Shown here in pieces: positions 1 through 64,000 of a stretch of 64,000 bases of DNA. Numbering within the stretch: position 1 is the first letter of the stretch; every line of letters begins with the position of its first letter. Both the position numbers and the translations under genes were made by a program. The DNA lies in the IMG/VR virus record IMGVR_UViG_3300007852_000001, positions 546 through 64,545 of that record, one strand, 5' to 3'. The notes beneath the pieces are model-generated. The model worked only from the letters and a program-made list of their open reading frames with translations. It was not told where the DNA came from and did not search any database. This stretch comes from a virus. Taxonomy: Duplodnaviria; Caudoviricetes.

Positions 1-67
1 CGACCCCCGCACGTCAAAAATCTGCACGTATTAGTCTCAGTAATATCCGCACGTCAAAAAAAGTCAC

Positions 68-271
68 CTACATCTGTGACACTATGTCATCAATCTGATA
101 CACCGTCCGCGGGTTATAGCTGTCGTGCGGAAGCGTCGGCCGACCGACATTATCGTACGAGCGACGCCGCTCGGACCGCGCACAATGCTCGCAGCGCGCC
201 GTAACACTGTCGACGTAGTACAATTCAGTGACAGCATGGCAACCCGCGCATCGGCCGAAAAGTCGTGACAT
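68..271 (-). CDS. Small zinc-finger protein (early)
   Basis: CAGC...CEHC pairs; TATA-like sequence upstream; poly-T terminator downstream. Confidence 0.6.
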   Translation of the reverse strand: MSRLFGRCAGCHAVTELYYVDSVTARCEHCARSERRRSYDNVGRPTLPHDSYNPRTVYQIDDIVSQM

Positions 272-373
272 GTGAACAACGACGAACGTTATACACTTAA
301 GTCTGTCGGTATGACTCCACGACCGTAGTCATTACTGTCAGTTATATCGGCAGCCGAAAAAAAAGTGAGTCAA

Positions 374-514
374 TCAGACTGGAATGGGTGACTCGTGGCC
401 GTTCGGGCATCGGCCGTCGTCCTCAATGCGATGCCCGCACGGGCATACGAGGACGCCCATATCGACCGTCCAATCGGCGTCAAGCTGTTTGACGAATTCG
501 GAACGAAGGGACAT
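374..514 (-). CDS. Zn-binding microprotein, 46 aa
   Basis: Manual translation MSLRSEF...VCPCGHRIEDDGRCPNGHESPIPV; TGATG coupling to the upstream ORF. Confidence 0.65.
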   Translation of the reverse strand: MSLRSEFVKQLDADWTVDMGVLVCPCGHRIEDDGRCPNGHESPIPV

Positions 515-597
515 CAGTAGTCACCCTCGTCATTAGCGTCGGATTCGGTTTCCTCGTGATTCGTCGGCACAACCGTCAGGTGGTTGTTGTCTCCCAT
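514..597 (-). CDS. Acidic microprotein, 27 aa
   Basis: MGDNNHLTVVPTNHEETESDANDEGDY, directly after the early start motif TTCAATCGCAATG. Confidence 0.55.
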   Translation of the reverse strand: MGDNNHLTVVPTNHEETESDANDEGDY

Positions 598-650
598 TGC
601 GATTGAACGGATGCACCACTTACGTATAAGTCTTTCGAAGTCGTCTTTTG

Positions 651-864
651 CTGTAAGAATAGATTACGCGGGCGGGCTTAGACGCCGCAGCTTGGCAGCT
701 AAGAGCGTTCGACCCAAACACGACCAAAACCACTCACCACATGCAGAAATAGCACAGCGACGCCGTGAACGGCCGTAGAATCGACGTGAGTGTACATCGG
801 AGCAGCCAGCATGCCCGTCGGCCGACCGCCCGCGTGCGGGCGTTAGCACTGTACGCACGTAGGC
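651..864. repeat. Long degenerate non-coding repeat, copy 1
   Basis: Shares ordered blocks with 2169-2418: ctgtaaga, cgggcttaga, gagcgttcg, ccaaaacca, gcacagcgacgccgtga, tagaatcga, tcggccgaccg, cgcacgta. Confidence 0.8.
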
Positions 865-913
865 AGTATTACTGTCAGTTATATCGGTGAGTCAAAAAAA
901 AGCGGCTGTGCGG

Positions 914-1189
914 TTACTTGACCCAATAGGACGACGAATCGACGCCGTGCGGACCGCTTTGCGTGAGACCGTCCATACACGCCCCGACGGCCGCGGGGAG
1001 GCGCGACGGTGAGACCGCACGACTCCCGTCGGCATCGACGCGGGAGTGCGTACGGTATCGCGGCGACCCTTGTGGCCGTTCGAAGACGTACGTCGAGCCG
1101 TCATCACAGGCGATGCGGAGCATGTCCTTGTTCATTCCGAACCGCGGTTCGACCGTCGAGACTGCGAACTGCGTGACGCTTTTTGCCAT
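914..1189 (-). CDS. Hypothetical early protein
   Basis: ORF bounded by early promoter motif and poly-T terminator. Confidence 0.75.
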   Translation of the reverse strand: MAKSVTQFAVSTVEPRFGMNKDMLRIACDDGSTYVFERPQGSPRYRTHSRVDADGSRAVSPSRLPAAVGACMDGLTQSGPHGVDSSSYWVK

Positions 1190-1362
1190 TGCGAATCAAC
1201 CGATGCACCACTTACATATAAGGCTTTCGTTTCGGACTGAGCCGCACGCACGTGGGACCGCGGCCCGTACGTGCATGAGCCAGTATTACTGTGACGCATC
1301 GTCCTCGATGGGGCGCAGTATTACTGTGAGTTATAATCGGGAGTCATAAAAAAGCCACATGC

Positions 1363-2016
1363 CTACTTCAACACTTCATTGAAATAGATCATGTGACGAG
1401 CATGCTCGCCGCGTTCGAAGTCGTAAATCGCCCACTGCACGAGGAAGGGCGCAAAACCATCAATGCCACTTTTTTCACGGATAGTTTCACACGCATCGAA
1501 GTAAGCTTCAGCCGAATAAAACTCTGTATCGGCGTCAATACCGCCGTAACGGCCGACGTTACTGTCAATGCACATGAATTCCGTGAAACCGCACATGGCC
1601 AGCATGAACGACGCTTTACGTTCGGCGACGCCAACAACGTTATCCGTCATAACGTCGAGGAGAGTCGCCCAACGGCCGTTTTTCGCGTGACTTCGAACCG
1701 CCTGAACAAGCTGTTTGAAATCGTTGTTTTCGAAGGTCCGCGCCATCCAATTCGACTTGTGACCGCCGTAGACGGTCTCTAACGCCGCCTCCTTACACGT
1801 TAAGTCGCCAGTGTAGTGGCCGACAAACGCTGACTCATGCCGCGAGCACTCGGTTTGAATGGATAACACTGCGAACATGTACGATTTTTCAAGGACATCG
1901 GCCGCGTCTTTGAGGGTTCCGTACATGACGACATTCCGCACGGCGTTAAGACGCTCGGAGACCGCAGCATAATCGGACTTGTGTGATTCTACCCAGTTTG
2001 CTAAGGTTTCACTCAT
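1363..2016 (-). CDS. HhH-GPD superfamily DNA glycosylase-like protein (OGG2-like)
   Basis: VVGVAERKASFMLAMCGFTEFMCIDSNVGR resembles the archaeal OGG2 HhH/Asp motif (GIGYKEASHFLRNVG...IIDRH). Confidence 0.65.
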   Translation of the reverse strand: MSETLANWVESHKSDYAAVSERLNAVRNVVMYGTLKDAADVLEKSYMFAVLSIQTECSRHESAFVGHYTGDLTCKEAALETVYGGHKSNWMARTFENNDFKQLVQAVRSHAKNGRWATLLDVMTDNVVGVAERKASFMLAMCGFTEFMCIDSNVGRYGGIDADTEFYSAEAYFDACETIREKSGIDGFAPFLVQWAIYDFERGEHARHMIYFNEVLK

Positions 2017-2168
2017 TGTAATCACCAGTTTGGAACCGAGGGGCGTGCAAAATCGCCCGCCTCAAGGGTTACTTGGGCGAGGTCACCTTCGTGTTTCGAA
2101 CGAGGGACGGCATTGGTATAAGTGTTTCTATACGGTTCGATTATTACTGTCGGTTATCCCGCACGTAG

Positions 2169-2418
2169 CTGTAAGATACCTTTACGCGCACGGGCTTAGA
2201 ACCGCCCACTGGCCTGCTGTGAGCGTTCGGCCGTAAGACGCCCAAAACCATTGACCCACTACTGCGATGGCACAGCGACGCCGTGAGCGGGCTTAGAATC
2301 GATGCCAGTGTGCTGTAGCCTTCGCGCTCGCTAAGGCGACCGTCGAAGACATCGGAACACTCACGGGCATCGGCCGACCGAGTGCGGCCGACCCATACCA
2401 ATACCGCACGCACGTAAG
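2169..2418. repeat. Long degenerate non-coding repeat, copy 2
   Basis: Colinear similarity to 651-864. Confidence 0.8.
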
Positions 2419-2488
2419 AGCCGATGGCGAAAGACTTATATACCCCAAACCCGTACGTCAGTTCAAGCCCGAATCATGAGCGCCAGCT

Positions 2489-2617
2489 ATATTCCACGGT
2501 CTTCGGCATTACCGCCGCGTATATTACCGCGGCGCATCGCTGATAGGCCATGTTCAGCGGTAATATTACCGCCACGCATAATGAGATATAACTCTCACGC
2601 ATATTACCACGACGCAT
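2489..2617. repeat. Iteron-like short repeats ATATTACCRCNRCGCAT (4-5 copies)
   Basis: Copies at about 2507, 2521, 2563 and 2601; degenerate copy at 2489. Confidence 0.75.
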
Positions 2618-2700
2618 AGTGGCGGGTCCGAGGGAGGAGGACCTACCCCCACCCCCTCTAATGATAAATTCTGGCCCCTAATCGCATTTTCTGGCCTTTT

Positions 2701-2940
2701 TCAGTGTTCGACCGACTGTAGCCGAACACGCATCTGCGCAAGGTCGCGGTCGTTGCGATGCTGTCTGAATTCTTCGAGGCGCTCCGCGTTTCCGAACGCC
2801 CGAACAATCCGCTCACCCTCTTCGTCATCGCCGCTCCAAAACCACTCAAAGACGAGCAAGATAATGTCTCCCCCGTGCTTGCGCTCGTTGTGCAACTGCT
2901 CGCAGATTGTCTCCATCTCTCTCATTGCGTATTGGCTCAC
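2701..2940 (-). CDS. Hypothetical early protein
   Basis: ORF in the early cassette array. Confidence 0.6.
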   Translation of the reverse strand: MSQYAMREMETICEQLHNERKHGGDIILLVFEWFWSGDDEEGERIVRAFGNAERLEEFRQHRNDRDLAQMRVRLQSVEH

Positions 2941-3019
2941 ACAGAATAGAAACTTAACTCTATCGATATGACCGTCGGTAATACCCGCACGTCAAAAAAA
3001 AAACGGCCGCCGTCTTTTT

Positions 3020-3175
3020 TTACGATGGAATTTCCACGTCGTTCGGCGCGATACGCCACTCGATGTCGTCTGCTTCGAGTGACTGCTGGAACAGCACCGC
3101 ACCACGAACCGACTGGAACTTATTGACGTACCACTCGCCCGTGACGCCGTTCTTGTACTCTACGGTCGTAGTCAT
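3020..3175 (-). CDS. Hypothetical microprotein
   Basis: MTTTVEYKNG..., ATGA overlap, ends before poly-T. Confidence 0.6.
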   Translation of the reverse strand: MTTTVEYKNGVTGEWYVNKFQSVRGAVLFQQSLEADDIEWRIAPNDVEIPS

Positions 3176-3227
3176 ACGCCCACGACCTCGTGCGAAGACG
3201 CAGTGTTCGCACTCTGTAGGTGGGCGT

Positions 3228-3548
3228 TCATACGCCCACGACCTCAACCTTCGTACGCACTTCGCCACCGTGCTTCGCGGCCGTCAAGTTCTCCACACGG
3301 ATGCCCTCAGAGCCGTGTGACGCGTCGAGGAGCGCGTTCATGTGCTGAAGGCTACGGTAGCGCGAGATGATGATAACGCGCTCTCCGTCCATGCTGCGGC
3401 CGATGAAGCCGTCATTGTAGTCTTCGTTGAGGTAGTCGAACGCGGCCTCGACACCTTCGAGCGAGTCGAGCGGTGAACTGTTCAGCATTCGAACGTCATT
3501 GTTCTCGGCGTTGGTCGGCACGGTCGTGACGTGGTTGTCGGCTCCCAT
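3228..3548 (-). CDS. Hypothetical early protein
   Basis: Starts MGADNHVTTVPTN after an early promoter. Confidence 0.75.
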   Translation of the reverse strand: MGADNHVTTVPTNAENNDVRMLNSSPLDSLEGVEAAFDYLNEDYNDGFIGRSMDGERVIIISRYRSLQHMNALLDASHGSEGIRVENLTAAKHGGEVRTKVEVVGV

Positions 3549-3811
3549 TGCAATTGGACACACGAGAGCTATTGGTATAAGGCTTTCGATGTACACTCAC
3601 TACGACACACAATAACACAGCAGAGACACAGTAGTACGACAACGAGTAACACACTGCACCGTCAAGAACTTAGAAACCAGCATCCTCACGCCCTCCCTAC
3701 TATAGTATAGGAGAGGCGGACGGATAAGTGTTTCGGAGTCTTCGGCGCGTCGCCTTTGCGCGAGGCGCGAAGGCCACGGAAGAGAAGCGCGACGTAACCG
3801 TTCGCGGTTAA

Positions 3812-3976
3812 TTACAGCCGTCGACCGAGGTCAGCGGTGTTTCTTACACCGTACTTGCCCGTGAGTACAAACTCCACCTCAGCATAGGTTTGCTCGCCCG
3901 CGGACTCCACGCCCGTCACGACGACAGGATGGCCCGTGAACAGGTCCACATAGATGGCTCCGACGTTCATGTTCAT
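3812..3976 (-). CDS. Hypothetical microprotein, 54 aa
   Basis: Manual translation MNMNVGAIYVDLFTGHPVVVTGV...; ATGA overlap with the upstream gene. Confidence 0.55.
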   Translation of the reverse strand: MNMNVGAIYVDLFTGHPVVVTGVESAGEQTYAEVEFVLTGKYGVRNTADLGRRL

Positions 3977-4230
3977 GACAGGTCACACTCCAGCGTCTCG
4001 ACCAAGTGGAACGAACACTGGTTCTTGGCGACGCGGCGGGCAGCGTCCTCGACCGTCAGCGTCGAGCCGTCGGTGTCCTGTAGGTCGCGCTCGTAGACCG
4101 TGACCAGTTCGTCCCACTCTTGACCGTTGTCGAGGCTGCGCACGCGGACCGTGCCGTCAGCGATGATGTCGGTCGGCAAGGCCTCCCTCGTCTCGACCGA
4201 ATCGGGCGCCTCGTCCGAGAGGTCAGCCAT
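3973..4230 (-). CDS. Hypothetical acidic protein
   Basis: Coupled ORF, acidic composition. Confidence 0.7.
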   Translation of the reverse strand: MADLSDEAPDSVETREALPTDIIADGTVRVRSLDNGQEWDELVTVYERDLQDTDGSTLTVEDAARRVAKNQCSFHLVETLECDLS

Positions 4231-4334
4231 CAGAGGGCCTCCGTACTCGGGTGGTCTTCGTCACCGCAGTGCGGGCACGGAAGCTGTCGGACGGCACACT
4301 TGTACTTCTTGCAGACGTATGCTGTTTCGCTCAT
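4230..4334 (-). CDS. CPxCG zinc-finger microprotein, 34 aa
   Basis: MSETAYVCKKYKCAVRQLPCPHCGDEDHPSTEAL after an early promoter. Confidence 0.65.
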   Translation of the reverse strand: MSETAYVCKKYKCAVRQLPCPHCGDEDHPSTEAL

Positions 4335-4429
4335 TACAATTGAACACATGGCAGCCATTGGTATAAGTCTTGCGACTCGCTCGTAATATGATTGTCAGTT
4401 ATAATCGAATGTCAAAAAAAAGACGCCCC

Positions 4430-4693
4430 TTAGAACGTGTAGCGTTCTCGCGTCTCAGTGACCTCATACTCTTCACGCTGAAGGTCCGCGAACCACATGC
4501 GCATGGCACCGTCTATCATACGCGCCTTGACCATGATGGCACCATGCTCTTCGAGGACTTCCTTGGCCGCGCCCGCACCCAACGCGCTCGGGGTTCTGTC
4601 GTTCGTACAGTCGATGAAGCCCGACAGCGCTTTGTAGTCATTCTTACTGCTGTACTCGTTCAGCGTGTCCGCGACATCGTTGAGGTCTACCAT
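4430..4693 (-). CDS. Hypothetical early protein
   Basis: Own promoter and terminator cassette. Confidence 0.8.
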   Translation of the reverse strand: MVDLNDVADTLNEYSSKNDYKALSGFIDCTNDRTPSALGAGAAKEVLEEHGAIMVKARMIDGAMRMWFADLQREEYEVTETRERYTF

Positions 4694-4754
4694 TGCGATT
4701 GAAGCAAGGGGATACGGGTATAAAAGCGTGTCGATTCGAGAATCGTACGAAGCG

Positions 4755-5156
4755 TTACGACTCGTTCTTGGCCTTGTGGTAGCCGCCGTGGGCGTTCTCG
4801 GGAGTTATCCAGAGACCGCCCTGTAGGTGGTCTTCGAGGTCGCCGAGGGGCGTCACGAAGTCGTCAGAGGCCCGTGCGATGTGCTGCGTGCGACCGTCGT
4901 GTTCGACTGTGTTGTCTTTGAATGCTTCACGGTCGACCGCGTAGAGACCGTTCTCGTTATCAGCGACGAGGATGGTGTCGACCGACACGGAGACCTTCCA
5001 CTCCACGTCAGTATCCATCATCCACGCAGGTTCATCGAACTTGCGGAGGCCGTCGTGGTAGTGGACGAAGACAGCATCGCGGTTTTCGTCGCGGCCGCAG
5101 CGGCCGACCTCGTTTCCGTTGTGGTACTCGCTCATTCCGTTGGCAGTTACTCGCAT
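4755..5156 (-). CDS. Hypothetical early protein
   Basis: Acidic ORF after an early promoter. Confidence 0.75.
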   Translation of the reverse strand: MRVTANGMSEYHNGNEVGRCGRDENRDAVFVHYHDGLRKFDEPAWMMDTDVEWKVSVSVDTILVADNENGLYAVDREAFKDNTVEHDGRTQHIARASDDFVTPLGDLEDHLQGGLWITPENAHGGYHKAKNES

Positions 5157-5233
5157 CGTGTTTGGACACACGAGGGCTATTGGTATAAACCTGTCGATTG
5201 CGGCGATTGGCAAATAAAAAAAAGTCGGCTACG

Positions 5234-5467
5234 TTACAGGTCGTACTCGAACGCGTGGCGCGGCTTGAGGCGGAATGCGGGCTTCACCGTGTCGATGATG
5301 CCGTTCGGCGTCCAGCCGTGGTCGAATCCGACAGTGATGGCGCGCTCGGCGTTCGTCATGTCATCCAGTTCGACGTACACGTCGCCTTGGACGTTGATGA
5401 AGGCTGTCTCGACCTCTTCCAGTTCTTGCAGTTCGTCGCGGACGACATCGGCAGTGTTGTGGGCCAT
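5234..5467 (-). CDS. Hypothetical early protein
   Basis: Cassette ORF. Confidence 0.75.
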   Translation of the reverse strand: MAHNTADVVRDELQELEEVETAFINVQGDVYVELDDMTNAERAITVGFDHGWTPNGIIDTVKPAFRLKPRHAFEYDL

Positions 5468-5552
5468 TACGATTGAACACATGCACGACAGTGGTATAAA
5501 AGCATCGATATTAGTATCAGTTATATCGGCAGGTCAAAAAAAGTCAGTTCGC

Positions 5553-5855
5553 TTACTCTTCGGTCAGTTCCATCTCGTTGAAGTAGTAGCCGTACGTTAC
5601 ATCATCGTCGTCAATCAGGTTGCCAGCGGACTTGTGCGTGCTGCTGACGCGCTCGTACACGCCGACCACGTACTCGTTGTGCCCGCTCCTGTCCACGGCC
5701 TCCACGACGAAGCCGTCCGACAGCGGGACGGTGATGCTGTCGTTGTGCGCGTCCGTGAACTTCGCCACCTTCTCGGTGATGGCCTCGGCCTCGTAGCCGT
5801 CGCGCGTTTCAGTGACCTCGACCTCGGTGCCGTTGACCTCGACAGTTTCGCTCAT
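5553..5855 (-). CDS. Hypothetical early protein
   Basis: Cassette ORF, acidic. Confidence 0.8.
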   Translation of the reverse strand: MSETVEVNGTEVEVTETRDGYEAEAITEKVAKFTDAHNDSITVPLSDGFVVEAVDRSGHNEYVVGVYERVSSTHKSAGNLIDDDDVTYGYYFNEMELTEE

Positions 5856-5937
5856 TGCGATTGAACAGAAGAGATCTATTGGTATAAGTCTTGCGATATT
5901 TGTCTCAGTTATAATCGGTGGTCAAAAAAAAAGACAC

Positions 5938-6054
5938 CTACGCGACTTCGACGTAGCCGAGCGTGTAACCGCACTCGAAACACGCGACTTCGCCGTCGTA
6001 GTACACGTCAGGACCGTTGACCTTACCGCAGTCAGGACATTCGGCGTTGCCCAT
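5938..6054 (-). CDS. TFB-type zinc-ribbon microprotein, 38 aa
   Basis: MGNAECPDCGKVNGPDVYYDGEVACFECGYTLGYVEVA. Confidence 0.7.
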   Translation of the reverse strand: MGNAECPDCGKVNGPDVYYDGEVACFECGYTLGYVEVA

Positions 6055-6488
6055 CAGGCCCACTCCGTGATGTCATCGATGAACGTGCCTTCGTCCACGG
6101 ACATGTGGGTGTCACCCGCAAGCGCCCAGTTCGGCGGGTCAGACATGATGATGCACCCACTGCGCTCGTCTTCTTCGACCACACAGCCACCGTACTCGGG
6201 ATAGCCGTTGTCACAGTCCATGTCAGAGTCCGCCAGCGCCCGCCCACGCGGGTTTGCATCGATAGGCACGTCACCCACGTCATGCGCCTCAAGCGGTATC
6301 AGCGCGTTGCTGACGGCCATAGGAGAGCCGTCAAGGTCGTTGAGGATGCTGCGCATCCGCTCGACGGCAGTGTCGTCGTCCTCCGACCCGTGGAGTCGCG
6401 GCAGGTTGTTCTTGACGCGCTCTTCGGTAACGTTGTCGCGGTCAGGCGATGACTCGTCATCGTTGTCGTCATCACGGCTGTCGTACAT
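6054..6488 (-). CDS. Hypothetical acidic early protein
   Basis: Cassette ORF. Confidence 0.75.
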   Translation of the reverse strand: MYDSRDDDNDDESSPDRDNVTEERVKNNLPRLHGSEDDDTAVERMRSILNDLDGSPMAVSNALIPLEAHDVGDVPIDANPRGRALADSDMDCDNGYPEYGGCVVEEDERSGCIIMSDPPNWALAGDTHMSVDEGTFIDDITEWA

Positions 6489-6557
6489 GACGATTGAAGC
6501 AAAGAGCTACAGGGTAATAAGTGTTTTGAATGGTAAATAAAAAAAAGGTCAGTTACG

Positions 6558-6905
6558 TTACTCGAACAGTTCGAGGAACTCAATCACACCGCGCTCCATA
6601 CTGCCGTCGGGCCGCAGTTCGTCCGTGAGAATACACGACCGAGACGAACGCCCGAACTTAAGTCGGAGTCTGGCACCAGTGTGCTTTTCAGCCGTGACAT
6701 CGCCGAGCGTGAGCGAGTCGATGTCGTTGTCGCGGAGTGCCCGCAGCGCCGACAGGAGTCGCTCACGCTCGACACGAACGTCTCTGTTACCCGTGTACCA
6801 CACTTCGTCGCCATCGCAGCGGATACCTTCAGCGCACGGGTTGAAGGTCGCCGCACTCATTTCGCCCTTTTCGACATCGTACAGCGCGTCACTGGTTTCG
6901 TCCAT
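6558..6905 (-). CDS. Hypothetical early protein
   Basis: Cassette ORF. Confidence 0.75.
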   Translation of the reverse strand: MDETSDALYDVEKGEMSAATFNPCAEGIRCDGDEVWYTGNRDVRVERERLLSALRALRDNDIDSLTLGDVTAEKHTGARLRLKFGRSSRSCILTDELRPDGSMERGVIEFLELFE

Positions 6906-6990
6906 TGCGATTGAACATATGCACGACAGTGGTATAAATGTTACGTTATTACTGTTAGTTATAATCGAAGGTCAAAAAAAGTCAGTTATG

Positions 6991-7494
6991 TTACCAGATG
7001 CCTTCTTCGACGCGGGCGGGAATCTCGTTCTCGCACAGCCAGCCACTCATGTGGCCGTCGGGGTCGTGAACGTCCCAGTCGCACATGCCCATCGTGAGTG
7101 GGTCGCCACAGGCGGGACAGTCGGGCGTCTGATGCCAATAGATGTCGACCTCCACCTCTTCGACAGGGTACTTGACCGACGGCGAGCGCGGGCCTGTGTG
7201 ATACGAGTCCTTGAACAGGAGACGCAGGTCAGCGTCGTCGTCGGCAGGCACGAGAAAAGCACGCCGCCCGTCGTCAAACAAGAAGTTCGGGTAGTTCAGC
7301 CCCCAGTCCTCAACAACGCCCTCAAGGGAGTGACGACTCGTCTCGATGCGCACGTCAACGCGCATGTTTGGCCGTGCGCGGTGGGCCTCCATCTCACGGC
7401 ACAGTTCTTTCGACTCCTCCTTGGAGAGGGAACCAGCACTTGTCTCGGCACCGAATTCGATGTTGCTTCGGCCACGGTAGTCGTGTCGTCTCAT
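6991..7494 (-). CDS. Hypothetical early protein with C-terminal CPxCG motif
   Basis: Cassette ORF; CPACG. Confidence 0.75.
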   Translation of the reverse strand: MRRHDYRGRSNIEFGAETSAGSLSKEESKELCREMEAHRARPNMRVDVRIETSRHSLEGVVEDWGLNYPNFLFDDGRRAFLVPADDDADLRLLFKDSYHTGPRSPSVKYPVEEVEVDIYWHQTPDCPACGDPLTMGMCDWDVHDPDGHMSGWLCENEIPARVEEGIW

Positions 7495-7662
7495 TGCGAT
7501 TGAAGCAATGCACCGTACTGGTATAAACCCACCGATATACGTGTCAGTTATCTCGCGCGTAGTTGTAAGAGTACATTCCGCGTACGCGTGGGCGGGCCTA
7601 ATTCCAATTTCTGCCGTCGAGACGAAAGTCTTTTACGTGGGTATCCCTTCTACCGAAGTGTA

Positions 7663-8121
7663 ATGTCTGAAAAGTTGACCGTCGACCGAGCCGACCTTGA
7701 AGACGTGTACGTACAGATGGACGATGAACTGGCCAAAACGCGGATGCGGCGCATCTTCCACGACAGTGCCGAGCAGCCGTTCGACCACGACACCGAGGAT
7801 GCCGTCGAACAGGCCCGTGCAGAGGGATTCGCTGCGGGAATGTTGATGGCCACGATGGCACAGACTGGCATGTTCGCAGAAGACGCGGCCGAAGACCCTG
7901 CGACCGAGGAAGAGGCGCAAAAACACCTCAACCCGCAGTTCGAGAACACTGTCATCGAAATTCCGTGGGACGGCTCGCCTGAAGACCTGTACGTGGCACT
8001 CGACTTCGACACCGATGTGCAGACCCGCATCGAAGAAACCGACATGCCCACTGGCTGGACGGGCGAGCCGCAGGACGTGATGACGAGATTGACTTCTACG
8101 GGCCAGAGCAGTGAACCGTAG
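7663..8121 (+). CDS. Hypothetical protein
   Basis: Acidic ORF, leaderless start after CGAAAGTCTTTTA promoter. Confidence 0.8.
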   Translation: MSEKLTVDRADLEDVYVQMDDELAKTRMRRIFHDSAEQPFDHDTEDAVEQARAEGFAAGMLMATMAQTGMFAEDAAEDPATEEEAQKHLNPQFENTVIEIPWDGSPEDLYVALDFDTDVQTRIEETDMPTGWTGEPQDVMTRLTSTGQSSEP

Positions 8122-8286
8122 TGAGTCCGATGGCTTTGACCTTGAAGCCGACGTTCCCGACCCGTGGGTCGAGCCGCGGTGCGAGCAGGACGACGAGTAG
8201 GGGTCTAATCGATATTCTGGCTTTTTTTATTTGTCATTTTCTGAAACGACAGGTTTATACCAATGGGCATCTAACGCCTATTCACG

Positions 8287-9129
8287 ATGTCCGATACCGT
8301 CAGTAAGATGCTGGACAACGCACAGGCAGACACGTGGGCGGACGTTCAGGACGACTACGTGTTCGACAGCGACATGGCCAGCCCACTCGACATCACGGCG
8401 CTGTGCCCGCAGACTGTCGAGACCGTCGACGCCGACGAGATAGTCGCGGGACTGGAAGACAACGACCCGATGGACGTGGGTGAGGCGAAAGAGTACCTCA
8501 ACGAGCAGATAGATAGCAGCACCATCTCTTTCGGTGCCGTCATCAAGTCGGTGGAGGACCATCGAGACCTGTACGTCAGTGCGTCTGCGTACGCGGGAGA
8601 TGACCCCGCAGCACACTTTGACACGCCCGACGGCTGGAGGGCGTTCAACGATGACATCGGCGTCGCCTTCGTTCGTGACGACGAGTACATTGTCGAAGAG
8701 GCGGCCGACGACTTCGTAGAAGACAAGTTCGGCGACGACATCATCGTCGCTGCACACAACACGAGCGTCGCTGAGTCTTGCATGAAACAGTTACCCGACT
8801 GCAACCACAGTCAGGTCGACGGCACGCACTACGCGTGGGTGGAAGAGGGCAACGACGCGGCCGAGCGTCTCGAACGTGACCGTGTCACGCAGCCCGCAGA
8901 GGACCGCGGTCTCACGCGGGAGGAACTGGAAGACAACCAGATTCCGCCCACACCCAAGGCCGCCGTCAAGGCCATCGAAGAGAGCGACCACATCGGTGCG
9001 GCCCACGTCACGGACACTGGCCACGAGGATGAACAACCGTACACGGTGAGCGATGGCGAGCATATCCCGTGCGGGTGGGAGCGAGACCCGCGTGCCGACA
9101 TCGAGTCGTACCTGCGCTTCAGCCCGTAG
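8287..9129 (+). CDS. Hypothetical acidic protein
   Basis: 280-aa ORF with promoter and terminator. Confidence 0.85.
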   Translation: MSDTVSKMLDNAQADTWADVQDDYVFDSDMASPLDITALCPQTVETVDADEIVAGLEDNDPMDVGEAKEYLNEQIDSSTISFGAVIKSVEDHRDLYVSASAYAGDDPAAHFDTPDGWRAFNDDIGVAFVRDDEYIVEEAADDFVEDKFGDDIIVAAHNTSVAESCMKQLPDCNHSQVDGTHYAWVEEGNDAAERLERDRVTQPAEDRGLTREELEDNQIPPTPKAAVKAIEESDHIGAAHVTDTGHEDEQPYTVSDGEHIPCGWERDPRADIESYLRFSP

Positions 9130-9203
9130 GCCTGTCAGGCGGTTTTTTATTTGGCGAGCGGTTCGAAACTCTTTTATACCCGTAGGCCATTGGTCAATAC
9201 GTG

Positions 9204-11039
9204 ATGGGAAGCAACATGTTCGGCTCGCTGAACGAGGGCACTGACCCTCTCAGCAGTGCCGAATTCAAAGAACACATCGTTTCAGAGTACGCAGCGGAAG
9301 CTGACGGCGTGGGTATCGACTCCTGCATCGCGGCCGCCGTTGACGAGATATGGCCCGCCCCCGAATATCGGGAGAACCAGAAAGAGGCCGTTATCGGCAT
9401 CCTCAACAGCCTCTACGTCGAGGACAATGCCGTGGTCACGCTGTCGGCACCGACGGGCGCTGGTAAGTCGCTAATTCTCCATGCCGTCATGGCCACTCTG
9501 TCCAACGAATTCGAGAAAGACGCGTTCTTTTCGACGCCGCTGAACGCGCTTATCGACCAAGTGGACAACGACAAATTCATCAGCGACGAGATAGTCACGC
9601 TCAAGGGCAAGAACAACTACTCGTGCGTCCACCGACAGGACCGCGGTGCGCCCGTCGACAAGGCCGTCTGTCAGCGCGTGAGCGACTTCGACTGCGAACA
9701 CAAGGACGTAGCCCACACGAGCGGTGGCTGTGAATACTACGGCCGCAGGCACGTCGCACAGCAGCACCCCGAAGTTGTCACGAACCTGTCGTACCTCATG
9801 GCTAACTCTATGATACCCGCCGAACACGGCCTCGCCGAGCGGGAGTTAGTTGTCGTGGACGAGTGTCAGAAGATTGAGGACTTCGCTCTCGGCTTCGTCG
9901 GCGTGACAGTGAACTGGCGCACCATCCCCGTCGTGTACGACGACATCGTGGCACCGCCCAAGACCGACGACGTGGAGAGGCTGGCCGAGTGGGTGCGCAA
10001 TGAAGTGATGGTAAAGGTCCAGCGAAAACTCGACCGTCTCGAAGGCAGGCCCGAACTAACGGAGAGCGAGACCCAAGACCGCGACGACCTACAGGACTTC
10101 GAGCGCAAAGTGCAGAACTTCCTCGGGGACGTGGAGGACCACTACTGGGTCGCCGAGACCGACAAGGACGACGGCGACTGGTCCGTCGAGTTTAACCCGA
10201 TTTTCGTCGGGCGCTTCCTCGACCGCTTCCTCTGGTCGCAGGGGAACAAGGTCGTCCTGTCCTCGGCAACCATTCCCAAGGGCGGCTTCCTCAAGGAGGT
10301 CGGGCTGGACTCCGAGACTTCGCGTGGCGAAGTCTCTGTGAACGATTCGTCGCGTGGCGCGAATCGAGAAAACCGTCAGGTCGGCGAGGTCGAAGTGTCG
10401 TCGACGTTCCCGCCCGAGCGACGTGGCGTGTACACTGACGAGGCCGTCGGCAAAATGACGATGGGCGAGCGCGACGAAACCATTCCGAAGATGGCCGACA
10501 AAATCGGCGAACTGTCGGAGTACCACAGTGGCAAGCGCGGCTTCATTCACTGCCACTCGTACAAAATCGCTGACCGTCTCTACAACGCCCTGAGCGCCGA
10601 CGTGCGGGAGCGCACAACCATCCAAGACCCTGACGACCGCGAAGGCTCTCTGGACGCGTGGCTGGACGCTGAGGTGTCGCAGAAAGGCTTTCAGGACGAC
10701 CGTGGCGGGCAGATATTCCTGTCCGTTGCGATGGACGAGGGCATTAGTCTGGACGACGACGCAGCGCGCTGGCAAGTCATCGCCAAGTGTGCCTACCCGT
10801 ACCTCGGCGCAAAGCGTGAGTCGTACCGTGTCAACGAACTGAACGACTGGAACTGGTACGCCAACAAGGCATCCATCGCGCTACAGCAGGCCGTCGGACG
10901 TGGCATGCGCAGCAAGGACGACTGGTGTCACTCCTACGTCCTCGACACCTCGGCAAAGATGTTGATTGAGCGAAACGAACATCTGTTCGAGGACTGGTTT
11001 AAAGCGTCGGTGGACATCGAGGCCGACTTCGACAAGTAG
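9204..11039 (+). CDS. DinG/XPD-family SF2 helicase with putative Fe-S cluster
   Basis: APTGAGKS, LKGKNNYSC plus three further Cys, VVDECQ, SSAT, QQAVGRGMR. Confidence 0.9.
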   Translation: MGSNMFGSLNEGTDPLSSAEFKEHIVSEYAAEADGVGIDSCIAAAVDEIWPAPEYRENQKEAVIGILNSLYVEDNAVVTLSAPTGAGKSLILHAVMATLSNEFEKDAFFSTPLNALIDQVDNDKFISDEIVTLKGKNNYSCVHRQDRGAPVDKAVCQRVSDFDCEHKDVAHTSGGCEYYGRRHVAQQHPEVVTNLSYLMANSMIPAEHGLAERELVVVDECQKIEDFALGFVGVTVNWRTIPVVYDDIVAPPKTDDVERLAEWVRNEVMVKVQRKLDRLEGRPELTESETQDRDDLQDFERKVQNFLGDVEDHYWVAETDKDDGDWSVEFNPIFVGRFLDRFLWSQGNKVVLSSATIPKGGFLKEVGLDSETSRGEVSVNDSSRGANRENRQVGEVEVSSTFPPERRGVYTDEAVGKMTMGERDETIPKMADKIGELSEYHSGKRGFIHCHSYKIADRLYNALSADVRERTTIQDPDDREGSLDAWLDAEVSQKGFQDDRGGQIFLSVAMDEGISLDDDAARWQVIAKCAYPYLGAKRESYRVNELNDWNWYANKASIALQQAVGRGMRSKDDWCHSYVLDTSAKMLIERNEHLFEDWFKASVDIEADFDK

Positions 11040-11151
11040 GGCCAGTGGGGTCCTAATTAGAATTTCTGACTTTTTTTATTTGGCAGTTGATTATTACCAA
11101 CTGTTATGGCGAAAGTCTTTTATACCCGTAGCCCCACTCGTTAAACACACG

Positions 11152-11502
11152 ATGGGAGACGGAGACAAAATCATAGACGAACTGGCAGCGAGGCAGAACA
11201 ACTACCTTATCGTGCGGCCCGCCAGTAGGCTGCACAGCGGCTACGAGGCCGTGAACGTGTGGAACAGCGACGTGAAGCGCAGCGGTGAGAAGGAGGCCGT
11301 GACGTGGTGGGAGCGTGACCACATCACGCACAGCAGCCACTTCGATTACGTCCTCGAAGTTCATGACGCCGAGTCCAACAATGGCGGCCCTGAACTGTAC
11401 GACTGGACCTGTCCCGAGTGCGGTGAAGGCCACCAGTCCGCTGACGACACGCCGCCGAAAGAGTGCGTGGAGTGCCATGCGTGGCTCGCCCGCGACGAAT
11501 AA
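11152..11502 (+). CDS. Protein with C-terminal zinc ribbon
   Basis: CPECG...CVEC; own promoter. Confidence 0.75.
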   Translation: MGDGDKIIDELAARQNNYLIVRPASRLHSGYEAVNVWNSDVKRSGEKEAVTWWERDHITHSSHFDYVLEVHDAESNNGGPELYDWTCPECGEGHQSADDTPPKECVECHAWLARDE

Positions 11503-11540
11503 CAAGCCTTAAATACCCGTACACCCACTACCTAAACACG

Positions 11541-11837
11541 ATGTCAGAAGAAAAAAAGATGATGGACGCACCGAAGAACCGACTCCTGTACGACGAGGCC
11601 TACCTTGACGACGTGCGAGAGCGCCTGACCGAGAAGGGCGTGCCGCCGAAGGCCACGGAGATTAAGCACGCCGTGAAGACCACGGCCACCATCTACGAGA
11701 TTCGGACCGCGCTGACGTTCTGGTTCGGCGGCCGCATGTCTCATAGGGAGTCCGACCGCATCTGGTCGAACTGTGACGCGTTCAAGCAGGGCGAGTGGGC
11801 GCTGAACAGCAACGACAACATCGTCTACAACGACTAA
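11541..11837 (+). CDS. Hypothetical protein
   Basis: Promoter TTAAATACCCGTA upstream. Confidence 0.75.
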   Translation: MSEEKKMMDAPKNRLLYDEAYLDDVRERLTEKGVPPKATEIKHAVKTTATIYEIRTALTFWFGGRMSHRESDRIWSNCDAFKQGEWALNSNDNIVYND

Positions 11838-11838
11838 C

Positions 11839-12120
11839 ATGAGTGACAGAAAACTGGACTTCTACCATGATGAAGTCCATCTGCACCCCGCAGCACACCC
11901 GCAGTCGCGTAGTAGTCGCGTCTACCGTGTCAACACCAACGAGATGGCTGGTGCACCCACGCTGTCGCACAGCGTCAATGAGATGATGTCTGCGGCCAAA
12001 GGCCGACACGCTCGCGTCATGGGGGTTGGCCGTAGCGAACTGACGGCGCGGAAGATAGATGAAGGCACGAACGACGATGGTGGGTACATCGAAGTAGTTG
12101 TCGTGGAGGATACATGTTAA
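11839..12120 (+). CDS. Hypothetical protein
   Basis: Coupled ORF. Confidence 0.7.
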   Translation: MSDRKLDFYHDEVHLHPAAHPQSRSSRVYRVNTNEMAGAPTLSHSVNEMMSAAKGRHARVMGVGRSELTARKIDEGTNDDGGYIEVVVVEDTC

Positions 12121-12626
12121 ACGTTCCACTCGGCCACGTGAAGACGCTGGAGTACCGTGACATACAGCCAAAGATGGCAGCAGACACGAGCGCGTTCGTC
12201 GTCCATTTCCAAGCCCCAGACGGGGAGATGTACGAGCATCCGCTGTCGAACCCGCAGTGGATGGTCGGCAACCCCGCGCTGCAACTGATGGCGCTGAACG
12301 GCTTCAAGCCCTCGGACATCGACGGTACGAAGATGGACGTTACCGACTGGCAGTGGATGCTCCCACTGGCACCCGACGGCGACGGCGGCTATGGGCTGGT
12401 CGAGAACGTCCTTGAGGGCGGCGCAGAGGCGCTTCGTTCCGCAGCATGGTTCGATGCCGACGACAGCACAAAAACCGCGTCAGGCGGCGCACAGGCGCAC
12501 TCAGGCGGTGGTGGTCCCGACCCGTCGACGGGCAACCGCGGTGGTGTCGAGTACGAGGGCGACGACGATATCACGGCCGAACTAACGCCCGACGCTAACA
12601 CGGGCGTGAACGTGACGGTCGAGTAA
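12114..12626 (+). CDS. Hypothetical protein
   Basis: Acidic coupled ORF. Confidence 0.75.
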   Translation: MLNVPLGHVKTLEYRDIQPKMAADTSAFVVHFQAPDGEMYEHPLSNPQWMVGNPALQLMALNGFKPSDIDGTKMDVTDWQWMLPLAPDGDGGYGLVENVLEGGAEALRSAAWFDADDSTKTASGGAQAHSGGGGPDPSTGNRGGVEYEGDDDITAELTPDANTGVNVTVE

Positions 12627-12696
12627 CGTAGCCGACTTTTTTATTTAGCAGTCTTCGAAACTCTTTTACGTGGGTAGCCCCTTTACTACTGTAGAG

Positions 12697-12813
12697 ATGG
12701 TTGATACAACGATGGACGACCTGTACGGCGACGGAAGTGACCACGCGGCCTGCGAGGGCTGTGGTGGCTGTCTCGACTGCGACGACTGTACCTGCGGTGA
12801 CTCGACGCTGTAG
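12697..12813 (+). CDS. Cys-rich microprotein, 38 aa with 6 Cys
   Basis: MVDTTMDDLYGDGSDHAACEGCGGCLDCDDCTCGDSTL with own promoter. Confidence 0.7.
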   Translation: MVDTTMDDLYGDGSDHAACEGCGGCLDCDDCTCGDSTL

Positions 12814-12898
12814 AAACGAAACTCTGTAGCCTTGCCACTCGTGCGCACGGCTACGAGTCGCAAGACTTTTACGTAGGCATCCCCTCTGTCTAATTGGA

Positions 12899-13090
12899 AT
12901 GCCCTACATTGTTGTTTCAACGGAAGAGCCGCACGTCCTTCCCGACACCGAACACTACGAACTTGACGATAACCGCCTTCACACGTTCGACGGCGACGGT
13001 GAAGAGACGGCGCTGTTCAACTTTGACAACGTGGCCACGGTGCAGTCGGTCACGGACGAAGAACTGGACGAACTGATGGAGATGTTCTAA
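12899..13090 (+). CDS. Hypothetical acidic microprotein
   Basis: Own promoter. Confidence 0.75.
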   Translation: MPYIVVSTEEPHVLPDTEHYELDDNRLHTFDGDGEETALFNFDNVATVQSVTDEELDELMEMF

Positions 13091-13091
13091 C

Positions 13092-13265
13092 ATGATCAAG
13101 GACAAAGACGCTTCGGCCGATGGCCAGCCATCGGACATCGCTGAGGGCGATAGTCCGAAAGACTACGACGAGGTATACGTCATCGAGTCGCATAGTGCCG
13201 CGGCCGTGGGCGGCACGCCCGATGACGACGAAGACGACGAGTATTACGAGAACAACAGGCCCTAA
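13092..13265 (+). CDS. Acidic microprotein
   Basis: Manual translation MIKDKDASADGQPSD... Confidence 0.55.
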   Translation: MIKDKDASADGQPSDIAEGDSPKDYDEVYVIESHSAAAVGGTPDDDEDDEYYENNRP

Positions 13266-13340
13266 TTAGAATTCTGGCGATTTTTTTGACACGTACGAAA
13301 CACAAGCCTTATACAAGTAGACCCCCTCAACACTAATACA

Positions 13341-13844
13341 GTGAATTACCAGAGCATTTACGACGACGGTCAGTTCGAAGACATTATCAGTTCCAACGGC
13401 TCCGCCCCCACGTGGCTGGACCGTAACGGCGTTGCCGAGCGTGTCCTTCAGTACGTACGGGCACGAGCAGAGTCCCGTGGTGAAGACAGCGCCCTCGACG
13501 GTGGTGAGGTCGACTGTATCATCACGACGAACTGGTCTTCGTTCACGGAGGACTGGGGTTTCAGCGGCGGGAACGCCAACCAAGTAGCCATCGGCACGTT
13601 GAACGAAGAGGCCAGTGCGGGCAAGCAGGCGACGCTGTTCACGGACGTGGCCGTCCTTCAGACGGACTGGCTGCGCAGTGGCGACGGTCGCAAGACGCAG
13701 GCCGAGGCCTACATTGACGAGGGGTACGACGGCGCTGACGAGGGCGACATGTGGATACCGAACGCCGCACAGGAGTACATCTGCATCAAGGAACTGTCCA
13801 GCGAGTTACTGCACGGGCAGCCCGAACTGACGGATGCGATGTAA
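13341..13844 (+). CDS. Hypothetical protein
   Basis: GTG start after promoter; acidic. Confidence 0.8.
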   Translation: MNYQSIYDDGQFEDIISSNGSAPTWLDRNGVAERVLQYVRARAESRGEDSALDGGEVDCIITTNWSSFTEDWGFSGGNANQVAIGTLNEEASAGKQATLFTDVAVLQTDWLRSGDGRKTQAEAYIDEGYDGADEGDMWIPNAAQEYICIKELSSELLHGQPELTDAM

Positions 13845-13846
13845 CA

Positions 13847-14017
13847 ATGTCGGAAGCATTCAAGTGTGACCGCTGCGGTGACCTGTACAAAGGAAAGCCA
13901 AAGCAGGTGTTTAATTCGCAACTCTCGTCGGGGACAAAATACTCCATTGGAGGGATGGGGGCGTGCAAGAACTGTACGAGCAAAATTGTTCATGTAATGG
14001 GGGGTGCGGGTGTATGA
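13847..14017 (+). CDS. Zinc-finger microprotein
   Basis: CDRCG...CKNC. Confidence 0.7.
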   Translation: MSEAFKCDRCGDLYKGKPKQVFNSQLSSGTKYSIGGMGACKNCTSKIVHVMGGAGV

Positions 14018-14187
14018 ACACCCTCCGACAACTTACACGGAACGTGGTAGTGGGCGGCCTCGTGGGCGCGGTGGCGGGCACGCAGTTCGCTGTCGGTCCC
14101 GCCTTCACGGCCGCTGTGGGGGTCATGGTCGCACTAATGTTCACGACAAACTACAGGCGTCAAGCCGTCCACGGCCCACATCAGTGA
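14014..14187 (+). CDS. Small membrane protein (about 2 TM segments)
   Basis: Hydrophobic VVVGGLVGAVAG and AFTAAVGVMVALMF segments. Confidence 0.65.
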   Translation: MNTLRQLTRNVVVGGLVGAVAGTQFAVGPAFTAAVGVMVALMFTTNYRRQAVHGPHQ

Positions 14188-14265
14188 GTTAACTTTTTTT
14201 GACGGTCGATTATTACTGATATGAATATCGAAAGCCTTATACGTGAGTATCCCCTACGTATAGGT

Positions 14266-14325
14266 ACGAAGCGCCCCTCGGCTTGACTCGAACCAAAGAC
14301 GCGTTCGAGTCGGGCAGTGGAAAAG
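14266..14325 (+). ncRNA. Candidate promoter-driven small hairpin RNA
   Basis: BRE/TATA at 14229-14241 with no ORF downstream; 13-bp stem GCTTGACTCGAAC/GTTCGAGTCGGGC (14281-14315). Confidence 0.45.
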
Positions 14326-14377
14326 GCAGAACCAGAACCCTTATACGGGTCGGGGCCTTCGTTACTAACGCGAAACA

Positions 14378-15742
14378 ATGTCCCAAGCAGAATCCGAGTC
14401 CGCTGACGCGGACGCCGACGCTGACGCAGAGAACGACGAATTCACCTACTACCCGCAGGTCACGCAGCACCCGACCACGGTCATCGAGGGCGACATCGTG
14501 GACCTCGTGACGGGCGCTGACATCGATGATGGTGTCGAGCAGACTGGTGCCTCGTTCGGTGTCGTCTACGAGGATGCCGAGGTCGTTGGCGACGGCACCG
14601 TCTGGCGGAACCGCAACATTCCCGACGGCTTCGAAACCACGTCCGAGTACAACGACACCATCCGCATGGCGCAGGCGGGCGACAACACCAACTACGTGCG
14701 TGGCCGAGAGGTCACGGACGAGGCCATCGAGGCCGCACAGGACCGTCTGGACGAGGCTGGCGTCGACTACGACGACAGCGACTACGACGAGATTAAGGTC
14801 AGCGGCACCGACTACAAGGTCTCTGACCCGTCCGACACCGAGTCCGAGGTGGACGAGGTAACCTTCGACGGCGAGACGAAGGTCACGGGCATCGACGTGG
14901 GTGGTGGCACGTTCAAGTCCGAGCAGGTCGACGGCTTCGAGAGCGACCGTATCATGGTGTGGTACGGTGGCATGAGCGGCCAGTTCGTTGGCCGTGGACT
15001 CGACTTCAACGGCATGCCCTTCGCCCGCTACACGGAGGACGGCTACCTCATCAAGGGTCTGTTCCAAGTCGCCATTGGATGGCGCGGCGACGCGGACGTG
15101 GAGGCGTACGACAACGTGCCCTCGACCAACCGCAAGGAACTGGCGACCGACCTCGGCCGCAAGCCGCGTGTCGCCCGCCCGCCCGTCCTGCGTGACGACA
15201 TCGACGGCCGTGCCTTCATCGGCATCGGTCGCTACAACGGCGGTCAGATGCACGAGGTGCATATCGGCCGTGCCAAGTCCGACTACAGCGAGATTCTCGC
15301 TGACATGCGGGCCAACGACCAGCCCGACTACGACGGCCTCGACATGGTGTACAACCAAGATGCCGAGGAAGTCCTGTCGGCTGAGTTCGATGATGCGTCG
15401 AACATCTACGCGCTCTACCACGGCGAGGGCTGGCAGAGCAAGCCCGACAACGCGCAGAACGTCATGGACGAAGGCGGCGACACGGACGACGGCTCGTTCG
15501 ACGTGGAGATGGACGACGAAGGTGTCGACCACCCCACGGCCAAGGAGACCACGTTCGCCAAGACCGTGGCCGAGAAACTCGCTGGCACGGGCGCAACGCC
15601 CGACGAGGCGTTCGAGTCGAAGGGGGGTCTCGACGGTCTCGTGGAGGCCAACGCCGACAACTTCGGTGACGACTACGACACCGAGGCCATCCGTGCCGAG
15701 GTGTACAAGCACACCGAGCATCTGGACGAGTCGGACGCGTAG
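14378..15742 (+). CDS. Highly acidic 454-aa protein, possibly ssDNA-binding or replication related
   Basis: Strong GC3 codon bias suggesting high expression; function not recognised. Confidence 0.85.
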   Translation: MSQAESESADADADADAENDEFTYYPQVTQHPTTVIEGDIVDLVTGADIDDGVEQTGASFGVVYEDAEVVGDGTVWRNRNIPDGFETTSEYNDTIRMAQAGDNTNYVRGREVTDEAIEAAQDRLDEAGVDYDDSDYDEIKVSGTDYKVSDPSDTESEVDEVTFDGETKVTGIDVGGGTFKSEQVDGFESDRIMVWYGGMSGQFVGRGLDFNGMPFARYTEDGYLIKGLFQVAIGWRGDADVEAYDNVPSTNRKELATDLGRKPRVARPPVLRDDIDGRAFIGIGRYNGGQMHEVHIGRAKSDYSEILADMRANDQPDYDGLDMVYNQDAEEVLSAEFDDASNIYALYHGEGWQSKPDNAQNVMDEGGDTDDGSFDVEMDDEGVDHPTAKETTFAKTVAEKLAGTGATPDEAFESKGGLDGLVEANADNFGDDYDTEAIRAEVYKHTEHLDESDA

Positions 15743-15845
15743 AGTAGCGTAGGCCCACTTTTTTTTCGGCAGTCTATTATTACTGCACGTTATACAAGTA
15801 AGAAACGAAAGCCTTATACCAATAGGTCTCCAAGCATAGGTTGTA

Positions 15846-16376
15846 ATGAGACACCGAGGCCAAACCATCAGCGGTCGACGCAAGAACACACCAAACCCAC
15901 CCATCAACCCGCCCGAGCGGTCGGCAGCGGCGGGCGAGCATCGCCTTGGCGAGCCTGTCTTTGACCACGACGGGCCGTCCGTGCGGCAGGAAGAGGAAGC
16001 GGACAGTCCCATCATGCACGTGGTCATCGAGTACACTGGTTGCCGTAGAGACGGCTGTGACGCCGCTGACAGGGTTAATCACCTGTACACGATGGATGGC
16101 ATGTCCGACGACTTGAAACGCTGTGTGCGGCGTGCAGCGGAGTTTGAGGCCATGTTCGACAGCGCCGACATGCAGCAGTTCAGCCGTGAAGACCTAATGG
16201 CCGAGTACGTGGCCGACAACGCGGAACTGGCCGACTACGACGAGGTGCCGATACTGACAGTGCGGTTCGGCGAGGATACGTACGGCTACTGGTATCCGAC
16301 CACGCAGGACGTTCGTGAAGAGGCCAGTGGCTCGTGTTACGGCCGCGTGGACGAGGCCACGAGGCTCGGTATCTGA
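15846..16376 (+). CDS. Hypothetical protein
   Basis: Own promoter. Confidence 0.75.
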   Translation: MRHRGQTISGRRKNTPNPPINPPERSAAAGEHRLGEPVFDHDGPSVRQEEEADSPIMHVVIEYTGCRRDGCDAADRVNHLYTMDGMSDDLKRCVRRAAEFEAMFDSADMQQFSREDLMAEYVADNAELADYDEVPILTVRFGEDTYGYWYPTTQDVREEASGSCYGRVDEATRLGI

Positions 16377-16561
16377 TGGCACAGACACCGCCTGAACGCT
16401 ACTCCCCAACGCCAAAAGACGAGCGCGAACCGTTTCAAACGTACTCGTTGATACCGCGCTGCCCGTGGTGTAAGACAGACCTCGGCCTACGTGACCGCGT
16501 ATCGTGGATTCGAGAATGTCCCGAGTGTCCATATATGTGGCTACCTCCCCGACACGAGTGA
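16376..16561 (+). CDS. Zinc-finger microprotein
   Basis: CPWC...CPEC; TGATG coupling. Confidence 0.7.
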   Translation: MAQTPPERYSPTPKDEREPFQTYSLIPRCPWCKTDLGLRDRVSWIRECPECPYMWLPPRHE

Positions 16562-16604
16562 TTCGAAAGCCTTTTACGTGGGTATCTCCTCTACTGTAAT
16601 AGAG

Positions 16605-17306
16605 ATGGAGACCACACCAGTGCGCGAACTTGAAGACCAGAAGCACCTCGTTGAACATGCCGAGGCCGAGCGAGACGTGTTCATCCTCATTGGACCGTAC
16701 GGGTCGGGAAAGTCAACCGTTGCCGACATGATAGCCGAAGAACACGACGAGCGAGTCTCGACGTTCGAGATGTCGGACTTCGTGCGAACCAAGTTCAGTG
16801 AGATGTTCGACGGCGCTGGCTGTGACGACAACGAACTTGGCGAGTGGGCGGCCAATGAAAAAGCCGTGAAGGGGCAGGACTACTTCGCCCGTGAGATGGC
16901 GAAGACTATCAAGGCCCCGCACACGCCACACGTGGCCATCAGTGGCGTCCGCTCGCCCGAAGAGGCCGTAGCCATCCGTGACGTGTTCGACGCCGCTCAC
17001 GTGTCCACTATCGCCGTGTGGACGCTTCCTGACCTGCGCTTCAGCCGCAAGTACGGCTCGGACAAGATGTCCGACCCCGAGACGGTCGAAGAGTTTCAGG
17101 AGCGCAACGAACGAGAACTGTGGGAGTGGGGCGCAGTCGAGTTTTACGCCCGCGACTCCTGCCACGGGGCAGACTACATCCTGCCGAACCACGACAGCCT
17201 GAACGACCTGCGGAACAACGTCGACCGCCTCCTCAACGGCGTCGGTCAGTTCGACGTAAACCCGTTCCCGCACGACGACTTCGAGCGTGTGGCACAGTAT
17301 TTGTAA
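16605..17306 (+). CDS. P-loop nucleoside monophosphate kinase (adenylate/dephospho-CoA kinase-like)
   Basis: IGPYGSGKST, MSDFVR, ISGVRSPEE, ADYILPN. Confidence 0.8.
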   Translation: METTPVRELEDQKHLVEHAEAERDVFILIGPYGSGKSTVADMIAEEHDERVSTFEMSDFVRTKFSEMFDGAGCDDNELGEWAANEKAVKGQDYFAREMAKTIKAPHTPHVAISGVRSPEEAVAIRDVFDAAHVSTIAVWTLPDLRFSRKYGSDKMSDPETVEEFQERNERELWEWGAVEFYARDSCHGADYILPNHDSLNDLRNNVDRLLNGVGQFDVNPFPHDDFERVAQYL

Positions 17307-17560
17307 TGCGACGACGAGAGGCGATTGTGGCGACGCTGACGGCAGTTGCATCGGCGGGCTGTGTAGAAGATACGGATACGGAGACACAAACAATGGTAGA
17401 CAAACTTAACTTAACCGACGTTGCAGTGAGCGAAAAAGAATTCGACAATCAGGACATGATGCGGGCCGTGGACGAGGAAGCGGGGTTGGTGTATATCGTG
17501 TCAGACGGTTATAATAGCGTCTCGTTGGAGGTGGTGCCACTCGGTGACACGACCCTCTAA
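17306..17560 (+). CDS. Tat-exported lipoprotein
   Basis: MRRREAIVATLTAVASAGC: twin arginine, hydrophobic stretch and lipobox. Confidence 0.7.
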   Translation: MRRREAIVATLTAVASAGCVEDTDTETQTMVDKLNLTDVAVSEKEFDNQDMMRAVDEEAGLVYIVSDGYNSVSLEVVPLGDTTL

Positions 17561-17630
17561 TTAGAATTCTGGCCCGAGAAGAATAGAGCAAAAGAGTTAA
17601 ATACCCGTACCCCCTATTACTGAACACACG

Positions 17631-19598
17631 ATGGATATGACATTCGACATTGAGGTCGACGACAAGACAGACCCCGACTACGACATCTCGGATAATTTTG
17701 CCGAGAATCTGGTAGACGTTATCCGCTCGGATATGGTCGGCAACGAAGGCCAGTTCCTCTCGCTCAACGCGGCCTACGCCAGCGGGCTGTCTCGCGTACC
17801 AGAAGAGTACCTCCAGATGATTGTCCGCGGCAAGTCTGGCGAGGGTAAGACCGAACTGAAGCAGAACGTCGACAGTATCTACCCCAACCACTGGCTTCTT
17901 CGCACGGGCAGCACGTCCGACATGGGGCTGGTGGACTCCGACGACCTGTGGGACGGCGTGTACGTCGGTGCCTTCGCCGAGTTTCAGCAGATGCAGGGCA
18001 AGATGTTGGAGATGGTCAAGTCCTCGGCGGGCGACGACGCTGACGAGGATGGTGTGGGCTTCTCGCACACCCGCAACGTTGACGACGGGGACGGCGGTCG
18101 AGAGGCCGACGAGATAGAGAAGCAGGCCATGCCGACCGTGTTCCTCTTCGCTGACGAGAACAACGCGGAGATACCGAAAGAGTTGGAGACGCGGCAGATG
18201 GTCGTGCGCGTCGAGTCCGACGAAGAGATTAACCGTGCGGTCGCCAAGACCAAGTTCGACCACAACGAGGTCGAGGTGGGCGACCGCGACTACGAGTACA
18301 ACTACAACTTCGAAGAGGGGAAGCAGGCCGTTCGCAACCACATTGCGAACATTCCGAAGCCGCTCGACCCACTGTGGTCCGAAGACCCGAAGAACTACTC
18401 GTATCCCGTCGTCATTCCGCACGACGAAGACATTCAGTGGCCCGTCAGTGACCACCCCGATGTCGACCAGTACGGATGGGACATCTTCAAGGTGGTCGAG
18501 GACATCCTGTCGTACAAGAAAACCCAGTCCAAGCGTGGTGCGCAGGCCATCGCCAACCACATCCGCGCCCACACGCGGCTGAACTATCACAACCGTGAGA
18601 CGATGGAGATTAACGGCGTCACGCACTTCGTCGCGGAGCCGCAGGACGTGGCAAACGTTCTCGCCTACCGCGACCTTCTCCTTGCCGTCACGCACGACAT
18701 CAACGAGCAGAAACTTGCGGTGATTGACGCGCTGACGGATGAGGTGAACGGCGTGGGCGCGACTGGCCCGAACGGCGGGCTTCAGGCCACGCACATGGAC
18801 ATCCGCAAGTACATTGACGAGTATTCCGACATCACGACGCCGAGCAAGTCGCAGTTGACGAACGCCAACGACAACGGCGTTCTCGACGCGATGGAGGAAG
18901 ACTACCTGATTGAAGTCCACGAGGGCGACGGACCGAACGGTGCCCACATGTTCGAGTTCCTCGGCGGCAACACGTTCGGTCACCCGAACATGGACGTGTA
19001 TGCCGACCTGTTCGAACACTGCACGGACCCGATTCGAGACCAGCCCATCACGCAGACCGTGGACGACTTCAAGGCGCAGTTGTCCGTGAAGACCAGCGAA
19101 GACCTGATGGCCGAAGACCCCACCGAGTCCCTTGTGGGCGGCGGTAACGACGACAGTGGCTCAGAGTCCACAGGCGACTCGCTGAGCGACTACGGTGCGG
19201 GCGACGGTGGTGACGACGTGCAGTGGGACGAAGTCGACACAGCGGTCCATGAGCGCCTTCAAGAGACGCTTGACGACAACCGTGCCACGCCCGAAGACGT
19301 GGACAGCCTCGACCTGTCGCACATGGTCGGTGCGTCGCCCGTCGACTACTACAGCGACGACCGCGGACTCCGCTACGTCCGTGCGGCTCGGCCGCGAGAC
19401 GACACTGACCGCGCTGGCACGATTCTCGACTCGTCGCACGACCTGTGGGGCGACAAGTCCGATGGGCAGGTGGAGAGCCGCATCGAAAACACCGTGGCAC
19501 GCCTCCGCGAGGAAGAGGTGTTCGAGGTCCACGTTGACGACCCCGACGACGAGGATAACGACGACCGCTACCTGTTGGTCAGCGACCTTGACGCCTGA
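17631..19598 (+). CDS. AAA+ P-loop ATPase, probable replicative helicase (MCM-related)
   Basis: GKSGEGKT Walker A, AFAEF Walker B-like, ELETR arginine finger; location in the replication block. Confidence 0.6.
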   Translation: MDMTFDIEVDDKTDPDYDISDNFAENLVDVIRSDMVGNEGQFLSLNAAYASGLSRVPEEYLQMIVRGKSGEGKTELKQNVDSIYPNHWLLRTGSTSDMGLVDSDDLWDGVYVGAFAEFQQMQGKMLEMVKSSAGDDADEDGVGFSHTRNVDDGDGGREADEIEKQAMPTVFLFADENNAEIPKELETRQMVVRVESDEEINRAVAKTKFDHNEVEVGDRDYEYNYNFEEGKQAVRNHIANIPKPLDPLWSEDPKNYSYPVVIPHDEDIQWPVSDHPDVDQYGWDIFKVVEDILSYKKTQSKRGAQAIANHIRAHTRLNYHNRETMEINGVTHFVAEPQDVANVLAYRDLLLAVTHDINEQKLAVIDALTDEVNGVGATGPNGGLQATHMDIRKYIDEYSDITTPSKSQLTNANDNGVLDAMEEDYLIEVHEGDGPNGAHMFEFLGGNTFGHPNMDVYADLFEHCTDPIRDQPITQTVDDFKAQLSVKTSEDLMAEDPTESLVGGGNDDSGSESTGDSLSDYGAGDGGDDVQWDEVDTAVHERLQETLDDNRATPEDVDSLDLSHMVGASPVDYYSDDRGLRYVRAARPRDDTDRAGTILDSSHDLWGDKSDGQVESRIENTVARLREEEVFEVHVDDPDDEDNDDRYLLVSDLDA

Positions 19599-19644
19599 CC
19601 AACTAAGTGTAGAGCCGAGCCTCGACACCCTCCTCGTTCACGAC

Positions 19645-19728
19645 CTGTAGCCGTAGCCTTCGCGCCAGCGCAAGACTGCCGTCGAAGACCGTGCGCCATA
19701 GCGGACGGCTATAGGCGCAGACCTGTAG
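19645..19728 (+). repeat. 84-bp dispersed element, copy A
   Basis: About 5 mismatches to the reverse complement of 44502-44585; CTGTAG at both ends. Confidence 0.9.
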
Positions 19729-19763
19729 AGAGCAGTAATTAGTCAGTACGATTTATTTGCCCA

Positions 19764-19862
19764 ATGTCACACTTAGACGAGTGTCCCGACTGTGGTGGAC
19801 CGCTGGCCTTCATTGAGGGCTGTGAGCGGTGCGCTGCGGGTTGTGGCTTCTCACTCTGTTAG
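19764..19862 (+). CDS. Zinc-ribbon microprotein resembling the class II RNR C-terminal tail, 32 aa
   Basis: MSHLDECPDCGGPLAFIEGCERCAAGCGFSLC. Confidence 0.65.
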   Translation: MSHLDECPDCGGPLAFIEGCERCAAGCGFSLC

Positions 19863-19933
19863 GTCAGAGGCCGACTGTAGTATAGCGCGGTAGATACGAA
19901 ACCCTTTTATACGCCCATCCCGTAGTGTACGTG

Positions 19934-20461
19934 ATGGGAGATAATACTGAGATTGGACTGGCGGAAGCGTTCGAAACGCTCGCCGACCGTATCGCAACCG
20001 AAGAAGAAAATTTCGGCGAGGACATTCCTGACCACGCGTCTGAGATGGTCGTGGCCGACGCAGCAGCACTGTTAGAGACTACCACGTCCATCGACATGGC
20101 CCGCACGATGGCCGAGGACAACGAAGACACGGAGATGGACGAAGAGTCCTTCAACGAGGCGCTTCTCGAAGACGCCGTGGACGTTGTGGCGTCGCTGGCC
20201 GCACTCCAGTACGAGACCGACATCGACATCGCTGAGGGCATCAGCGACCGTATCTCGTTCATCGAGGACTTCGAAGCCTTCCAGCAGGCGATGGACGAGG
20301 CCGACGGTCATGACGAAGAGATTGAGGCGATGGACGAGTACCTCACGGACGAGATAGCGGCGAAGATGGGAATGGACGCAGAGCCTGAGACGCCAAGCAT
20401 CGGCGACAACGTGGACGCTGACGGCTACGACCACGACCGCGTGGGTGACTCGTTCCAGTAG
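19934..20461 (+). CDS. All-alpha acidic protein, possibly MazG-like
   Basis: LLEDAVDVVASL resembles the MazG EExxD motif; adjacent to the Nmad1 gene. Confidence 0.45.
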   Translation: MGDNTEIGLAEAFETLADRIATEEENFGEDIPDHASEMVVADAAALLETTTSIDMARTMAEDNEDTEMDEESFNEALLEDAVDVVASLAALQYETDIDIAEGISDRISFIEDFEAFQQAMDEADGHDEEIEAMDEYLTDEIAAKMGMDAEPETPSIGDNVDADGYDHDRVGDSFQ

Positions 20462-20642
20462 GGTGTCGGAATGTATTCCGACTCTTAGGTGCGAACACTA
20501 CGTCTTCGCACAGGGGTCCTAATCCTATTTTTGCGATTTTCGTCTACGGTTCGTAACTCTTTTGCGCGATGCACAGCCATCGGGCATCGCCGAGGGCGAA
20601 ACCCGAAGGCTTTTATACCCGTAGGCCCTAACTCAAGACACG

Positions 20643-20816
20643 ATGGGTGACAACGACAAAACCGATGAAATTCGAGAGCAACTTTCTGACGGCGCTGTGG
20701 GTGGTACTATTGACGATAACGATGGCGCTGTTCTTACACTGGACAGTGGCGAAGACGACGAGAACGGCACCGAGTCCAACACCAATGACGGCGAAAACAG
20801 CGGGAGTGGCGAGTAA
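20643..20816 (+). CDS. Acidic microprotein
   Basis: MGDNDKTDEIREQ... starts directly after the promoter; TAATG coupling. Confidence 0.6.
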   Translation: MGDNDKTDEIREQLSDGAVGGTIDDNDGAVLTLDSGEDDENGTESNTNDGENSGSGE

Positions 20817-21190
20817 TGTCGGAGTCAATCACGCTGGAGGCCGAGGTGGAAGTACACGGAGCCACCGAACAGCAGGTCGAGATGTATCACGAGATGGCGA
20901 CGCTGTTCGAAGAGCGGTTCGCACTGTTCGTTGAGAAGAACCTCGACTACGGCTCGTCGTTCCTGACGGCTGGTAACATCGACATGGAACTGTCGAACGG
21001 TGACGGGCCGTTCAGTGATTCGAAAGAGGCAAACCTGTACAAACTGTTCACCCGCATTCAGGACAAGAACCAGCGGTTCTACCAGCAGGTGTTCTGTGGG
21101 GGCGACGACCACGTTGGTGAGGCGGCCGCAGAGACGGCTGGAGACGCCGCAGTGTACTGGTTCATGGTTAACTGGCTACTCAACCAATGA
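20816..21190 (+). CDS. Nucleotide modification-associated domain 1 (DUF1599-like, MazG fold)
   Basis: EKNLDYGSSF...RIQDKxxR...ETAGDAAVY. Confidence 0.75.
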   Translation: MSESITLEAEVEVHGATEQQVEMYHEMATLFEERFALFVEKNLDYGSSFLTAGNIDMELSNGDGPFSDSKEANLYKLFTRIQDKNQRFYQQVFCGGDDHVGEAAAETAGDAAVYWFMVNWLLNQ

Positions 21191-21411
21191 CTGACATCAT
21201 GGCACCAAAGGGCTACAAGAACCCTCTCAAGGACGCTGCGTGGCGGTCGTACCTACAGGCCTCGGACGACCACTGGCGCGGTAACCTACCGCTCCGTGGC
21301 ATCGAGATTAGTGCCGCTCGCACCGCCTTCGAGAACTGGTACGAGATGAACTACGAAGGTTTCGCGTCGGGGACGTTCGCCGACGCGGACACCGCAAGCG
21401 GGGACCGCTAA
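21187..21411 (+). CDS. Hypothetical protein
   Basis: Coupled ORF. Confidence 0.7.
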   Translation: MTDIMAPKGYKNPLKDAAWRSYLQASDDHWRGNLPLRGIEISAARTAFENWYEMNYEGFASGTFADADTASGDR

Positions 21412-21416
21412 GACTA

Positions 21417-21500
21417 ATGGGACAGCACTGCCCCTACTGCGGTGCGGACGACGAAGACGAAGACACGATACTCGAACACTCCCCGTTCTACAACGAGTAG
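21417..21500 (+). CDS. CPxCG microprotein, 27 aa
   Basis: MGQHCPYCGADDEDEDTILEHSPFYNE. Confidence 0.5.
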   Translation: MGQHCPYCGADDEDEDTILEHSPFYNE

Positions 21501-21556
21501 ACCGCGGCCTTTTTTTTTCGCAAGCCTTTTATACCCGTAGCGCGTAGTGTGGGTAG

Positions 21557-22165
21557 ATGGAAGCAATTGACTCACACGAACTGTACGGTGACATCACGCG
21601 TGACGAGGCCGTTCGTCGCCTGCCCGAAGTAGAGGACATCCGCGACGAAGAGTTGCGGGAGCAGGTCATTCAGGTCATTCGGGACATGCCCGACTACTTT
21701 TGGACAGCGCCAGCCTCGTCGCACCATCACCCGCCCGAGCATCAGGCTCGACACGGCCTCTGGCTGCACACGAAGCGGGTCTGCACGGCCTTTGAGCGCG
21801 TGGCCAAGTCGATGGTCAAACAGGGCCACCTCGACTGGTCGGACATCGACAAGGGGCGTGCGGCCTGTATCCTACACGACATGTACAAGTACGGTATCCC
21901 TCCCACGAGAGTGAGCGGGACGAGCAACAGTCATGACATCGTGGCCGCCAACTGGCTTCGAAACCACACGGACCTGCCTGACGAAGTGTGTAATGCCGTC
22001 GAAAGTCACAACGGGCCGTGGTACGCTGGCTCACAGCCAACGAGCCATCTTCAGCAGATGGTCCACGTGGCAGACCTACACGCCAGCGACCCCGACGCTC
22101 GCATCTCTGTGAAAGACCCGCATCCTGTCCTACAGGAGAAGTTCCCACGAATCAACGAGCGATAA
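21557..22165 (+). CDS. HD-domain phosphohydrolase
   Basis: GLWLHT, LHDMYKYG, SHNGPW, HVAD motifs. Confidence 0.88.
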   Translation: MEAIDSHELYGDITRDEAVRRLPEVEDIRDEELREQVIQVIRDMPDYFWTAPASSHHHPPEHQARHGLWLHTKRVCTAFERVAKSMVKQGHLDWSDIDKGRAACILHDMYKYGIPPTRVSGTSNSHDIVAANWLRNHTDLPDEVCNAVESHNGPWYAGSQPTSHLQQMVHVADLHASDPDARISVKDPHPVLQEKFPRINER

Positions 22166-22438
22166 CATGAACTGGAAAACACAGCGAGAGATAGACGAAG
22201 ACATCGAAGAGAACAGCGAACTGTACGAGGCACTCGCGGACGTGGACGATGAAGATTCAGAATAGCCGTGAGTCGGCCGTAGAGAGCGCGGTCGACTCAC
22301 TACGGGCCACGCCCCACGCAAGTTACTGCACTGGCGTGAGCGCCTCCACACGCGACCTGACGCCCTCTCACGTGACGGAGGGGGAGTGTGTCGTCGCAAC
22401 GTGTGATAACTGCCCGCGGTTCGCGCACTCCAAGTACA

Positions 22439-22687
22439 ATGACTGAACGATGCAACGGCTGTGGTCGAGAGATAGCACACCTCGCTTCCGTCTACGCGTA
22501 TGGCGAAGCACGCATCGAAGACGTGCAGCGACCGACGGCAGTGCGAGCGCAGCACCGACGGACGTTGTGCCCGCGCTGTCACACGGTCATGAAGGGCATC
22601 CTCATGCGTTCGGACCTGTCAGACCAGTGGGACGAGTACGACTGGGAGAGCATGGATGCAGTGTACACGGAGCAGTACGATGGCTGA
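22439..22687 (+). CDS. Zinc-finger protein
   Basis: CNGCG...LCPRCH. Confidence 0.65.
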   Translation: MTERCNGCGREIAHLASVYAYGEARIEDVQRPTAVRAQHRRTLCPRCHTVMKGILMRSDLSDQWDEYDWESMDAVYTEQYDG

Positions 22688-22967
22688 TACAGTACCACAG
22701 CGGAAGTTGGACAGCGACCGTATCAGAATCGATTTAGAGCCGCTCAGTGGCGTCGTGTTCGAGGTTGAAGACCAAAAGGTCCAAGACCTTGGCCTCACTA
22801 AGGTCGTCGTTGTGAGCCTCACAGCGCCGTCTGAGACGTACGACGGTGAGGCGGCCTACATTATCAAGTGGGCGCTGCACAGTAAGACGGCAGAGGTCGT
22901 GCAGTTAGAGCCTGAGAGAGAAGCACACGAAATCACACTCGACAGCATCGTGGCCGTCGAAGACTAA
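22680..22967 (+). CDS. Hypothetical protein
   Basis: Acidic coupled ORF. Confidence 0.7.
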   Translation: MADTVPQRKLDSDRIRIDLEPLSGVVFEVEDQKVQDLGLTKVVVVSLTAPSETYDGEAAYIIKWALHSKTAEVVQLEPEREAHEITLDSIVAVED

Positions 22968-23010
22968 ATCGAAACTCTTTTTACCACGGGTCTCCTTTCT
23001 TACAGTAGAG

Positions 23011-23925
23011 ATGGAGAAATTCCCGAAAGTCAAATATCCGAACGACCCCGAGACCGACGGCCTCAAGGCTGGTGAGGTTGTCGTCACCGAGAAACTGGAC
23101 GGTGCCAACTTCCGCTTCACGTGGGACGACGACGGTGAACTGTGGATAGGCACCCGCAACCACAAGTACAGGCATGACGACGAGAACGTTCCGAAGGCGT
23201 TCCGCCATGCCGTTGAGTACATCCGTGAGACTGTGAACTACGAGCCGCGGTTCTCGAACTACACGATGTACGGCGAGGCCATGCACTTACACAGCCTCCG
23301 CTACGAAGACGTGGACTACGTGCAGCCGTCGAAAGGCTCCGCCTACTTCGGCAGCGAGCCGAACGTCGTCGTCTTCGACGCTCTCGACAACATCACTGGT
23401 GACTGGCTACCGTGGCACAGCGTCACGGCACTCGCCAACGACATGGGGCTAACCACGACACGGGTTCTCGAACGTGGCGACCCAGAGCATGTCTCGTTCG
23501 ACGTGCCCGAAGAGTCGATGTTCGGCGGCCCGCCCGAGGGCATCATAGTTCGACGCGTCGACGGTAGCGTCCGCGCCAAGAAGGTGACGGACTCGTTCAG
23601 CGAGAAGAACGTAGTCGCGTTCAACGACAAGAATAAGGCACAGACCGACTCTGGTGAGTTTGTTGCGTCGTACGTCACGGACGCCCGCATCGAGAAGCAG
23701 GCTCACAAACTCGTGGACAGTGGCGAGTACGAACGCCTTGAGATGGCGATGATGGAAGACCTACCCCGCGAAGTCCTCAAGGACGTGATGGGCGAGAACG
23801 GGTGGGACCTTCTCACGTCGGGCGGTTTCGAGGGCATGTGGGACGACGACTTCAAGTCTGAGGTGCGGTCGAAGGCGTCGAAGAAGTGCGCTCGCGTCCT
23901 CAAGAACGAGGTAAATGCCCTCTGA
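23011..23925 (+). CDS. ATP-dependent RNA ligase, Rnl2 family
   Basis: Motif I EKLDGANF, YGEA, VFD, EGIIVR, AKKV; Rnl2-like C-terminus YVTDARIEK. Confidence 0.85.
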   Translation: MEKFPKVKYPNDPETDGLKAGEVVVTEKLDGANFRFTWDDDGELWIGTRNHKYRHDDENVPKAFRHAVEYIRETVNYEPRFSNYTMYGEAMHLHSLRYEDVDYVQPSKGSAYFGSEPNVVVFDALDNITGDWLPWHSVTALANDMGLTTTRVLERGDPEHVSFDVPEESMFGGPPEGIIVRRVDGSVRAKKVTDSFSEKNVVAFNDKNKAQTDSGEFVASYVTDARIEKQAHKLVDSGEYERLEMAMMEDLPREVLKDVMGENGWDLLTSGGFEGMWDDDFKSEVRSKASKKCARVLKNEVNAL

Positions 23926-24050
23926 TGTGTTGGGAATGTGGCTCGGCTGGCGAACTTGAGAAAGCGGAGGACAGCGACCACTGGGAGGGACGGTGCCCGA
24001 ACTGTGGTAACGAATTCGAGACCGTAATTTGGGACCGTGAATTGGAGTAA
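23925..24050 (+). CDS. Zinc-ribbon microprotein, 41 aa
   Basis: MCWECG...CPNCG; TGATG coupling to the ligase. Confidence 0.65.
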   Translation: MCWECGSAGELEKAEDSDHWEGRCPNCGNEFETVIWDRELE

Positions 24051-24117
24051 GGCCGTTGCGGAGGTACTTTCGGGGCTTGACCCCCACGGTAGTATCCGCG
24101 AAGGCGTTGACCAGAAT

Positions 24118-24135
24118 CGAAAGCCTTAATAAGGA
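24118..24135 (+). promoter_or_regulatory. BRE/TATA promoter of the ncRNA operon
   Basis: CGAAAGCCTTAATAA matches the other viral promoters; no ORF downstream. Confidence 0.7.
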
Positions 24136-24155
24136 GTAGTGCGTAGGTGTAGACA

Positions 24156-24263
24156 GGTCGTGCCCGACGGCCATAGTACCGAGGTCGCCCCTTGGAAAAA
24201 AGCAACAAAGAGCATCGGGAACATTACGCTCGTGAGGGGTCATACCCTTACGGGTGTCTTGCA
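24156..24263 (+). ncRNA. Structured 5' RNA of the ncRNA operon (unknown class)
   Basis: Stems GGTCGT/ACGGCC, GCCCCTT/GAGGGGT, GAGC/GCTC, ATACCC/GGGTGT. Confidence 0.45.
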
Positions 24264-24266
24264 GTA

Positions 24267-24335
24267 GGGTTTGAAGGGTAGAACAGTGGTCGGCTCCAAA
24301 CCGACCGCTTGGGGGTGCAACTCCTTCCAAATCCA
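24267..24335 (+). tRNA. Non-canonical tRNA-Trp(CCA) with degenerate D-arm
   Basis: Acceptor GGGTTTG/CAAATCC+A; anticodon arm GTCGG-CTCCAAA-CCGAC; T-arm GGGGG-TGCAACT-CCTTC. Confidence 0.75.
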
Positions 24336-24340
24336 CTTTA

Positions 24341-24653
24341 GGGCCAGCAAAGGGCGTGGTCTGCCGCTGGCCGACAACACGACACAATATAAATGAAACG
24401 GAGTCACTGATGGTAACGAGTTAGCGGGAGCCTGTCCGACGGCCGTCCCTATGTGGCCCACGTAGGACAGGTGGGCGCTCGGTAACGTCAGGGTTAAAGG
24501 CACAGCCGCTCACTGTAATTGTTTGAGGCTATCGGCAGAACTGGTTACTCTGCCACAGAGCCTACAAGATGTCGTGCAGTAATCGGCCAGCACTGAAAGC
24601 AATAGCCGACACGGCATATCCACCAAGGTGGACGGGAAACCGTCCTGAGGCCT
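24341..24653 (+). ncRNA. ~310-nt highly structured RNA of unknown class
   Basis: Nested helices GGGCC/GGCCT, GCTGGCCGA/TCGGCCAGC, CACGACA/TGTCGTG, CTGATG-GTAA-CGAG/CTCG-GTAA-CGTCAG, CCTGTCC/GGACAGG, GGCAGA/TCTGCC, GGACGG-GAAA-CCGTCC; no ORF. Confidence 0.7.
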
Positions 24654-24664
24654 CTTTACTACGC

Positions 24665-24737
24665 GCCACTGACGCATAGAGATACGATGCACCGCCCTTG
24701 TAAGGCGGAGAGGGGAGTGTAAGTCTCCACGGTGGCT
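24665..24737 (+). tRNA. tRNA-Thr(UGU), non-canonical
   Basis: Acceptor GCCACTG/CGGTGGC+T; D-stem GCAT/ATGC; CCGCC-CTTGTAA-GGCGG; T-loop TGTAAGT. Confidence 0.85.
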
Positions 24738-24830
24738 TTAGCAGAAGCGAAAGCCACAGTCTCCACGGTGGCTTTTACGCAGAGCAGAAGCGAAAGTCTT
24801 TTTATCCCCTGTCTCCTAACGTAGGATGTA

Positions 24831-25439
24831 ATGGGACTCTTCGGACCATCCAAGTCGGAACTGGCAGACCGCATTGAGGAACTGGAAGCAACAGTTGAAG
24901 AGCAGAAGCAGCAAATGCAGGACGAAATTCTGTCACTAAAAGAGCGTGTCGACCGAAAAGAGGACGAAGCGCGGAGTCAGGCAGAGAACGCTGCACAGAT
25001 AGCCCACGCAGTTGGTCGTATTCACACCAACAATTTCAAAGAAGTGCAGGACAAGGACGGCGTTGTCGAAACGCTGGACGAACCGCGGCTCGCGTGGAAG
25101 GCGACTAACAACAACGTGGTAAAACTCCTCATTCCCGAGGGGGCACGCGTCGTGCATCCGTGGAAGAGCGATGTGTCCCGCGGTAGGAAGAAGCGCACGG
25201 ACGAGGCTATTCCCGTTGCCTTCTACGACGTAAAAAAGGGTGGTATCATTTTCTCTAAAAAGCGAGATGAACAGCCGAACATGATGGTGTCTGACCGCTC
25301 GAAGAAGGACAGTATGTTCGAGTACAACATCGGCGAGAAAGCCACTCCGAACAAGCCGCTCAACACGCGTCTTGACAAAGAGTGTACGTCTGGCATCCAC
25401 TTCTTCACCACGGAAGAGAAAGCCGTCAAGTGGTGCTAA
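24831..25439 (+). CDS. Coiled-coil protein with DUF5758-like C-terminal domain
   Basis: LLIPEGARV...KKRTDEA...YNIGE...ECTSGIHFF; less acidic than neighbours. Confidence 0.65.
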   Translation: MGLFGPSKSELADRIEELEATVEEQKQQMQDEILSLKERVDRKEDEARSQAENAAQIAHAVGRIHTNNFKEVQDKDGVVETLDEPRLAWKATNNNVVKLLIPEGARVVHPWKSDVSRGRKKRTDEAIPVAFYDVKKGGIIFSKKRDEQPNMMVSDRSKKDSMFEYNIGEKATPNKPLNTRLDKECTSGIHFFTTEEKAVKWC

Positions 25440-25506
25440 GTAGCACACTGACGTAGCGGCGGTCGACCGAAAGCCTTTTTATCCCCCGTCTCCTAATGCA
25501 AGTGTA

Positions 25507-25857
25507 ATGGGAGACACAGCCATGAACATTCCTGTGAAGGTTCGGACGCACGAACTGAATCAGATGCAGACGATGGTGCCGAACGTCATCGAGCAGTTAA
25601 AACAGGCCGAACTGGACGACGCAGTTGCCGACATGTCACGCATCTTCGACTCGTACGTGCGCGACGTTGAGGTCACGTATCCGCAGGACGACTTCGCGGC
25701 CTACGTGTCGATGCCGCCCGAAGACTGGCGTCTGACTGTGCGGCACCTCAACCGTGCCCGACACGATGAGGGGACTATCCGCGTGCAGTACCTTCAGAGC
25801 AAACTCGTGAGCCGCGTCGAAGAGCGACTTGCGGACATCGAGGACAACGATGACTGA
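25507..25857 (+). CDS. Hypothetical protein
   Basis: Own promoter. Confidence 0.75.
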   Translation: MGDTAMNIPVKVRTHELNQMQTMVPNVIEQLKQAELDDAVADMSRIFDSYVRDVEVTYPQDDFAAYVSMPPEDWRLTVRHLNRARHDEGTIRVQYLQSKLVSRVEERLADIEDNDD

Positions 25858-26404
25858 GACCACCACGAACGCGAAGCAGATGTCGCTGATGTTGAACGGT
25901 GTCGAAAAAGGTGACGACATGAGCGTCTACATCGGAGAGGCTGAGGGCCACTACCGTGGTGAAGTTATCGCCATCGATGATGGTGAGAACGAGGCCGAGG
26001 TCTACGACATCAAGGTCACCATCGATGACGGTGAACTGACGCACGAGGTCTGTAGCCGCTACACTGGTGACGGGGGTGGGGAACATGCACTGTCGGACGC
26101 CTCTGACTTCGACACGTTCGCCATTGCAGGCAGAGAGTACGAAGTGTCGGCGCTGGCCACGTGGGGGGAGAGTGACGTTCCCAATGACACGCTGTCTGAC
26201 TTCGAAGACGAGGAGCAAGAAGAGATAGCCGAAAGGATGGGAGAAGAGTTAGAAGACCTCTCGCGTGCCCTCACGGAGTTGCAGGCGATGCGCAAGTCCT
26301 GTCGACGCTTTCTCGACGGTGACATCACGCTGGCCGAGATGGAAGAAGAGATGCGTATGGTTGAGATGGACAGCGGTGGTCGTCTCGTCCTCGACAGGCG
26401 TTAA
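25850..26404 (+). CDS. Hypothetical acidic protein
   Basis: Coupled ORF. Confidence 0.75.
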   Translation: MTETTTNAKQMSLMLNGVEKGDDMSVYIGEAEGHYRGEVIAIDDGENEAEVYDIKVTIDDGELTHEVCSRYTGDGGGEHALSDASDFDTFAIAGREYEVSALATWGESDVPNDTLSDFEDEEQEEIAERMGEELEDLSRALTELQAMRKSCRRFLDGDITLAEMEEEMRMVEMDSGGRLVLDRR

Positions 26405-26472
26405 CGTAGTAGAAGAGAATCGAAACCCTTATTAGTGCATAGACCGTAAAAGTAAACGCGAAGAAGAACCCA

Positions 26473-26886
26473 ATGACACTCGCAGACTACATCCCCTTTA
26501 TCGGGACCGACAAAGACGAACCGACCACTGAAACGCTTGCCGAACTGTTCCGCCAGCGCGAGGCTACACTTGACCTGACGGCAGCCTTTCACCAGCCTGA
26601 GGGTAACACCCTCAACGAGCCGACGGCCGTGTTCCCGTACACGCTCTACGACTCGGGCGGAGAGCCGTACGGCACTGGCACAAAGGAATTCATCATCCCC
26701 GAGGACGGCTTCACGGACAACGATGCGTTTGTGACGCTGTTCGTCGGCTACCTCACGGACACGGACACCGAAGACGTTGGTGTCGAGACGCTCGGCGCTG
26801 TCGAGGGCAGTGAATCCCCCGCTGAACTGACCGACGCTGGCGACATCATCGTTGGCGACGAGGCCGACATCGGGGGCGGTAACTGA
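26473..26886 (+). CDS. Hypothetical acidic protein
   Basis: Promoter upstream. Confidence 0.8.
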   Translation: MTLADYIPFIGTDKDEPTTETLAELFRQREATLDLTAAFHQPEGNTLNEPTAVFPYTLYDSGGEPYGTGTKEFIIPEDGFTDNDAFVTLFVGYLTDTDTEDVGVETLGAVEGSESPAELTDAGDIIVGDEADIGGGN

Positions 26887-27458
26887 TGGTCGACCCTGCA
26901 CTCGTCGGTCTCGGCATCGGTGCCGCCTCGCTGGCCGCCGCGGCCGCCTACTCCTTCTTCACGGGGGAGGAAACGTCCGCGAGCGTGGACATCGACGGCG
27001 ACGGTGAGTCGGACGTGAGCGCCACGTTCAACGGCGAAGACGAGGAAGAAGCACCGTCCGACATGACCTACGAAGAGGTCGAGGAAGACGCAGAGCCGAC
27101 CATCGAGTCGCTCGAAGGCTGTGAGACGCTCGAAGACATCAAGGGCGTCGGGCCGCAGCGGGCCGAAGACCTGACGGCGGCTGGACTCACCACGCCCGAG
27201 GACGTGTATTACGCGGCCGACTCCACGCTCCTCGACGTGACTGGCTTCGGCCCGCGGGCCGTGGACATGGTTCGTGGTGACATAGGCAGTGTCGAGGACG
27301 AGTCGTCGGGAAACTCCAACGGGTCGGAAGCATCGGACGGCTCCGACGAACCGTCTGGTGGGACGGACGAGAAGTCGTCGCCTTCCGACGAGGATGGGGA
27401 GTCGTCCGACGATGGCGAGCAGACCGCGGACGAGACGGGCGGTGGCGAAGAGAAGTAG
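26886..27458 (+). CDS. Membrane-anchored helix-hairpin-helix DNA-binding protein
   Basis: N-terminal TM (ALVGLGIGAASLAAAAAYSFF); two HhH motifs IKGVGPQRAE and VTGFGPRAV. Confidence 0.75.
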   Translation: MVDPALVGLGIGAASLAAAAAYSFFTGEETSASVDIDGDGESDVSATFNGEDEEEAPSDMTYEEVEEDAEPTIESLEGCETLEDIKGVGPQRAEDLTAAGLTTPEDVYYAADSTLLDVTGFGPRAVDMVRGDIGSVEDESSGNSNGSEASDGSDEPSGGTDEKSSPSDEDGESSDDGEQTADETGGGEEK

Positions 27459-27537
27459 TTGAAGAGCGAATAGAGAAGAAGCGGTTGTTGTAACTCCTTT
27501 TCAACACGTTTTTATACCCGTAGTGCCTACTACAGGT

Positions 27538-28116
27538 ATGGCACGAGAACTATCGGTCGCGCTCGACATTGAGGGAGTGTTAGCGGACACGCACGCCCGT
27601 ACCGAAGAGCGTAGTGACCTACTCGAACCAGAACACTGCCCGCCAGTCGACTGGGACTTCCCGACGGAGGAACACATGGACGAGTTTCTGCACGTTAGTC
27701 AGAACTTGTGGCACAATCACAACCACACCATTCCACCGATGGTTGACGACCTGCGGACACCGACACGGGCGCTGAGCCGCGCTCACAACGTCGACATCGT
27801 GACGCACCGCAGCAACGTCGACAACCAGTTACGGGAGTGGCTCGACGGCTACGGCGTCGACTACAACGACTTTATCGTCGCCAAGGGCAACAAGTCCGAC
27901 GCTGGTGACTACGACGTACACATCGATGACAGCCCGAGAGTGGCCGCTGATGCCGTTTCTTCGGACCGATACTGCATCCTTATCGACCGACCCTACAATC
28001 AGCATGTGAAGCCGCACACGCGCTTAGAGAGGGTGTCTGACGTGGCCGAAGCCTGTGAGTTTCTGGCCCGTGCAGACGTGTCGGCACTTGGGTCGTTGCG
28101 GGAACTACACGAGTAA
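27538..28116 (+). CDS. HAD-superfamily 5'(3')-deoxyribonucleotidase (NT5C-like)
   Basis: LDIEGVLAD, IVTHR, IDDSP, RPYNQ. Confidence 0.85.
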   Translation: MARELSVALDIEGVLADTHARTEERSDLLEPEHCPPVDWDFPTEEHMDEFLHVSQNLWHNHNHTIPPMVDDLRTPTRALSRAHNVDIVTHRSNVDNQLREWLDGYGVDYNDFIVAKGNKSDAGDYDVHIDDSPRVAADAVSSDRYCILIDRPYNQHVKPHTRLERVSDVAEACEFLARADVSALGSLRELHE

Positions 28117-28156
28117 AAACAGAAGGCTTTTATACCCGTAGCGCCTAACTAGTAGT

Positions 28157-31100
28157 ATGACAGGCCTCGGCGACTTCGTGGAAGAAGACGACGGTGGTGG
28201 GAGTAACAGCACCACCGAGGAACTGCATGTAATGCAGGTGGAGCATGGGGAACACTACGGTGACCCCGTGGTTCATCTCTGGTGTTGGACCGAAGACGGC
28301 AAGCGACGGTGGGTCGAGGTTACGGGCCACCGTCCCTCGTTTTACATCCGTGAAGAAGCCTACACGCAGCGGACGAAGAATCATCAGTGGGTCTCGGGCG
28401 CTGGCGCTGGTTTTCAGTCCATTCACGGCGACGACCTCGTGAAGATTGAGACGGAACTGCCGAAGCACGTCAACGGTAAGTATGACCAGAAGGGTCTCAG
28501 TGAATACTTTGACGAGACGTGGGAGGCCGACGTGTTCTACGAGTCTCGCTTCCTGATTGACACGGGCATCAAGACGCACTTCCGTGTTGACCGTGACGAC
28601 ACGTGGAGCAGTCAGTCCTACGATGGCGACTACCGCGTGGACGTGGGCGATATTGAGGCCGTTGAAGACCCCGACTGGCGGGCTGAACCCCGTACTATTA
28701 CGACGGACATCGAGGTTCTTTCACCCGATGGCTTCCCCGAGGCCGCTGACGCCGACCAGCCCGTCACGGCCATCACGGCCTACGACAACTACGACGAGCA
28801 GTACACGGTATGGGCACTGCGGCACGAAGACTGGGAGATGTCAGACCGTGAGGTGCGTAACGCCGTGATGCAGAATCGGCCGTCGACCATCGAACTGGAA
28901 GACGTGTCACTGCCCGTCAACATCAACGAGGTTCGCGTGTTCGACTCGAACAGCGAGTCCGACATGTTGGCTGACTACAACGACTACGTGGGTGAGCGAC
29001 AGCCAGACCTCCTTGGTGGGTGGAATTCGTCGGCCACGGACAACGGCGACGCGTTCGACTACCCGTACCTGTTGAACCGCTGTAAGGCGCTCAACGACAC
29101 GTCCTTTCGACAGTGGTCCCCTATTGGAGAATTGTGGACTTCGCGGCGTGGTCGGGAACAGAACTTGACAATTAGTGGCAAGGGCGTCGCGTTCTTCGAC
29201 ATGATGCAGTCCTACAAGAAGACGCAGTGGTCGGAGTCGACGGGCGGGTGGGGTCTTGACAACATCTCGAAGAGCGAACTGCCACTCGAAGCCGCCAAGT
29301 TGGAGATGGACGACCTTGACAACGCGTGGCGCGACGAGCCGACGCAGTTCCTCAAGTACAACATCCGTGACGTTCAGGCCGTCGTGGGCATCGACCAGTC
29401 GGCCGACGTGATGGACATGTTCCAGAATCTTCGGTCGCTGGCAGGTGCCCAGTTCGAAAACTGTCACAATAACATCGACCTTCTCGACGTGATGATTCTG
29501 CGGTACGCGAAGGAGATGGGCGTGGCGCTGCCGACGAACACGAAGCCCGACCGAGGATGGTACTACGGCGCACACGTGTTCGAGCCTGAACTTGGCCGCC
29601 ACGAAAACGTCGTCTACCCCGACCTGTGGTCGATGTACCCGAACATGATTCGAAACTGCAACATGTCGCCCGAAACCATCATCGGGACCAAGGAAGACTT
29701 AGAGGCCTCTGAGTACACCGAGGACGACTGCCGCTGGTCTTACATCGACACTCGGAACACGAATGTTAAAAATCCCGACGACATGACGGGCGCTGCGGAC
29801 CCTGTGTATGAGAAGGTATACTTCATCAAGCCGTCGATTCAGACGGGCTTCATGACAGAAGTGGTGGACGACCTGATGGGCATGAAGGACGCCTACGACG
29901 GTACGCCACTGTACGCCGCCATCAAGCGGGTCGTGAACAGCGTCTACGGCGTGTACGGCGACTCCGACTCCTACGGAAAGGGCTACCGCCTGTTCGACTG
30001 GCGTATCGCTGAGGGCATCTGTCTCGGCGGTCGCAAGATGATTCAGGACTCGTCTGAAAAGTACGTTGACGCGCTGAACGACATCAAGGACGAGCGTGGG
30101 TTCGAGGGCGACTACGCCTACCGCGTGGGCGGTGACACGGACTCAGTGATGACCTCTATCCCGTTCATGGATGTTGACACGTCCGAAGACGCGGCAACCA
30201 CGACCGTCGACTGTGTGAAGAAAGGCGAGATGGAGGTGCCCGCTCACTACGACGAGTACAAGGACATCGTGGACGTGGCGACGGAGGCCGCCAGCCGCGT
30301 GAACGACTGGTACACGGAGTGGACGGCCGAGACCTTCAACCTGACACCCGTCGGGTTCACACCCGACGATATAGGCAGCGACGAATACGACGCTGCCGAT
30401 GAGGTTCACCACTTCTGTGAGTTGGAGATTGAGTCGTACGGCCCGCGCTGTTTCATTCCCGAAGGCGTCACCAAGAAGAAGGCCAAGAAGCGGTACGCGG
30501 AGATTATCGCATGGGAAGAGGGCGAGTGGTTCGACCCGCCCGAATTCTCGGTCACGGGCATCGACATCGTACGCTCGGACCGTGCAAAGGCCACGCGTGA
30601 CATCCTTGAGCAGGTCCTACAGAGCATCCTGCGGGAAGACGACCCGATTGTGGCGCGCACGGAAGTGTACGACATCATCAATGACGTGGTGTACGACATC
30701 AAGGCCAAGGAACGCCCGCTGTCGTACATCGCCCGCCCCAAGGGCATGTCGAAAGACCCGTCGAAGTACGGCTCGCCGACCCACACGCCGCTGCCGACCT
30801 ACCGTGGAGCGAAGTACGCGACCGAACACTTCGACCACGAACGGCTGACGGCTGGCTCCAAGCCCGAACTACTGTACATCAAGGAGGGCAAGACTGGTGA
30901 CTACCCGTCGACCTACTCCCGTAGTCTCGACACGAAGGAGGCTGGCGCTCCAGTGGACGCAGTGGCCGTTCAGGAGCCTGACAAACTGCCGCAGGACTTC
31001 ACGGTGGACACATCGAAGATGATTGAAAAAGTCCTTGAGGACCCGCTCACGCCGATTCTGTCGCCGATGGGCTGGACGTTCGAGAACGCACTCGACTCGG

Positions 31101-31159
31101 ACACCTACCACGAGATGCACACGGACAAGGACCAGAACGCACTGTCAAACTTCATGTGA
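28157..31159 (+). CDS. polB: Family B DNA polymerase
   Basis: Exonuclease motifs DIE, FDYPYL, YNIRD; polymerase motifs DLWSMYP, KRVVNSVYG, GDTDS. Confidence 0.97.
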   Translation: MTGLGDFVEEDDGGGSNSTTEELHVMQVEHGEHYGDPVVHLWCWTEDGKRRWVEVTGHRPSFYIREEAYTQRTKNHQWVSGAGAGFQSIHGDDLVKIETELPKHVNGKYDQKGLSEYFDETWEADVFYESRFLIDTGIKTHFRVDRDDTWSSQSYDGDYRVDVGDIEAVEDPDWRAEPRTITTDIEVLSPDGFPEAADADQPVTAITAYDNYDEQYTVWALRHEDWEMSDREVRNAVMQNRPSTIELEDVSLPVNINEVRVFDSNSESDMLADYNDYVGERQPDLLGGWNSSATDNGDAFDYPYLLNRCKALNDTSFRQWSPIGELWTSRRGREQNLTISGKGVAFFDMMQSYKKTQWSESTGGWGLDNISKSELPLEAAKLEMDDLDNAWRDEPTQFLKYNIRDVQAVVGIDQSADVMDMFQNLRSLAGAQFENCHNNIDLLDVMILRYAKEMGVALPTNTKPDRGWYYGAHVFEPELGRHENVVYPDLWSMYPNMIRNCNMSPETIIGTKEDLEASEYTEDDCRWSYIDTRNTNVKNPDDMTGAADPVYEKVYFIKPSIQTGFMTEVVDDLMGMKDAYDGTPLYAAIKRVVNSVYGVYGDSDSYGKGYRLFDWRIAEGICLGGRKMIQDSSEKYVDALNDIKDERGFEGDYAYRVGGDTDSVMTSIPFMDVDTSEDAATTTVDCVKKGEMEVPAHYDEYKDIVDVATEAASRVNDWYTEWTAETFNLTPVGFTPDDIGSDEYDAADEVHHFCELEIESYGPRCFIPEGVTKKKAKKRYAEIIAWEEGEWFDPPEFSVTGIDIVRSDRAKATRDILEQVLQSILREDDPIVARTEVYDIINDVVYDIKAKERPLSYIARPKGMSKDPSKYGSPTHTPLPTYRGAKYATEHFDHERLTAGSKPELLYIKEGKTGDYPSTYSRSLDTKEAGAPVDAVAVQEPDKLPQDFTVDTSKMIEKVLEDPLTPILSPMGWTFENALDSDTYHEMHTDKDQNALSNFM

Positions 31160-31322
31160 CTGGCGTTCCGTAACCCTTTTATACTGGTAGTACCTAAGTA
31201 AAGACACACAATGACTGTCCCAAGCAGCGACGACGGCAGTATTCGGCGTGGTAATACGCCTCGTAGCCCATCCGAGATTTTTCGTGAGTTGACGCAAATT
31301 AACCTGCCTGACCCGTTCACTG

Positions 31323-32027
31323 GTGGTGCCAGTGCGTAAGACTGACATCGACCCCGATAGTCTCAACCGCCCTGACGGAAACAGCCTCCTCGACAACTAT
31401 GGCCTGCATGACGTGGGTGAAGCCTATTTCACGGAACTGATGGAATGCACGGGCCTGATTGTCGAAGAGTGGGGCATTGACGAGCGTCACAACAACGAGG
31501 GGCTGATATTCGACAACAAGATGGACCTGCGGCTGTGGGAAGGCATGGATGACCAGACGGAAGTGCCACCAGTCGAGGGCATCGAGGACGTGGTGACGAC
31601 GCAGTGGGAACTGGACGGCCACGTCGAAGGCAAAGAGTGGCAACTGCGTGGCGTGGCCGACGTAAAGACGAAGAGCAGTCCGTCGTGGTTCGGTCGCTTC
31701 AACGTCCGCCACCTCGCCCACTATGCCGAGTGGGCCGACCGCTATGACGTGCCCGTGTTCGTCTACATGACGATGGTGGACGGCGAAGAGGGCGTGGTCT
31801 GCGACGACGAGTTTATCGTCCCTATCACAACGGACTGGGACTTCCAGACCATTGCCGACAATTACGACAGCGATCACCAGACGGACCTGACCTATGGCGA
31901 GATTAAGGACATCTGTCGGGAGTGTGACATCGCTGACCGTGTGTTTCGAGCGCCCGACGGCAACCTCGTGTTTGACATCACCGACGACCAGAAGAAGACG
32001 GTGGAGGACCTGTTAGAGAGGTTATAG
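31323..32027 (+). CDS. PD-(D/E)XK nuclease-like protein
   Basis: GE...MDLRL...VADVKTK; start may be GTG at 31332. Confidence 0.55.
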   Translation: MVPVRKTDIDPDSLNRPDGNSLLDNYGLHDVGEAYFTELMECTGLIVEEWGIDERHNNEGLIFDNKMDLRLWEGMDDQTEVPPVEGIEDVVTTQWELDGHVEGKEWQLRGVADVKTKSSPSWFGRFNVRHLAHYAEWADRYDVPVFVYMTMVDGEEGVVCDDEFIVPITTDWDFQTIADNYDSDHQTDLTYGEIKDICRECDIADRVFRAPDGNLVFDITDDQKKTVEDLLERL

Positions 32028-32029
32028 CC

Positions 32030-32191
32030 ATGACAGACGTAACACCCCGCATCGAGGACAGTGACGGAAACAACTACATCGCCGACGTGGAAAGTACCAT
32101 AATGAGAGAAGATTCAGTGAATATGGAGGGCGGTACGGCAGTGCGGTCAAGGGAGTACATATTCAAAGTCGGTGAGTTGTTTGAGGCGTAG
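32030..32191 (+). CDS. Hypothetical microprotein
   Basis: Manual translation MTDVTPRIED... Confidence 0.5.
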   Translation: MTDVTPRIEDSDGNNYIADVESTIMREDSVNMEGGTAVRSREYIFKVGELFEA

Positions 32192-32235
32192 CGTAATCGA
32201 CGCTTTTTTATAGGTGCAGGCCCTAACTATTATAG

Positions 32236-32808
32236 ATGGGCAAAGGACGACGGTACGAGTTAAATACGAAGAACCGAATCAACGAGAGTACCGACAGTAG
32301 CGTCAAAGCACACCGTCCCGACTTTAGTGGCAACAGCAAGGGCGAGGTGGCCGACGTGATGGTCGTATGGCAGGACGACCGCTATGGCGACCAGTCGCCG
32401 TGTGGACATCCTGAGCGCCACGTCGCGTACCTCGAACTGAAGAATAAGGACGGCGTGTCGTCTGGCAGTCGCAAGGTGATGATGGACGGTTCGAGCAAGG
32501 GTCAAAGCGGTCGTGAGGAACTGGTCGAACTACTCGACGGCTCACCGCCGTGGAGTGACCAGTACGTCGTGTTCAACTTCCAGAACCGTGCACCGATTAC
32601 GCTTCAGGCACGGCGACTTCTGCACTTCCTTGACGGGGAGTGTGAGTACGCTGACGCCGAGCAACACGATATTCGGCTGACACGAGGCAACAACATCTCA
32701 GTTCGGAAGCCCGAACTTGAGTATTGGGACTCGGCCCGCGCGGCCGACCCAAACCACGTCGAGATACTGCGCGGCATCGGTCTCGACAACTACTACATCA
32801 ACGACTAA
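32236..32808 (+). CDS. hjc: Holliday junction resolvase, Hjc-like
   Basis: GRRYE, SG, ADVM, LELK motifs in Hjc order. Confidence 0.7.
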   Translation: MGKGRRYELNTKNRINESTDSSVKAHRPDFSGNSKGEVADVMVVWQDDRYGDQSPCGHPERHVAYLELKNKDGVSSGSRKVMMDGSSKGQSGREELVELLDGSPPWSDQYVVFNFQNRAPITLQARRLLHFLDGECEYADAEQHDIRLTRGNNISVRKPELEYWDSARAADPNHVEILRGIGLDNYYIND

Positions 32809-32810
32809 CC

Positions 32811-33191
32811 ATGTGTGAGTACATCAAAGACGATGGAGAGCAGTGCGGCTTTGACAATCACGACGGTGACTACTGCCACGTCCACGAGGATATGGTGGAG
32901 GACTCGTCCAACGACTCGTCCGACGCGGACACCGAGAGCGGTGACCGCGTAGAAGATGATGAATTCCATTCAGCGGCGTTCAGCGGCGCGCAGAGCGACT
33001 TTGTTGGACAACGAATGGATACGGTCTGCCAGCAGTGTAAAACGTCACTGCGCCGCCGTGAGCGCGTCTCACAGCATCCTAACAGACCACGACACCTCCT
33101 GTTCGAGGCCGTGGTCGAGTGCGACTGTTCAGAGCGCGTCCTCGGCGGCACGGCAGTGCGCAAGTCCGACTCACCCGACGGGTGGTACTGA
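32811..33191 (+). CDS. Cys/His-rich protein
   Basis: CEY..QC..YCHVH; CQQC; CDC. Confidence 0.7.
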   Translation: MCEYIKDDGEQCGFDNHDGDYCHVHEDMVEDSSNDSSDADTESGDRVEDDEFHSAAFSGAQSDFVGQRMDTVCQQCKTSLRRRERVSQHPNRPRHLLFEAVVECDCSERVLGGTAVRKSDSPDGWY

Positions 33192-33313
33192 ACGTAGCCG
33201 TCGCTCACCGTTTTTAAGTAACACTTTGCGAGGGTCTAATCGTAATTCTGGCCGAAAAAGAAGTCTCTTCTAAACTGTCGTCGGCTTTGCGAAGCCGACT
33301 ATTGAGACGCGAC

Positions 33314-33601
33314 TCACTGACTCGCGTCGAAGTCGTTACCCCAGTCGTAAGCGTGGCCAAAGCCGCCCACGAACTTGATGCGGTCCTCGCCATACCAGCC
33401 TTCATACTCTTCTTCGCGGTGCTGAAACCAGTCATCCCAGTCGTCCGTGTCGCTGGTCCCATCTCGCCGAGCCGAGGGTGAATGACTGCACTCCGTACAG
33501 AGCGTATCTCCGTCATAGAGGACAAACGTCCCCTCACTTCCACATACGTTGCATTCTCGCTCTCCTGCGTCGTCAACTGACGGGGCGTTGCTGATTTTCA
33601 T
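33314..33601 (-). CDS. TFB-type zinc-ribbon protein
   Basis: CNVCGS...YDGDTLCTECS. Confidence 0.65.
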   Translation of the reverse strand: MKISNAPSVDDAGERECNVCGSEGTFVLYDGDTLCTECSHSPSARRDGTSDTDDWDDWFQHREEEYEGWYGEDRIKFVGGFGHAYDWGNDFDASQ

Positions 33602-34620
33602 TCGAGGTTGTAAAAGTCTACGCCGTCAAAATTACTTGTCAGGCGCTCGAAGTCCTGCCAGAGCGACTCGAACCCATCGTCCCAATACTTAGTCGTGTGC
33701 ATGTCGGTCTGCCCTACGGCGTCTGCGTGCGTGTGAACGGCCATCTGCCCCGACCGCGGGTGTGTCCGATTCACTTCAAGTCGGTCCACGTGGTCGACGG
33801 GCACGTCGTCGGCCAGTTCGATGGCCTTGCCGTAGGCCGCGCCCTGCATCTGGTGCTTGTCATAACAGCCAGAACTGGACTTCAGGTCCGCCACGACGAT
33901 GTGGCCGTTCGGGTCCTCGTACACCATGTCGACCTGACCCGCGTACTTGAATTCCTCATTGAAGAGGAACTTCTCAACGGCGATAATCGAATCTTGGTCG
34001 ATGCCGAGTTTCGACCAGAGTCTCTCTTGGGCGTCGTGGAAGAATTCCACGTCACGTTTTGCCTGCTTGACCAGTTCCTTGCTGTAGTAGTCGTGCGACT
34101 CGTGTGGGCTGTGTCGGTCGTAGAACTCCCCCCACGTCTCGACGGCGTGCTGGCTCTTTAGGACCGAGTAGAGGACTTCACGGGGCGAGGAACTGTGAAC
34201 CTCACTGTGGTTTTCGCCGTCGACAGTGAAGGCCATTCCAAATTCGTCGGAGTGTACCATGTAGTCGTCGTCGCTGACAAGCGTATCAACGTTGGCGAGC
34301 GCCCACGTCGACTCCGCCTCGTCCTCGGTCCATTCCAGCCCACCGTCTAACTCCGCGAGCGCGTGCCAGTGGCCGAGCGTCCCGACGTTACGGGAGTACC
34401 AAAAGAGATGCTTGTGGAATGCGTTGTCTCCCTCACCGTCGTTGCGGTCCTGCCACGCGTAGAGATTACTCTTGTCGTCATCGCGTGTGTCTAACACCGT
34501 CGTAACCGACGGCATGTGAATGTCCTGTCCATTGTCCTGCGCTTTCGTGTACACGCGAATGTCCTGCCCCTCCTCGTCAAAAGGATTCGGGTAGGTGTCG
34601 CGTGAAAGGTCTTCATCCAT
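33598..34620 (-). CDS. PD-(D/E)XK (RecB-like) exonuclease
   Basis: PSVTTVL, GTLGH, VE...YAGQVD...ADLKS, QGAAY. Confidence 0.85.
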   Translation of the reverse strand: MDEDLSRDTYPNPFDEEGQDIRVYTKAQDNGQDIHMPSVTTVLDTRDDDKSNLYAWQDRNDGEGDNAFHKHLFWYSRNVGTLGHWHALAELDGGLEWTEDEAESTWALANVDTLVSDDDYMVHSDEFGMAFTVDGENHSEVHSSSPREVLYSVLKSQHAVETWGEFYDRHSPHESHDYYSKELVKQAKRDVEFFHDAQERLWSKLGIDQDSIIAVEKFLFNEEFKYAGQVDMVYEDPNGHIVVADLKSSSGCYDKHQMQGAAYGKAIELADDVPVDHVDRLEVNRTHPRSGQMAVHTHADAVGQTDMHTTKYWDDGFESLWQDFERLTSNFDGVDFYNLE

Positions 34621-34670
34621 GCGCGTGTTATATACTACGTACTATACGTATTTAAATCCGTCGAAAAAAG

Positions 34671-34859
34671 TTAATTTTCTGACTGCTCATATGCGCCTTT
34701 CCACTTGGCCTTGGCATACGACTGCCCGAGGGCGATGGTCGTAATAGCCGTCACCACCTCAATCGGGATAGCCTCAGTCCGCAGGGCGATAAGGGCCAAG
34801 GCCCCAATGCCCGCAAGGTCAGTAGAATAGTCCAGTAGTCGGTCTAACCGTCTCCCCAT
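34671..34859 (-). CDS. Small membrane protein, holin-like
   Basis: Two hydrophobic segments; end of the late operon. Confidence 0.45.
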   Translation of the reverse strand: MGRRLDRLLDYSTDLAGIGALALIALRTEAIPIEVVTAITTIALGQSYAKAKWKGAYEQSEN

Positions 34860-34882
34860 TATAGTTTAGTGGTTGTACGTAC

Positions 34883-35431
34883 TTAACTGTTACGTTCGTA
34901 GTCGATGCCAGCCGTGTGCAGCACGTCACGCACTCGACCGTCGGGGTCGCCATGGATACCTGTCGAGAGGTCGAGATGTTCATTCGGGCGTCGCACGGAC
35001 GGCTCCTTGTGGCTGTACACGTCTGTCGTTGTCGTGTCTTCGGACGCGACTATTGAGTCGCCCTCTTGTGACGGTGACGAAGTGCTGTCCTCGTTTTCCC
35101 ACAGGAACACGTCCTGCTGCCACTCGGTATCCTCCGCATCCAGCACCCATGCTGAATGCACGTACTGCGGTGGGTCGCCGCGAGTCTTCACCGTTGACAT
35201 GAGGTTGCGTTGGTAGCCGTTGGCGTAGAGAGCGCGGGCGACACGCTGTGGCGGAGCGTCGGCCGTGGTCACGTAGTCCGCACGCCCCTTGTCTCGGACG
35301 AACGTGTGCTTATGCCCTACAACGCTCTGTGCGCGTCGCCACGCCGTTTGACGCAGTGTTTCGACCCAACCATCATCTGGACCGAAAAACGGCTCTATGC
35401 GCCGTACAGCAGATGTAAGATTACTAATCAT
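34883..35431 (-). CDS. Hypothetical late protein
   Basis: ORF after the tail fibre gene. Confidence 0.7.
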   Translation of the reverse strand: MISNLTSAVRRIEPFFGPDDGWVETLRQTAWRRAQSVVGHKHTFVRDKGRADYVTTADAPPQRVARALYANGYQRNLMSTVKTRGDPPQYVHSAWVLDAEDTEWQQDVFLWENEDSTSSPSQEGDSIVASEDTTTTDVYSHKEPSVRRPNEHLDLSTGIHGDPDGRVRDVLHTAGIDYERNS

Positions 35432-35432
35432 G

Positions 35433-36143
35433 TTACACTGTTATTCCCATAACATGCCACGTTACTTCGTGGGAGTAATTATTATTTGCACTTTGAACGC
35501 CAATATCCATTCCTACAATATCCCCGTTTGTATCTGTATTCCACGACTCCCAACCTGCGGACGGGTCTTTAGATGTCGCACCTGCGTTTGTTATTCCAAC
35601 ACTGGGAGATGTTGCGTCAAACTCGTACGTATTAGCAAAAGTTACAGTTCTTGTTTCAGACCCTCCTGTTGCAAAAGTAAACGTCCCATCTTCAGAATTA
35701 AAAGAACTTACACTTATTCCAACACTTCCCCAAGTAGCTGTAGTTCCGTCTGTAATTAAAGCTTCGCCGCTGATACCATCTGAAGGAGCCAAGCCATCGT
35801 ATCGGTCAGAATCATTAACTGTTCCATCTCCGTCAGAGTCAATATCGTTATTTTTATATAAGTTTGCTGTGTCAGCTTCGTCAACGGCTCCGTCTCCATC
35901 ACTATCTATATCGTTACCCTTATACAGGTTTGTCGTATCGGCCTCGTCAACGACACCATCTGCATCGCTGTCAATGTCGTTAAGGGCGCTCTGAACGTCT
36001 TCTTCGAGACCGTTAATACCATTCCACAGCGCGTCGAGATGCTTCTCGTTTACTTGGTCCCCACCATTGTAGAAGAATCCAGTGACAGGAAACTCACCAG
36101 TTTCTCCCCACGCAGGAAACCGTTCATCAATTGACCAAGCCAT
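35433..36143 (-). CDS. Tail fibre / adhesin-like protein
   Basis: Follows the baseplate genes; DIDSDGDG repeats; AT-rich 3' half. Confidence 0.6.
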   Translation of the reverse strand: MAWSIDERFPAWGETGEFPVTGFFYNGGDQVNEKHLDALWNGINGLEEDVQSALNDIDSDADGVVDEADTTNLYKGNDIDSDGDGAVDEADTANLYKNNDIDSDGDGTVNDSDRYDGLAPSDGISGEALITDGTTATWGSVGISVSSFNSEDGTFTFATGGSETRTVTFANTYEFDATSPSVGITNAGATSKDPSAGWESWNTDTNGDIVGMDIGVQSANNNYSHEVTWHVMGITV

Positions 36144-36189
36144 GTCTATTTACACCGTACTGACGGGTAACGTTTATCGTAATTATACA

Positions 36190-36810
36190 TTACAATAGGT
36201 CTGCGGCCAGCGTCCCACCAGTCTCGATGCTGTCGGACGTGAGACCGTTTTCGGCCGTGTCCGTGTCCCCATCTTCTTTTAAGAGGAGCGTGCCCGAAGT
36301 CTGAATACGGACCTCGTGACCAGCGGGAATACCACCACCGATAATTTCTGTCGCCTCCTCGTCGGTTAGTTGTGCGTTATCAAAGACTTCCTTTTGCGCC
36401 CGTAGCGTGACTATAGCAGGCAGTGCCTCGTGGTTGGTGCTAATCTGAATGTTGTCGGCGTTTGTTCTAAGCACCGCGCCACTAAATTCAACGAAGTCAT
36501 CGTAATCGGTGTTCGTTCGTGCCTGCGCCAGTTTGGCCTTAATGCGAGTTCGATACTTGCCGTCAAGTTCACCGCTAAGGCGGTCTAACTGGACAAGCTC
36601 GCCGAAGTTGTCAAGCTGTTCACCAGCGGCCGTATCAATGTGGCTGGACTCCAGTACGTCTTCGAGGTCGTCGTCAAGGCGGTCAGCCTCGCTCAACAGG
36701 GCACGGACGAGCTTCTGCATGTTGGACTGCGGGCCGAACGCAACACCCCCACTCCACTCATCTTCTGCTTTATTAATATTCCGACCGTCGGGAAATTCCT
36801 TATGAGCCAT
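36190..36810 (-). CDS. Baseplate wedge protein
   Basis: IDTAAGEQLDNFG...R....E.DGKYRTRI; follows baseplate J. Confidence 0.75.
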   Translation of the reverse strand: MAHKEFPDGRNINKAEDEWSGGVAFGPQSNMQKLVRALLSEADRLDDDLEDVLESSHIDTAAGEQLDNFGELVQLDRLSGELDGKYRTRIKAKLAQARTNTDYDDFVEFSGAVLRTNADNIQISTNHEALPAIVTLRAQKEVFDNAQLTDEEATEIIGGGIPAGHEVRIQTSGTLLLKEDGDTDTAENGLTSDSIETGGTLAADLL

Positions 36811-38637
36811 TTACTGTTGCCTCGTGTTGATTGTAATACTGGTGTCCGTCGCGTCCGTCTGTGCAACCTCAATCGGGTCTATCTGAATGACTTCGATACC
36901 GTCGACGGTTGTGGACGTGGGTGTCGTCTCAAGTGGTGCGCCGTCCACAGCTTTGTCGAAGGCAATGACACCAGTGTCATCTCCCACAATAATGTCGCGT
37001 AGCACGTCGATAATCACATCCTTACCGACCTGAAGGCCGATGGTTTCGGCACCGCTCGACTCCGTACCGCCAATATAACGGGTAATCTTGTCACGGAGGG
37101 GGTCGTTGCCAATATAACTCCCGTTAATAACGAGGTCCAGCGTCATGTCAATGTTGACGGCCGTGGGGCGAGAGAACTCAATCTGGCGCTCTTGGTCGTT
37201 CGTGTCGGACACGACCGTCTCAGTCACGGACGTGCCGTTCACGCCTGAATAGTCACGGGCCGTCACGGCCTTCTTCTCGAACAGCGCCTCGGCGACCTGC
37301 TGGTCAGTCCCGCCAAAGACGACGGCCTCAAAGGAGTGTGGCGGCAGTCCGCCAGTCCCAGTGTTGTCGCTGTCCGTCTTATTCTCGAACATCGTGACAG
37401 ACGTAACCTCGGGAATACTGTTACGAATGTTGCCGACGATAGCATCGTGGGTCGCACTCCCACCACCAGTTGTCACGTCGACCGCACGGTCTCGCAGTGC
37501 GGCATCAGTCTCTTCTTCCTGTCCGACACGGAACTGGTTACCCTCTCGGTCCGTAAAGTCCGTGGAGCCTGTCGGATACAGGTTTGTGACCGTGTTCACT
37601 CCAGCGGGCGGCGAGGGAAGTGCCGTTAGTGTGTTCGCACCAAGGTTGCTATCGGGGCCGCCCTCAACCGCACGAATGTTAGCGGACGTGGCGCTCATGG
37701 TGTAGAAGTCGAGGTTTTTCGTACCGTTCGCATCACCGCTCTTGAAGCCAGCCGCACCGCGCTGGTAGGTACCGTCTTCGCCACCGAGAGTGGTCAGTTC
37801 GCTCCCGTTGGCGTCTTTGACCGTTACGCCAATGTTGTCGGTGATGTTCCAGTCCAGTTCGGCCTCGTAGTACGCGTCGGCATTGAGCGTGACGGAGGCC
37901 GTGTCGATAGTTGACGCGACACTACCGTTGTCGACGCGTTCGATACGCACTTCGTTTACGGCCTCGTCAAAGGCAATCTGATAGTAGTTCGAGGCGTCTT
38001 CCTGTACAGCGAAGGTAAGAATCGGCACAGTACCCGCTGTGGGGCGCGCATGGCCGTGCAGAGTCGTTCCTTGGCCGATGTTGATGGATTCATCGTATAT
38101 GTGTGCGCCCGCCGTAGCGTCCAACTGGAGCGCATTTGAGCCATTATATACGTTTGTCGACACAATAGACGCACTGGCCGTATCGCCCGAGAACTCTGTC
38201 AGGTCACCGTCCTCAAAGTCGTTGACCAGTTCGAGAGTGGTGACCTCGCTGGTTTCGAATGTAACGGGGTCCGTGCCAGCCGTCTGCACCTCAGTCCCAC
38301 GCTGAATGATAAAGTCCTCCTCGACCTTGTTATTGGACGTAAATCGCTCGACCCCAGTGGCCCTAATCGCATTTCTGCGCTGTAGGCCAAGCAGCGCCAC
38401 AACGCGTTCGAGGTCACGACCAGTGGCCGTCTCGATAAACGCAGAGTTGTACACCTCGCTGATGCTTTTTTCTTGGTTTTCGCTGAGAACCGTACCAAGA
38501 AGGTCTGCAAGTTTGGTAAACACTGACGATTCTGTCAAGTCAATGTCCTGTCCGAATTCTACCTGTAGCTCGGACTCGATAGCGTTCTGAATCTGGTCGT
38601 CTGTTAACTGCCGATATTCTCCGTTTTCAATGGACAT
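36811..38637 (-). CDS. Baseplate J-like protein with inserted beta-sandwich domain
   Basis: TATGRDLE, GQEEETDAALRDR, LPPHSFEAVV. Confidence 0.9.
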   Translation of the reverse strand: MSIENGEYRQLTDDQIQNAIESELQVEFGQDIDLTESSVFTKLADLLGTVLSENQEKSISEVYNSAFIETATGRDLERVVALLGLQRRNAIRATGVERFTSNNKVEEDFIIQRGTEVQTAGTDPVTFETSEVTTLELVNDFEDGDLTEFSGDTASASIVSTNVYNGSNALQLDATAGAHIYDESINIGQGTTLHGHARPTAGTVPILTFAVQEDASNYYQIAFDEAVNEVRIERVDNGSVASTIDTASVTLNADAYYEAELDWNITDNIGVTVKDANGSELTTLGGEDGTYQRGAAGFKSGDANGTKNLDFYTMSATSANIRAVEGGPDSNLGANTLTALPSPPAGVNTVTNLYPTGSTDFTDREGNQFRVGQEEETDAALRDRAVDVTTGGGSATHDAIVGNIRNSIPEVTSVTMFENKTDSDNTGTGGLPPHSFEAVVFGGTDQQVAEALFEKKAVTARDYSGVNGTSVTETVVSDTNDQERQIEFSRPTAVNIDMTLDLVINGSYIGNDPLRDKITRYIGGTESSGAETIGLQVGKDVIIDVLRDIIVGDDTGVIAFDKAVDGAPLETTPTSTTVDGIEVIQIDPIEVAQTDATDTSITINTRQQ

Positions 38638-38972
38638 TAATCACTCACCTCTAGTGTGAAGTTGTCGTCGCCAACAACTTCGGCCGTAATCTCGACCGTA
38701 TCATCGCGTCGGTCGAACTGTTCAATCGTCACATTACGCACTTCTGCCAACTGCGGGTCCTCGTCAAGTCCTTTACGAATACGCTCTTCGAGGCGGCCAA
38801 TATTCGTACCAGTAATACGCCCACCGATGAAAGCCGAAATTTCGTCCAGTACGTCGATGCCGATGGACTGCCGCAACTGCTGTTTACCACTGACGAGGGC
38901 AAGGTCGTTGCCAGTGTCGAGATGAATATCTTTTCCCTCGTTAAGTTTAAGGTCTGTTGGGTACTCTACCAT
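38637..38972 (-). CDS. Baseplate gp25-like protein
   Basis: DLALVSG..QLRQSI; size and synteny. Confidence 0.7.
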   Translation of the reverse strand: MVEYPTDLKLNEGKDIHLDTGNDLALVSGKQQLRQSIGIDVLDEISAFIGGRITGTNIGRLEERIRKGLDEDPQLAEVRNVTIEQFDRRDDTVEITAEVVGDDNFTLEVSD

Positions 38973-38974
38973 AG

Positions 38975-39793
38975 TTAAATTCCTGCACGCCGAACGTCAA
39001 ATTCGGTCGTTGTGCTACTTCCCAGTACCGTGCGGTTTGTACCAGAGTTATTTTGTATTCGTACGTCAATTACGTCTTCTTTGTCAAGCCGCTTCATTGT
39101 CGTTAGTTGAATCGACAGCGGGGCATTGACACTTGACTGCTGTGAGACACGTTTTTGTTCTATTCCGTTAATAAATATCGCTAATGAATATGAATTGTTC
39201 TGCCCCGCAGTTGGAATTTCGACGGATGTAGTAATCCGATGTAGTCCATCTGCCTTTACTTTAATATCGTTTGTGCTTGGACGGAATAGGTTCTCTTGGT
39301 CGTCTTCCGTCGTGTCGAACGGGACTTTTGTATAAACACCACCGCTTGGTGCTGAAAAGTCTGTACCCAAGTACACGGACGCACTCTGGTGGTCAACGTC
39401 AATCGGGGGCGTACCAGCCGTGCTGATTGTGATATGCCCATCCTCGTGAATTTTCATAGTAGAGCCAGTGCTGTTGCCAAGTATCAGGTCACCTTCTTGG
39501 GCGTCGGGCGGCGATTTGCCGTCACCAAGATACATGCCACCCAGTGCCACAGGTGTGTTGTCTGTGACGTACAGCAACACAACACGCTGTCCTTTTTCGG
39601 GCAACGTGAGCGAGCCGTTTGTCAACGTGAGAACGGGTGCGATAATCGGAATAGCCTCTCCACGAGGCTGCACGCGGACGGCATGGCTTTTTGGCAGCAC
39701 GTCGAGGACCTCTGCCCGCACTACATCATGGTCCCACGACGCGGCTCGAACGTTGTCTTGGTCGAGTGCGTAGGGATTTTTGTTATTGGTCAT
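38975..39793 (-). CDS. Baseplate spike (gpV-like) with C1q-like C-terminal domain
   Basis: OB-fold-like LPEKGQRVVL; C-terminal VPFD...GLHRIT...LDKEDVIDV. Confidence 0.7.
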   Translation of the reverse strand: MTNNKNPYALDQDNVRAASWDHDVVRAEVLDVLPKSHAVRVQPRGEAIPIIAPVLTLTNGSLTLPEKGQRVVLLYVTDNTPVALGGMYLGDGKSPPDAQEGDLILGNSTGSTMKIHEDGHITISTAGTPPIDVDHQSASVYLGTDFSAPSGGVYTKVPFDTTEDDQENLFRPSTNDIKVKADGLHRITTSVEIPTAGQNNSYSLAIFINGIEQKRVSQQSSVNAPLSIQLTTMKRLDKEDVIDVRIQNNSGTNRTVLGSSTTTEFDVRRAGI

Positions 39794-41309
39794 TGACGTT
39801 AATAAATTCAGCAGTTACTTCAAGTTGGTCTTCGTCAAGCGCCAAACTGACGCCCAGTGACGTGGTATACGGCTCGTCGGCCGTGACGTGATGCTTCACG
39901 CTGTTGACCTCGTACTGTATCGGATTCATGCCAGCGTCGAACGTGTTGTTACACACTGGCACGGCCGCCATGTAGTCGTAGGGGCGAATAGACGGGAGTG
40001 CCTTAATCTCAATTGAGCCGTCAGTATTGTCCTCGTGGCGCTTCTTGAACATCCCTACGGCCTGCTCGCGGGCCTCTGACAGCGTTGACGTTCCCGCCTC
40101 CACTGGTCGTGGGCCAAGTTTTCGCCCACCAGCACGCTCCAACAGCGGTGGATAGTCGACCTCGACATGCGGAAACACTTTCGTATGCTCTTCGGGCGAC
40201 GTGATAGGGCCGTCTACAGTGACTCTATCGCCGCTCGGCAGGCGATAAGACTCCGCTGTCTCGCCGTTCAGTTCGAGGTGGTTAATAGGCTTTAAGTCCT
40301 CAAGCGAGTTGTTGTTCAGCACGTCAACGGCTACGGGGTTAAACCCTTGGATGTAGTCCAGCCCATCGGGGTCGAACTGTCCGTCATAGTAGGCCGTGCG
40401 GGCGATTTTATAGTCGTCTTCGGCACCGTTGTTGACAACGAGAACCACGCCCTCGGCCGTGGGTTCGAAATACCACGAGCCGCCTATCTCAGACGTGAGC
40501 CAGACCATCACGTCGGTTAGCGTGTGACGGTTCTTACGGAAGTGCTTGTGCCCACCCGTCTTCAGCGTATCGTCAAGCCACTCTCGAAAGCCCTCTCCAG
40601 CCTCGAAGATGGAGTCAGGATACTTCAGAATCGGGACATCTTCGTTCACCCACCCAACGACCTGCTTCGTGGTCGACTCGAAAAAGCCTTCCACGTCACG
40701 TTCCTCACTCGGCGCAGTCACCGTAACGCCAATAATCGGAATGGGAGAATTCTCCTCAAGGCCGTACTGCGGGTCGAACGCCACGAATTCGGCGACCTGC
40801 TGTGCTGTCGGGCCGTCGTAAGACTTCGTGACGGAAATATTATTCATCAGGTCCGAGGCATCGTACACGTAGAACTGAAAGACACCGTTCTGTGCGGACG
40901 GTCCGACAGAAGCGACATAGCCAAACGATTCGACCGTGTACTCTTCGCTGTACTGGTTCCAGTACATGACGCGAGCCGTGTCGAATTCGGTCTCCCCATC
41001 GTCACTTTTATCAGCCTCGCCCACGTACTGGTAAATGGGGATTTTTTCATCCCCGTTTGCAGATTGCCCCCACGTAACAGGGCAGTAAACGCGTGACGTG
41101 GCTGCGAGGTCGGCAGGCCCGTCCTTGTTAACGCGGGTTTCGACCTCTGTAATAGGCAGTCGCGTCCACACGCCGTCGGACTTGATGTCAACCACGGCCT
41201 CGGGCATCGTTGCCGACCCGCTGTTCTTACAGGAAAAGTCAAGTCCAACATCTGGCAGTGAGGGATGGTCAAAGCCGTCGAAAGCAGCGTCGGAGTAAAT
41301 GTCGGCCAT
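39783..41309 (-). CDS. Baseplate hub protein
   Basis: Synteny; YEVNSVKHHV C-terminus. Confidence 0.65.
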   Translation of the reverse strand: MADIYSDAAFDGFDHPSLPDVGLDFSCKNSGSATMPEAVVDIKSDGVWTRLPITEVETRVNKDGPADLAATSRVYCPVTWGQSANGDEKIPIYQYVGEADKSDDGETEFDTARVMYWNQYSEEYTVESFGYVASVGPSAQNGVFQFYVYDASDLMNNISVTKSYDGPTAQQVAEFVAFDPQYGLEENSPIPIIGVTVTAPSEERDVEGFFESTTKQVVGWVNEDVPILKYPDSIFEAGEGFREWLDDTLKTGGHKHFRKNRHTLTDVMVWLTSEIGGSWYFEPTAEGVVLVVNNGAEDDYKIARTAYYDGQFDPDGLDYIQGFNPVAVDVLNNNSLEDLKPINHLELNGETAESYRLPSGDRVTVDGPITSPEEHTKVFPHVEVDYPPLLERAGGRKLGPRPVEAGTSTLSEAREQAVGMFKKRHEDNTDGSIEIKALPSIRPYDYMAAVPVCNNTFDAGMNPIQYEVNSVKHHVTADEPYTTSLGVSLALDEDQLEVTAEFINVNDQ

Positions 41310-41310
41310 A

Positions 41311-41736
41311 TTAGGGCTGTTTTAGCTGCATCTGAAAGTCAAATGCCAATTCCTTCTCCCCACCACCCATTTCTACGTACAGAAGGTCTTCACTCTGCGT
41401 AATAGACAGACGTTCAACAATAACCTCACCACTAAAAATATCAGACACGAACGTGAAGTTTTCTGTGTTCTTTAAATCACGCATCGGCCCTATCTCGTCT
41501 TCGGTGATGATGCCCTCGACCGTAATTTTCGGCTTCTCGTCAGCTTCACGACGGTTTTCAGACTCGCCACATTCGGTCGTGATGCGGCTCATCTGACCCT
41601 TGTTGTCAAATTTAATTCGTTGCACAACGGACGGGTCAAACTCCCCCGTCGGCTCGCTGTTGATGCTTGCCTTGCGGGAAATAACCTCCGTCGTCGTCTG
41701 TTCGCCACTGTCTGCGATGATGCCAAGTCGTGCCAT
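41311..41736 (-). CDS. Tail tube initiator-like protein
   Basis: Position after the tape measure gene. Confidence 0.55.
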   Translation of the reverse strand: MARLGIIADSGEQTTTEVISRKASINSEPTGEFDPSVVQRIKFDNKGQMSRITTECGESENRREADEKPKITVEGIITEDEIGPMRDLKNTENFTFVSDIFSGEVIVERLSITQSEDLLYVEMGGGEKELAFDFQMQLKQP

Positions 41737-41739
41737 ATA

Positions 41740-43488
41740 TTACCTCCCCGTCGTCCGCCCACTCATCCAGTCGGCATGGTCGAGGTTGCTACGGTCCTCG
41801 TCAGGATTACCACTCGATTCCACGTTGAAGGTGGTTCCGCCCGCGCTACCCCCCCCCCTCGACCCACCAGAACCACCCTCTGGCGAAAAGCCGTAGGGGC
41901 TGGTCCCAGTACCGCCGAAACCAGCGCCGTCCATGCCGCTCTGGACGTTGTTAAAGTCCTGAAGCGAGGACGTGGCCCCGTCGATGGAGCTTTGAAGGTC
42001 CGTAAAGCGACTCGCCATCGCCCCGACGAATGCAATAAGTCCGATGGCGGCCCCGAGCGTCAGCGCCGTCCAGAACGCGGCCGCAGCGAAGGCCGCTTCG
42101 TAGGCCGTAAGCGTGAAACCAGCCATCGCGGCGATAGAACCGATAAGATTTGCCGTAAAGTTTATCAGTCCAGTCAATACTGTGCCAAGTAGCGTGCCGC
42201 CAAACAGTGCCGTGCCTTCTGTCGCAGCCTGTGTGCTGAGGAAGTACGACCCGAGTGCTACAATAGCGTCCACAATGGCCGTGACGAATACAGAACCAAG
42301 AATGGACGACCCAAGCGCCGCAACGCTGATAAACGTCAGCAGAGACCCGATAACCAGCCCAAGAACCTCCCACGAAATACCAAGCCAGTTAATAAAGGCA
42401 CCAATGGCACCAATAACGCGCATGATGACGTTCACCACACGCATGAAGCCAAGTGACAGACGCGTAATGGGTCCGATAGCACTGAGAATAATTTGCACGA
42501 ATTCGGCAAACGTCGGCATAGCCTGTGCAGTCATCTCCACCATCGACCGCATCGCGTCAGTGAAGTTATTTTCAAGCCAGCGTCCGATGTTGCCAAAGAT
42601 GCTCGCAAGGCCGTTCACAACAGACGCAAGTGTGCGCAGCATGTCGGGCACGAAGTCAATAACGAAACCACCGAATGCTCGTGCCTCGTCCGTCAGCGCC
42701 ACCAGCGCATCACCCTCTCGACCAACGGCTTGGAAGAATTTTTTAAGACCAGCCAACCCCCGCTCGAATGTTGGCTGGAGTGCCTCAGCAAGCGGTGCAA
42801 ACGATTCTATGAATGCGTCCTTAATATCCTGAAAAGCGTCGGCCAGCCGCTCGCTGTCAAACTGGCCGTCGACAAGGCCGAGACCAAGTGCACCAAAGCC
42901 AGCAATAGCAGCAAGCGACGCTGCGGCGGCGAAAGCGGCCGTGGCAAGACCGACCATTGCTGTAATGGCAACAGGCATCGCACCCACGAACACTAACAGG
43001 AGCGGCACGAGTCGGGCCATGATGTTGTGCATGTCCGACATGTTAATATTTGTGATAGCCGAGTTTTCAGCCATCTTGCTGAACGACTTCCGAAGGTCAC
43101 TAACAGTGTCCAGCAAACCGCTATCACTGCGCAGTGCGGCCATTGGCGAGGGTGTACGAGCACCACCCATTGCTCCTCCTCCACCCCCCATTGCTCTGGC
43201 TGCACTGGCCCCGCTGAGGCCAGCGGCTAACCCGCCCTTACTGACGTTGGTATCGATGTCAATACTGTTACCAGCCTCCCATGACTCAATGATGGACGAC
43301 ATCATGGTGAGGTCGTCGGCTATCGGTTCTACTCGGGTGTCGATACTAATTCCGCGTGTACCACGTCGGTCGACGCGGCTAATCTGCGATTTAAGATTAC
43401 GCAGTTCGTCTTTCAACGCAATAAGATTATCGACAGCCTCACCAATATCTACATCGACAATGATTTGGAGATTTTCTATGGCTGCCAT
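41740..43488 (-). CDS. Tape measure protein
   Basis: Ala/Gly-rich helical protein with hydrophobic segments; follows the chaperones. Confidence 0.85.
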   Translation of the reverse strand: MAAIENLQIIVDVDIGEAVDNLIALKDELRNLKSQISRVDRRGTRGISIDTRVEPIADDLTMMSSIIESWEAGNSIDIDTNVSKGGLAAGLSGASAARAMGGGGGAMGGARTPSPMAALRSDSGLLDTVSDLRKSFSKMAENSAITNINMSDMHNIMARLVPLLLVFVGAMPVAITAMVGLATAAFAAAASLAAIAGFGALGLGLVDGQFDSERLADAFQDIKDAFIESFAPLAEALQPTFERGLAGLKKFFQAVGREGDALVALTDEARAFGGFVIDFVPDMLRTLASVVNGLASIFGNIGRWLENNFTDAMRSMVEMTAQAMPTFAEFVQIILSAIGPITRLSLGFMRVVNVIMRVIGAIGAFINWLGISWEVLGLVIGSLLTFISVAALGSSILGSVFVTAIVDAIVALGSYFLSTQAATEGTALFGGTLLGTVLTGLINFTANLIGSIAAMAGFTLTAYEAAFAAAAFWTALTLGAAIGLIAFVGAMASRFTDLQSSIDGATSSLQDFNNVQSGMDGAGFGGTGTSPYGFSPEGGSGGSRGGGSAGGTTFNVESSGNPDEDRSNLDHADWMSGRTTGR

Positions 43489-43603
43489 GTGTTCGTCTCA
43501 CCTATACCGTACTGACGGATAACTAATAGAGAAACTGTAGTTGTGACTCAACAGATTTAAGTAGGTGCATCCCCTAACTACAGTAAGGGGAGAAAAACAG
43601 CGG

Positions 43604-44379
43604 TTAGAACTTCGTTGCCTTGTTGAACCGTTGGGCTTTATCCATGCCCTGTGGCTTGGCAGACGAGTCTGACTCTTCGCTGTGATAGTTCTTGGCCATC
43701 ACGTAGACGAAGCGTTGTATGGGAGTACAGTCACGGGCCGACGTAAAGAGCTTACGCCCGTTGTCGTGGAGTGTGTATATCTCCTTTCCCATATCAGACT
43801 CGGCCAACTTCGTCAGTTTTTTGTATCACCAAGCGTTTCACCAAGGACCTTGACGCCAATAGCGAACGAGGCAAAGTTGGTCGACCGTTCAATCATCGGG
43901 TCAATAACGTGGTCATTGATGTACTGCTTGGCCGCTTCGTTGGACGTAGAACCGTACTTCTCGGAAATTTCGTCCGTAAACTCAGTCAGTGCCTTCCGAA
44001 CGTCGCTTTCGTCGGGTTCGACGCCGCACTTGCCCGCCTGCTTTAGCCCCTCGTAGGTTTCAAAGGACAGTTCATCGAACAGATTGATGTCAGAGTCCTC
44101 AACCTCGGCCTGAAGCCGCTGAAGGTCGTCTTCCTCGTCCTCGGTGAGGGTGTCCTTCTCACTAAGTTCCTGATACTCTTCCATCTTGTCTTCAGGCAGT
44201 TCCGACTGAAGTGCCTCTAGTTCGTCGGTATCAACCTTCGACATGACTTCCCACTGCTCGGGGTCACGCAGTTGGCGGACGGTAAGATTGTGCGGCTCGT
44301 CGTCAATCGAAACGTTAATGTTACCGCGCCACTCCGCACCCTGTTCCGTTTTGGCTCTCGCCGCGAATAAATCACTCAT
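43604..44379 (-). CDS. Tail assembly chaperone (43813-44379) with -1 frameshift extension (to 43604)
   Basis: Slippery A-AAA-AAC (43822-43816) just before TGA; the -1 frame continues LTKLAESDMGK... Confidence 0.8.
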
Positions 44380-44501
44380 TGGGACTCATATTAACCGTAC
44401 TGACGGGTACGGGCACCGCAGTCGTCCGTCATGGACTGACGTATGGGAACATCTATACTTACTGACACTTTTAAATGCTAAATAAAAAAGTGGGTGGCTA
44501 A

Positions 44502-44585
44502 CTATAGGTCTGCGCTTATTGCCGTCCGCGATGGCGCACGGTCTTCGACGGCAGTCTTGCGCTGGCGCGAAGGCTACGGCTATAG
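44502..44585 (-). repeat. 84-bp dispersed element, copy B (inverted relative to copy A)
   Basis: Matches 19645-19728; CTATAG at both ends. Confidence 0.9.
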
Positions 44586-45023
44586 CTCAACCGAGTCGTC
44601 TCGGCCCGTCGCAAGCCCCTCGACCTCGAACTCAATCGGGTCACCGCTCGACCCACTGATGTTTCGCGTACCAGCGTAGGCACCCGTCATCTTGTCCGTG
44701 TAGTCTTCGGCACTTAGGACAATCTCCATCTCGACGGAACGACCGTCTTCGGACGCGATGGACGAGAACAGTTCAGCGTCCTCACCCTGCACCGTAAAGG
44801 AGAACGAATGGTCCACGTCACCGCGAGAGACGCCAAGCGCCTCCGCATTTCCAATGCCCGACAGCGCGTCCATGTCTTCCTCGCTCTCAAGCGAGAAGTC
44901 GTCCACGACGATGGCGCTTGTGTTGGCCAGTTCCGCAGAGCCAGTCCGAGTACCAGAGTCGTTTCGAATGACGCGACTGACGATAAGCGTTACGTCGTTT
45001 GCGTTAGTAGGGTTCCATGACAT
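44580..45023 (-). CDS. Tail tube protein
   Basis: 147 aa, directly after the sheath gene. Confidence 0.8.
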   Translation of the reverse strand: MSWNPTNANDVTLIVSRVIRNDSGTRTGSAELANTSAIVVDDFSLESEEDMDALSGIGNAEALGVSRGDVDHSFSFTVQGEDAELFSSIASEDGRSVEMEIVLSAEDYTDKMTGAYAGTRNISGSSGDPIEFEVEGLATGRDDSVEL

Positions 45024-45037
45024 ACTAATCTACCTCG

Positions 45038-46339
45038 TTAGACGGCCCCTCCGTTGAGAACCACGTCACCGACAGTGATGGTCACGTTAATGCGGTCCAT
45101 GTAGTCAACCACGTCGAGACCGATGTCGAGATTGACTGTGTTATCGTCAGCCCCCACACTAACCGCGACGTTGAAGGCGTCGAGGAGGTTGTCGTTCTGA
45201 AGTTCGCGGTACGACGTGTTGTGCGACTCACGGAGAAGCAGCCGATTCTCCGCCGTGTTCGCCTTGCCGACGAAGTTGCCCGAAATACTATTCGAAATTT
45301 CAGTCGCCTCGTCAACAATTTCGGACCACGCAATGCGTTCAAAACGCGGGTCAGTGGACGTGTTTCGGTCCTTGACAACCTCAATGCTGCCAGCATCCGT
45401 GCGAAGCACGTACACACCAGCATCGATAAGCGTACCAGCGTCAGCGTTGCTGTACTCAGTCTTTAGCGAGAAGAGACCAGCGAGACTCTCGCCCGTGGTC
45501 GAGTCGCCAAGTGCCTGACCCGACTGCTTGCCAGCGACGGCACCGACAGTACGAACCTCCTCCGTCTCGCCCTCGTCCGTGTAGGCACGGGCTGAAGAGA
45601 TAAAGGCCTGTCGGCGGTCGTCAAAGGAATTCGTGTACGAAGAGACCTCAGGCACGTGGTCGCCGACGTAGCCGTGCATGAAGTCGAAGTTCGGGTCGTA
45701 CGTGTTCAGTTCCGAGAGAAGCGTGTTGGTCACGCTCGTGTTCTCGGTACAAACACCGATAGAGCGTGGGACCTTTGCCGCGACGTTTTCGATAGCGGTA
45801 GTGTAGTCTCCGTACGTATAGACGACCTCGTAGTCGCTCAATTCGTCAAACGCAATCTCGCCCGTGGTCGGATTGACCTCGGCCGTATTGGCGTCAGCGG
45901 GGGTCGTGGGCGTGCCGTCGACGTACTCGACCGTAACGGACACCGCTTCCGTAGTGTCCGTAATGTCAATGGTGTGTTCCGTGTTGACACGCGGGTCGAA
46001 CGCGGGCGGCTCCGCCAGCGTGTACGAAGACGCTGTCGTAACGGTCTCAGTGGCCTCCGTCTCTGCGGGCGGGGCCGCGTAGACCAAACCAGCGCCGTTC
46101 GCAAAGGCCAGCGCCGTCTGCGTCGCAAGTTCGGAGTCCCCACCAAAGGCTGTCTCGGCCTCGGCGGACGACTCAATCTGTACAACTTCTCCACCAGTGG
46201 CAGTACCATTGGCTGCGTCATAGCCGCCGACAAGACCGACTGTCGTCTCGAACGCGGCGCTAACGGCCGTAGTACCACCAGAACGAACGGTGACCGAGGT
46301 TCCAGTAACGGAACCAGTCACGCCGTAAATTTCTGTCAT
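45038..46339 (-). CDS. Tail sheath protein
   Basis: IESSAEAETAFG; C-terminal FVGKANT...RINVTITV. Confidence 0.88.
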   Translation of the reverse strand: MTEIYGVTGSVTGTSVTVRSGGTTAVSAAFETTVGLVGGYDAANGTATGGEVVQIESSAEAETAFGGDSELATQTALAFANGAGLVYAAPPAETEATETVTTASSYTLAEPPAFDPRVNTEHTIDITDTTEAVSVTVEYVDGTPTTPADANTAEVNPTTGEIAFDELSDYEVVYTYGDYTTAIENVAAKVPRSIGVCTENTSVTNTLLSELNTYDPNFDFMHGYVGDHVPEVSSYTNSFDDRRQAFISSARAYTDEGETEEVRTVGAVAGKQSGQALGDSTTGESLAGLFSLKTEYSNADAGTLIDAGVYVLRTDAGSIEVVKDRNTSTDPRFERIAWSEIVDEATEISNSISGNFVGKANTAENRLLLRESHNTSYRELQNDNLLDAFNVAVSVGADDNTVNLDIGLDVVDYMDRINVTITVGDVVLNGGAV

Positions 46340-46357
46340 TGTTAGTATATCTCTGTG

Positions 46358-46888
46358 TTATTGTTCAATGTCGAATGTTTCTTGCACGTCGATGATGCCG
46401 TCTTCGTCGCTCTCGTAAAGGCGCTCGTAGTTCACGTTCACTGTGAGCGCGTCACCACGAGACACAGGCTCTCTGTCCTCGTCGTCGCGGCTGGCGGCGT
46501 CAAGCACCTCGACCCGCCACACGTCGGACTGAATCTCCGACGCGTCACGAATCGGAAGTGTAAACTCTTCGAAGTAACTACGAACGGCCTCGTAGATGCC
46601 TTCTTTTGTGCCCTCACTTGCCGCCTTGATGACGACCGTGAACTGCGCCTGCATGTGTACCGAGTAAATAAACGTTACGATGTCATTGACATCATCAACG
46701 TTTTTATCTTTCGCCCCCGTCTTAGTGTTCATCGGGACGGGACGGTAGTTGTCACCGTGGATAATCGTTGGCAGGTCCTCCGTCTCGTTCGGGTATTCCT
46801 GCCCGATATTATCGGCTGGTACCAGCCCGTCGGCCGCCGTTTCGAGATGGCTGTAAAATGCCTCTCGAAGTTCTCTTCGTGTGGCCAT
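46358..46888 (-). CDS. Tail terminator / completion protein
   Basis: Synteny. Confidence 0.6.
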   Translation of the reverse strand: MATRRELREAFYSHLETAADGLVPADNIGQEYPNETEDLPTIIHGDNYRPVPMNTKTGAKDKNVDDVNDIVTFIYSVHMQAQFTVVIKAASEGTKEGIYEAVRSYFEEFTLPIRDASEIQSDVWRVEVLDAASRDDEDREPVSRGDALTVNVNYERLYESDEDGIIDVQETFDIEQ

Positions 46889-47529
46889 TATCGTGTAGCG
46901 TTTTTAACCGCGTTTGCCGCGGCCTTGCGGACGCGTAGTTCACTATCGAACCATGCTGGACGCATGAACGGGTGTGCAAGGTTCCCTTTCTCGATAATCT
47001 CCTTTGCAATCGCCACTGCCGAGGTAAACATGTCACCAGACCGAGGCGTCACGGGCTTGGTAGACATCCACTCTTCAATGTGGCCAACAAACCCTGCGAA
47101 AGCCCGCTTACCCGTCAAGTTGTACGGGTTCGACTGGTTGATGTCGATGTCGGGCGAGTCAAACGGAAAGTTGGGTGGGTAGCGGTCAGGCTGTCCCACA
47201 CTCTGACTCCCAACCCACTCGTTTCCACGTGCGCCGTTCTGACCGCTGCCGAATTCCACGATAGCGGCATAGGGCGCAATAGCGTTGTCAGTGAACACGG
47301 AAAAGCTGAGACTCCGCTTCCGTGAGTCTCGCTCGATGGTAATAGAGTCGTGGAGGTTACCCTTGTAGTCGGCGTCGCGCTGTACGTACATCCGCGCCCG
47401 CTGTGCGCACATCGCCATTGCACGACCGACCCGTTTTCTAATCTCACGTCGAAGTCCGCGCTCAAACTTGTCGATGGACCGAATAACAGTGTCGATGTTG
47501 TCACGAACGCCCAGTTCTACACCAGCCAT
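46888..47529 (-). CDS. HK97 gp10-like neck/tail component
   Basis: GNLHDSI, YAAIVEFG, HPFMRPA. Confidence 0.8.
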   Translation of the reverse strand: MAGVELGVRDNIDTVIRSIDKFERGLRREIRKRVGRAMAMCAQRARMYVQRDADYKGNLHDSITIERDSRKRSLSFSVFTDNAIAPYAAIVEFGSGQNGARGNEWVGSQSVGQPDRYPPNFPFDSPDIDINQSNPYNLTGKRAFAGFVGHIEEWMSTKPVTPRSGDMFTSAVAIAKEIIEKGNLAHPFMRPAWFDSELRVRKAAANAVKNATR

Positions 47530-47933
47530 TAGGTCTGCCTCCGAACGAAGCTGATGATGAAAAAGTCCGTGTCGGGCGTCGCAGTACCATCAGCAGGTGC
47601 GTCTTCGGGGTGGCCGATAACCGTATCGACCTCGTACTCGACGCCGCCATGCGTCACTCGGTCATTCTTCTGCACGTCCACGTCTCCGTCGGCAGTCGTG
47701 AGACCCCCTAAAGAGCCATTAACGCGCTCTCCTGCTATTTCATCGGCCACCGAGTCCTGTGGGGCAAAAAGCCACAAAGTCTCTGTATGCTCCGACAGCG
47801 ACTCCTGAGTGTCGTCCAGTGCCGTGTGGCTCGTGGTCGGCCGACTAACGGTAACTGAACGCGAGCGGGACCGAATAATGCGCGTCATGCCCGCACGCGG
47901 TCGGCTGGTTGAGAAGCCAGATGAGCGTGCCAT
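47529..47933 (-). CDS. Head closure protein
   Basis: Synteny; DRVTHGGVEYEV. Confidence 0.65.
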   Translation of the reverse strand: MARSSGFSTSRPRAGMTRIIRSRSRSVTVSRPTTSHTALDDTQESLSEHTETLWLFAPQDSVADEIAGERVNGSLGGLTTADGDVDVQKNDRVTHGGVEYEVDTVIGHPEDAPADGTATPDTDFFIISFVRRQT

Positions 47934-47938
47934 CAGTA

Positions 47939-48361
47939 TTACCCGATATATGCGCTCGTATTCGAGAAACTAAGGTCCTGACTCTTCGTGAAATTAACCT
48001 CGGCGTCACGAAGCGCCCGTGAGACCTGCCCCATCCACAGTTGAATTTGCTGTGAGTCCTCGGGGTCCGCGTTGGACAGCGAAATGGACTCGTCAGCAAT
48101 ATCGTAGCTGTCGATGTTGATGTTCTCGACGGCAGCCTTCACCGTGATGGAGGTCCACGCTTTCAACGCCTGACCATAGTTCACGTCGGCATACCATTCT
48201 TCTGAACCAGTCCGACCATACATGTCCCGCTTCGCGTCGTTTAAGAGGCCGTCCAACTGTGCAGACGGCAACTCGTCCGTGTTATCGTCGTAACTCGTTG
48301 TGTCACGAACAGCCGCCTTTAGTTCGGCGTCGGTCGTGAGTGCGAAGTCGGGGAGTGTCAT
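47939..48361 (-). CDS. Head-tail adaptor
   Basis: Synteny after the capsid gene. Confidence 0.6.
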   Translation of the reverse strand: MTLPDFALTTDAELKAAVRDTTSYDDNTDELPSAQLDGLLNDAKRDMYGRTGSEEWYADVNYGQALKAWTSITVKAAVENINIDSYDIADESISLSNADPEDSQQIQLWMGQVSRALRDAEVNFTKSQDLSFSNTSAYIG

Positions 48362-48559
48362 TTAAATTAGAGTACCGAGTTGTGCGATGCCGAAGTCGAC
48401 GCCCTTAATAACGGCCAGCGCAGCCAAAGCGCCCTTGCCCATCAGCCAACGTCGCTCGTTCTTGCTGATTCGAGCATCGTGGCTGGATAGCGTCTCGTCA
48501 ACATTTAGTTCACGATACGTGGGATCGTAGTTATCATTTGATTCGGCAGCCATTGTCAA
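48362..48559 (-). CDS. Small protein with hydrophobic C-terminus
   Basis: ORF between capsid and adaptor genes. Confidence 0.65.
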   Translation of the reverse strand: MTMAAESNDNYDPTYRELNVDETLSSHDARISKNERRWLMGKGALAALAVIKGVDFGIAQLGTLI

Positions 48560-48575
48560 ACGTTAGAACCCCCCG

Positions 48576-49649
48576 TTAGAAGAGGGTGCTGACGTTCTCA
48601 ATCTTCACAACGTCGTGGGCGACCGAGCCGCCAGCGCCGTCGTCGGTCTCGTGCGAACCGAAGCCGAACGCCTGACCAGCACGCCAGTAGAACTCGTACT
48701 CAAGCTGGCCGCCGTTCTTTCGAATCGGCTCCTGAATCATCGTCGGCTCAGGCTGCTCGTACATCTCGAAGAAGTCCCCACCGTGGTCGGGGATGAGATA
48801 CATCACGTCGTCGTCCGCGCCGTTCTGCGCGGTCGGGAAGTTAATGTCGAACTGGAGCGTGTCGGGCTGGTCGGGCGCGGTGCGCAGACCAGTCTGCTTG
48901 GGGACGAGGAACTCACCACCAACGATAGACGAACCGACGCCCGCAGCGTCGTCGCCGAGGTCCATGAACTGGGACTTAATCTGCGCGCCGCTGTTCGAGT
49001 CGATGGTGTTCCACAGCGAGCGGACACCGTGGTCGTACATGGCGAAGTCCCACGAGTCGTCAGCGTAGATACCCTCGGTCTTGCCGAAGGCGACTCGCTG
49101 GATAATGTTCGACGGCTGCCCGTTGCTAATCGAATACTGGGACGAGTAGTCCGCAGCGTTGATGACGTTATCGGCGGGCATGTTGCTGTCAAGCCACTCG
49201 AAGACCGAGGGCTGGACCTGATTACCGTTCTCGTCCGTGATGCCCTTGAGGAACTGGAGGTCCGCCTGAATGTCGAACATTTCCATCAGCGCATCCTGCG
49301 CACGGTTGACCTTCTCCGACGCCTGACCAATCTCAAGGTCCTCGGCGTCGACGGTCATGCCGTGCGTCATGCGCGGAATTTCAACGTCGTCGCCAACGTA
49401 GCGAACGATGTCGACGTTGCCGAGAACCTCGCCAACGCCAGTCGTGCCAGTCGGCATGTCCGACTTGGCGTCGACGTACGTGCCCTCGCCCTCCTCAATC
49501 TTGCGAGTGCCACGCTCCATCTCGGTAAGCGGGGCGACCTCGCGCCGCAGCCCACGACGGTCCCGACCCTCACGGGTCAGCATCACGTCTTCGTCGGGCG
49601 CGACCTGCTCAGTGAAGTCCTCTTCAGTGTGGAAAGAAGTAGTTGCCAT
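48576..49649 (-). CDS. Major capsid protein (HK97 fold presumed)
   Basis: 357 aa, strong codon bias, position after protease and decoration genes. Confidence 0.8.
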   Translation of the reverse strand: MATTSFHTEEDFTEQVAPDEDVMLTREGRDRRGLRREVAPLTEMERGTRKIEEGEGTYVDAKSDMPTGTTGVGEVLGNVDIVRYVGDDVEIPRMTHGMTVDAEDLEIGQASEKVNRAQDALMEMFDIQADLQFLKGITDENGNQVQPSVFEWLDSNMPADNVINAADYSSQYSISNGQPSNIIQRVAFGKTEGIYADDSWDFAMYDHGVRSLWNTIDSNSGAQIKSQFMDLGDDAAGVGSSIVGGEFLVPKQTGLRTAPDQPDTLQFDINFPTAQNGADDDVMYLIPDHGGDFFEMYEQPEPTMIQEPIRKNGGQLEYEFYWRAGQAFGFGSHETDDGAGGSVAHDVVKIENVSTLF

Positions 49650-49664
49650 TTATATTACCTCGTT

Positions 49665-50225
49665 TTAAGCCTCAAGTCCGCCGAACATGATGACACGAAC
49701 GGGATGGTCATAGCGGTCCTCTACCTGACCCGCTTCCTGCGCAGGTCGGTAGGCCACGCCAACGGCCTTGAAGTTGCCGTTAGCGCGGCTGAATGTCGTA
49801 GAAGTCGTGTCACCGTCGAGGTCGGTAGTGTAACCCTCCTCAACAATGCGCCCCCCTGCGTTGGACGGGGCGTCGGTGCTGGTTTCGTCAACAACACCGA
49901 CAACTGTTCGATGCCCGATAGCGGGGGCGGGGGCCGTCTCGTCGTCAATGGTTCGGACTCGCTGGATGGAGTCGTCTTCCTGCGGCTGATACTGGACACG
50001 CTGTCCAGCATCGTACTTCTCCTCAACGATGTCCTCTCCCCATTCGGCCACCATCGCCTCCGCGTCGTAGCGAGCGAGGCCAACGTTCTCGGGGCCGTCG
50101 GCAAAGAGGAGCGTGTCAACGCCAGAGCCATCATCGTGGATAAGCTCGCCAGCGTAAATCTCCTCGTTTGCGACGCCGCTCTGCGGAGAACGGTCAGCCT
50201 GCTCAACGTAAAATTCAAGTGCCAT
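49665..50225 (-). CDS. Capsid decoration/cement protein
   Basis: Between protease and MCP; late motif upstream. Confidence 0.6.
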   Translation of the reverse strand: MALEFYVEQADRSPQSGVANEEIYAGELIHDDGSGVDTLLFADGPENVGLARYDAEAMVAEWGEDIVEEKYDAGQRVQYQPQEDDSIQRVRTIDDETAPAPAIGHRTVVGVVDETSTDAPSNAGGRIVEEGYTTDLDGDTTSTTFSRANGNFKAVGVAYRPAQEAGQVEDRYDHPVRVIMFGGLEA

Positions 50226-50289
50226 TGTATGTAGTGTTTAAGTCTCGTCTGCTCTCACATTAACCGTACTGACAGGTGCCACTTATAAG

Positions 50290-51957
50290 TTAGGCACCGT
50301 GGCCACGACCGAACTTACGGGGACCACTGTGAGACTTCTTGTTCTTCGTGCTGTTCGAGTCGGTCGAAGAGTCGATGTCCTTGACCGTCACGTCGGGAGC
50401 CGCGTCGAGAACCTCCTTACGGCGCTGAATCTCCTCTTCAAGCGCGTCGAGGTTCTCGTCCTCAAACTTGTCGGTGTTGGCCCCAAGTTCGGAAAGAGTT
50501 TCAAGCGCGTCAGTGCGCTCGTCCTCTCGATACTCCTTCAGTTCGTCCTGAAGCTCCTCGACCTTGGCAGCCTCCTCGGCCGCCTCGTCAGCGGCCTCGG
50601 CAAGGGCAGCGACGCCCTCGCAGATGCACTCGTCTTCGTCAACCTCAACGGAGAGGTTGTCAGGCGAGTCGAGCGCGGCCTTAAGGTCGCCCCTCATCTC
50701 GTCAACGGTCTGTTCGAGGCTGTCTCGCTTGGCCTTCAGGTCGGAGACAGAATCATTCTTATCGGCCAGTGCGTCGACCGAAAGGTCGGGAATGTCGAAA
50801 TCGTCGTCGTTATCCATGTTTGTATCACTTTCCCACGGTTTCTGCTCGGGCGGACAGTCGTGGGAGTCTGCCGCACGTTTGATGCGTGCTTCAAGGGTCG
50901 ACTGCTCAACGGAGTAGTCTCCGCTGCCTCGAAGGTTCCACGCATCCTTCACGTCATTACAGTTATCAAGTTCGTACTTCGGCTCGTCGTCCGCGGTCTC
51001 GGACGGCGCAATGCCGTACCACGTCCCGTCCTCTTCGTAGAGACCAGACGGTGCGTCAGACGTAACATCACACGGACATGAGTCGGTAGAGTCGTTCATA
51101 GTGTGCATGAGAGACCGTTCATCGACGGTCGTGACCATCTCTGTCGAGTTGCCGTCGCGGTCCAGAATTTCAATCATGACACCGCTCTCATCATCGGGAT
51201 TGTGCGCAACGACCGCATCGGCGTCCCACCGAACACGGTCGCCCTCGGAGAACATCTCACCGCCCTCCGTCATGTTCCGTTCGGACTCGAACAGCGTCGT
51301 GGCGTCGGCCACAACCTTGCCATGCGGACTGCCATCAAGGCCGCAACCTTCCTCGCTCGAACAGCGACCACGCTTCACGCCAGCAATGTGGTCGCCATAC
51401 AACTGGACCTGAAAGCCGTCAACGTCGTCGTCGGTCAGGTCACCAGTGTCGCCGTCAAACTGCTCGGCGACGCGATTGTAAAAGCCAACCGACACGTCCT
51501 GATGCTTTTCAATCCACTCCAATGCCTCGTCGTCGTTGGCGGGAATGTAGAGATCTTCCTTTAGGCGGTCTTCATCGCTGTCGTAGCGAGCGTCACGCCA
51601 AAAACCGTGGATGTCGTCCACGTTCTTGACCATCCCACTGTCGGGGTGCCCAAGCGTGAACGGGGCGTTGTCGAACGACCACGCAGCACGTCGAAGCGCG
51701 TCGGCGGGCTTCTTGTAGTGCTTTACGCTGTCACCGACAACGTAGGTCTGCTTAATCGGACGGGCGATGGTCGCACCTTCTATTTTGTAGAATCGGTCGG
51801 TGTCGAACGCTCCTTCGAGGTCGGCGGGCGCGTCCACGGTGACGATGTGTTTCTCGTCCCAGTTGAAGGAGACTTCATCGTCGTCGGTGGACACGACACC
51901 TCTGGCCCCGTCGAAGGCGGAGACGCCCGCGTCGTGCGTAAGAATAGCGTTAGTCAT
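50290..51957 (-). CDS. Prohead protease (DUF2213-like) fused to scaffold
   Basis: PFTLGHP, VSVGF, DHIAGVKRGRC; coiled-coil C-terminus. Confidence 0.85.
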   Translation of the reverse strand: MTNAILTHDAGVSAFDGARGVVSTDDDEVSFNWDEKHIVTVDAPADLEGAFDTDRFYKIEGATIARPIKQTYVVGDSVKHYKKPADALRRAAWSFDNAPFTLGHPDSGMVKNVDDIHGFWRDARYDSDEDRLKEDLYIPANDDEALEWIEKHQDVSVGFYNRVAEQFDGDTGDLTDDDVDGFQVQLYGDHIAGVKRGRCSSEEGCGLDGSPHGKVVADATTLFESERNMTEGGEMFSEGDRVRWDADAVVAHNPDDESGVMIEILDRDGNSTEMVTTVDERSLMHTMNDSTDSCPCDVTSDAPSGLYEEDGTWYGIAPSETADDEPKYELDNCNDVKDAWNLRGSGDYSVEQSTLEARIKRAADSHDCPPEQKPWESDTNMDNDDDFDIPDLSVDALADKNDSVSDLKAKRDSLEQTVDEMRGDLKAALDSPDNLSVEVDEDECICEGVAALAEAADEAAEEAAKVEELQDELKEYREDERTDALETLSELGANTDKFEDENLDALEEEIQRRKEVLDAAPDVTVKDIDSSTDSNSTKNKKSHSGPRKFGRGHGA

Positions 51958-51958
51958 A

Positions 51959-52288
51959 TTATGCTAAGTCCTCGGTGATGTAGACTTCAATGTTGCCCCC
52001 ATTCGGGAACGTCTCCGTCCCACCGTCACCGTAGTGAACCTCGAACTCAGCCTGATGGCGGCCGAGCGTGTCGGTGTCGCCGTCAGACCATTCGTAGACG
52101 ACGCTCCCCTCACTGGTGTTGAGGATGAAACCAGTATCGTCAACGACAACTTCTTGGGTGTCCACATCTTTCATATGGAAGCGAACCTTGTCAACCGTTG
52201 ATAGGTCACGCGGCTCGCGGTTCTCGTCCAGAAGTTGTGCTTCCAGTGAGGGTCGTGTATCGCCTTGCTTGATTTTGAAATCGTGCAT
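51959..52288 (-). CDS. BppU-like Ig-fold virion protein
   Basis: IKQGDT, G.V.YEW..GDTDT.G...AEFEV.Y.DG..ETFP. Confidence 0.7.
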   Translation of the reverse strand: MHDFKIKQGDTRPSLEAQLLDENREPRDLSTVDKVRFHMKDVDTQEVVVDDTGFILNTSEGSVVYEWSDGDTDTLGRHQAEFEVHYGDGGTETFPNGGNIEVYITEDLA

Positions 52289-52289
52289 C

Positions 52290-55200
52290 TCAGTTCACCA
52301 CCTCTACGTAGTTACGGTCATTCTCGACGCGGACGTTCTGCTCTGTAATCGGAATGGCGGCGTTCGACCCCCCTATGGCGGCGAACAAGATGCGTAACAG
52401 AGCGTCAACGGGGGACATATCCGCGCCAGTCACGTCACCATCAGAGGTTGCGTCCGTCGAAGCCGTCCCGTTCACGTTAACCGTACTGACGAGTGTGGCA
52501 CTTATAAGCGGCAGTGCCTCGGCCAGTGCGTCAGTGTCGATTTCCTCCACGGAGAAAACTGCTTTCGCCGCTTCGGAAAGAGTGAACGAAGAGGGGCGAC
52601 CAACACGTTCGATGGTGTCTACGTCTTGCGTAAGACCCTCGACGCCAACGAAGGTATCGACCTGTCCTTGCTGGCTTTTGGCGGCGACTTGCGACACGAG
52701 AGCGGCGGCCTCGGTCTGCGTGTCAGCGAGGCCTTGCTCTGTAAGCGCCTGTGCGGCTTCTGCAAGGGCTTCGGATGTCGCACTGGTGTCGGCACTCGCA
52801 TCCAGTTTAGATGCCACCACGTCTCTCACAGCGGCGTCTGGCGTGGCTGAGGAGAACCCATCCGCACCGACAGCCGTGCTGTCCGAGGAGACGAGTTCAC
52901 CGAGCGTGTCAGACGTAGTGGACGACGAAGCGAACGACTGGAGTGCGGCGGCGACGGTCAGCGCCTCGACGGTCGAGGTCGTGAAGCCATCACCAGACTG
53001 CTCTATGGCGTCGGCTGTGGCCGCGAAGGCGTCAGGCACAGTCGAAGACTCGACAGCGCCCGACTGGCTCTCCGCATCGGCAACGGTCTTGGCGACCTTG
53101 ATGCTTGTAGACGCGCCGACGCTCGCGGCGAGGCTGTCAGAAAACTTACCTTCGACACCCAATTGACCGCTTCGGACTTTGATAACCACGTCCATCGTGG
53201 GCGTGATGGGAACCATCACCGCGTCCTCGGTCAGTGCAACCGCGTCCGTGGTGGTTTCCCCACCACTGACCCTTGGGGTAGCGGTCGCGGATTCGGGTGA
53301 CACGAAGGCAAATATCTCTACCTCGGCTATATCAAACTGTGGCGAGGCCGTAGCGACCTGAGCCGTGCCGAGTGAGGTGACAGCGGTGTCACCAACCGCG
53401 CTGGTCGGGAGCGCACTGCCGCTCGCACGCAACACGTCAGCGAACACTTCACCGAACGAGTCGGCGTCTTGCGAGGTGAGTGCGACCGTCTCAGCGGCCA
53501 CCAGCGGCTCCGCAATCGCGTTTTCGAGCGACTGAATGGTTTGGGTCGTGGCTACGGTCGTGTCGCCTGTGACGGTGCTGAGAGCGTCTCCAAGGCCCGT
53601 GCGCTGAACAGTGTCGAAGGACTCGGTGAACGCCTCGCTCACACTCGACGTGTCGGGGTCGGCAGGCTGGTCGGCGTGTGTGAACAGTTCGGTGAGGCCG
53701 CCAGCGGTCGTCTCCGACGACGAGTTACCGAACGTGGACGCCGAGAACGCATCTCGGAGCGCGTTCGAGAGCGTCGTGGAAGTGCCAGTCGATGTCTGTG
53801 AGATGGCAGACGTTCTGACACCATCCGCATACCACTGCGGGTCGCCACCAAGAGAGCCGTTGATACCATTTCCAGACCCATCTTTTGCGGTAGTCCCGAT
53901 ACCAGTGTCAAAGTGATGCCACGCCACGATGCCGTCGTACAGAACATCTCCATTCTGAACGCTCTGAACTTCTGTATCGGTGAGTGCGCGATTGTACCAC
54001 CGACAATCATCGAGCGAGAATGTTACAGAATTTCGACCATCACTACGATACTTTATTCCACCGTATCCAGTTCCAAGCGTTGAGGAATTGAGGGTCGTGC
54101 TATCGGCGTTCGAGAACTCCGCATTTTTGATTACCTCTAACGTAGTTCCGTTCTTTCTGGCAGTCCAGAACTCCCACACACCACGCTCGTTTTTAAGTGA
54201 CGTGTTGAGTCCGTCGTTACCACTACCATCGACACTCGCTCTTACGTGAAATCTTCCATCACCGCTATTGAGGAAATAAATCCACGGGATGCGTCCACCA
54301 GTACCGTCGTCAGACGTAAAGCCATTACCGTTACCGATGATTAGTTCGTAGTCTGACTGAAGTTCGGTGTCACGATATATCCACCAAGTGACAGTAAAGT
54401 CGTTGTAATGGAGTGCGCTATCGTCAGAGGTTGTGACACCATCATCTTGGTCGAAGTGGAGATAGTAGTTACCAGCCGTGGCGCTACCGAATACACCACC
54501 CTGCTGGTCGATGAGGCTGGAAGCCTGTGTCAGTCCAGTCGGTGTCGTACTCGTCGTGTTAGTAGTCTGGAACGTGTTAAGACTCGTGGTCGTCTCGGAA
54601 CCGAGAATCGAAGCCCCGTTACGGAGATAGCTGTGTCGTCCATTACCACTCGCGTCGTTCAGCCGACCAGCGTCGTCGGCCGTCAACGGGAGATACTCGT
54701 GAAGGCCAGTCGTCGGTGGGTTGCCCTCGAACGCGGCCTCGACCTCCGCATCGGTCTTGGCGTCGAGATAGAGCCGATGGTCGGAGATGTCAAGGTTGCC
54801 ATAACTATTCGGCCCTTGAATACCGTCGAACGACTCTGCCTCGGAGCCAGTGCCGAGAAAACCGTAGCGAGAGACACCGCTACCAATTGACGTACCAGCG
54901 CCACTACCAGTAAACACACGGCGTCCGTCAACGTACATCCGAACCTCACCAGCGTCGTAGACAGCGGCGAGGTGATGCCACACCCCGTCAGCGACGTTCA
55001 CACCACTGGAGAAGTCGCCACCTCCAGCAGTTGTGTCGAACGAACAGTCGAAAACGCCGTTGATAAGGTTGAAACGGTAGTATTCGCTACGGTCGTGCGA
55101 TGAGATAATGGCCTCGCCTGACGTGTCAGTAGACCGAACCCACGCCATCACAGTCATCTCACTGATACCAGACTGGCTCAGTTGGGAGTCGATGGCTACG

Positions 55201-55367
55201 TAGTCACTGGTAGACTCAGTGAGTTCGAGATAGCCGTTGTGTGACGTTGCCGCCGCTTCGTAGTTGTCGCCGCCCAGTACCCCGCCCTCGCCTTGTGAAT
55301 CGCTCGTTAGACCGACATTTGGGTCGTCGGGTTCACCATCACTTTTGAGTAGGAGATACTGGGTCAT
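52290..55367 (-). CDS. Large virion protein with two LamG-like domains and an Ala/Thr/Ser-rich stalk
   Basis: TVMAWV...WHHLAAVYD...MYVDG; second FTVTWW...DDCRWYNRALT. Confidence 0.85.
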   Translation of the reverse strand: MTQYLLLKSDGEPDDPNVGLTSDSQGEGGVLGGDNYEAAATSHNGYLELTESTSDYVAIDSQLSQSGISEMTVMAWVRSTDTSGEAIISSHDRSEYYRFNLINGVFDCSFDTTAGGGDFSSGVNVADGVWHHLAAVYDAGEVRMYVDGRRVFTGSGAGTSIGSGVSRYGFLGTGSEAESFDGIQGPNSYGNLDISDHRLYLDAKTDAEVEAAFEGNPPTTGLHEYLPLTADDAGRLNDASGNGRHSYLRNGASILGSETTTSLNTFQTTNTTSTTPTGLTQASSLIDQQGGVFGSATAGNYYLHFDQDDGVTTSDDSALHYNDFTVTWWIYRDTELQSDYELIIGNGNGFTSDDGTGGRIPWIYFLNSGDGRFHVRASVDGSGNDGLNTSLKNERGVWEFWTARKNGTTLEVIKNAEFSNADSTTLNSSTLGTGYGGIKYRSDGRNSVTFSLDDCRWYNRALTDTEVQSVQNGDVLYDGIVAWHHFDTGIGTTAKDGSGNGINGSLGGDPQWYADGVRTSAISQTSTGTSTTLSNALRDAFSASTFGNSSSETTAGGLTELFTHADQPADPDTSSVSEAFTESFDTVQRTGLGDALSTVTGDTTVATTQTIQSLENAIAEPLVAAETVALTSQDADSFGEVFADVLRASGSALPTSAVGDTAVTSLGTAQVATASPQFDIAEVEIFAFVSPESATATPRVSGGETTTDAVALTEDAVMVPITPTMDVVIKVRSGQLGVEGKFSDSLAASVGASTSIKVAKTVADAESQSGAVESSTVPDAFAATADAIEQSGDGFTTSTVEALTVAAALQSFASSSTTSDTLGELVSSDSTAVGADGFSSATPDAAVRDVVASKLDASADTSATSEALAEAAQALTEQGLADTQTEAAALVSQVAAKSQQGQVDTFVGVEGLTQDVDTIERVGRPSSFTLSEAAKAVFSVEEIDTDALAEALPLISATLVSTVNVNGTASTDATSDGDVTGADMSPVDALLRILFAAIGGSNAAIPITEQNVRVENDRNYVEVVN

Positions 55368-55372
55368 AAGTC

Positions 55373-55585
55373 TTACGCTTTGGAGTCGCTACGCTCTACC
55401 TTAGCGTCGGTCTTCGACCCGACGCTTTCGGCGGAGACTTCCTCAGAAGTCTCAACCGTACACGTAGCCGCCATCGGTTCGGCGCTCTCGATGAAGCCCT
55501 TGCTCGCGCTACCGCTGTCGGCCGTCTCGGCGGCCTGAAGCGCGGCGAGAGTCATCATAAAGAGCGCGGCCTCATCGTCATTCAT
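55373..55585 (-). CDS. Small hypothetical virion protein
   Basis: Coupled ORF. Confidence 0.6.
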   Translation of the reverse strand: MNDDEAALFMMTLAALQAAETADSGSASKGFIESAEPMAATCTVETSEEVSAESVGSKTDAKVERSDSKA

Positions 55586-55587
55586 AT

Positions 55588-56040
55588 TCAGTTCACCTTC
55601 AGACCCGCACCGCTGAGGGTAAGCGAGTCCACGGAGTTCAGGTCGTAGGTCTGGTCGAGTTGGCCCGTCCAGAACAAGTGGTCGGTGGCCGTGCCAGCGT
55701 CGGACGTATCCTCAGCCGCGAAGTTGACGACAATGAAATAGGCGTCAACGTCCTGCGAACTGTCGGACGTGTCGAACGTCTGGTCAGTGATGGTCGTCTG
55801 CCAGTCACCACCAGAGTCCGAATTGGTGAAGTCGGTCGTATCCAGCGAAGCGGACTGGCGGGCATACGCCGAACCAGTCGGCTCAGTCGTGATGCCGCTC
55901 ACGTCAGAGCCATCAGAAAGCGCGTCCGTGCTGTCGTTGAACAGCCCGACAGTAACCGAGTTAGGCTTCGTGAGGGTGTCCGAGCGGAACACCGCGTCCA
56001 TAATGAACTCCTCTCCAGTGTCGTGCAGTTGCGTTGTCAT
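55588..56040 (-). CDS. Virion structural protein (fibre-associated)
   Basis: VGLF...EPTGSAYARQ pattern; late motif upstream. Confidence 0.65.
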   Translation of the reverse strand: MTTQLHDTGEEFIMDAVFRSDTLTKPNSVTVGLFNDSTDALSDGSDVSGITTEPTGSAYARQSASLDTTDFTNSDSGGDWQTTITDQTFDTSDSSQDVDAYFIVVNFAAEDTSDAGTATDHLFWTGQLDQTYDLNSVDSLTLSGAGLKVN

Positions 56041-56181
56041 AGTTGAGTTACCTCAATCTGCGTCTTCGTGTGTACCGTACTGACGAGTTCCGTATTTAAC
56101 TGGCCTCGTCTCACCAGCGTTCTCCCATCTTGAACAGAATCTCGCTTATCGTTCCTCGGAGGGAGTATGTAGTCAAACATT

Positions 56182-57879
56182 TTACATCATCTCCGCGACT
56201 CGTTCAGCGATGCGGTCTACGTCGCGGTCGCTGAGACTGTCGCTCGTCGGGTCTTCTGCGGCCGTCTGCTGGCCGTTCTCCATACCGCCACCGTTCTGCC
56301 CGACACGCGGGTTGCCGCCCATCTCCTCACCACCGCTCGTCGGGTCTTCACCGCCGAGACTCTCGATAACTTCCGCAGTACCGACCTGCGCGACGTTCAG
56401 CGTCTTTAGCCACTCTTTCTCTTCGTCGGAAAAGTCGTCCGTCCAGTCGATGTTCACGTCCGCCCACTCTTCTTGCAGGATACCACGAGCCTCCTCGGGC
56501 GTTAGGATAAAGTTGTTGATAGCGGCTGAGAGCGTCTGCATGACGCGACTGGCCCGCTCTGCTTGGTCCAGTTCCGACAACTTGAACAACGGCCCCCACT
56601 CAACTTCGAAGTCGAGGTCATAGTCGCTGCTGGCACGGTTGTCAACCAGACTAACGGTGCGGTTGACGAACCGCTGCATGTCACGCGTAAAGTCGTTCTG
56701 ACGCAGGCGCTCGACTTTGTTGAAGTAATTCTTGATGTCAGTTTCAGAACCACTCACTGTGCCGCTCTGCGTGCCGAACAGGACGCTCTTCGTCATCTCC
56801 GACGTAGCACACACTTGGTCGAATATGATGTCAAAGTATTCCTGCGGCTGAAGTTGCCCATCCGTCTGGAAGTCCTGAATTTCATAGCCCGACGGCGTAA
56901 TTAATTCGGACTTCGCATTCATGTTCTGCATGTTCTCGTTCGCCTCTTCCCAGTCGTCGTTGTCCGCGTCTTCGGGAAGTTCGACGTGGTACAACTTGGC
57001 CGCATAGCGGAAGATGGTCTGCATCAGCGACCAGTTGCCCTTCTTCAGCCCGCGGAGAAGGTGGTAGGCGGACACGAGAATCGAATCGCCCTCATAGCGC
57101 CCGAGCGAGTGGTCCTGTAGGTCGCCGTCGACGGCCGTGTTTTCAACGTGGTGGATGAAGCGGTTACGGTGGTAGAATTTCACATCGTCAATCGAGTCTG
57201 CATCGTCAATCCAGTTGGGCGGGCCAATGAGGTAGCCGAGTGGCTCCTTGTACGTCTCACTCGTGGGGTCCGTGTCCATTACAATGCCCGTCGGACGAAT
57301 CTCGTACTCGTCGTACTCAAGTTCCTTTAGTGGGTCGGCCTCGGCGTTGGCGGGGACAACACCGTGACTGCGCTTGAAACGGGCCATGTCGTCCAGCGTC
57401 AACGCCTCTAACTTCTTGACGCCGTTGACCTGCACACTATCGTCCATCGGGTCCTCCCACACGCCGTCGGAACTGTCAGCGAGAACGAAGAAAGATAGCG
57501 CAAAACCGTCACGACGGGCCTTCTTTTTTACACGCTTGTAGTGTTCAACATAATCGTGTTCGTCCAAGAGGTTACTGATGTCACGGTTGCCTTCATGTTT
57601 GACCTCAAACCCGTTCTTAAAGGAGTCGTCCACAGGCTTATCAACAAGCGTCTTAGCCAGCGACGTGCGATAGAGCCATCGCAGGTCGTTCGTGTGCGGG
57701 TCCGCCATCAGGCGTCGAGGGTCAACCTCGTCCGCTCTGTCGCCGCTGTCGGTGCCGACTCCCGCGCTCCGTGCGGCCGTCTCGGTGGAGTATTCGTGTG
57801 CCGCTACCTTACTCGTCTTGCTCTCGAACGACGTTGTGGCGTCGGTCGTCGGTTCGGGAACATCAAATTCATCTGTCAT
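56182..57879 (-). CDS. Portal protein (DUF1073-like)
   Basis: LVDKPVDD, LFGTQSG..SGSETDIKNYF, EWGPLF; follows the terminase. Confidence 0.88.
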   Translation of the reverse strand: MTDEFDVPEPTTDATTSFESKTSKVAAHEYSTETAARSAGVGTDSGDRADEVDPRRLMADPHTNDLRWLYRTSLAKTLVDKPVDDSFKNGFEVKHEGNRDISNLLDEHDYVEHYKRVKKKARRDGFALSFFVLADSSDGVWEDPMDDSVQVNGVKKLEALTLDDMARFKRSHGVVPANAEADPLKELEYDEYEIRPTGIVMDTDPTSETYKEPLGYLIGPPNWIDDADSIDDVKFYHRNRFIHHVENTAVDGDLQDHSLGRYEGDSILVSAYHLLRGLKKGNWSLMQTIFRYAAKLYHVELPEDADNDDWEEANENMQNMNAKSELITPSGYEIQDFQTDGQLQPQEYFDIIFDQVCATSEMTKSVLFGTQSGTVSGSETDIKNYFNKVERLRQNDFTRDMQRFVNRTVSLVDNRASSDYDLDFEVEWGPLFKLSELDQAERASRVMQTLSAAINNFILTPEEARGILQEEWADVNIDWTDDFSDEEKEWLKTLNVAQVGTAEVIESLGGEDPTSGGEEMGGNPRVGQNGGGMENGQQTAAEDPTSDSLSDRDVDRIAERVAEMM

Positions 57880-57885
57880 TATAAG

Positions 57886-59700
57886 TTAGTATCCACTGCG
57901 ATTATGGCCGCCGATTTTCTTGAGCGTCCGACGTGAGCCAAACTTGTTTGCTGCTATCCACATGTATACGAACGCTTGGAAGGCGTCGTCGTTACGGTCG
58001 TTGAGTACCTTCAGTTTCTTCTTCCCGTCGCTCGTTTTCACACGGTCCGTGTACGGGGCCGTGAGGTGGTCAACGAGCTTCTGTCGCGTCCCGTCACGAC
58101 CGTCCGTCAAGTCTTTCTCGGGGATGGAGATACGACCAGCCTTAAAGTCGCTGACCATGTTCTCAATCATGTGCGTGCGGGCGACCGTGCAGTAGGCAGA
58201 ATCATCAAACGAGGAGCCGCTAAACTTTGGCTCGTCTTTATCCTTGATGTTGCCATAGATAATCCCACACACCTCGTCATAGCCATCGTTGTTCCAGATG
58301 GAATTACCGTCTTGGAGGTCCTCACGCTGCTTCGCGCCGTATCCCTCGTCCACTGCCACGCGGTCAGCCTCGAAATCACGCATCACCTGCTCGACCTCCT
58401 CCAACTCGTCCTGCTTGTTGAGGTCCGAGTCGAGGAACTTGATGTCGCGCAGCGTAATCTCGTACTCGTTCTCGTCAATCGGTATTTTCTCACCGACGAC
58501 GATTACGGTGTCAGACGCGTCGGCCCCACTGCCACCGCCCCAGTCTACACCAACGACGACCTCACTGTCTTCGTACACGCGCTTGGACTTAAAGCCTTTG
58601 TCTTTGTTGAAGGCCTCGTCCATATGCTTGTCGGACAGTAGGTCGTTCTCGGGCGTGTAGAACTCGGCCAGCACCTCGTTCTTGAACTTCTTTTCCGTGT
58701 ACTTCTGTTTCTTGAATTCAATCTTCGCGTTGTCGTGCAGCGGCGACTCGTACTGGTCGATGTGCCAGCCAGTGACCGTGTACCCCTGAATCGACTCTGC
58801 GGCCTCTCGCTTGGACTGAATCTCCTGCTCAAGGGCGTTTTGGTCTACGTCTTCGTTGCCCTTCAGCGTCGCAAGCTGCTCGACCTCTTCACGAAGGTCC
58901 TGTCGCTGGTCCTTTAACTCTTGTGGAAGGAATTCATCAGGCTCGTCGTTCACGACCCACTCGTTGGCGTCGCCGTCCCAGTCCTTCTGGTCGGACATCT
59001 CCCACAGGTCGTGGAAGAAAGAATTCGCCATCTTGGGCGTGCCGATGATAAAAATAGTGGGGAAGTAGGGCACGTTCGGGACCGACTGGTCCACGGCCTC
59101 AAGGAACGTCGAGAACATCTCTTCGTCAACGTCCTGAAACTCGTCAATGATGCCGAAGTGGCCGTGCAGTCCACGAAGGGCGTCACCGCTGCCCCACGCC
59201 GACCGCGCCTTCACGTCGGCCGAGACGTGTACTGGGTCGCCGTCGTTGGCCAACTGCCGCTCGAACTTCTGGTGAGAGACGTTGTTCTTCGTCCGCAGTT
59301 GCTCAACACCACTGTTTTTGACCGCACCCTTGAATCGGTCCATAACCTCCGTGAACTGCTCACGACGCGGTGCCGTGATGTCCACTTCAATCATCGGGAA
59401 CTGACTGACGCCCCAGTCAGCAGCCGCAGTGGCTGTCGTTGTTTTCAGACACCCACGGGCGAAGTTAAGCACCACGATGTCGCCCCAGTTTGCGGGCACC
59501 ATCGGCCCGTCCTCGTCGGCGAGGTAGTGGAGGAACTCACCTTCGTTCTCCTCGTCTTTGTCCTCGGCAGGCGGCCCGTCGTCAGTATAGAAGTCGTACT
59601 TCCGTGTCGGGTCGTTAGGATGCTGCCAGAAGTTACGCATGTACAGCCGAATGTCATGCGGCAGCTTTTGCCGTAACTCGGCTGGGATTTCGTCATACAT
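57886..59700 (-). CDS. terL: Terminase large subunit
   Basis: ARGCLKTT, LRG, IIDEFQD, IGTP, GVDWGG, DDAFQA. Confidence 0.9.
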   Translation of the reverse strand: MYDEIPAELRQKLPHDIRLYMRNFWQHPNDPTRKYDFYTDDGPPAEDKDEENEGEFLHYLADEDGPMVPANWGDIVVLNFARGCLKTTTATAAADWGVSQFPMIEVDITAPRREQFTEVMDRFKGAVKNSGVEQLRTKNNVSHQKFERQLANDGDPVHVSADVKARSAWGSGDALRGLHGHFGIIDEFQDVDEEMFSTFLEAVDQSVPNVPYFPTIFIIGTPKMANSFFHDLWEMSDQKDWDGDANEWVVNDEPDEFLPQELKDQRQDLREEVEQLATLKGNEDVDQNALEQEIQSKREAAESIQGYTVTGWHIDQYESPLHDNAKIEFKKQKYTEKKFKNEVLAEFYTPENDLLSDKHMDEAFNKDKGFKSKRVYEDSEVVVGVDWGGGSGADASDTVIVVGEKIPIDENEYEITLRDIKFLDSDLNKQDELEEVEQVMRDFEADRVAVDEGYGAKQREDLQDGNSIWNNDGYDEVCGIIYGNIKDKDEPKFSGSSFDDSAYCTVARTHMIENMVSDFKAGRISIPEKDLTDGRDGTRQKLVDHLTAPYTDRVKTSDGKKKLKVLNDRNDDAFQAFVYMWIAANKFGSRRTLKKIGGHNRSGY

Positions 59701-59702
59701 GC

Positions 59703-60632
59703 TTACTCCGACACCTCGACCTCAACCTCTTTGTCCTCCTGCTCCTGTAGGGCCGCGGAGAAGTCTGTGGCTGCCTCTGTAACGCCGTCAGCGGCGTCAG
59801 AATCGACTTCAGATGGTTTTACGTCCAAGGTGTAGTCGTTCTGCTGGAACGTCACTATGCCGCCGTCATCGTCGTCTAATTGGACGCCACCATTCTGAAG
59901 GTGTTCCTTGATGTCCTTGGTGAGCCGAGAGATAGGAAGGTGGAGGTGATGCTCGACCGACTCCATCTTCGTGTCGGTAATCTTTCCTTCCATGTCGGCC
60001 GACTGTGCAATCTTCTGCTTCTCCATCTTGTCATCAAAGACCACCTCGCGCATGTTGTTCATCTCAACCTCTGCGAGGGCGGCCTGCCACAACTGGTCTG
60101 CCTGAAACGACAGTGTGACGTTCGTGGGGATGGGAAGCTCTACGTCGACGGCCTCCTCCGCAATGAGCGTGCTGTCTTCGGTGCCGATGGTTCGAGTCTC
60201 CTCTTCAATCTCGAATTCGTGCTGGCTCATCTCAAACAGCCCGCCGACCATTTCAATGGCAAACAGAAACTTTGTCGGGTTGAGTTTCTGTGCGAAGTTG
60301 ACGTAATTAACGGCGAAGTGTCCGTGCTTGAACAGTTCTTGTGCTTGTTCCATGAGTGCTTCGTGTGATTTATGTCGTTTACAAAAGTCGGAACCGTCGT
60401 CAACGAACGTGGATTCGGGCATACCCGTGCAGTAGCGCGTTTGCCCGTATCGCTCCTGCGTGTACTTACAGACCGCACCACAGCGGTCGTCTACGGGCGT
60501 ATCGCTCCCACGTAGCGGGTCCAGTTTAAATTCGCCATGTTCGTCCCGCCCATACACGTCACCGTCCTGCTCGAACAGTTCAACACTGTCGGGGATAGTA
60601 TCGGCGACGCGGCTACGTAGGTCAGTTGTCAT
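59703..60632 (-). CDS. Putative terminase small subunit
   Basis: Upstream of terL; CGA..C..CKRH and KHGHFA motifs. Confidence 0.6.
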   Translation of the reverse strand: MTTDLRSRVADTIPDSVELFEQDGDVYGRDEHGEFKLDPLRGSDTPVDDRCGAVCKYTQERYGQTRYCTGMPESTFVDDGSDFCKRHKSHEALMEQAQELFKHGHFAVNYVNFAQKLNPTKFLFAIEMVGGLFEMSQHEFEIEEETRTIGTEDSTLIAEEAVDVELPIPTNVTLSFQADQLWQAALAEVEMNNMREVVFDDKMEKQKIAQSADMEGKITDTKMESVEHHLHLPISRLTKDIKEHLQNGGVQLDDDDGGIVTFQQNDYTLDVKPSEVDSDAADGVTEAATDFSAALQEQEDKEVEVEVSE

Positions 60633-60750
60633 GTGTATGAGTGTAAAGTATCAAAAACGGTGTGGTCGGGGTGGCGGTCGTGCCACACTGGTCCCAAGCA
60701 GGATGACACGTCGCGGAACGAGATGCCTGTGGCAACCGTTCCAACTACAC

Positions 60751-60813
60751 CGTACTGACGGGTTCGCTTTAAAAGCGACTCGCCCGTCATCGACTGACGG
60801 GTTCGCTTTAAAA
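60751..60813 (-). promoter_or_regulatory. Tandem late promoters TTTTAAAGCGAACCCGTCAGT
   Basis: 22-bp direct repeat actgacgggttcgctttaaaag, two copies, upstream of the packaging operon. Confidence 0.75.
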
Positions 60814-60839
60814 GAGGTACTGTTACTGCAACTGAATTT

Positions 60840-61433
60840 TCAGGCCGCCATCGACGGCACTCGTTCGCGGACCATTTCTCGAAGTTTACGCATCCGTCCC
60901 ATGTGGGGCTTGTCGTCGTTCTCATTACTGGTAATGCCGCATTCAACCATGAGCGAGTGGAATTGACTGTCGTCCTCAAGTCGCCAGCCGTCCTCACGTG
61001 CGACCACGTTCAGCACGGCCAGCGCGACCTGTTCAGACGAGTAGTGTCCAAACGTGTTAATAGTGAGGACATCAATGAACAGATGTTTAGCGCGCTCCTT
61101 CTGCGCGTTGGTCATGTCCATATTAGCGGCGTAGGTCGTGATGGCACGCCGCTTCCACTCCTCACGATTCTGCTGCTTCCGCTGTCTACGAGTTTTGTCC
61201 GCACTTCCACCCTCACCGTAGTCCTCACCCTCCTGTCGCCTGAGTGCACGGCGTAGCTCTTTCTTACGCCGCTCGGAGACGTTCAGTGCGTTAATATCAC
61301 TTTCGTAGAACGTCGTACGCGTGTCTGCCCGCTGGTCTTTCGTTTGGTACTCCTCGCTGTCGTATTTGTCTTGAATCTCCGAGCGAGCGCCATTGCCCTC
61401 CTCGGTTGCCAAGTTGTGCGACTCCACTGTCAT
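60840..61433 (-). CDS. TFB-like cyclin-fold protein, candidate late transcription factor
   Basis: LRRALRRQ...AITTYAANMDM..AQKERAKHLF...GHYSSEQVALAVLNVVARE resembles TFB core repeat 1. Confidence 0.55.
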   Translation of the reverse strand: MTVESHNLATEEGNGARSEIQDKYDSEEYQTKDQRADTRTTFYESDINALNVSERRKKELRRALRRQEGEDYGEGGSADKTRRQRKQQNREEWKRRAITTYAANMDMTNAQKERAKHLFIDVLTINTFGHYSSEQVALAVLNVVAREDGWRLEDDSQFHSLMVECGITSNENDDKPHMGRMRKLREMVRERVPSMAA

Positions 61434-61740
61434 TTGCTACACATACACCTACGCCCTACTCGTACTTAAGTGTTATGACTCACAGTAATAACTAAGATTG
61501 CGGAGGTTGCGGACTACCTTGCGTCGTCCACTATCGAACGCATCGCCAGAGCGATGCGGAGGGGCACTTGTTACGTAGACTTTCCCGCCCGCCCACGACC
61601 TCCCGTTTTTGAGGGGGAACATCTACCTAGTGTTCGGTTGGGCGACTGCGAAGCAGTGGCACAGCCTCGGCAGTGTTCGGTTGGGGAGCACGTCGAAACC
61701 CTTTAGTACCCACAGCCCCTAACTACAGTAAGGGGAGATA

Positions 61741-62142
61741 ATGAGCCAGCACATCAGAGTCGGGAATACCTACTACCACCGTGACGAGGACGGAGAGGTC
61801 CTCACGACCCATCACGACGACTCGAACCAGATTTGGTATCGGGGCGTCAAGTCGAAGGACAACGGTGGCGTCATGTCAACGACTGAATGGGTCAAGCAGC
61901 AGTCGTACAGTGACTTCCTTGGGGCCGTGGAGATGCGGGACTACCCCGATGACTGGGAAGACCTTCGTGGGGCCGTCTTGAAACGTGACGACTACGAATG
62001 TCAGTCCTGTCCCAACAACGAGGACAGAAAACTGAACGTCCACCATATCGTGCCGCTCGGCTGTGGCGGCACCAATACACTACGGAACCTCATTACGCTG
62101 TGTAGCCGCTGTCACGGCCGCGTACACGGAGGTGCAATATGA
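61741..62142 (+). CDS. HNH endonuclease
   Basis: VLKRDDYECQSC...LNVHHIVP..GGTN..NLITLCSRCHGRVH. Confidence 0.92.
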   Translation: MSQHIRVGNTYYHRDEDGEVLTTHHDDSNQIWYRGVKSKDNGGVMSTTEWVKQQSYSDFLGAVEMRDYPDDWEDLRGAVLKRDDYECQSCPNNEDRKLNVHHIVPLGCGGTNTLRNLITLCSRCHGRVHGGAI

Positions 62143-62145
62143 AAT

Positions 62146-62268
62146 ATGTACGTGTCCTGTGAGGTCTGTGGTGAGCCAGCCGTCCGCCGATTCATGGGCG
62201 TGGAGTCTTGCTACGCCTGTATGGTGCAGACCTGTGAGATGGACAGGCCTTCGGGCTGTCGCCCTTAG
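62146..62268 (+). CDS. Zinc-finger microprotein, 40 aa
   Basis: MYVSCEVCGEP...SCYAC. Confidence 0.55.
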   Translation: MYVSCEVCGEPAVRRFMGVESCYACMVQTCEMDRPSGCRP

Positions 62269-62674
62269 CGACGCCCGTTAATCGGGTTCTTAGCAGAAAA
62301 ATTTATAAAAATTATTCGAGCGTGCGGCGGGGCGGCGGCATATATGTGTGTTGAATTGCTTGACGAAAGCTTTAAGTTTCTGTAGTTCGTAGTAGGAGGT
62401 ATGAGATGTCATATGACAAAACTTGAAAATGCGCCGCCAGATTTTGACTATAAGTGGATAAATTAAAATAATAATTTTTAATTGGTCTACACGGGTTTGG
62501 ATATATACCAACACGTCTGCCATCCTAATGCACCCCCTACCCCGCCGAAAAATAACCGCCAGTTATCTAATTTCGACGGGGGCGTTTACAGCGAACCGAA
62601 CTTACCGCAGTCAAAACACGCCCATATCGCCCCATCGGCCGCGCCGTCGGTCGAACCGCAGTGATTACACCGCA

Positions 62675-62995
62675 TCATTCCACCATGTATTTATCGCCGT
62701 CAATCGTGAACATAACCACCGTCTCGTCCGTTGCCGCACGAATCCAACGGGCGTTTACTTTTCCGAACGTTTCAAGGTTGACATCGGCGTTTTCATCGGC
62801 GACGACTTCAAGAACGACCACTTTTTCACTCACTAAGTTGCCGTTTCCGTCAAGCCACCCGCCACGACCGTCATACGTCGTGAATCCGCCGTAGTGGTCG
62901 GCCGCACGCTCGCAAAGCACGTCGCCGACCGTTTTGTTCGCCACATCGTCCGTTTCAAACGCATCGGTCGGAACATACAGCTTGAATTCACTCAT
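62675..62995 (-). CDS. Hypothetical early protein
   Basis: YGGFTTYDGRGGWLD.NG.LV.E motif (DUF3574-like). Confidence 0.7.
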   Translation of the reverse strand: MSEFKLYVPTDAFETDDVANKTVGDVLCERAADHYGGFTTYDGRGGWLDGNGNLVSEKVVVLEVVADENADVNLETFGKVNARWIRAATDETVVMFTIDGDKYMVE

Positions 62996-63314
62996 TGTTC
63001 GCCAACACCTCATCGACGACCGACAGAATCGACGCGAGCGCGTCCGTCATCGCCCCAGTTGAGTCGTTGTTCGCCCGTCGGCCGTAGCTGATCCCGTTGG
63101 CGATCTCCATCGCATCTTGCACTGTAATGCGCACTGTGATGCCGCCAAAGGCTGTATACGCCGACTCAAAGGCCGCAGCATAGTCGACTTTTTCGTCCGC
63201 CACGTTCGGCCGTCCTTTGTCGCGGTTCGCCGCTTCCGCCGTCCGCAGTGCCGCCGCCGCCGCTTTGGTTTCCGCGCCGTTCAAGTCGACTGTGACTAAA
63301 GTGTCGTAGTTCAT
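62988..63314 (-). CDS. Hypothetical early protein
   Basis: Ala-rich ORF, coupled to the next gene. Confidence 0.7.
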   Translation of the reverse strand: MNYDTLVTVDLNGAETKAAAAALRTAEAANRDKGRPNVADEKVDYAAAFESAYTAFGGITVRITVQDAMEIANGISYGRRANNDSTGAMTDALASILSVVDEVLANNE

Positions 63315-63901
63315 GGTTTCAAGGTCTCTTACCGTTGTTTATCGTGAGTGAGTCGGATAGGTTTCGGTCTCACGCCGACGAGTAAATTCTTGCGTCTTAC
63401 ATGCTGACATAGGCCTTAGCGGCCGTTCGTGACTATTCCATAGCAACCATTCACGCCCTAACTCATTCGGGACTTACGCGTCTTAGTCGGCCCTTGAGGG
63501 TTGGCGGTTCGCGAGGGTTACGGCCCGCGTGCAGTGTTCGGATGCCCGACGGCCGTTTCAAGGAACTAACCCACTGCAAGGGTCTCCCGTCGGGGGCAAA
63601 CAATCAACCAGTTTTTATCTGGCGACATCCTCCTTTGGGGATGGCATGGTATAAGGCTTTCGCTGGCAGCAAGTTGGTGCTAATCGTACGAATTCGACCG
63701 ACTCACGGCCGAACGGTGGCAAGTAGCAAAACGACCGACTCACGTCCGACGGCGGTCTCACGGCCGAATCACCGCCGTACGGCCGTCGGACCGACTCACG
63801 AACGGCCGTTAGCGGGTTTGTACGGCCGTCGTAGCTGGCGCGCGGTTCGGCCGTGCGCACGACAACCGTGGTCCGCCACCTTTCCGCGCACGTAGGCGCC
63901 G

Positions 63902-64000
63902 ACCGAGTTATTTACTCAGTTACGAGTTGCTGTAGTAACTCAGTTACGTAACCCAGTTACAACCGAGTTACGGAACCGAGTTATTTACTCAGTTACGAGT
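63902..64000. repeat. Short repeat array (AGTTAC units; 26-bp direct repeat), truncated by the window end
   Basis: accgagttatttactcagttacgagt at 63902-63927 and 63975-64000. Confidence 0.85.

What the first reader, a model, noticed from the sequence alone, without database searches (positions are those of the whole stretch)
24118..24800. Viral non-coding RNA operon: ~310-nt structured RNA between two non-canonical tRNAs, next to an RNA ligase
Seen: a standard viral BRE/TATA promoter at 24118 precedes about 650 nt with no plausible ORF. The order is a ~110-nt structured leader, tRNA-Trp, a ~310-nt RNA (24341-24653), then tRNA-Thr. The middle RNA has paired ends, long-range helices GCTGGCCGA/TCGGCCAGC and CACGACA/TGTCGTG, a symmetric GUAA/GUAA internal loop, a GAAA tetraloop and a possible AGCGG/CCGCT pseudoknot. 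It lacks the RNase P (GAGGAAAGUC), SRP helix 8, tmRNA and group I/II intron signatures. Known: large phage RNAs such as GOLLD and ROOL often lie among tRNA genes in bacterial phages. Inference: this may be an undescribed archaeal-virus RNA class released from the precursor by RNase Z and RNase P cuts at the flanking tRNAs, and possibly circularised or repaired by the adjacent Rnl2 ligase.
Basis: partly seen in the sequence, partly recalled or inferred. Interest (0 to 1): 0.9.

Follow-up and report, generated by a model that had tools for sequence, protein, structure and literature searches.

The report
Halovirus tRNA operon with orphan RNA spacer
An uncultured salt-loving archaeal virus has a separately promoted, protein-free stretch holding two odd tRNA genes with a 329-base foldable spacer between them, but only a short element at the front of the stretch, not the spacer, is shared with the two related viruses I could fetch.

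Summary
The observation largely holds. A promoter of the virus's own recurrent type sits at 24118. About 780 nt follow without a credible ORF. Two divergent tRNAs lie at 24267-24335 (Trp-CCA, Rfam 27.7 bits, below the cut-off of 29) and 24665-24737 (Thr-UGU, 34.7 bits). A 329-nt segment between them carries the reported long-range helices.

The nested 9+7-bp perfect helix is found at no other locus among 812 genome windows. Overall folding energy is unremarkable: z is -2.2 on the + strand and -2.4 on the - strand, and 30 of 406 genome windows fold as well. No Rfam family matches.

The "new RNA class" reading has no comparative support. The two syntenic relatives I could fetch (ligase 61-62% identical) lack the middle RNA. 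No look-alike was found in phage or plasmid records or in 201 sampled Halobacteria genomes.

What is conserved in 3 of 3 viruses is a ~70-nt core in the 5' leader (24156-24222) with a covarying hairpin.

Best reading: a promoter-driven tRNA/ncRNA precursor, always next to the RNA ligase gene and probably cut by RNase P and tRNase Z. The middle piece is a lineage-specific module of unproven function. An earlier scan note describes a similar ligase-linked unit with a Trp tRNA in an unrelated archaeal-type virus.

The parts
23011..23925 (+). ATP-dependent RNA ligase gene (Pfam RNA_ligase PF09414), directly upstream in all three related viruses
   Evidence: PF09414 at 71.6 bits, phrog_548 at E 9e-29. 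K28, D30, G31 and N33 (the KxDG motif) are invariant in 36 homologues. 33% identical to HGTV-1 gp217 'RNA ligase'.
23886..24050 (+). Small zinc-ribbon-like protein gene (54 aa) overlapping the end of the ligase gene
   Evidence: Only weak, below-cut-off Pfam zinc-ribbon hits. 61% identical homologue at the same place in L002.
24107..24132 (+). BRE/TATA promoter of the non-coding unit (CGAAAG at 24118, then CCTTAATAA). Start of transcription inferred near 24155-24158.
   Evidence: CGAAAGNCTTWW: 13 hits against 0.05 expected. The start site is inferred from the 39-40 nt between motif and ATG at 24791/24831 and 25468/25507.
24156..24222 (+). Conserved leader core: hairpin 1 (24156-24172, loop GCCCG), GUA, hairpin 2 (24179-24195), A-run AAAAAAG (24196-24202), CAUCGGGAAC (24213-24222)
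   Evidence: Shared by the window, L002 and L003. Covariance model R1 scores 80.7-83.9 bits, one copy per genome, nothing else in the window. Hairpin 2 keeps pairing with different sequences in the three viruses.
24222..24261 (+). Stable 13-bp hairpin closing the leader
   Evidence: Minimum-energy fold of 24150-24266: -42.2 kcal/mol, z -2.61.
24267..24335 (+). tRNA-Trp(CCA)-like gene with a shortened D arm and T loop UGCAACU
   Evidence: RF00005 at 27.7 bits (cut-off 29), full-length match, E 0.0024. Missed by ARAGORN at default settings.
24336..24664 (+). Lineage-specific 329-nt inter-tRNA RNA. Predicted closing stem 24341-45/24649-53. Long-range helix 24366-74/24583-91 plus 24378-84/24570-76 encloses a predicted three-way junction.
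   Evidence: Fold. Inverted repeat I7. The nested 9+7 helix is unique to this locus among 812 windows. No Rfam hit. No homologue found.
24665..24737 (+). tRNA-Thr(UGU) gene, divergent (T loop UGUAAGU, one G-A mismatch in the T stem)
   Evidence: RF00005 at 34.7 bits (cut-off 29), E 2.6e-06 when scanned alone. Cloverleaf minimum-energy fold at -27.8 kcal/mol.
24722..24775 (+). Exact 18-nt duplication of the tRNA-Thr 3' end (24722-39 and 24758-75), forming a hairpin followed by TTTT: likely end of the unit and a recombination scar
   Evidence: Direct repeat D2 and inverted repeats I3 and I6. Fold of 24738-24800.
24791..24802 (+). Next promoter, for the DUF5758 gene (24831-25439)

Best explanation
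The locus is a separately promoted, protein-free transcription unit of an uncultured haloarchaeal tailed virus. It is a tRNA/ncRNA precursor of about 620 nt (about 24157 to about 24775), with the order: conserved 5' core RNA, tRNA-Trp(CCA)-like, a 329-nt RNA, tRNA-Thr(UGU), hairpin plus T-run.

Shown: the promoter type, the absence of ORFs, the two tRNA-model matches, conservation of the 5' core, and the unit's position directly after the ligase gene (and a small Cys-rich ORF) in 3 of 3 related viruses.

Inferred: host RNase P and tRNase Z cut at the two tRNAs and release four RNAs. The tRNAs serve decoding, or replace host tRNAs that have been cut. The neighbouring ATP-dependent RNA ligase reseals broken tRNAs.

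The 329-nt piece is a lineage-specific module, closed by a long-range helix unique in this genome, and not a member of a conserved class. I put about 35% on it being a functional structured RNA in its own right. Otherwise it is a tolerated spacer left by cassette recombination. The part under evident selection is the ~70-nt leader core.
For: The promoter motif is strongly over-represented and sits 39-40 nt before the ATGs of neighbouring genes. There are no credible frames, no coding remnants by tblastx against the relatives, and no protein relatives of the 88-aa minus-strand frame. The tRNA matches are 34.7 and 27.7 bits. In the Thr alignment the consensus D-loop GG reads GA and the consensus T-loop C56 reads U, which would keep the tertiary 19-56 pair as A-U (my reading). 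Synteny HD gene, ligase, small Cys-rich ORF (Zn-ribbon homologue confirmed in L002 only), RNA unit, downstream genes holds in L002 and L003. L002 carries a canonical tRNA-Val (69.9 bits) at the same spot and L003 carries none. The core is conserved, with hairpin 2 pairing kept by different sequences, and the pair next to the invariant GCCCG/CGGG switches from A-U (window, L003) to U-A (L002). The whole unit folds at z -4.5 on + against -2.9 on - (20 shuffles each). The nested 9+7 helix is unique. Of 125 loci with homologous ligases, 19 have ARAGORN tRNAs within the fetched flanks.
Against: There are no RNA data of any kind, so the transcript, its ends and its processing are all inferred. The Trp element is below Rfam's cut-off and ARAGORN finds neither tRNA at default settings. 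The middle piece is absent from both relatives and folds no better than 7% of genome windows, equally well on either strand, so it may be non-functional. The core rests on only 3 sequences. Hairpin 1 is not in register in L002. HGTV-1's homologous ligase is not next to tRNAs.
Confidence: 0.55

Rival explanations
1. One reading: the ~310-nt RNA is a member of an undescribed, conserved class of structured RNA of archaeal viruses. It is excised by RNase Z and RNase P and then circularised or repaired by the adjacent ligase.
For: A nested 9+7-bp long-range helix unique to this locus among 812 windows. Paired ends and a three-way-junction fold. It lies inside an RNA-only unit next to a ligase gene. 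No Rfam family matches. GOLLD and ROOL set a precedent for large RNAs near tRNAs in prophages (PMC5737381, passages read). An archaeal ATP-dependent ligase circularises C/D box sRNAs (PMC9014305, abstract in the search listing only).
Against: No homologue in 2 of 2 syntenic relatives or anywhere else searched, so there is no class and no covariation. Folding z is about -2.2 and no better than on the antisense strand. 30 of 406 genome windows fold as well. No bulge-helix-bulge motif seen by eye. No evidence for circles.
Confidence: 0.15
2. The 329 nt are non-functional DNA: a spacer left by cassette shuffling, or a small inverted-repeat insertion (24366-24591). It is merely co-transcribed with the tRNAs.
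For: The interval is the most variable part of the syntenic block: L002 has two extra ORFs and about 215 nt of other RNA, and L003 has no tRNA and no DUF5758 gene. Recombination scars lie beside it: an exact 18-nt duplicate of the tRNA 3' end and three copies of the BRE box. The helices are all Watson-Crick and fold equally on both strands, as a DNA inverted repeat would. Folding energy is ordinary.
Against: The viral genome is compact, and this is its longest stretch free of + strand ORFs after 8 kb. There is no target-site duplication at the inverted-repeat ends (read). No multi-copy relatives in the virus or in 201 Halobacteria genomes. Several further hairpins sit inside the helix.
Confidence: 0.3
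3. The middle RNA is a Y-RNA-like partner of a Ro60 protein, with a stem formed by distant 5' and 3' segments, linked to RNA repair.
For: The 5' arm GCUGGCCGA recalls the start of vertebrate Y RNAs (from memory, not tested). Earlier scan notes report Y RNAs with Ro60 in other archaeal viruses.
Against: No TROVE/Ro60 and no RtcB anywhere in the complete 64.5-kb virus; the TROVE control rings in 2 of 14 genomes, not in Haloferax volcanii. No Rfam Y RNA hit at E up to 10.
Confidence: 0.03
4. The region encodes small proteins that were missed.
For: Frames of 38-57 aa exist on the + strand.
Against: The frames look non-protein-like, rich in Arg and Cys rather than acidic residues (my reading). No homologues were found for the minus-strand frame tested. 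tblastx against the relatives gave nothing significant. The tRNA models fit on the + strand.
Confidence: 0.02

Closest known systems
GOLLD and ROOL large RNAs of bacteria and prophages (Weinberg et al. 2017, PMC5737381; passages read)
   Same: A large, protein-free, foldable RNA lying beside tRNA genes in a viral genome.
   Different: No match to either Rfam model. 329 nt against an average of 581 nt for ROOL. An archaeal virus. A singleton without covariation, whereas GOLLD and ROOL are defined by conserved multistem junctions and pseudoknots.
Small stable RNAs in phage tRNA clusters (T4 RNAs C and D; recalled from memory and named in earlier scan note e1-5926491)
   Same: Non-tRNA RNAs co-transcribed with viral tRNAs and presumably released by tRNA-processing enzymes.
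   Different: No sequence relation tested. The T4 RNAs are about tRNA-sized, and this piece is 329 nt.
tRNA genes plus Rnl2-family RNA ligases in haloarchaeal tailed viruses, e.g. HGTV-1 (Liu et al. 2021, PMC8651126; passages read)
   Same: An archaeal tailed virus with its own tRNAs and a PF09414 ligase (33% identical to HGTV-1 gp217).
   Different: In HGTV-1 the homologous ligase is not next to tRNAs. Here the ligase is directly followed by the RNA unit in 3 of 3 relatives. These tRNAs are far more divergent (27.7 and 34.7 bits).
Ligase-linked non-coding polycistron with a Trp tRNA and tRNA look-alikes in another archaeal-type virus (earlier scan note e1-6065260; AI note, not checked by me)
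   Same: RNA ligase gene, own promoter, about 750 nt non-coding, and a tRNA-Trp.
   Different: A different genome (marine sediment). I could not compare sequences. That unit is said to hold anticodon-less tRNA mimics, and I found no further tRNA-like element in the middle RNA.
Circularisation of C/D box sRNAs by archaeal ATP-dependent RNA ligase (PMC9014305; abstract in the search listing only)
   Same: An archaeal ATP-dependent RNA ligase acting on small non-coding RNAs.
   Different: No C/D boxes found by eye, no circular junction data, and the viral ligase has not been assigned to that subfamily.

Membership tests
tRNA (Rfam RF00005) | Covariance-model score at or above the gathering cut-off of 29 bits, full-length | tested here: met
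   The Thr(UGU) element at 24665-24737 scores 34.7 bits over model positions 1-71. It was lost by the speed filters in the larger scans.
tRNA (Rfam RF00005) | The same cut-off, for the Trp(CCA) element | tested here: not met
   27.7 bits, below 29, although full-length at E 0.0024. The D arm is 3 nt shorter than the model, and the minimum-energy fold is not a cloverleaf.
tRNA (canonical) | Detected by ARAGORN at default thresholds | tested here: not met
   0 genes in the window. The -ps80 setting calls both, but also makes 76 calls in 64 kb.
tRNA (canonical) | T loop U54-U55-C56 and D-loop G18-G19 | tested here: not met
   The T loops read UGCAACU (Trp) and UGUAAGU (Thr) against the consensus UUCgAaU. 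The Thr D loop has GA where the consensus has GG (alignments).
GOLLD, ROOL, RNase P RNA, SRP RNA, tmRNA, group I/II introns, Y RNA (Rfam 15) | Match to the family covariance model | tested here: not met
   No such family at E up to 10, whether the middle RNA was scanned whole, in halves or within 1.1 kb. No tmRNA by ARAGORN.
Y RNA / Ro60 system | A Ro60 (TROVE) partner gene | tested here: not met
   PF05731 is absent from the complete virus record; the positive controls ring.
A conserved structured-RNA class (any) | Homologues in other genomes with compensatory base changes | tested here: not met
   For the 329-nt RNA there is no homologue in 91 loci, in the L002 and L003 records, in phages, in plasmids or in 201 Halobacteria genomes. 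Contigs of the closer relatives could not be fetched.
Conserved leader core (candidate new motif) | Recurs in relatives with pairing kept by different sequences | tested here: met
   3 of 3 related viruses at 80.7-83.9 bits (the model was built from the same 3 sequences, so the scores are circular). Hairpin 2 is CCGAGG/CCUUGG, CCGUCCU/AGGAUGG or CCGCUGU/ACAGCGG. Only 3 sequences, so this is anecdotal.
ATP-dependent RNA ligase, Pfam PF09414 (Rnl2-like nucleotidyltransferase) | Pfam domain above its cut-off, and the KxDG adenylylation motif | tested here: met
   71.6 bits against a cut-off of 27. K28, D30 and G31 are invariant in 36 homologues.
T4 Rnl2 proper | Significant similarity to solved Rnl2 structures | tested here: inconclusive
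   phmmer gave no PDB hit. The profile search gave 2hvq (T4 Rnl2) at E 0.48 only.
Bulge-helix-bulge substrates of the archaeal splicing endonuclease (route to circles) | Two 3-nt bulges separated by a 4-bp helix at the excision borders | not tested
   Inspected by eye in the folds only; none seen. No dedicated search was run.

The most novel reading that the evidence does not exclude
The ligase-linked non-coding unit is a modular viral RNA system. In this reading the uncatalogued ~70-nt core (GCCCG ... GUA-hairpin-RAAAAAG ... CGGGAA, possibly a pseudoknot or junction) is its constant part. tRNAs and large lineage-specific structured modules, such as the 329-nt RNA, are swappable cargo. All work with the adjacent RNA ligase, for example as repair substrates, decoys for host tRNA-cutting defences, or ligase-made circles. 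The same logic would then recur in unrelated archaeal viruses, as in the earlier scan note on another ligase-linked Trp-tRNA unit.
Probability: 0.2. Interest if true: 0.7.

Novelty: new variant of a known kind. Interest (0 to 1): 0.42.

Why it matters
Non-coding RNAs of archaeal viruses are almost unexplored. In two full-text searches I found no paper describing such a unit in a haloarchaeal virus.

A promoter-driven RNA-only cassette sits next to an RNA ligase gene in three related haloviruses. If expressed, it would point to RNA-level host-virus conflict, such as tRNA cleavage and repair or decoys.

The negative result matters too. The eye-catching 329-nt fold is a singleton with ordinary folding energy, so it should not be entered as a new RNA class without closer relatives or RNA data. 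The small leader core is the better candidate for follow-up.

Tried and rejected
Searches for homologues of the region, all negative:
- blastn (distant mode) against phages and plasmids.
- nhmmer against 91 fetched loci; the only hit was a chance one at E 0.053 in L019.
- BLAST in the L002 and L003 records.
- BLAST of the middle RNA in 201 sampled Halobacteria genomes: 0 matches.
- Earlier scan look-alikes: 0 windows.

Searches for relatives of the virus:
- Ligase alone in viral contigs: none.
- Ligase alignment A1: 11 loci in viral contigs, of which 2 are close, L002 and L003; 80 kept of 206 in metagenome contigs, all 35% identical or less except one truncated contig; 34 in genome contigs, all 34% or less.
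- HD-protein alignment: the same 2 contigs.
- Two core-motif pattern scans of viral contigs: 68 and 7 stretches, of which only the L002 and L003 contigs are real.
- The core pattern in 401 Halobacteria genomes: 4 chance-like hits without the hairpin.
- Model R1 over 124 other ligase loci: nothing below E 0.14.

The search for homologous proteins shows that many closer ligases exist (P0002 83%, P0003-P0006 70-74% identical, mostly on Logan, ENA or JGI contigs).

Other negative or uninformative steps:
- Sequencing runs: none was listed, and no RNA holder was listed.
- Relaxed ARAGORN is uninformative (76 calls per 64 kb).
- The idea that the middle RNA contains a diverged copy of the leader: the local alignment is not significant, with 68 of 300 shuffles scoring as high.
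- Coding remnants of L002's extra ORFs: none by tblastx.
- Spurious-ORF trick: the 88-aa minus-strand frame had no protein relatives.
- Y RNA/Ro60 and RtcB readings: no TROVE and no RtcB in the virus.
- Host origin of the tRNAs: only matches of 34 nt or less (17-34 nt) in 201 Halobacteria genomes.
- CCGACGGC, shared by the leader and the middle RNA, is simply enriched genome-wide (25 against 5.8 expected).
- Codon usage (ACA is 14% of Thr codons in 52 long ORFs) neither supports nor refutes a decoding role.

The supplements of Liu et al. 2021 (tables of tRNAs and gene classes) were not seen and may list related viruses.
Full report
SETTING. The window is 64,000 of the 64,545 bases of one IMG/VR virus record with direct terminal repeats, rated complete. 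The promoters are of archaeal BRE/TATA type. The nearest cultured relative of the flanking ligase is the haloarchaeal virus HGTV-1 (33% identity), and database homologues include Halorubrum phage GNf2 (63%). I therefore treat it as an uncultured haloarchaeal tailed virus. The genes around the finding are all on the + strand:
- an HD-domain protein (21557-22165);
- an RNA ligase of Pfam PF09414 (23011-23925; 71.6 bits);
- a 54-aa zinc-ribbon-like protein (23886-24050);
- after the finding, a DUF5758 protein (24831-25439).

THE OBSERVATION: PROMOTER AND ORFS. The promoter is real. CGAAAGNCTTWW occurs 13 times in the window against 0.05 expected from shuffles. The sites at 24791 and 25468 lie 40 and 39 nt before the ATGs at 24831 and 25507. 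By analogy, the site at 24118 should start transcription near 24155-24158. Between 24051 and 24830 there is no + strand ORF of 50 aa or more. That is the longest such gap after position 8000. The stop-to-stop frames on either strand do not look like proteins.

THE TWO tRNAs. ARAGORN at default settings finds no tRNA in the whole window, and Rfam at gathering thresholds finds nothing. In a 1.1-kb scan in E-value mode, the Trp(CCA) element at 24267-24335 matches RF00005 full-length at 27.7 bits, just under the cut-off of 29. The Thr(UGU) element appeared only when scanned alone. It then scores 34.7 bits, above the cut-off, at 24665-24737, and its minimum-energy fold is a clean cloverleaf. The speed filters had lost it in the larger scans, which is a caution for any "no tRNA" statement on this kind of sequence.

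Both tRNAs are divergent. The T loops read UGCAACU and UGUAAGU against the consensus UUCgAaU. The Trp D arm is 3 nt short. In the Thr element the consensus D-loop GG reads GA, while the T-loop position that normally pairs with the second G reads U instead of C. I read that as keeping the tertiary 19-56 pair as A-U, which is an inference. Neither tRNA has a full-length look-alike in 201 sampled Halobacteria genomes. Relaxed ARAGORN calls both, but it also makes 76 calls in the window, so it adds nothing.

THE MIDDLE RNA: STRUCTURE. I scanned 812 windows of 313 nt (406 per strand) for a perfect stem of 9 bp or more with a second of 7 bp or more nested within 8 nt. Only the 2 windows covering this locus have one, whereas a single long-range stem of 9 bp or more occurs in 81 of 812. 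So the inverted repeat is beyond chance.

The global thermodynamic signal is weak:
- minimum free energy -119.7 kcal/mol, z -2.18, with 3 of 100 shuffles as good;
- the reverse complement folds as well, z -2.37;
- after regression on GC content, 30 of 406 + strand genome windows fold at least as well, z -1.39.

The helices are therefore mostly Watson-Crick and do not show on which strand, or whether as RNA at all, they act. The whole unit 24150-24770 does fold better on + (z -4.5) than on - (z -2.9), from only 20 shuffles each. No Rfam 15 family matches the middle RNA at E up to 10, whether scanned whole, in halves or in context.

THE MIDDLE RNA: COMPARATIVE EVIDENCE. Only two syntenic relatives could be fetched: L002 (IMGVR 3300005198_000113) and L003 (3300019926_000277), with ligases 62% and 61% identical. 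They share the order HD gene, ligase, small ORF, RNA unit, downstream genes; in L003 the small ORF after the ligase is Cys-rich but was not matched by tblastn.
- L002 has two extra small ORFs, then a promoter, about 360 nt non-coding, a canonical tRNA-Val (69.9 bits), then DUF5758.
- L003 has a promoter and about 230 nt non-coding, with no tRNA, and goes straight to the homologue of the 25507 gene.

Neither contains anything alignable to 24336-24664. Searches of phages, plasmids and 201 Halobacteria genomes were also empty. The one possibly shared piece is a GCCAGC...GCUGGC(C)GACAA hairpin. It opens the middle RNA here (24343-24380), but in L003 and L002 it lies upstream of the leader core (and by eye). 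That similarity is below significance.

WHAT IS CONSERVED. All three viruses share a ~70-nt core right after the promoter region (window 24156-24222, L002 4420-4486, L003 4634-4700). Its layout is: an invariant UGCCCG, an invariant GUACC that opens hairpin 2, an invariant GG closing hairpin 2 followed by RAAAAAG, then CA-N-CGGGAA.

Hairpin 2 keeps its pairing with different sequences: CCGAGG/CCUUGG, CCGUCCU/AGGAUGG and CCGCUGU/ACAGCGG. It includes G-U pairs, which work only on the + strand RNA. The invariant GCCCG and CGGG are complementary. The pair next to them is A-U in the window and L003, and U-A in L002 (sequences). That is one compensatory change in favour of a helix or pseudoknot that encloses hairpin 2.

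Hairpin 1 (24156-24172) is in register in the window and L003, but not in L002. A covariance model of the core finds one copy per genome (80.7-83.9 bits, circular because the model was built from these sequences). It finds nothing else in the window, nothing in 124 other ligase loci, and no further members in IMG/VR. Because L003 has the core but no tRNA, the core is not merely a tRNA leader. Three sequences are far too few for statistics, so this is a lead.

SIGNS OF REARRANGEMENT. The last 18 nt of tRNA-Thr plus trailer are repeated exactly 36 nt downstream (24722-39 and 24758-75). The BRE box CAGAA-N-CGAAAG occurs three times (24107, 24737, 24780). Read against L002's promoter, the sequence 24747-24780 looks like an older promoter split by the duplicated piece. 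The duplication also creates a hairpin followed by TTTT, the first run of four or more T after the promoter, which is a plausible end of the unit. Together with the differing contents in L002 and L003, this marks the interval as a cassette-exchange hot spot.

MECHANISM. Shown: the promoter class, the absence of ORFs, the tRNA-model matches, the conserved core, and the synteny with the ligase. Inferred from established tRNA biology: one precursor of about 620 nt is cut by RNase P at 24267 and 24665 and by tRNase Z after 24335 and 24737. That would release a leader of about 110 nt, two tRNAs and a 329-nt RNA. No CCA is encoded.

The ligase link is circumstantial. It is adjacent in 3 of 3 relatives, and 19 of 125 homologous-ligase loci have tRNAs within the fetched flanks. 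However, HGTV-1's homologue is not next to tRNAs. The usual reading of such phage pairs, resealing tRNAs cut by host nucleases, is from general knowledge. Liu et al. 2021 propose tRNA intron removal or repair for the HGTV-1 enzymes (passages).

For the 329-nt piece, I put about 35% on a function of its own, about 15% on it belonging to a wider class still to be found, and about 30% on it being a tolerated spacer or inverted-repeat insertion. A Y-RNA reading is disfavoured, because the virus has no Ro60 and no RtcB.

COMPARISON AND NOVELTY. The unit works like other viral tRNA clusters that carry extra RNAs: GOLLD and ROOL near tRNAs in prophages (PMC5737381, passages), and the T4 stable RNAs (recalled). 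It is a member of none of the catalogued families. If both hold, ligase-linked RNA cassettes may be a recurring feature of archaeal viruses. I rate this a new variant of a known kind, of moderate interest (0.42). The leader core is the more testable novelty, and the 329-nt RNA is an orphan that needs closer relatives or RNA data.

Noticed in passing
window 24156-24222; L002 4420-4486; L003 4634-4700: A conserved ~70-nt RNA core at the start of the non-coding unit in all three related viruses, with a covarying hairpin and complementary invariant GCCCG/CGGG. It matches no Rfam family and is not found in 401 Halobacteria genomes by pattern.
   Followed up: yes
window 24722-24798: An exact 18-nt duplication of the tRNA-Thr 3' end and three copies of the promoter BRE box. 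An older promoter appears to have been split by the duplicated piece, which looks like a scar of cassette recombination.
   Followed up: partly
window 24665-24737: Method caution: the tRNA-Thr (34.7 bits, above Rfam's cut-off) was missed both by the whole-window gathering scan and by a 1.1-kb E-value scan. It appeared only when about 100 nt were scanned alone. ARAGORN at default settings also misses it.
   Followed up: yes
window, genome-wide (25 sites, e.g. 24164, 24436, 63546, 63746, 63782): The octamer CCGACGGC occurs 25 times against 5.8 expected (0 of 100 shuffles reach 25), with a cluster near the right end of the genome (63546-63789). The reason is unknown.
   Followed up: no
L013 5330-6192 (- strand), contig SL_4KL_010_BRINEDRAFT_10000002 (221 kb): An array of eight tRNA-Leu genes 1.6-2.4 kb from a homologous RNA ligase gene in a 221-kb hypersaline contig.
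   Followed up: no
L019 1791-3900 approx.; L049-L051; L058; L085; L018: Several distant PF09414 ligase genes have tRNA genes directly beside them (for example eight same-strand tRNAs after the ligase in L019, and a tRNA-Met 89 nt upstream in L049-L051). In all, 19 of 125 ligase loci have ARAGORN tRNAs in the fetched flanks. No background rate was computed.
   Followed up: partly
L002 3646-4161: L002 carries two small ORFs (about 94-103 aa and 67 aa) between the zinc-ribbon gene and the RNA promoter that the window lacks. L003 lacks the DUF5758 gene. This interval is the variable part of an otherwise syntenic block.
   Followed up: partly
window 4554-5180: The most stable 313-nt windows of the genome after GC correction lie at about 4554-5180 (residuals -18 to -26 kcal/mol), in the early region that other first-reader notes describe as a cassette array.
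   Followed up: no

What the first reader, a model, noticed from the sequence alone, without database searches (positions are those of the whole stretch)
24267..24737. Both viral tRNAs share the same non-canonical tertiary core
Seen: both tRNAs have A8 instead of U8, G55 in the T-loop (TGCAACT and TGTAAGT instead of TTCRANY) and AG instead of GG in the D-loop region. tRNA-Trp has almost no D-stem (69 nt). Acceptor and anticodon arms are intact with plausible discriminators (A for Trp, U for Thr). Inference: parallel changes suggest selection rather than decay, for example evasion of host tRNA-cleaving defences, decoy activity, or use only as processing signals.
Basis: partly seen in the sequence, partly recalled or inferred. 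Interest (0 to 1): 0.7.

Follow-up and report, generated by a model that had tools for sequence, protein, structure and literature searches.

The report
Haloarchaeal virus tRNAs with a rewired elbow
Two odd tRNA-like genes in this haloarchaeal virus belong to a small class of viral tRNAs, also present in two cultured relatives, in which one contact that holds the tRNA corner together has changed on both sides at once.

Summary
Two tRNA-like elements, E1 (24267-24335, anticodon CCA, Trp) and E2 (24665-24737, anticodon UGU, Thr), stand far above background. A haloarchaeal tRNA model run without filters scores them 33.0 and 30.8 bits, and the next hit in 64 kb scores 11.7. Standard tools miss them. 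Rfam gives E2 34.7 bits only on a narrow scan and E1 27.7 bits, against a cut-off of 29.

Both have A8, G at T-loop position 55, and AG rather than GG in the D-loop. E1 has no D-stem.

The same change recurs in cultured relatives. In HGTV-1, 4 of 36 tRNA hits (Asn, Trp, His, Asp) have G55, and all 4 have A18 instead of G18; 29 of 30 evaluable U55 rows keep GG (Fisher p = 1e-4). HATV-2 carries an unannotated Tyr-type element with A8, A18 and G55. Five other haloviruses and a haloarchaeon show none.

G55 with A18 therefore looks like a covarying, lineage-specific elbow variant, not random decay. A8 is not coupled to it. E2 is probably a working tRNA-Thr for ACA codons. E1 looks like a Trp tRNA of this class that lost its D-stem. 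Defence evasion is plausible but untested.

The parts
24267..24335 (+). E1: tRNA-Trp(CCA)-like element, 69 nt. It has no D-stem, A8, T-loop TGCAACT (G55 at 24317, C56 kept) and discriminator A.
   Evidence: RF00005 27.7 bits. R2 33.0 bits with filters off. A fold constrained to keep the acceptor and T arm gives a 9-bp anticodon stem at -25.3 kcal/mol, against a rod-like MFE of -28.4.
24665..24737 (+). E2: tRNA-Thr(UGU)-like element, 73 nt. Full cloverleaf, A8, D-loop AGAGATACG, T-loop TGTAAGT (G55 at 24719, U56), G49-A65 mismatch, discriminator U.
   Evidence: RF00005 34.7 bits on a 91-nt scan. R2 30.8 bits. The MFE is a cloverleaf at -27.8 kcal/mol.
24118..24132 (+). BRE/TATA-like box (CGAAAG CCTTAATAA), the likely promoter of the non-coding transcript that carries both elements.
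   Evidence: Read by eye. The same CGAAAG + T/A-rich box precedes the DUF5758 gene (24791-24805) and the homologous non-coding regions of L003 and L004. Inference only, not tested.
24161..24221 (+). Conserved 5' non-coding RNA element: TGCCCG-N9-GTACCG-hairpin-A-run-CGGGAA.
   Evidence: Also present at L003 4425-4485 and L004 4639-4694, with compensatory changes: outer helix CCCGA/TCGGG against CCCGT/ACGGG, and three different complementary hairpins. No Rfam family matches it.
24336..24664 (+). 329-nt non-coding spacer between E1 and E2. It holds a hairpin, TCGGCAGA...TCTGCCA (24532-24555), also seen twice in the HATV-2 tRNA region, and a second partial copy of the 5' element (24433-24444).
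   Evidence: No Rfam family. No further tRNA-like hit.
24722..24775 (+). The 3' end of E2 (AGTCTCCACGGTGGCTTT) is repeated exactly 36 nt downstream (24722-24739 and 24758-24775). The copies flank a hairpin and a duplicated promoter-type box.
   Evidence: the repeat finder families D1 and D2 and inverted repeats I1 and I2.
23011..23925 (+). RNA ligase gene (Rnl2-type family PF09414) immediately upstream of the non-coding locus.
   Evidence: Pfam 71.6 bits, E 1.1e-19. It is 32.7% identical to the annotated HGTV-1 RNA ligase. 115 homologues were found, several at 60-83% identity.
24831..25439 (+). DUF5758 gene immediately downstream. It marks the 3' border of the locus in the window and in L003.
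   Evidence: Pfam 29.2 bits. The start of the same gene follows the tRNA-Val in L003.

Best explanation
E1 and E2 are virus-encoded tRNA genes of a lineage-specific class. In this class the elbow contact G18-Psi55 is replaced by A18-G55.

They sit in a promoter-driven non-coding transcript between an RNA ligase gene and a DUF5758 gene. That locus carries different tRNA cargo in different relatives.

Likely working (all steps inferred):
- Host RNase P and tRNase Z release the elements, and the host enzyme adds CCA.
- E2 is charged by host ThrRS and reads ACA, a codon the virus uses more than a haloarchaeon does.
- The A18-G55 pair keeps the T-loop/D-loop corner together while removing U55, and therefore Psi55.

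E1 is a Trp tRNA of the same class, like the HGTV-1 tRNA-Trp, that has lost the 3' strand of its D-stem. It is probably crippled or has been put to another use.

Why the class exists is not shown. The leading idea is insensitivity to host factors that need the U54-U55 T-loop.
For: Shown:
- Both elements are significant tRNA matches, and they are the only two in the window.
- G55 goes with A18 G19 in 4 of 4 HGTV-1 G55 tRNAs (Asn, Trp, His, Asp), against GG in 29 of 30 evaluable U55 rows. Fisher p = 1.1e-4.
- HATV-2 has a 33.8-bit Tyr-type element with A8, D-loop AGTAAGAAA, T-loop TGCATAT, C1-G72 and A73.
- The T-stems of these G55 tRNAs all differ and each keeps its own identity elements. The change therefore sits in several tRNA lineages and is not one copied arm.
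- HGTV-1 and HATV-2 are the closest isolates by PolB, at 35.6% and 37.4% identity.
- A haloarchaeon shows U55 and GG in 31 of 31 aligned tRNAs (30 Halorussus plus the L003 viral tRNA-Val).
- HRTV-25, HJTV-2, HCTV-5, HHTV-2 and HHTV-1 show no G55 element on full filter-free scans.
- Each oddity of E2 has a precedent in an annotated tRNA-Thr(UGU) of this group: A8 in HGTV-1, and U56 with A19 in HATV-2.
- Identity elements are kept.
- ACA makes up 13.7% of Thr codons in 42 viral ORFs, against 5.6% in a Halorussus stand-in.
- L003 carries a canonical tRNA-Val(UAC) at the same place, so this is a tRNA cargo site.
Against: - Scores are low: 27.7-34.7 bits, against 43-75 for cellular tRNAs and 50-66 for HATV-2's annotated tRNAs.
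- E1 has no D-stem, and its minimum-energy fold is a rod, not a cloverleaf.
- E2 has a G-A mismatch in the T-stem and U56. Its D-loop can be read either as A18 G19 or as G18 A19, so its fit to the A18-G55 rule is ambiguous.
- L004, with a 61% identical ligase, has the locus but no tRNA, so the cargo is dispensable.
- No close homologue of E1 or E2 was found, so purifying selection on these two copies cannot be measured.
- No expression, processing or charging data exist.
- A recent tRNAscan re-analysis classes some HGTV-1 tRNAs as pseudogenes and finds none for His (passages of PMC13532342).
- The host stand-in used for codon use is not the real host.
Confidence: 0.6

Rival explanations
1. Both elements are decaying pseudo-tRNAs. 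They would be leftovers of tRNA cargo at a fast-changing locus, with no present function, and the shared oddities would be inherited from already odd viral ancestors.
For: - Low model scores.
- E1 lacks a D-stem, and E2 has a T-stem mismatch.
- The locus holds a canonical tRNA-Val in L003 and nothing in L004.
- The 3' end of E2 is duplicated, a sign of recent rearrangement.
- Degenerate tRNA-like relics also occur in HRTV-25, at 26.9 and 19.5 bits.
Against: - Acceptor stems, anticodon stem-loops, 7-nt T-loops and identity elements are all intact in both.
- The HRTV-25 relics keep a normal TTCGA T-loop, so decay does not by itself produce G55.
- G55 with A18 is a paired change, seen in what one search found to be the only Asn, Trp, His and Asp tRNA hits in the scanned HGTV-1 tRNA cluster.
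Confidence: 0.22
2. They are tRNA-shaped processing signals. RNase P and tRNase Z would cut at them to release the neighbouring non-coding RNAs (the conserved 5' element and the 329-nt spacer), and they would not be used in translation.
For: - Both lie inside one non-coding unit with its own promoter-like box and a conserved, covarying 5' element.
- The best-kept part of E1 is the acceptor/T-arm stack.
- HATV-2 has an acceptor + T-arm minihelix with a G55 loop (TGCGAAT) in the same kind of region, preceded by the same 12-nt motif as its Tyr-type element. That hit is weak: 11.8 bits, E 0.58.
- Cellular RNAs are known to use tRNA mimicry for end maturation (passage of PMC4810234).
Against: - Processing does not need an anticodon loop, a matching discriminator or G1-C72, yet all are kept.
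- L004 has the conserved 5' element without any tRNA-like element, so the element does not depend on one.
- The choice of Thr(UGU), like Val(UAC) in L003 and Thr(UGU)/Val(UAC) in HATV-2, fits supply of A-ending codons.
Confidence: 0.1
3. The G55 variant exists to escape a host tRNA-cutting defence that needs the U54-U55 T-loop. The adjacent RNA ligase would be the repair half of the same counter-defence.
For: - A CRISPR-associated Schlafen nuclease cuts tRNAs just 5' of U55, and single U54 or U55 mutations abolish cutting. Its authors leave open whether phage tRNAs are hit (abstract and passages of PMC13462974).
- Schlafen/AlbA_2 domains (PF04326) occur in 13 of 61 sampled genomes of the class that holds Halorussus.
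- The RNA ligase lies directly upstream, and HGTV-1 also encodes this ligase.
Against: - No T-loop nuclease has been shown in any haloarchaeon. PF04326 presence says nothing about substrate.
- HATV-2 has G55 elements but no hit to this ligase.
- Only 4 of 36 HGTV-1 tRNA hits are G55, so most viral tRNAs would stay exposed.
- U54 is kept in E1 and E2.
Confidence: 0.08

Closest known systems
HGTV-1 (Halogranum tailed virus 1) tRNA-Trp, Asn, His and Asp, annotated in KC292026
   Same: T-loops TGCAAAT, TGCAAGT, TGCGAAT and AGCATTA, all with G55. Their D-loops have AG in place of GG. Both are virus-encoded and come from related haloarchaeal myoviruses. The Trp tRNA shares E1's anticodon, A73, G1-C72 and the GGGT start of the D-arm.
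   Different: The HGTV-1 copies have U8 and complete D-stems, and two of them score higher (Asn 57.3, Trp 39.7 bits). E1 lacks the D-stem 3' strand. E2 has U56 and A8. The A18/G55 link is not mentioned in the main text of the 2026 HGTV-1 paper; its supplements could not be seen.
Canonical tRNAs of related haloviruses: HATV-2 tRNA-Thr(UGU), Val(UAC) and Ala(CGC), and the tRNA-Val(UAC) of contig L003
   Same: Same anticodon as E2 (Thr UGU). Same genome neighbourhood, in the replication module upstream of PolB. In L003, the same slot between the ligase and the DUF5758 gene. HATV-2 Thr also has U56, paired with A19.
   Different: These have U8, U55 and G18, and score 50-66 bits. E1 and E2 do not.
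Phage tRNAs that escape anticodon nucleases through anticodon-loop changes (recalled from the literature; Azam et al. 2024 seen only as a reference)
   Same: Virus-encoded tRNAs whose sequence departs from the host's at a site a nuclease would need.
   Different: There the changes are in the anticodon loop. Here both anticodon loops are standard (C32 U33 ... A37 A38) and the change is in the elbow.
D-arm-lacking mitochondrial tRNAs and tRNA-Pyl (recalled, not tested here)
   Same: E1 has no D-stem, can form an extended anticodon stem, and lacks G18 G19 and the T-Psi-C sequence.
   Different: Those work with co-evolved factors in organelles or with a dedicated synthetase. Nothing of the kind is known in haloarchaea, and E1 has a Trp anticodon and Trp identity elements.
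tRNA-like processing elements (mascRNA-type mimicry; passage of PMC4810234)
   Same: A tRNA-shaped module embedded in a longer non-coding transcript.
   Different: Those mimics need not keep anticodon and identity elements. E1 and E2 do.

Membership tests
tRNA (Rfam RF00005) | Score at or above the curated gathering score of 29 bits | tested here: inconclusive
   E2 scores 34.7 bits, but only on a 91-nt scan. It is lost in the 801-nt, 64-kb and genome scans. E1 scores 27.7 bits, below the cut-off.
tRNA (Rfam RF00005) | Four-arm cloverleaf: 7-bp acceptor, D-arm, 5-bp anticodon arm with 7-nt loop, 5-bp T-arm with 7-nt loop | tested here: inconclusive
   E2 meets it, and its MFE is a cloverleaf, though with one G-A in the T-stem. 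E1 does not: it has no D-stem and its MFE is rod-like.
tRNA (canonical cytosolic type) | Conserved tertiary nucleotides U8, G18 G19, U55 (Psi), C56 | tested here: not met
   E1 has A8, no GG in the D-loop region and G55 (C56 kept). E2 has A8, no GG, G55 and U56. In the haloarchaeal control U55 and GG are 31 of 31 and U8 is 30 of 31.
tRNA (functional adaptor) | 5'/3' processing, CCA addition, aminoacylation, use on the ribosome | not testable with these tools
   No RNA data were available. Identity elements are present: A73, G1-C72 and C34 C35 in E1, and U73 in E2.
A18-G55 elbow-variant viral tRNAs (class defined in this report, not a named family) | G at T-loop position 2 (55) together with A G instead of G G in the D-loop | tested here: met
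   E1 has TGCAACT with AGAACAG in the D region. E2 has TGTAAGT with AGAGATACG. The class is set by 4 HGTV-1 tRNAs and 1 HATV-2 element. The register of E2's D-loop is ambiguous.
A18-G55 elbow-variant viral tRNAs | G19-C56 pair kept | tested here: inconclusive
   E1 keeps C56. E2 has U56, which could pair with G19 as a wobble or with A19 as in HATV-2 tRNA-Thr.
Phage tRNAs that evade anticodon nucleases | Substitutions in the anticodon loop relative to host tRNAs | tested here: not met
   The loops CTCCAAA and CTTGTAA are standard. The host-type tRNA-Thr(UGU) has the identical loop CTTGTAA.
tRNA-like processing signals | Cleavage by RNase P or tRNase Z that releases flanking RNAs | not testable with these tools
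   Only the context fits: a non-coding unit with a conserved 5' element.

The most novel reading that the evidence does not exclude
A clade of haloarchaeal myoviruses (HGTV-1, HATV-2 and this virus) has re-engineered the tRNA elbow. Swapping G18-Psi55 for A18-G55 would yield tRNAs that still work in translation but are invisible to host enzymes or defence nucleases that need the U54-U55 T-loop. In this virus such tRNAs would be co-transcribed with a conserved non-coding RNA next to an Rnl2-type RNA ligase, forming a tRNA protection-and-repair module.
Probability: 0.2. Interest if true: 0.85.

Novelty: new variant of a known kind. Interest (0 to 1): 0.62.

Why it matters
Psi55 and G18 are among the most conserved nucleotides in biology. 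The review I read calls Psi55 universally conserved (passage of PMC4810234). A natural set of viral tRNAs in which both partners changed together offers three things:
- a rare test of how much of the elbow translation really needs;
- a possible new route by which viruses shield their tRNAs from T-loop-directed enzymes;
- a warning that standard tRNA finders and their speed filters miss such genes, as they did here and in HATV-2.

The question is directly testable because HGTV-1 and its host are in culture (PMC13532342).

Tried and rejected
Searches that found no homologue of E1 or E2:
- Exact or degenerate DNA patterns in IMG/VR gave only chance hits in unrelated coding genes. One search found L002, a bacterial phage repressor region. 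One search found L115-L117, low-GC phage genes.
- BLAST of the 2-kb region and of each element against cultured phages gave nothing useful.
- The conserved 5' element pattern recovered only L003 and L004 plus one chance hit, L094.
- The hairpin pattern was too loose. It gave 118+ hits and none was related by blastn or tblastn, so that scan was wasted.

Searches for relatives through the ligase:
- The search for related loci with the ligase alone found nothing.
- With an alignment it gave two useful viral loci.
- The metagenome and genome collections gave almost only ~30% identical ligases.

Other dead ends:
- ARAGORN at relaxed thresholds was rejected as evidence after a simulation control. 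Its structure output was unhelpful.
- My first model, R1, lost the anticodon stem because of the MAFFT alignment and was not used.
- A model of the G55 class could not be built because MAFFT did not give a structural alignment.
- The genome search with R2 misses G55 elements at its first look, so absence claims rest only on filter-free scans.
- HGTV-1 outside 41-55 kb was not scanned filter-free.
- Rfam finds no family for the flanking non-coding RNA.
- The P-loop protein at 16491-17306 and the HD protein at 21557-22165 look like nucleotide-metabolism enzymes, not RNA repair enzymes.
- The ligase has no sequence relative in the PDB.
- Sequencing runs: none was listed and no RNA holder was listed.

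Literature:
- Searches found no paper describing A18/G55 in viral tRNAs.
- The original HGTV-1 genome paper (Sencilo et al. 2013) is not in the library.
- The supplements of PMC13532342 (its tRNA table and alignment) could not be seen and may bear on this claim.
Full report
**Setting.** The window is bases 546-64545 of a 64,545-bp IMG/VR virus record with direct terminal repeats. It encodes a family B DNA polymerase, a helicase and lectin-type tail proteins. By PolB its closest isolates are Haloarcula tailed virus 2 (HATV-2, Soleiviridae, 37.4% identity) and Halogranum tailed virus 1 (HGTV-1, 35.6%). Hafunaviridae follow at about 27%. The finding lies in a roughly 780-nt stretch without a credible + strand ORF. 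That stretch runs between an RNA ligase gene (23011-23925, PF09414, E 1.1e-19), followed by a small zinc-ribbon-like ORF (23886-24050), and a DUF5758 gene (24831-25439).

E1 (24267-24335, 69 nt), read from the sequence:
- A 7-bp acceptor stem.
- A8.
- No complementary strand for a D-stem.
- A 5-6-bp anticodon stem with loop CTCCAAA.
- A 5-bp T-stem with loop TGCAACT.
- Discriminator A.

E2 (24665-24737, 73 nt):
- A full cloverleaf.
- A8.
- D-loop AGAGATACG.
- Anticodon loop CTTGTAA.
- T-loop TGTAAGT.
- A G-A mismatch at the base of the T-stem.
- Discriminator T.

Standard detection fails. ARAGORN finds nothing, and Rfam at gathering thresholds finds nothing in 64 kb. With E-value thresholds, RF00005 scores E1 at 27.7 bits against a cut-off of 29. 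E2 is reported only when 91 nt are scanned, at 34.7 bits, so the speed filters drop it in larger scans. ARAGORN at 80% thresholds does call both, but that is noise: it makes 76 calls in the window against a mean of 62.75 in 20 simulated sequences.

As an independent measure I built model R2 from 18 tRNAs of a haloarchaeon (Halorussus) and ran it without filters over both strands of the window. E1 scores 33.0 bits, E2 scores 30.8 and the next hit scores 11.7. There are therefore exactly two tRNA-like elements, both well above chance. Both are far below real tRNAs: 43-75 bits on RF00005 in Halorussus and 58.4 on R2 for a related virus's tRNA-Val.

**Are the odd positions really odd?** I aligned 30 Halorussus tRNAs plus one canonical viral tRNA. 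T54, T55, C56, A58 and G18 are invariant, GG is present in all 31 D-loops, and T8 is present in 30 of 31. The exception is tRNA-Thr(UGU), which has G8.

**Relatives.**
- No close homologue of E1 or E2 turned up.
- Two IMG/VR contigs have a 61-62% identical ligase (L003 and L004).
- In L003 the same slot, just before the promoter of the DUF5758 gene, holds a canonical tRNA-Val(UAC): 69.9 bits on Rfam and 58.4 on R2.
- In L004 the slot holds no tRNA.
- All three loci share a promoter-like box and a conserved non-coding element whose two helices change in a compensatory way.

The locus is therefore a non-coding transcription unit with exchangeable tRNA cargo.

**The key result.**

HATV-2 has three annotated tRNAs, Thr(TGT), Val(TAC) and Ala(CGC), upstream of PolB. 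The filter-free scan also finds an unannotated 33.8-bit element at 38420-38492. It has A8, D-loop AGTAAGAAA, T-loop TGCATAT, anticodon GTA, C1-G72 and A73. A weak acceptor/T-arm minihelix with T-loop TGCGAAT also appears (11.8 bits, E 0.58).

In HGTV-1's tRNA cluster, 36 sense-strand hits were aligned to the model; I dropped two antisense low-score hits. Four have G at T-loop position 2:
- Asn, TGCAAGT.
- Trp, TGCAAAT.
- His, TGCGAAT.
- Asp, AGCATTA.

All four have AG where the others have GG in the D-loop (AATTAGTA, AATAGAA, AAAAGTTA, AAAAGTA). Of the 32 U55 rows, 30 could be evaluated and 29 have GG. The single exception is an artefact of how I trimmed a class II Leu, and two rows had no aligned D region. 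Fisher's exact p is 1.1e-4.

G18 to A18 and U55 to G55 therefore go together. The review I read describes G18 and Psi55 as a tertiary pair in the elbow, and Psi55 as universally conserved (PMC4810234, passages).

The T-stems of these tRNAs all differ and each keeps the marks of its own amino acid. The change thus sits in several tRNA lineages.

Full filter-free scans of HRTV-25, HJTV-2, HCTV-5, HHTV-2, HHTV-1 and the rest of HATV-2 show only canonical T-loops or no hits. That includes two degenerate relics in HRTV-25, which keep TTCGA. HGTV-1 outside 41-55 kb was not scanned filter-free.

**A8 is a separate matter.** In HGTV-1, A8 occurs only in tRNA-Tyr and tRNA-Thr(UGU), both with normal T-loops, and the G55 tRNAs have U8. 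Each oddity of E2 has a precedent in an annotated viral tRNA-Thr(UGU). HGTV-1's copy has A8, and HATV-2's has U56 with a D-loop that reads G18 A19, a compensated 19-56 pair. E2's own D-loop can be read as A18 G19 or as G18 A19, and I cannot settle which.

**Function.**
- Both elements keep the archaeal identity elements. U73 is a determinant for Haloferax volcanii tRNA-Thr, and A73, G1-C72, C34 and C35 are determinants for archaeal tRNA-Trp (PMC9976931, passages).
- The virus uses ACA for 13.7% of Thr codons, against 5.6% in the Halorussus stand-in, which is not the real host. That fits the usual role of viral tRNAs. It also fits the recurrence of Thr(UGU) and Val(UAC) in this group.
- E2 folds into a cloverleaf as its minimum-energy structure. 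I take it to be a probably working tRNA.
- E1 matches HGTV-1's G55-type tRNA-Trp in anticodon, discriminator, first base pair, D-arm 5' strand and T-loop type, but it lacks the four bases of the D-stem 3' strand. Its best tRNA-like fold has a 9-bp anticodon stem and is 3 kcal/mol worse than a rod. I take it to be a damaged or re-purposed member of the class.

**Why G55?** This is not shown. A 2026 paper reports a CRISPR-associated Schlafen nuclease that cuts tRNAs just 5' of U55. It loses activity on single U54 or U55 mutants, and the authors leave the fate of phage tRNAs open (PMC13462974, abstract and passages). Schlafen/AlbA_2 domains occur in 13 of 61 sampled genomes of the haloarchaeal class, and the ligase next door could repair RNA. 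Against this, only 4 of 36 HGTV-1 tRNA hits are G55, HATV-2 lacks this ligase, and no haloarchaeal T-loop nuclease is known. I rate this idea as possible, not likely.

**Comparison with what is known.** These are viral tRNAs, a known kind. The elbow variant, and its covariation, are not mentioned in the main text of the 2026 HGTV-1 paper. That paper reports 34 tRNAs by tRNAscan, 3 putative pseudogenes and none for His, and its main text contains no occurrence of 'T-loop' or 'D-loop'. My searches found no description either. The 2013 genome paper and the 2026 supplements could not be checked.

**Verdict.** The 'not decay' inference is supported for G55/A18 by cross-genome covariation. A8 is unlinked, and function is untested. 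I rate this as a new variant of a known kind, with interest 0.62.

Noticed in passing
window 24161-24221; L003 4425-4485; L004 4639-4694: A conserved non-coding element heads the transcript in all three relatives: TGCCCG-N9-GTACCG-hairpin-A-run-CGGGAA. Its outer helix changes CCCGA/TCGGG to CCCGT/ACGGG, and the inner hairpin has three different complementary sequences. No Rfam family matches it.
   Followed up: partly
L162 (HATV-2, MZ334525) 38420-38492 and 38602-38645, minus strand: An unannotated Tyr-type tRNA-like element (33.8 bits) and a weak minihelix lie under the annotated hypothetical CDS gp57 (38344-38622). Both are preceded by GGGACGCCGACA. The CDS call may be spurious.
   Followed up: partly
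window 24722-24739 and 24758-24775; also 24737-24755 and 24780-24798: The last 18 nt of E2 plus its T-run are repeated exactly 36 nt downstream. Each copy is followed by an AGCAGAAGCGAAAG box, and a weaker third copy of both lies at 24091-24125. This looks like a duplicated terminator/promoter junction and could mark cassette exchange.
   Followed up: partly
window 24532-24555; L162 about 38575-38605 and 38655-38690, minus strand: A hairpin motif, TCGGCAGAAC...CTCTGCCA, is shared between the E1-E2 spacer and two places in the HATV-2 tRNA region. As a search pattern it is too short to be specific.
   Followed up: partly
L283 (HGTV-1) 9627-9697 and 11306-11376, minus strand: The HGTV-1 tRNA-His and tRNA-Asp score only 20.3 and 29.8 bits on the haloarchaeal model. 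This probably explains why a tRNAscan re-analysis reports no His tRNA. Asp has a very unusual T-loop, AGCATTA.
   Followed up: no
L291 (HRTV-25) 6326-6394 and 6099-6163, minus strand: Two degenerate tRNA-like elements (26.9 and 19.5 bits) with a normal TTCGA T-loop but disrupted D or anticodon regions. They are relics of another kind than the G55 class.
   Followed up: no
L005 5795-5868; L011 4832-4904 and 5027-5101: tRNA genes lie within about 1.5 kb downstream of distant homologues (29-33% identity) of the same RNA ligase in unrelated viral contigs. This hints at a recurring ligase-tRNA neighbourhood.
   Followed up: no
L138 (Halorussus tRNA-Thr UGU): The cellular tRNA-Thr(UGU) of this haloarchaeon has G8 instead of U8 and G at position 14. 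Non-U8 therefore seems typical of this isoacceptor in the group.
   Followed up: no
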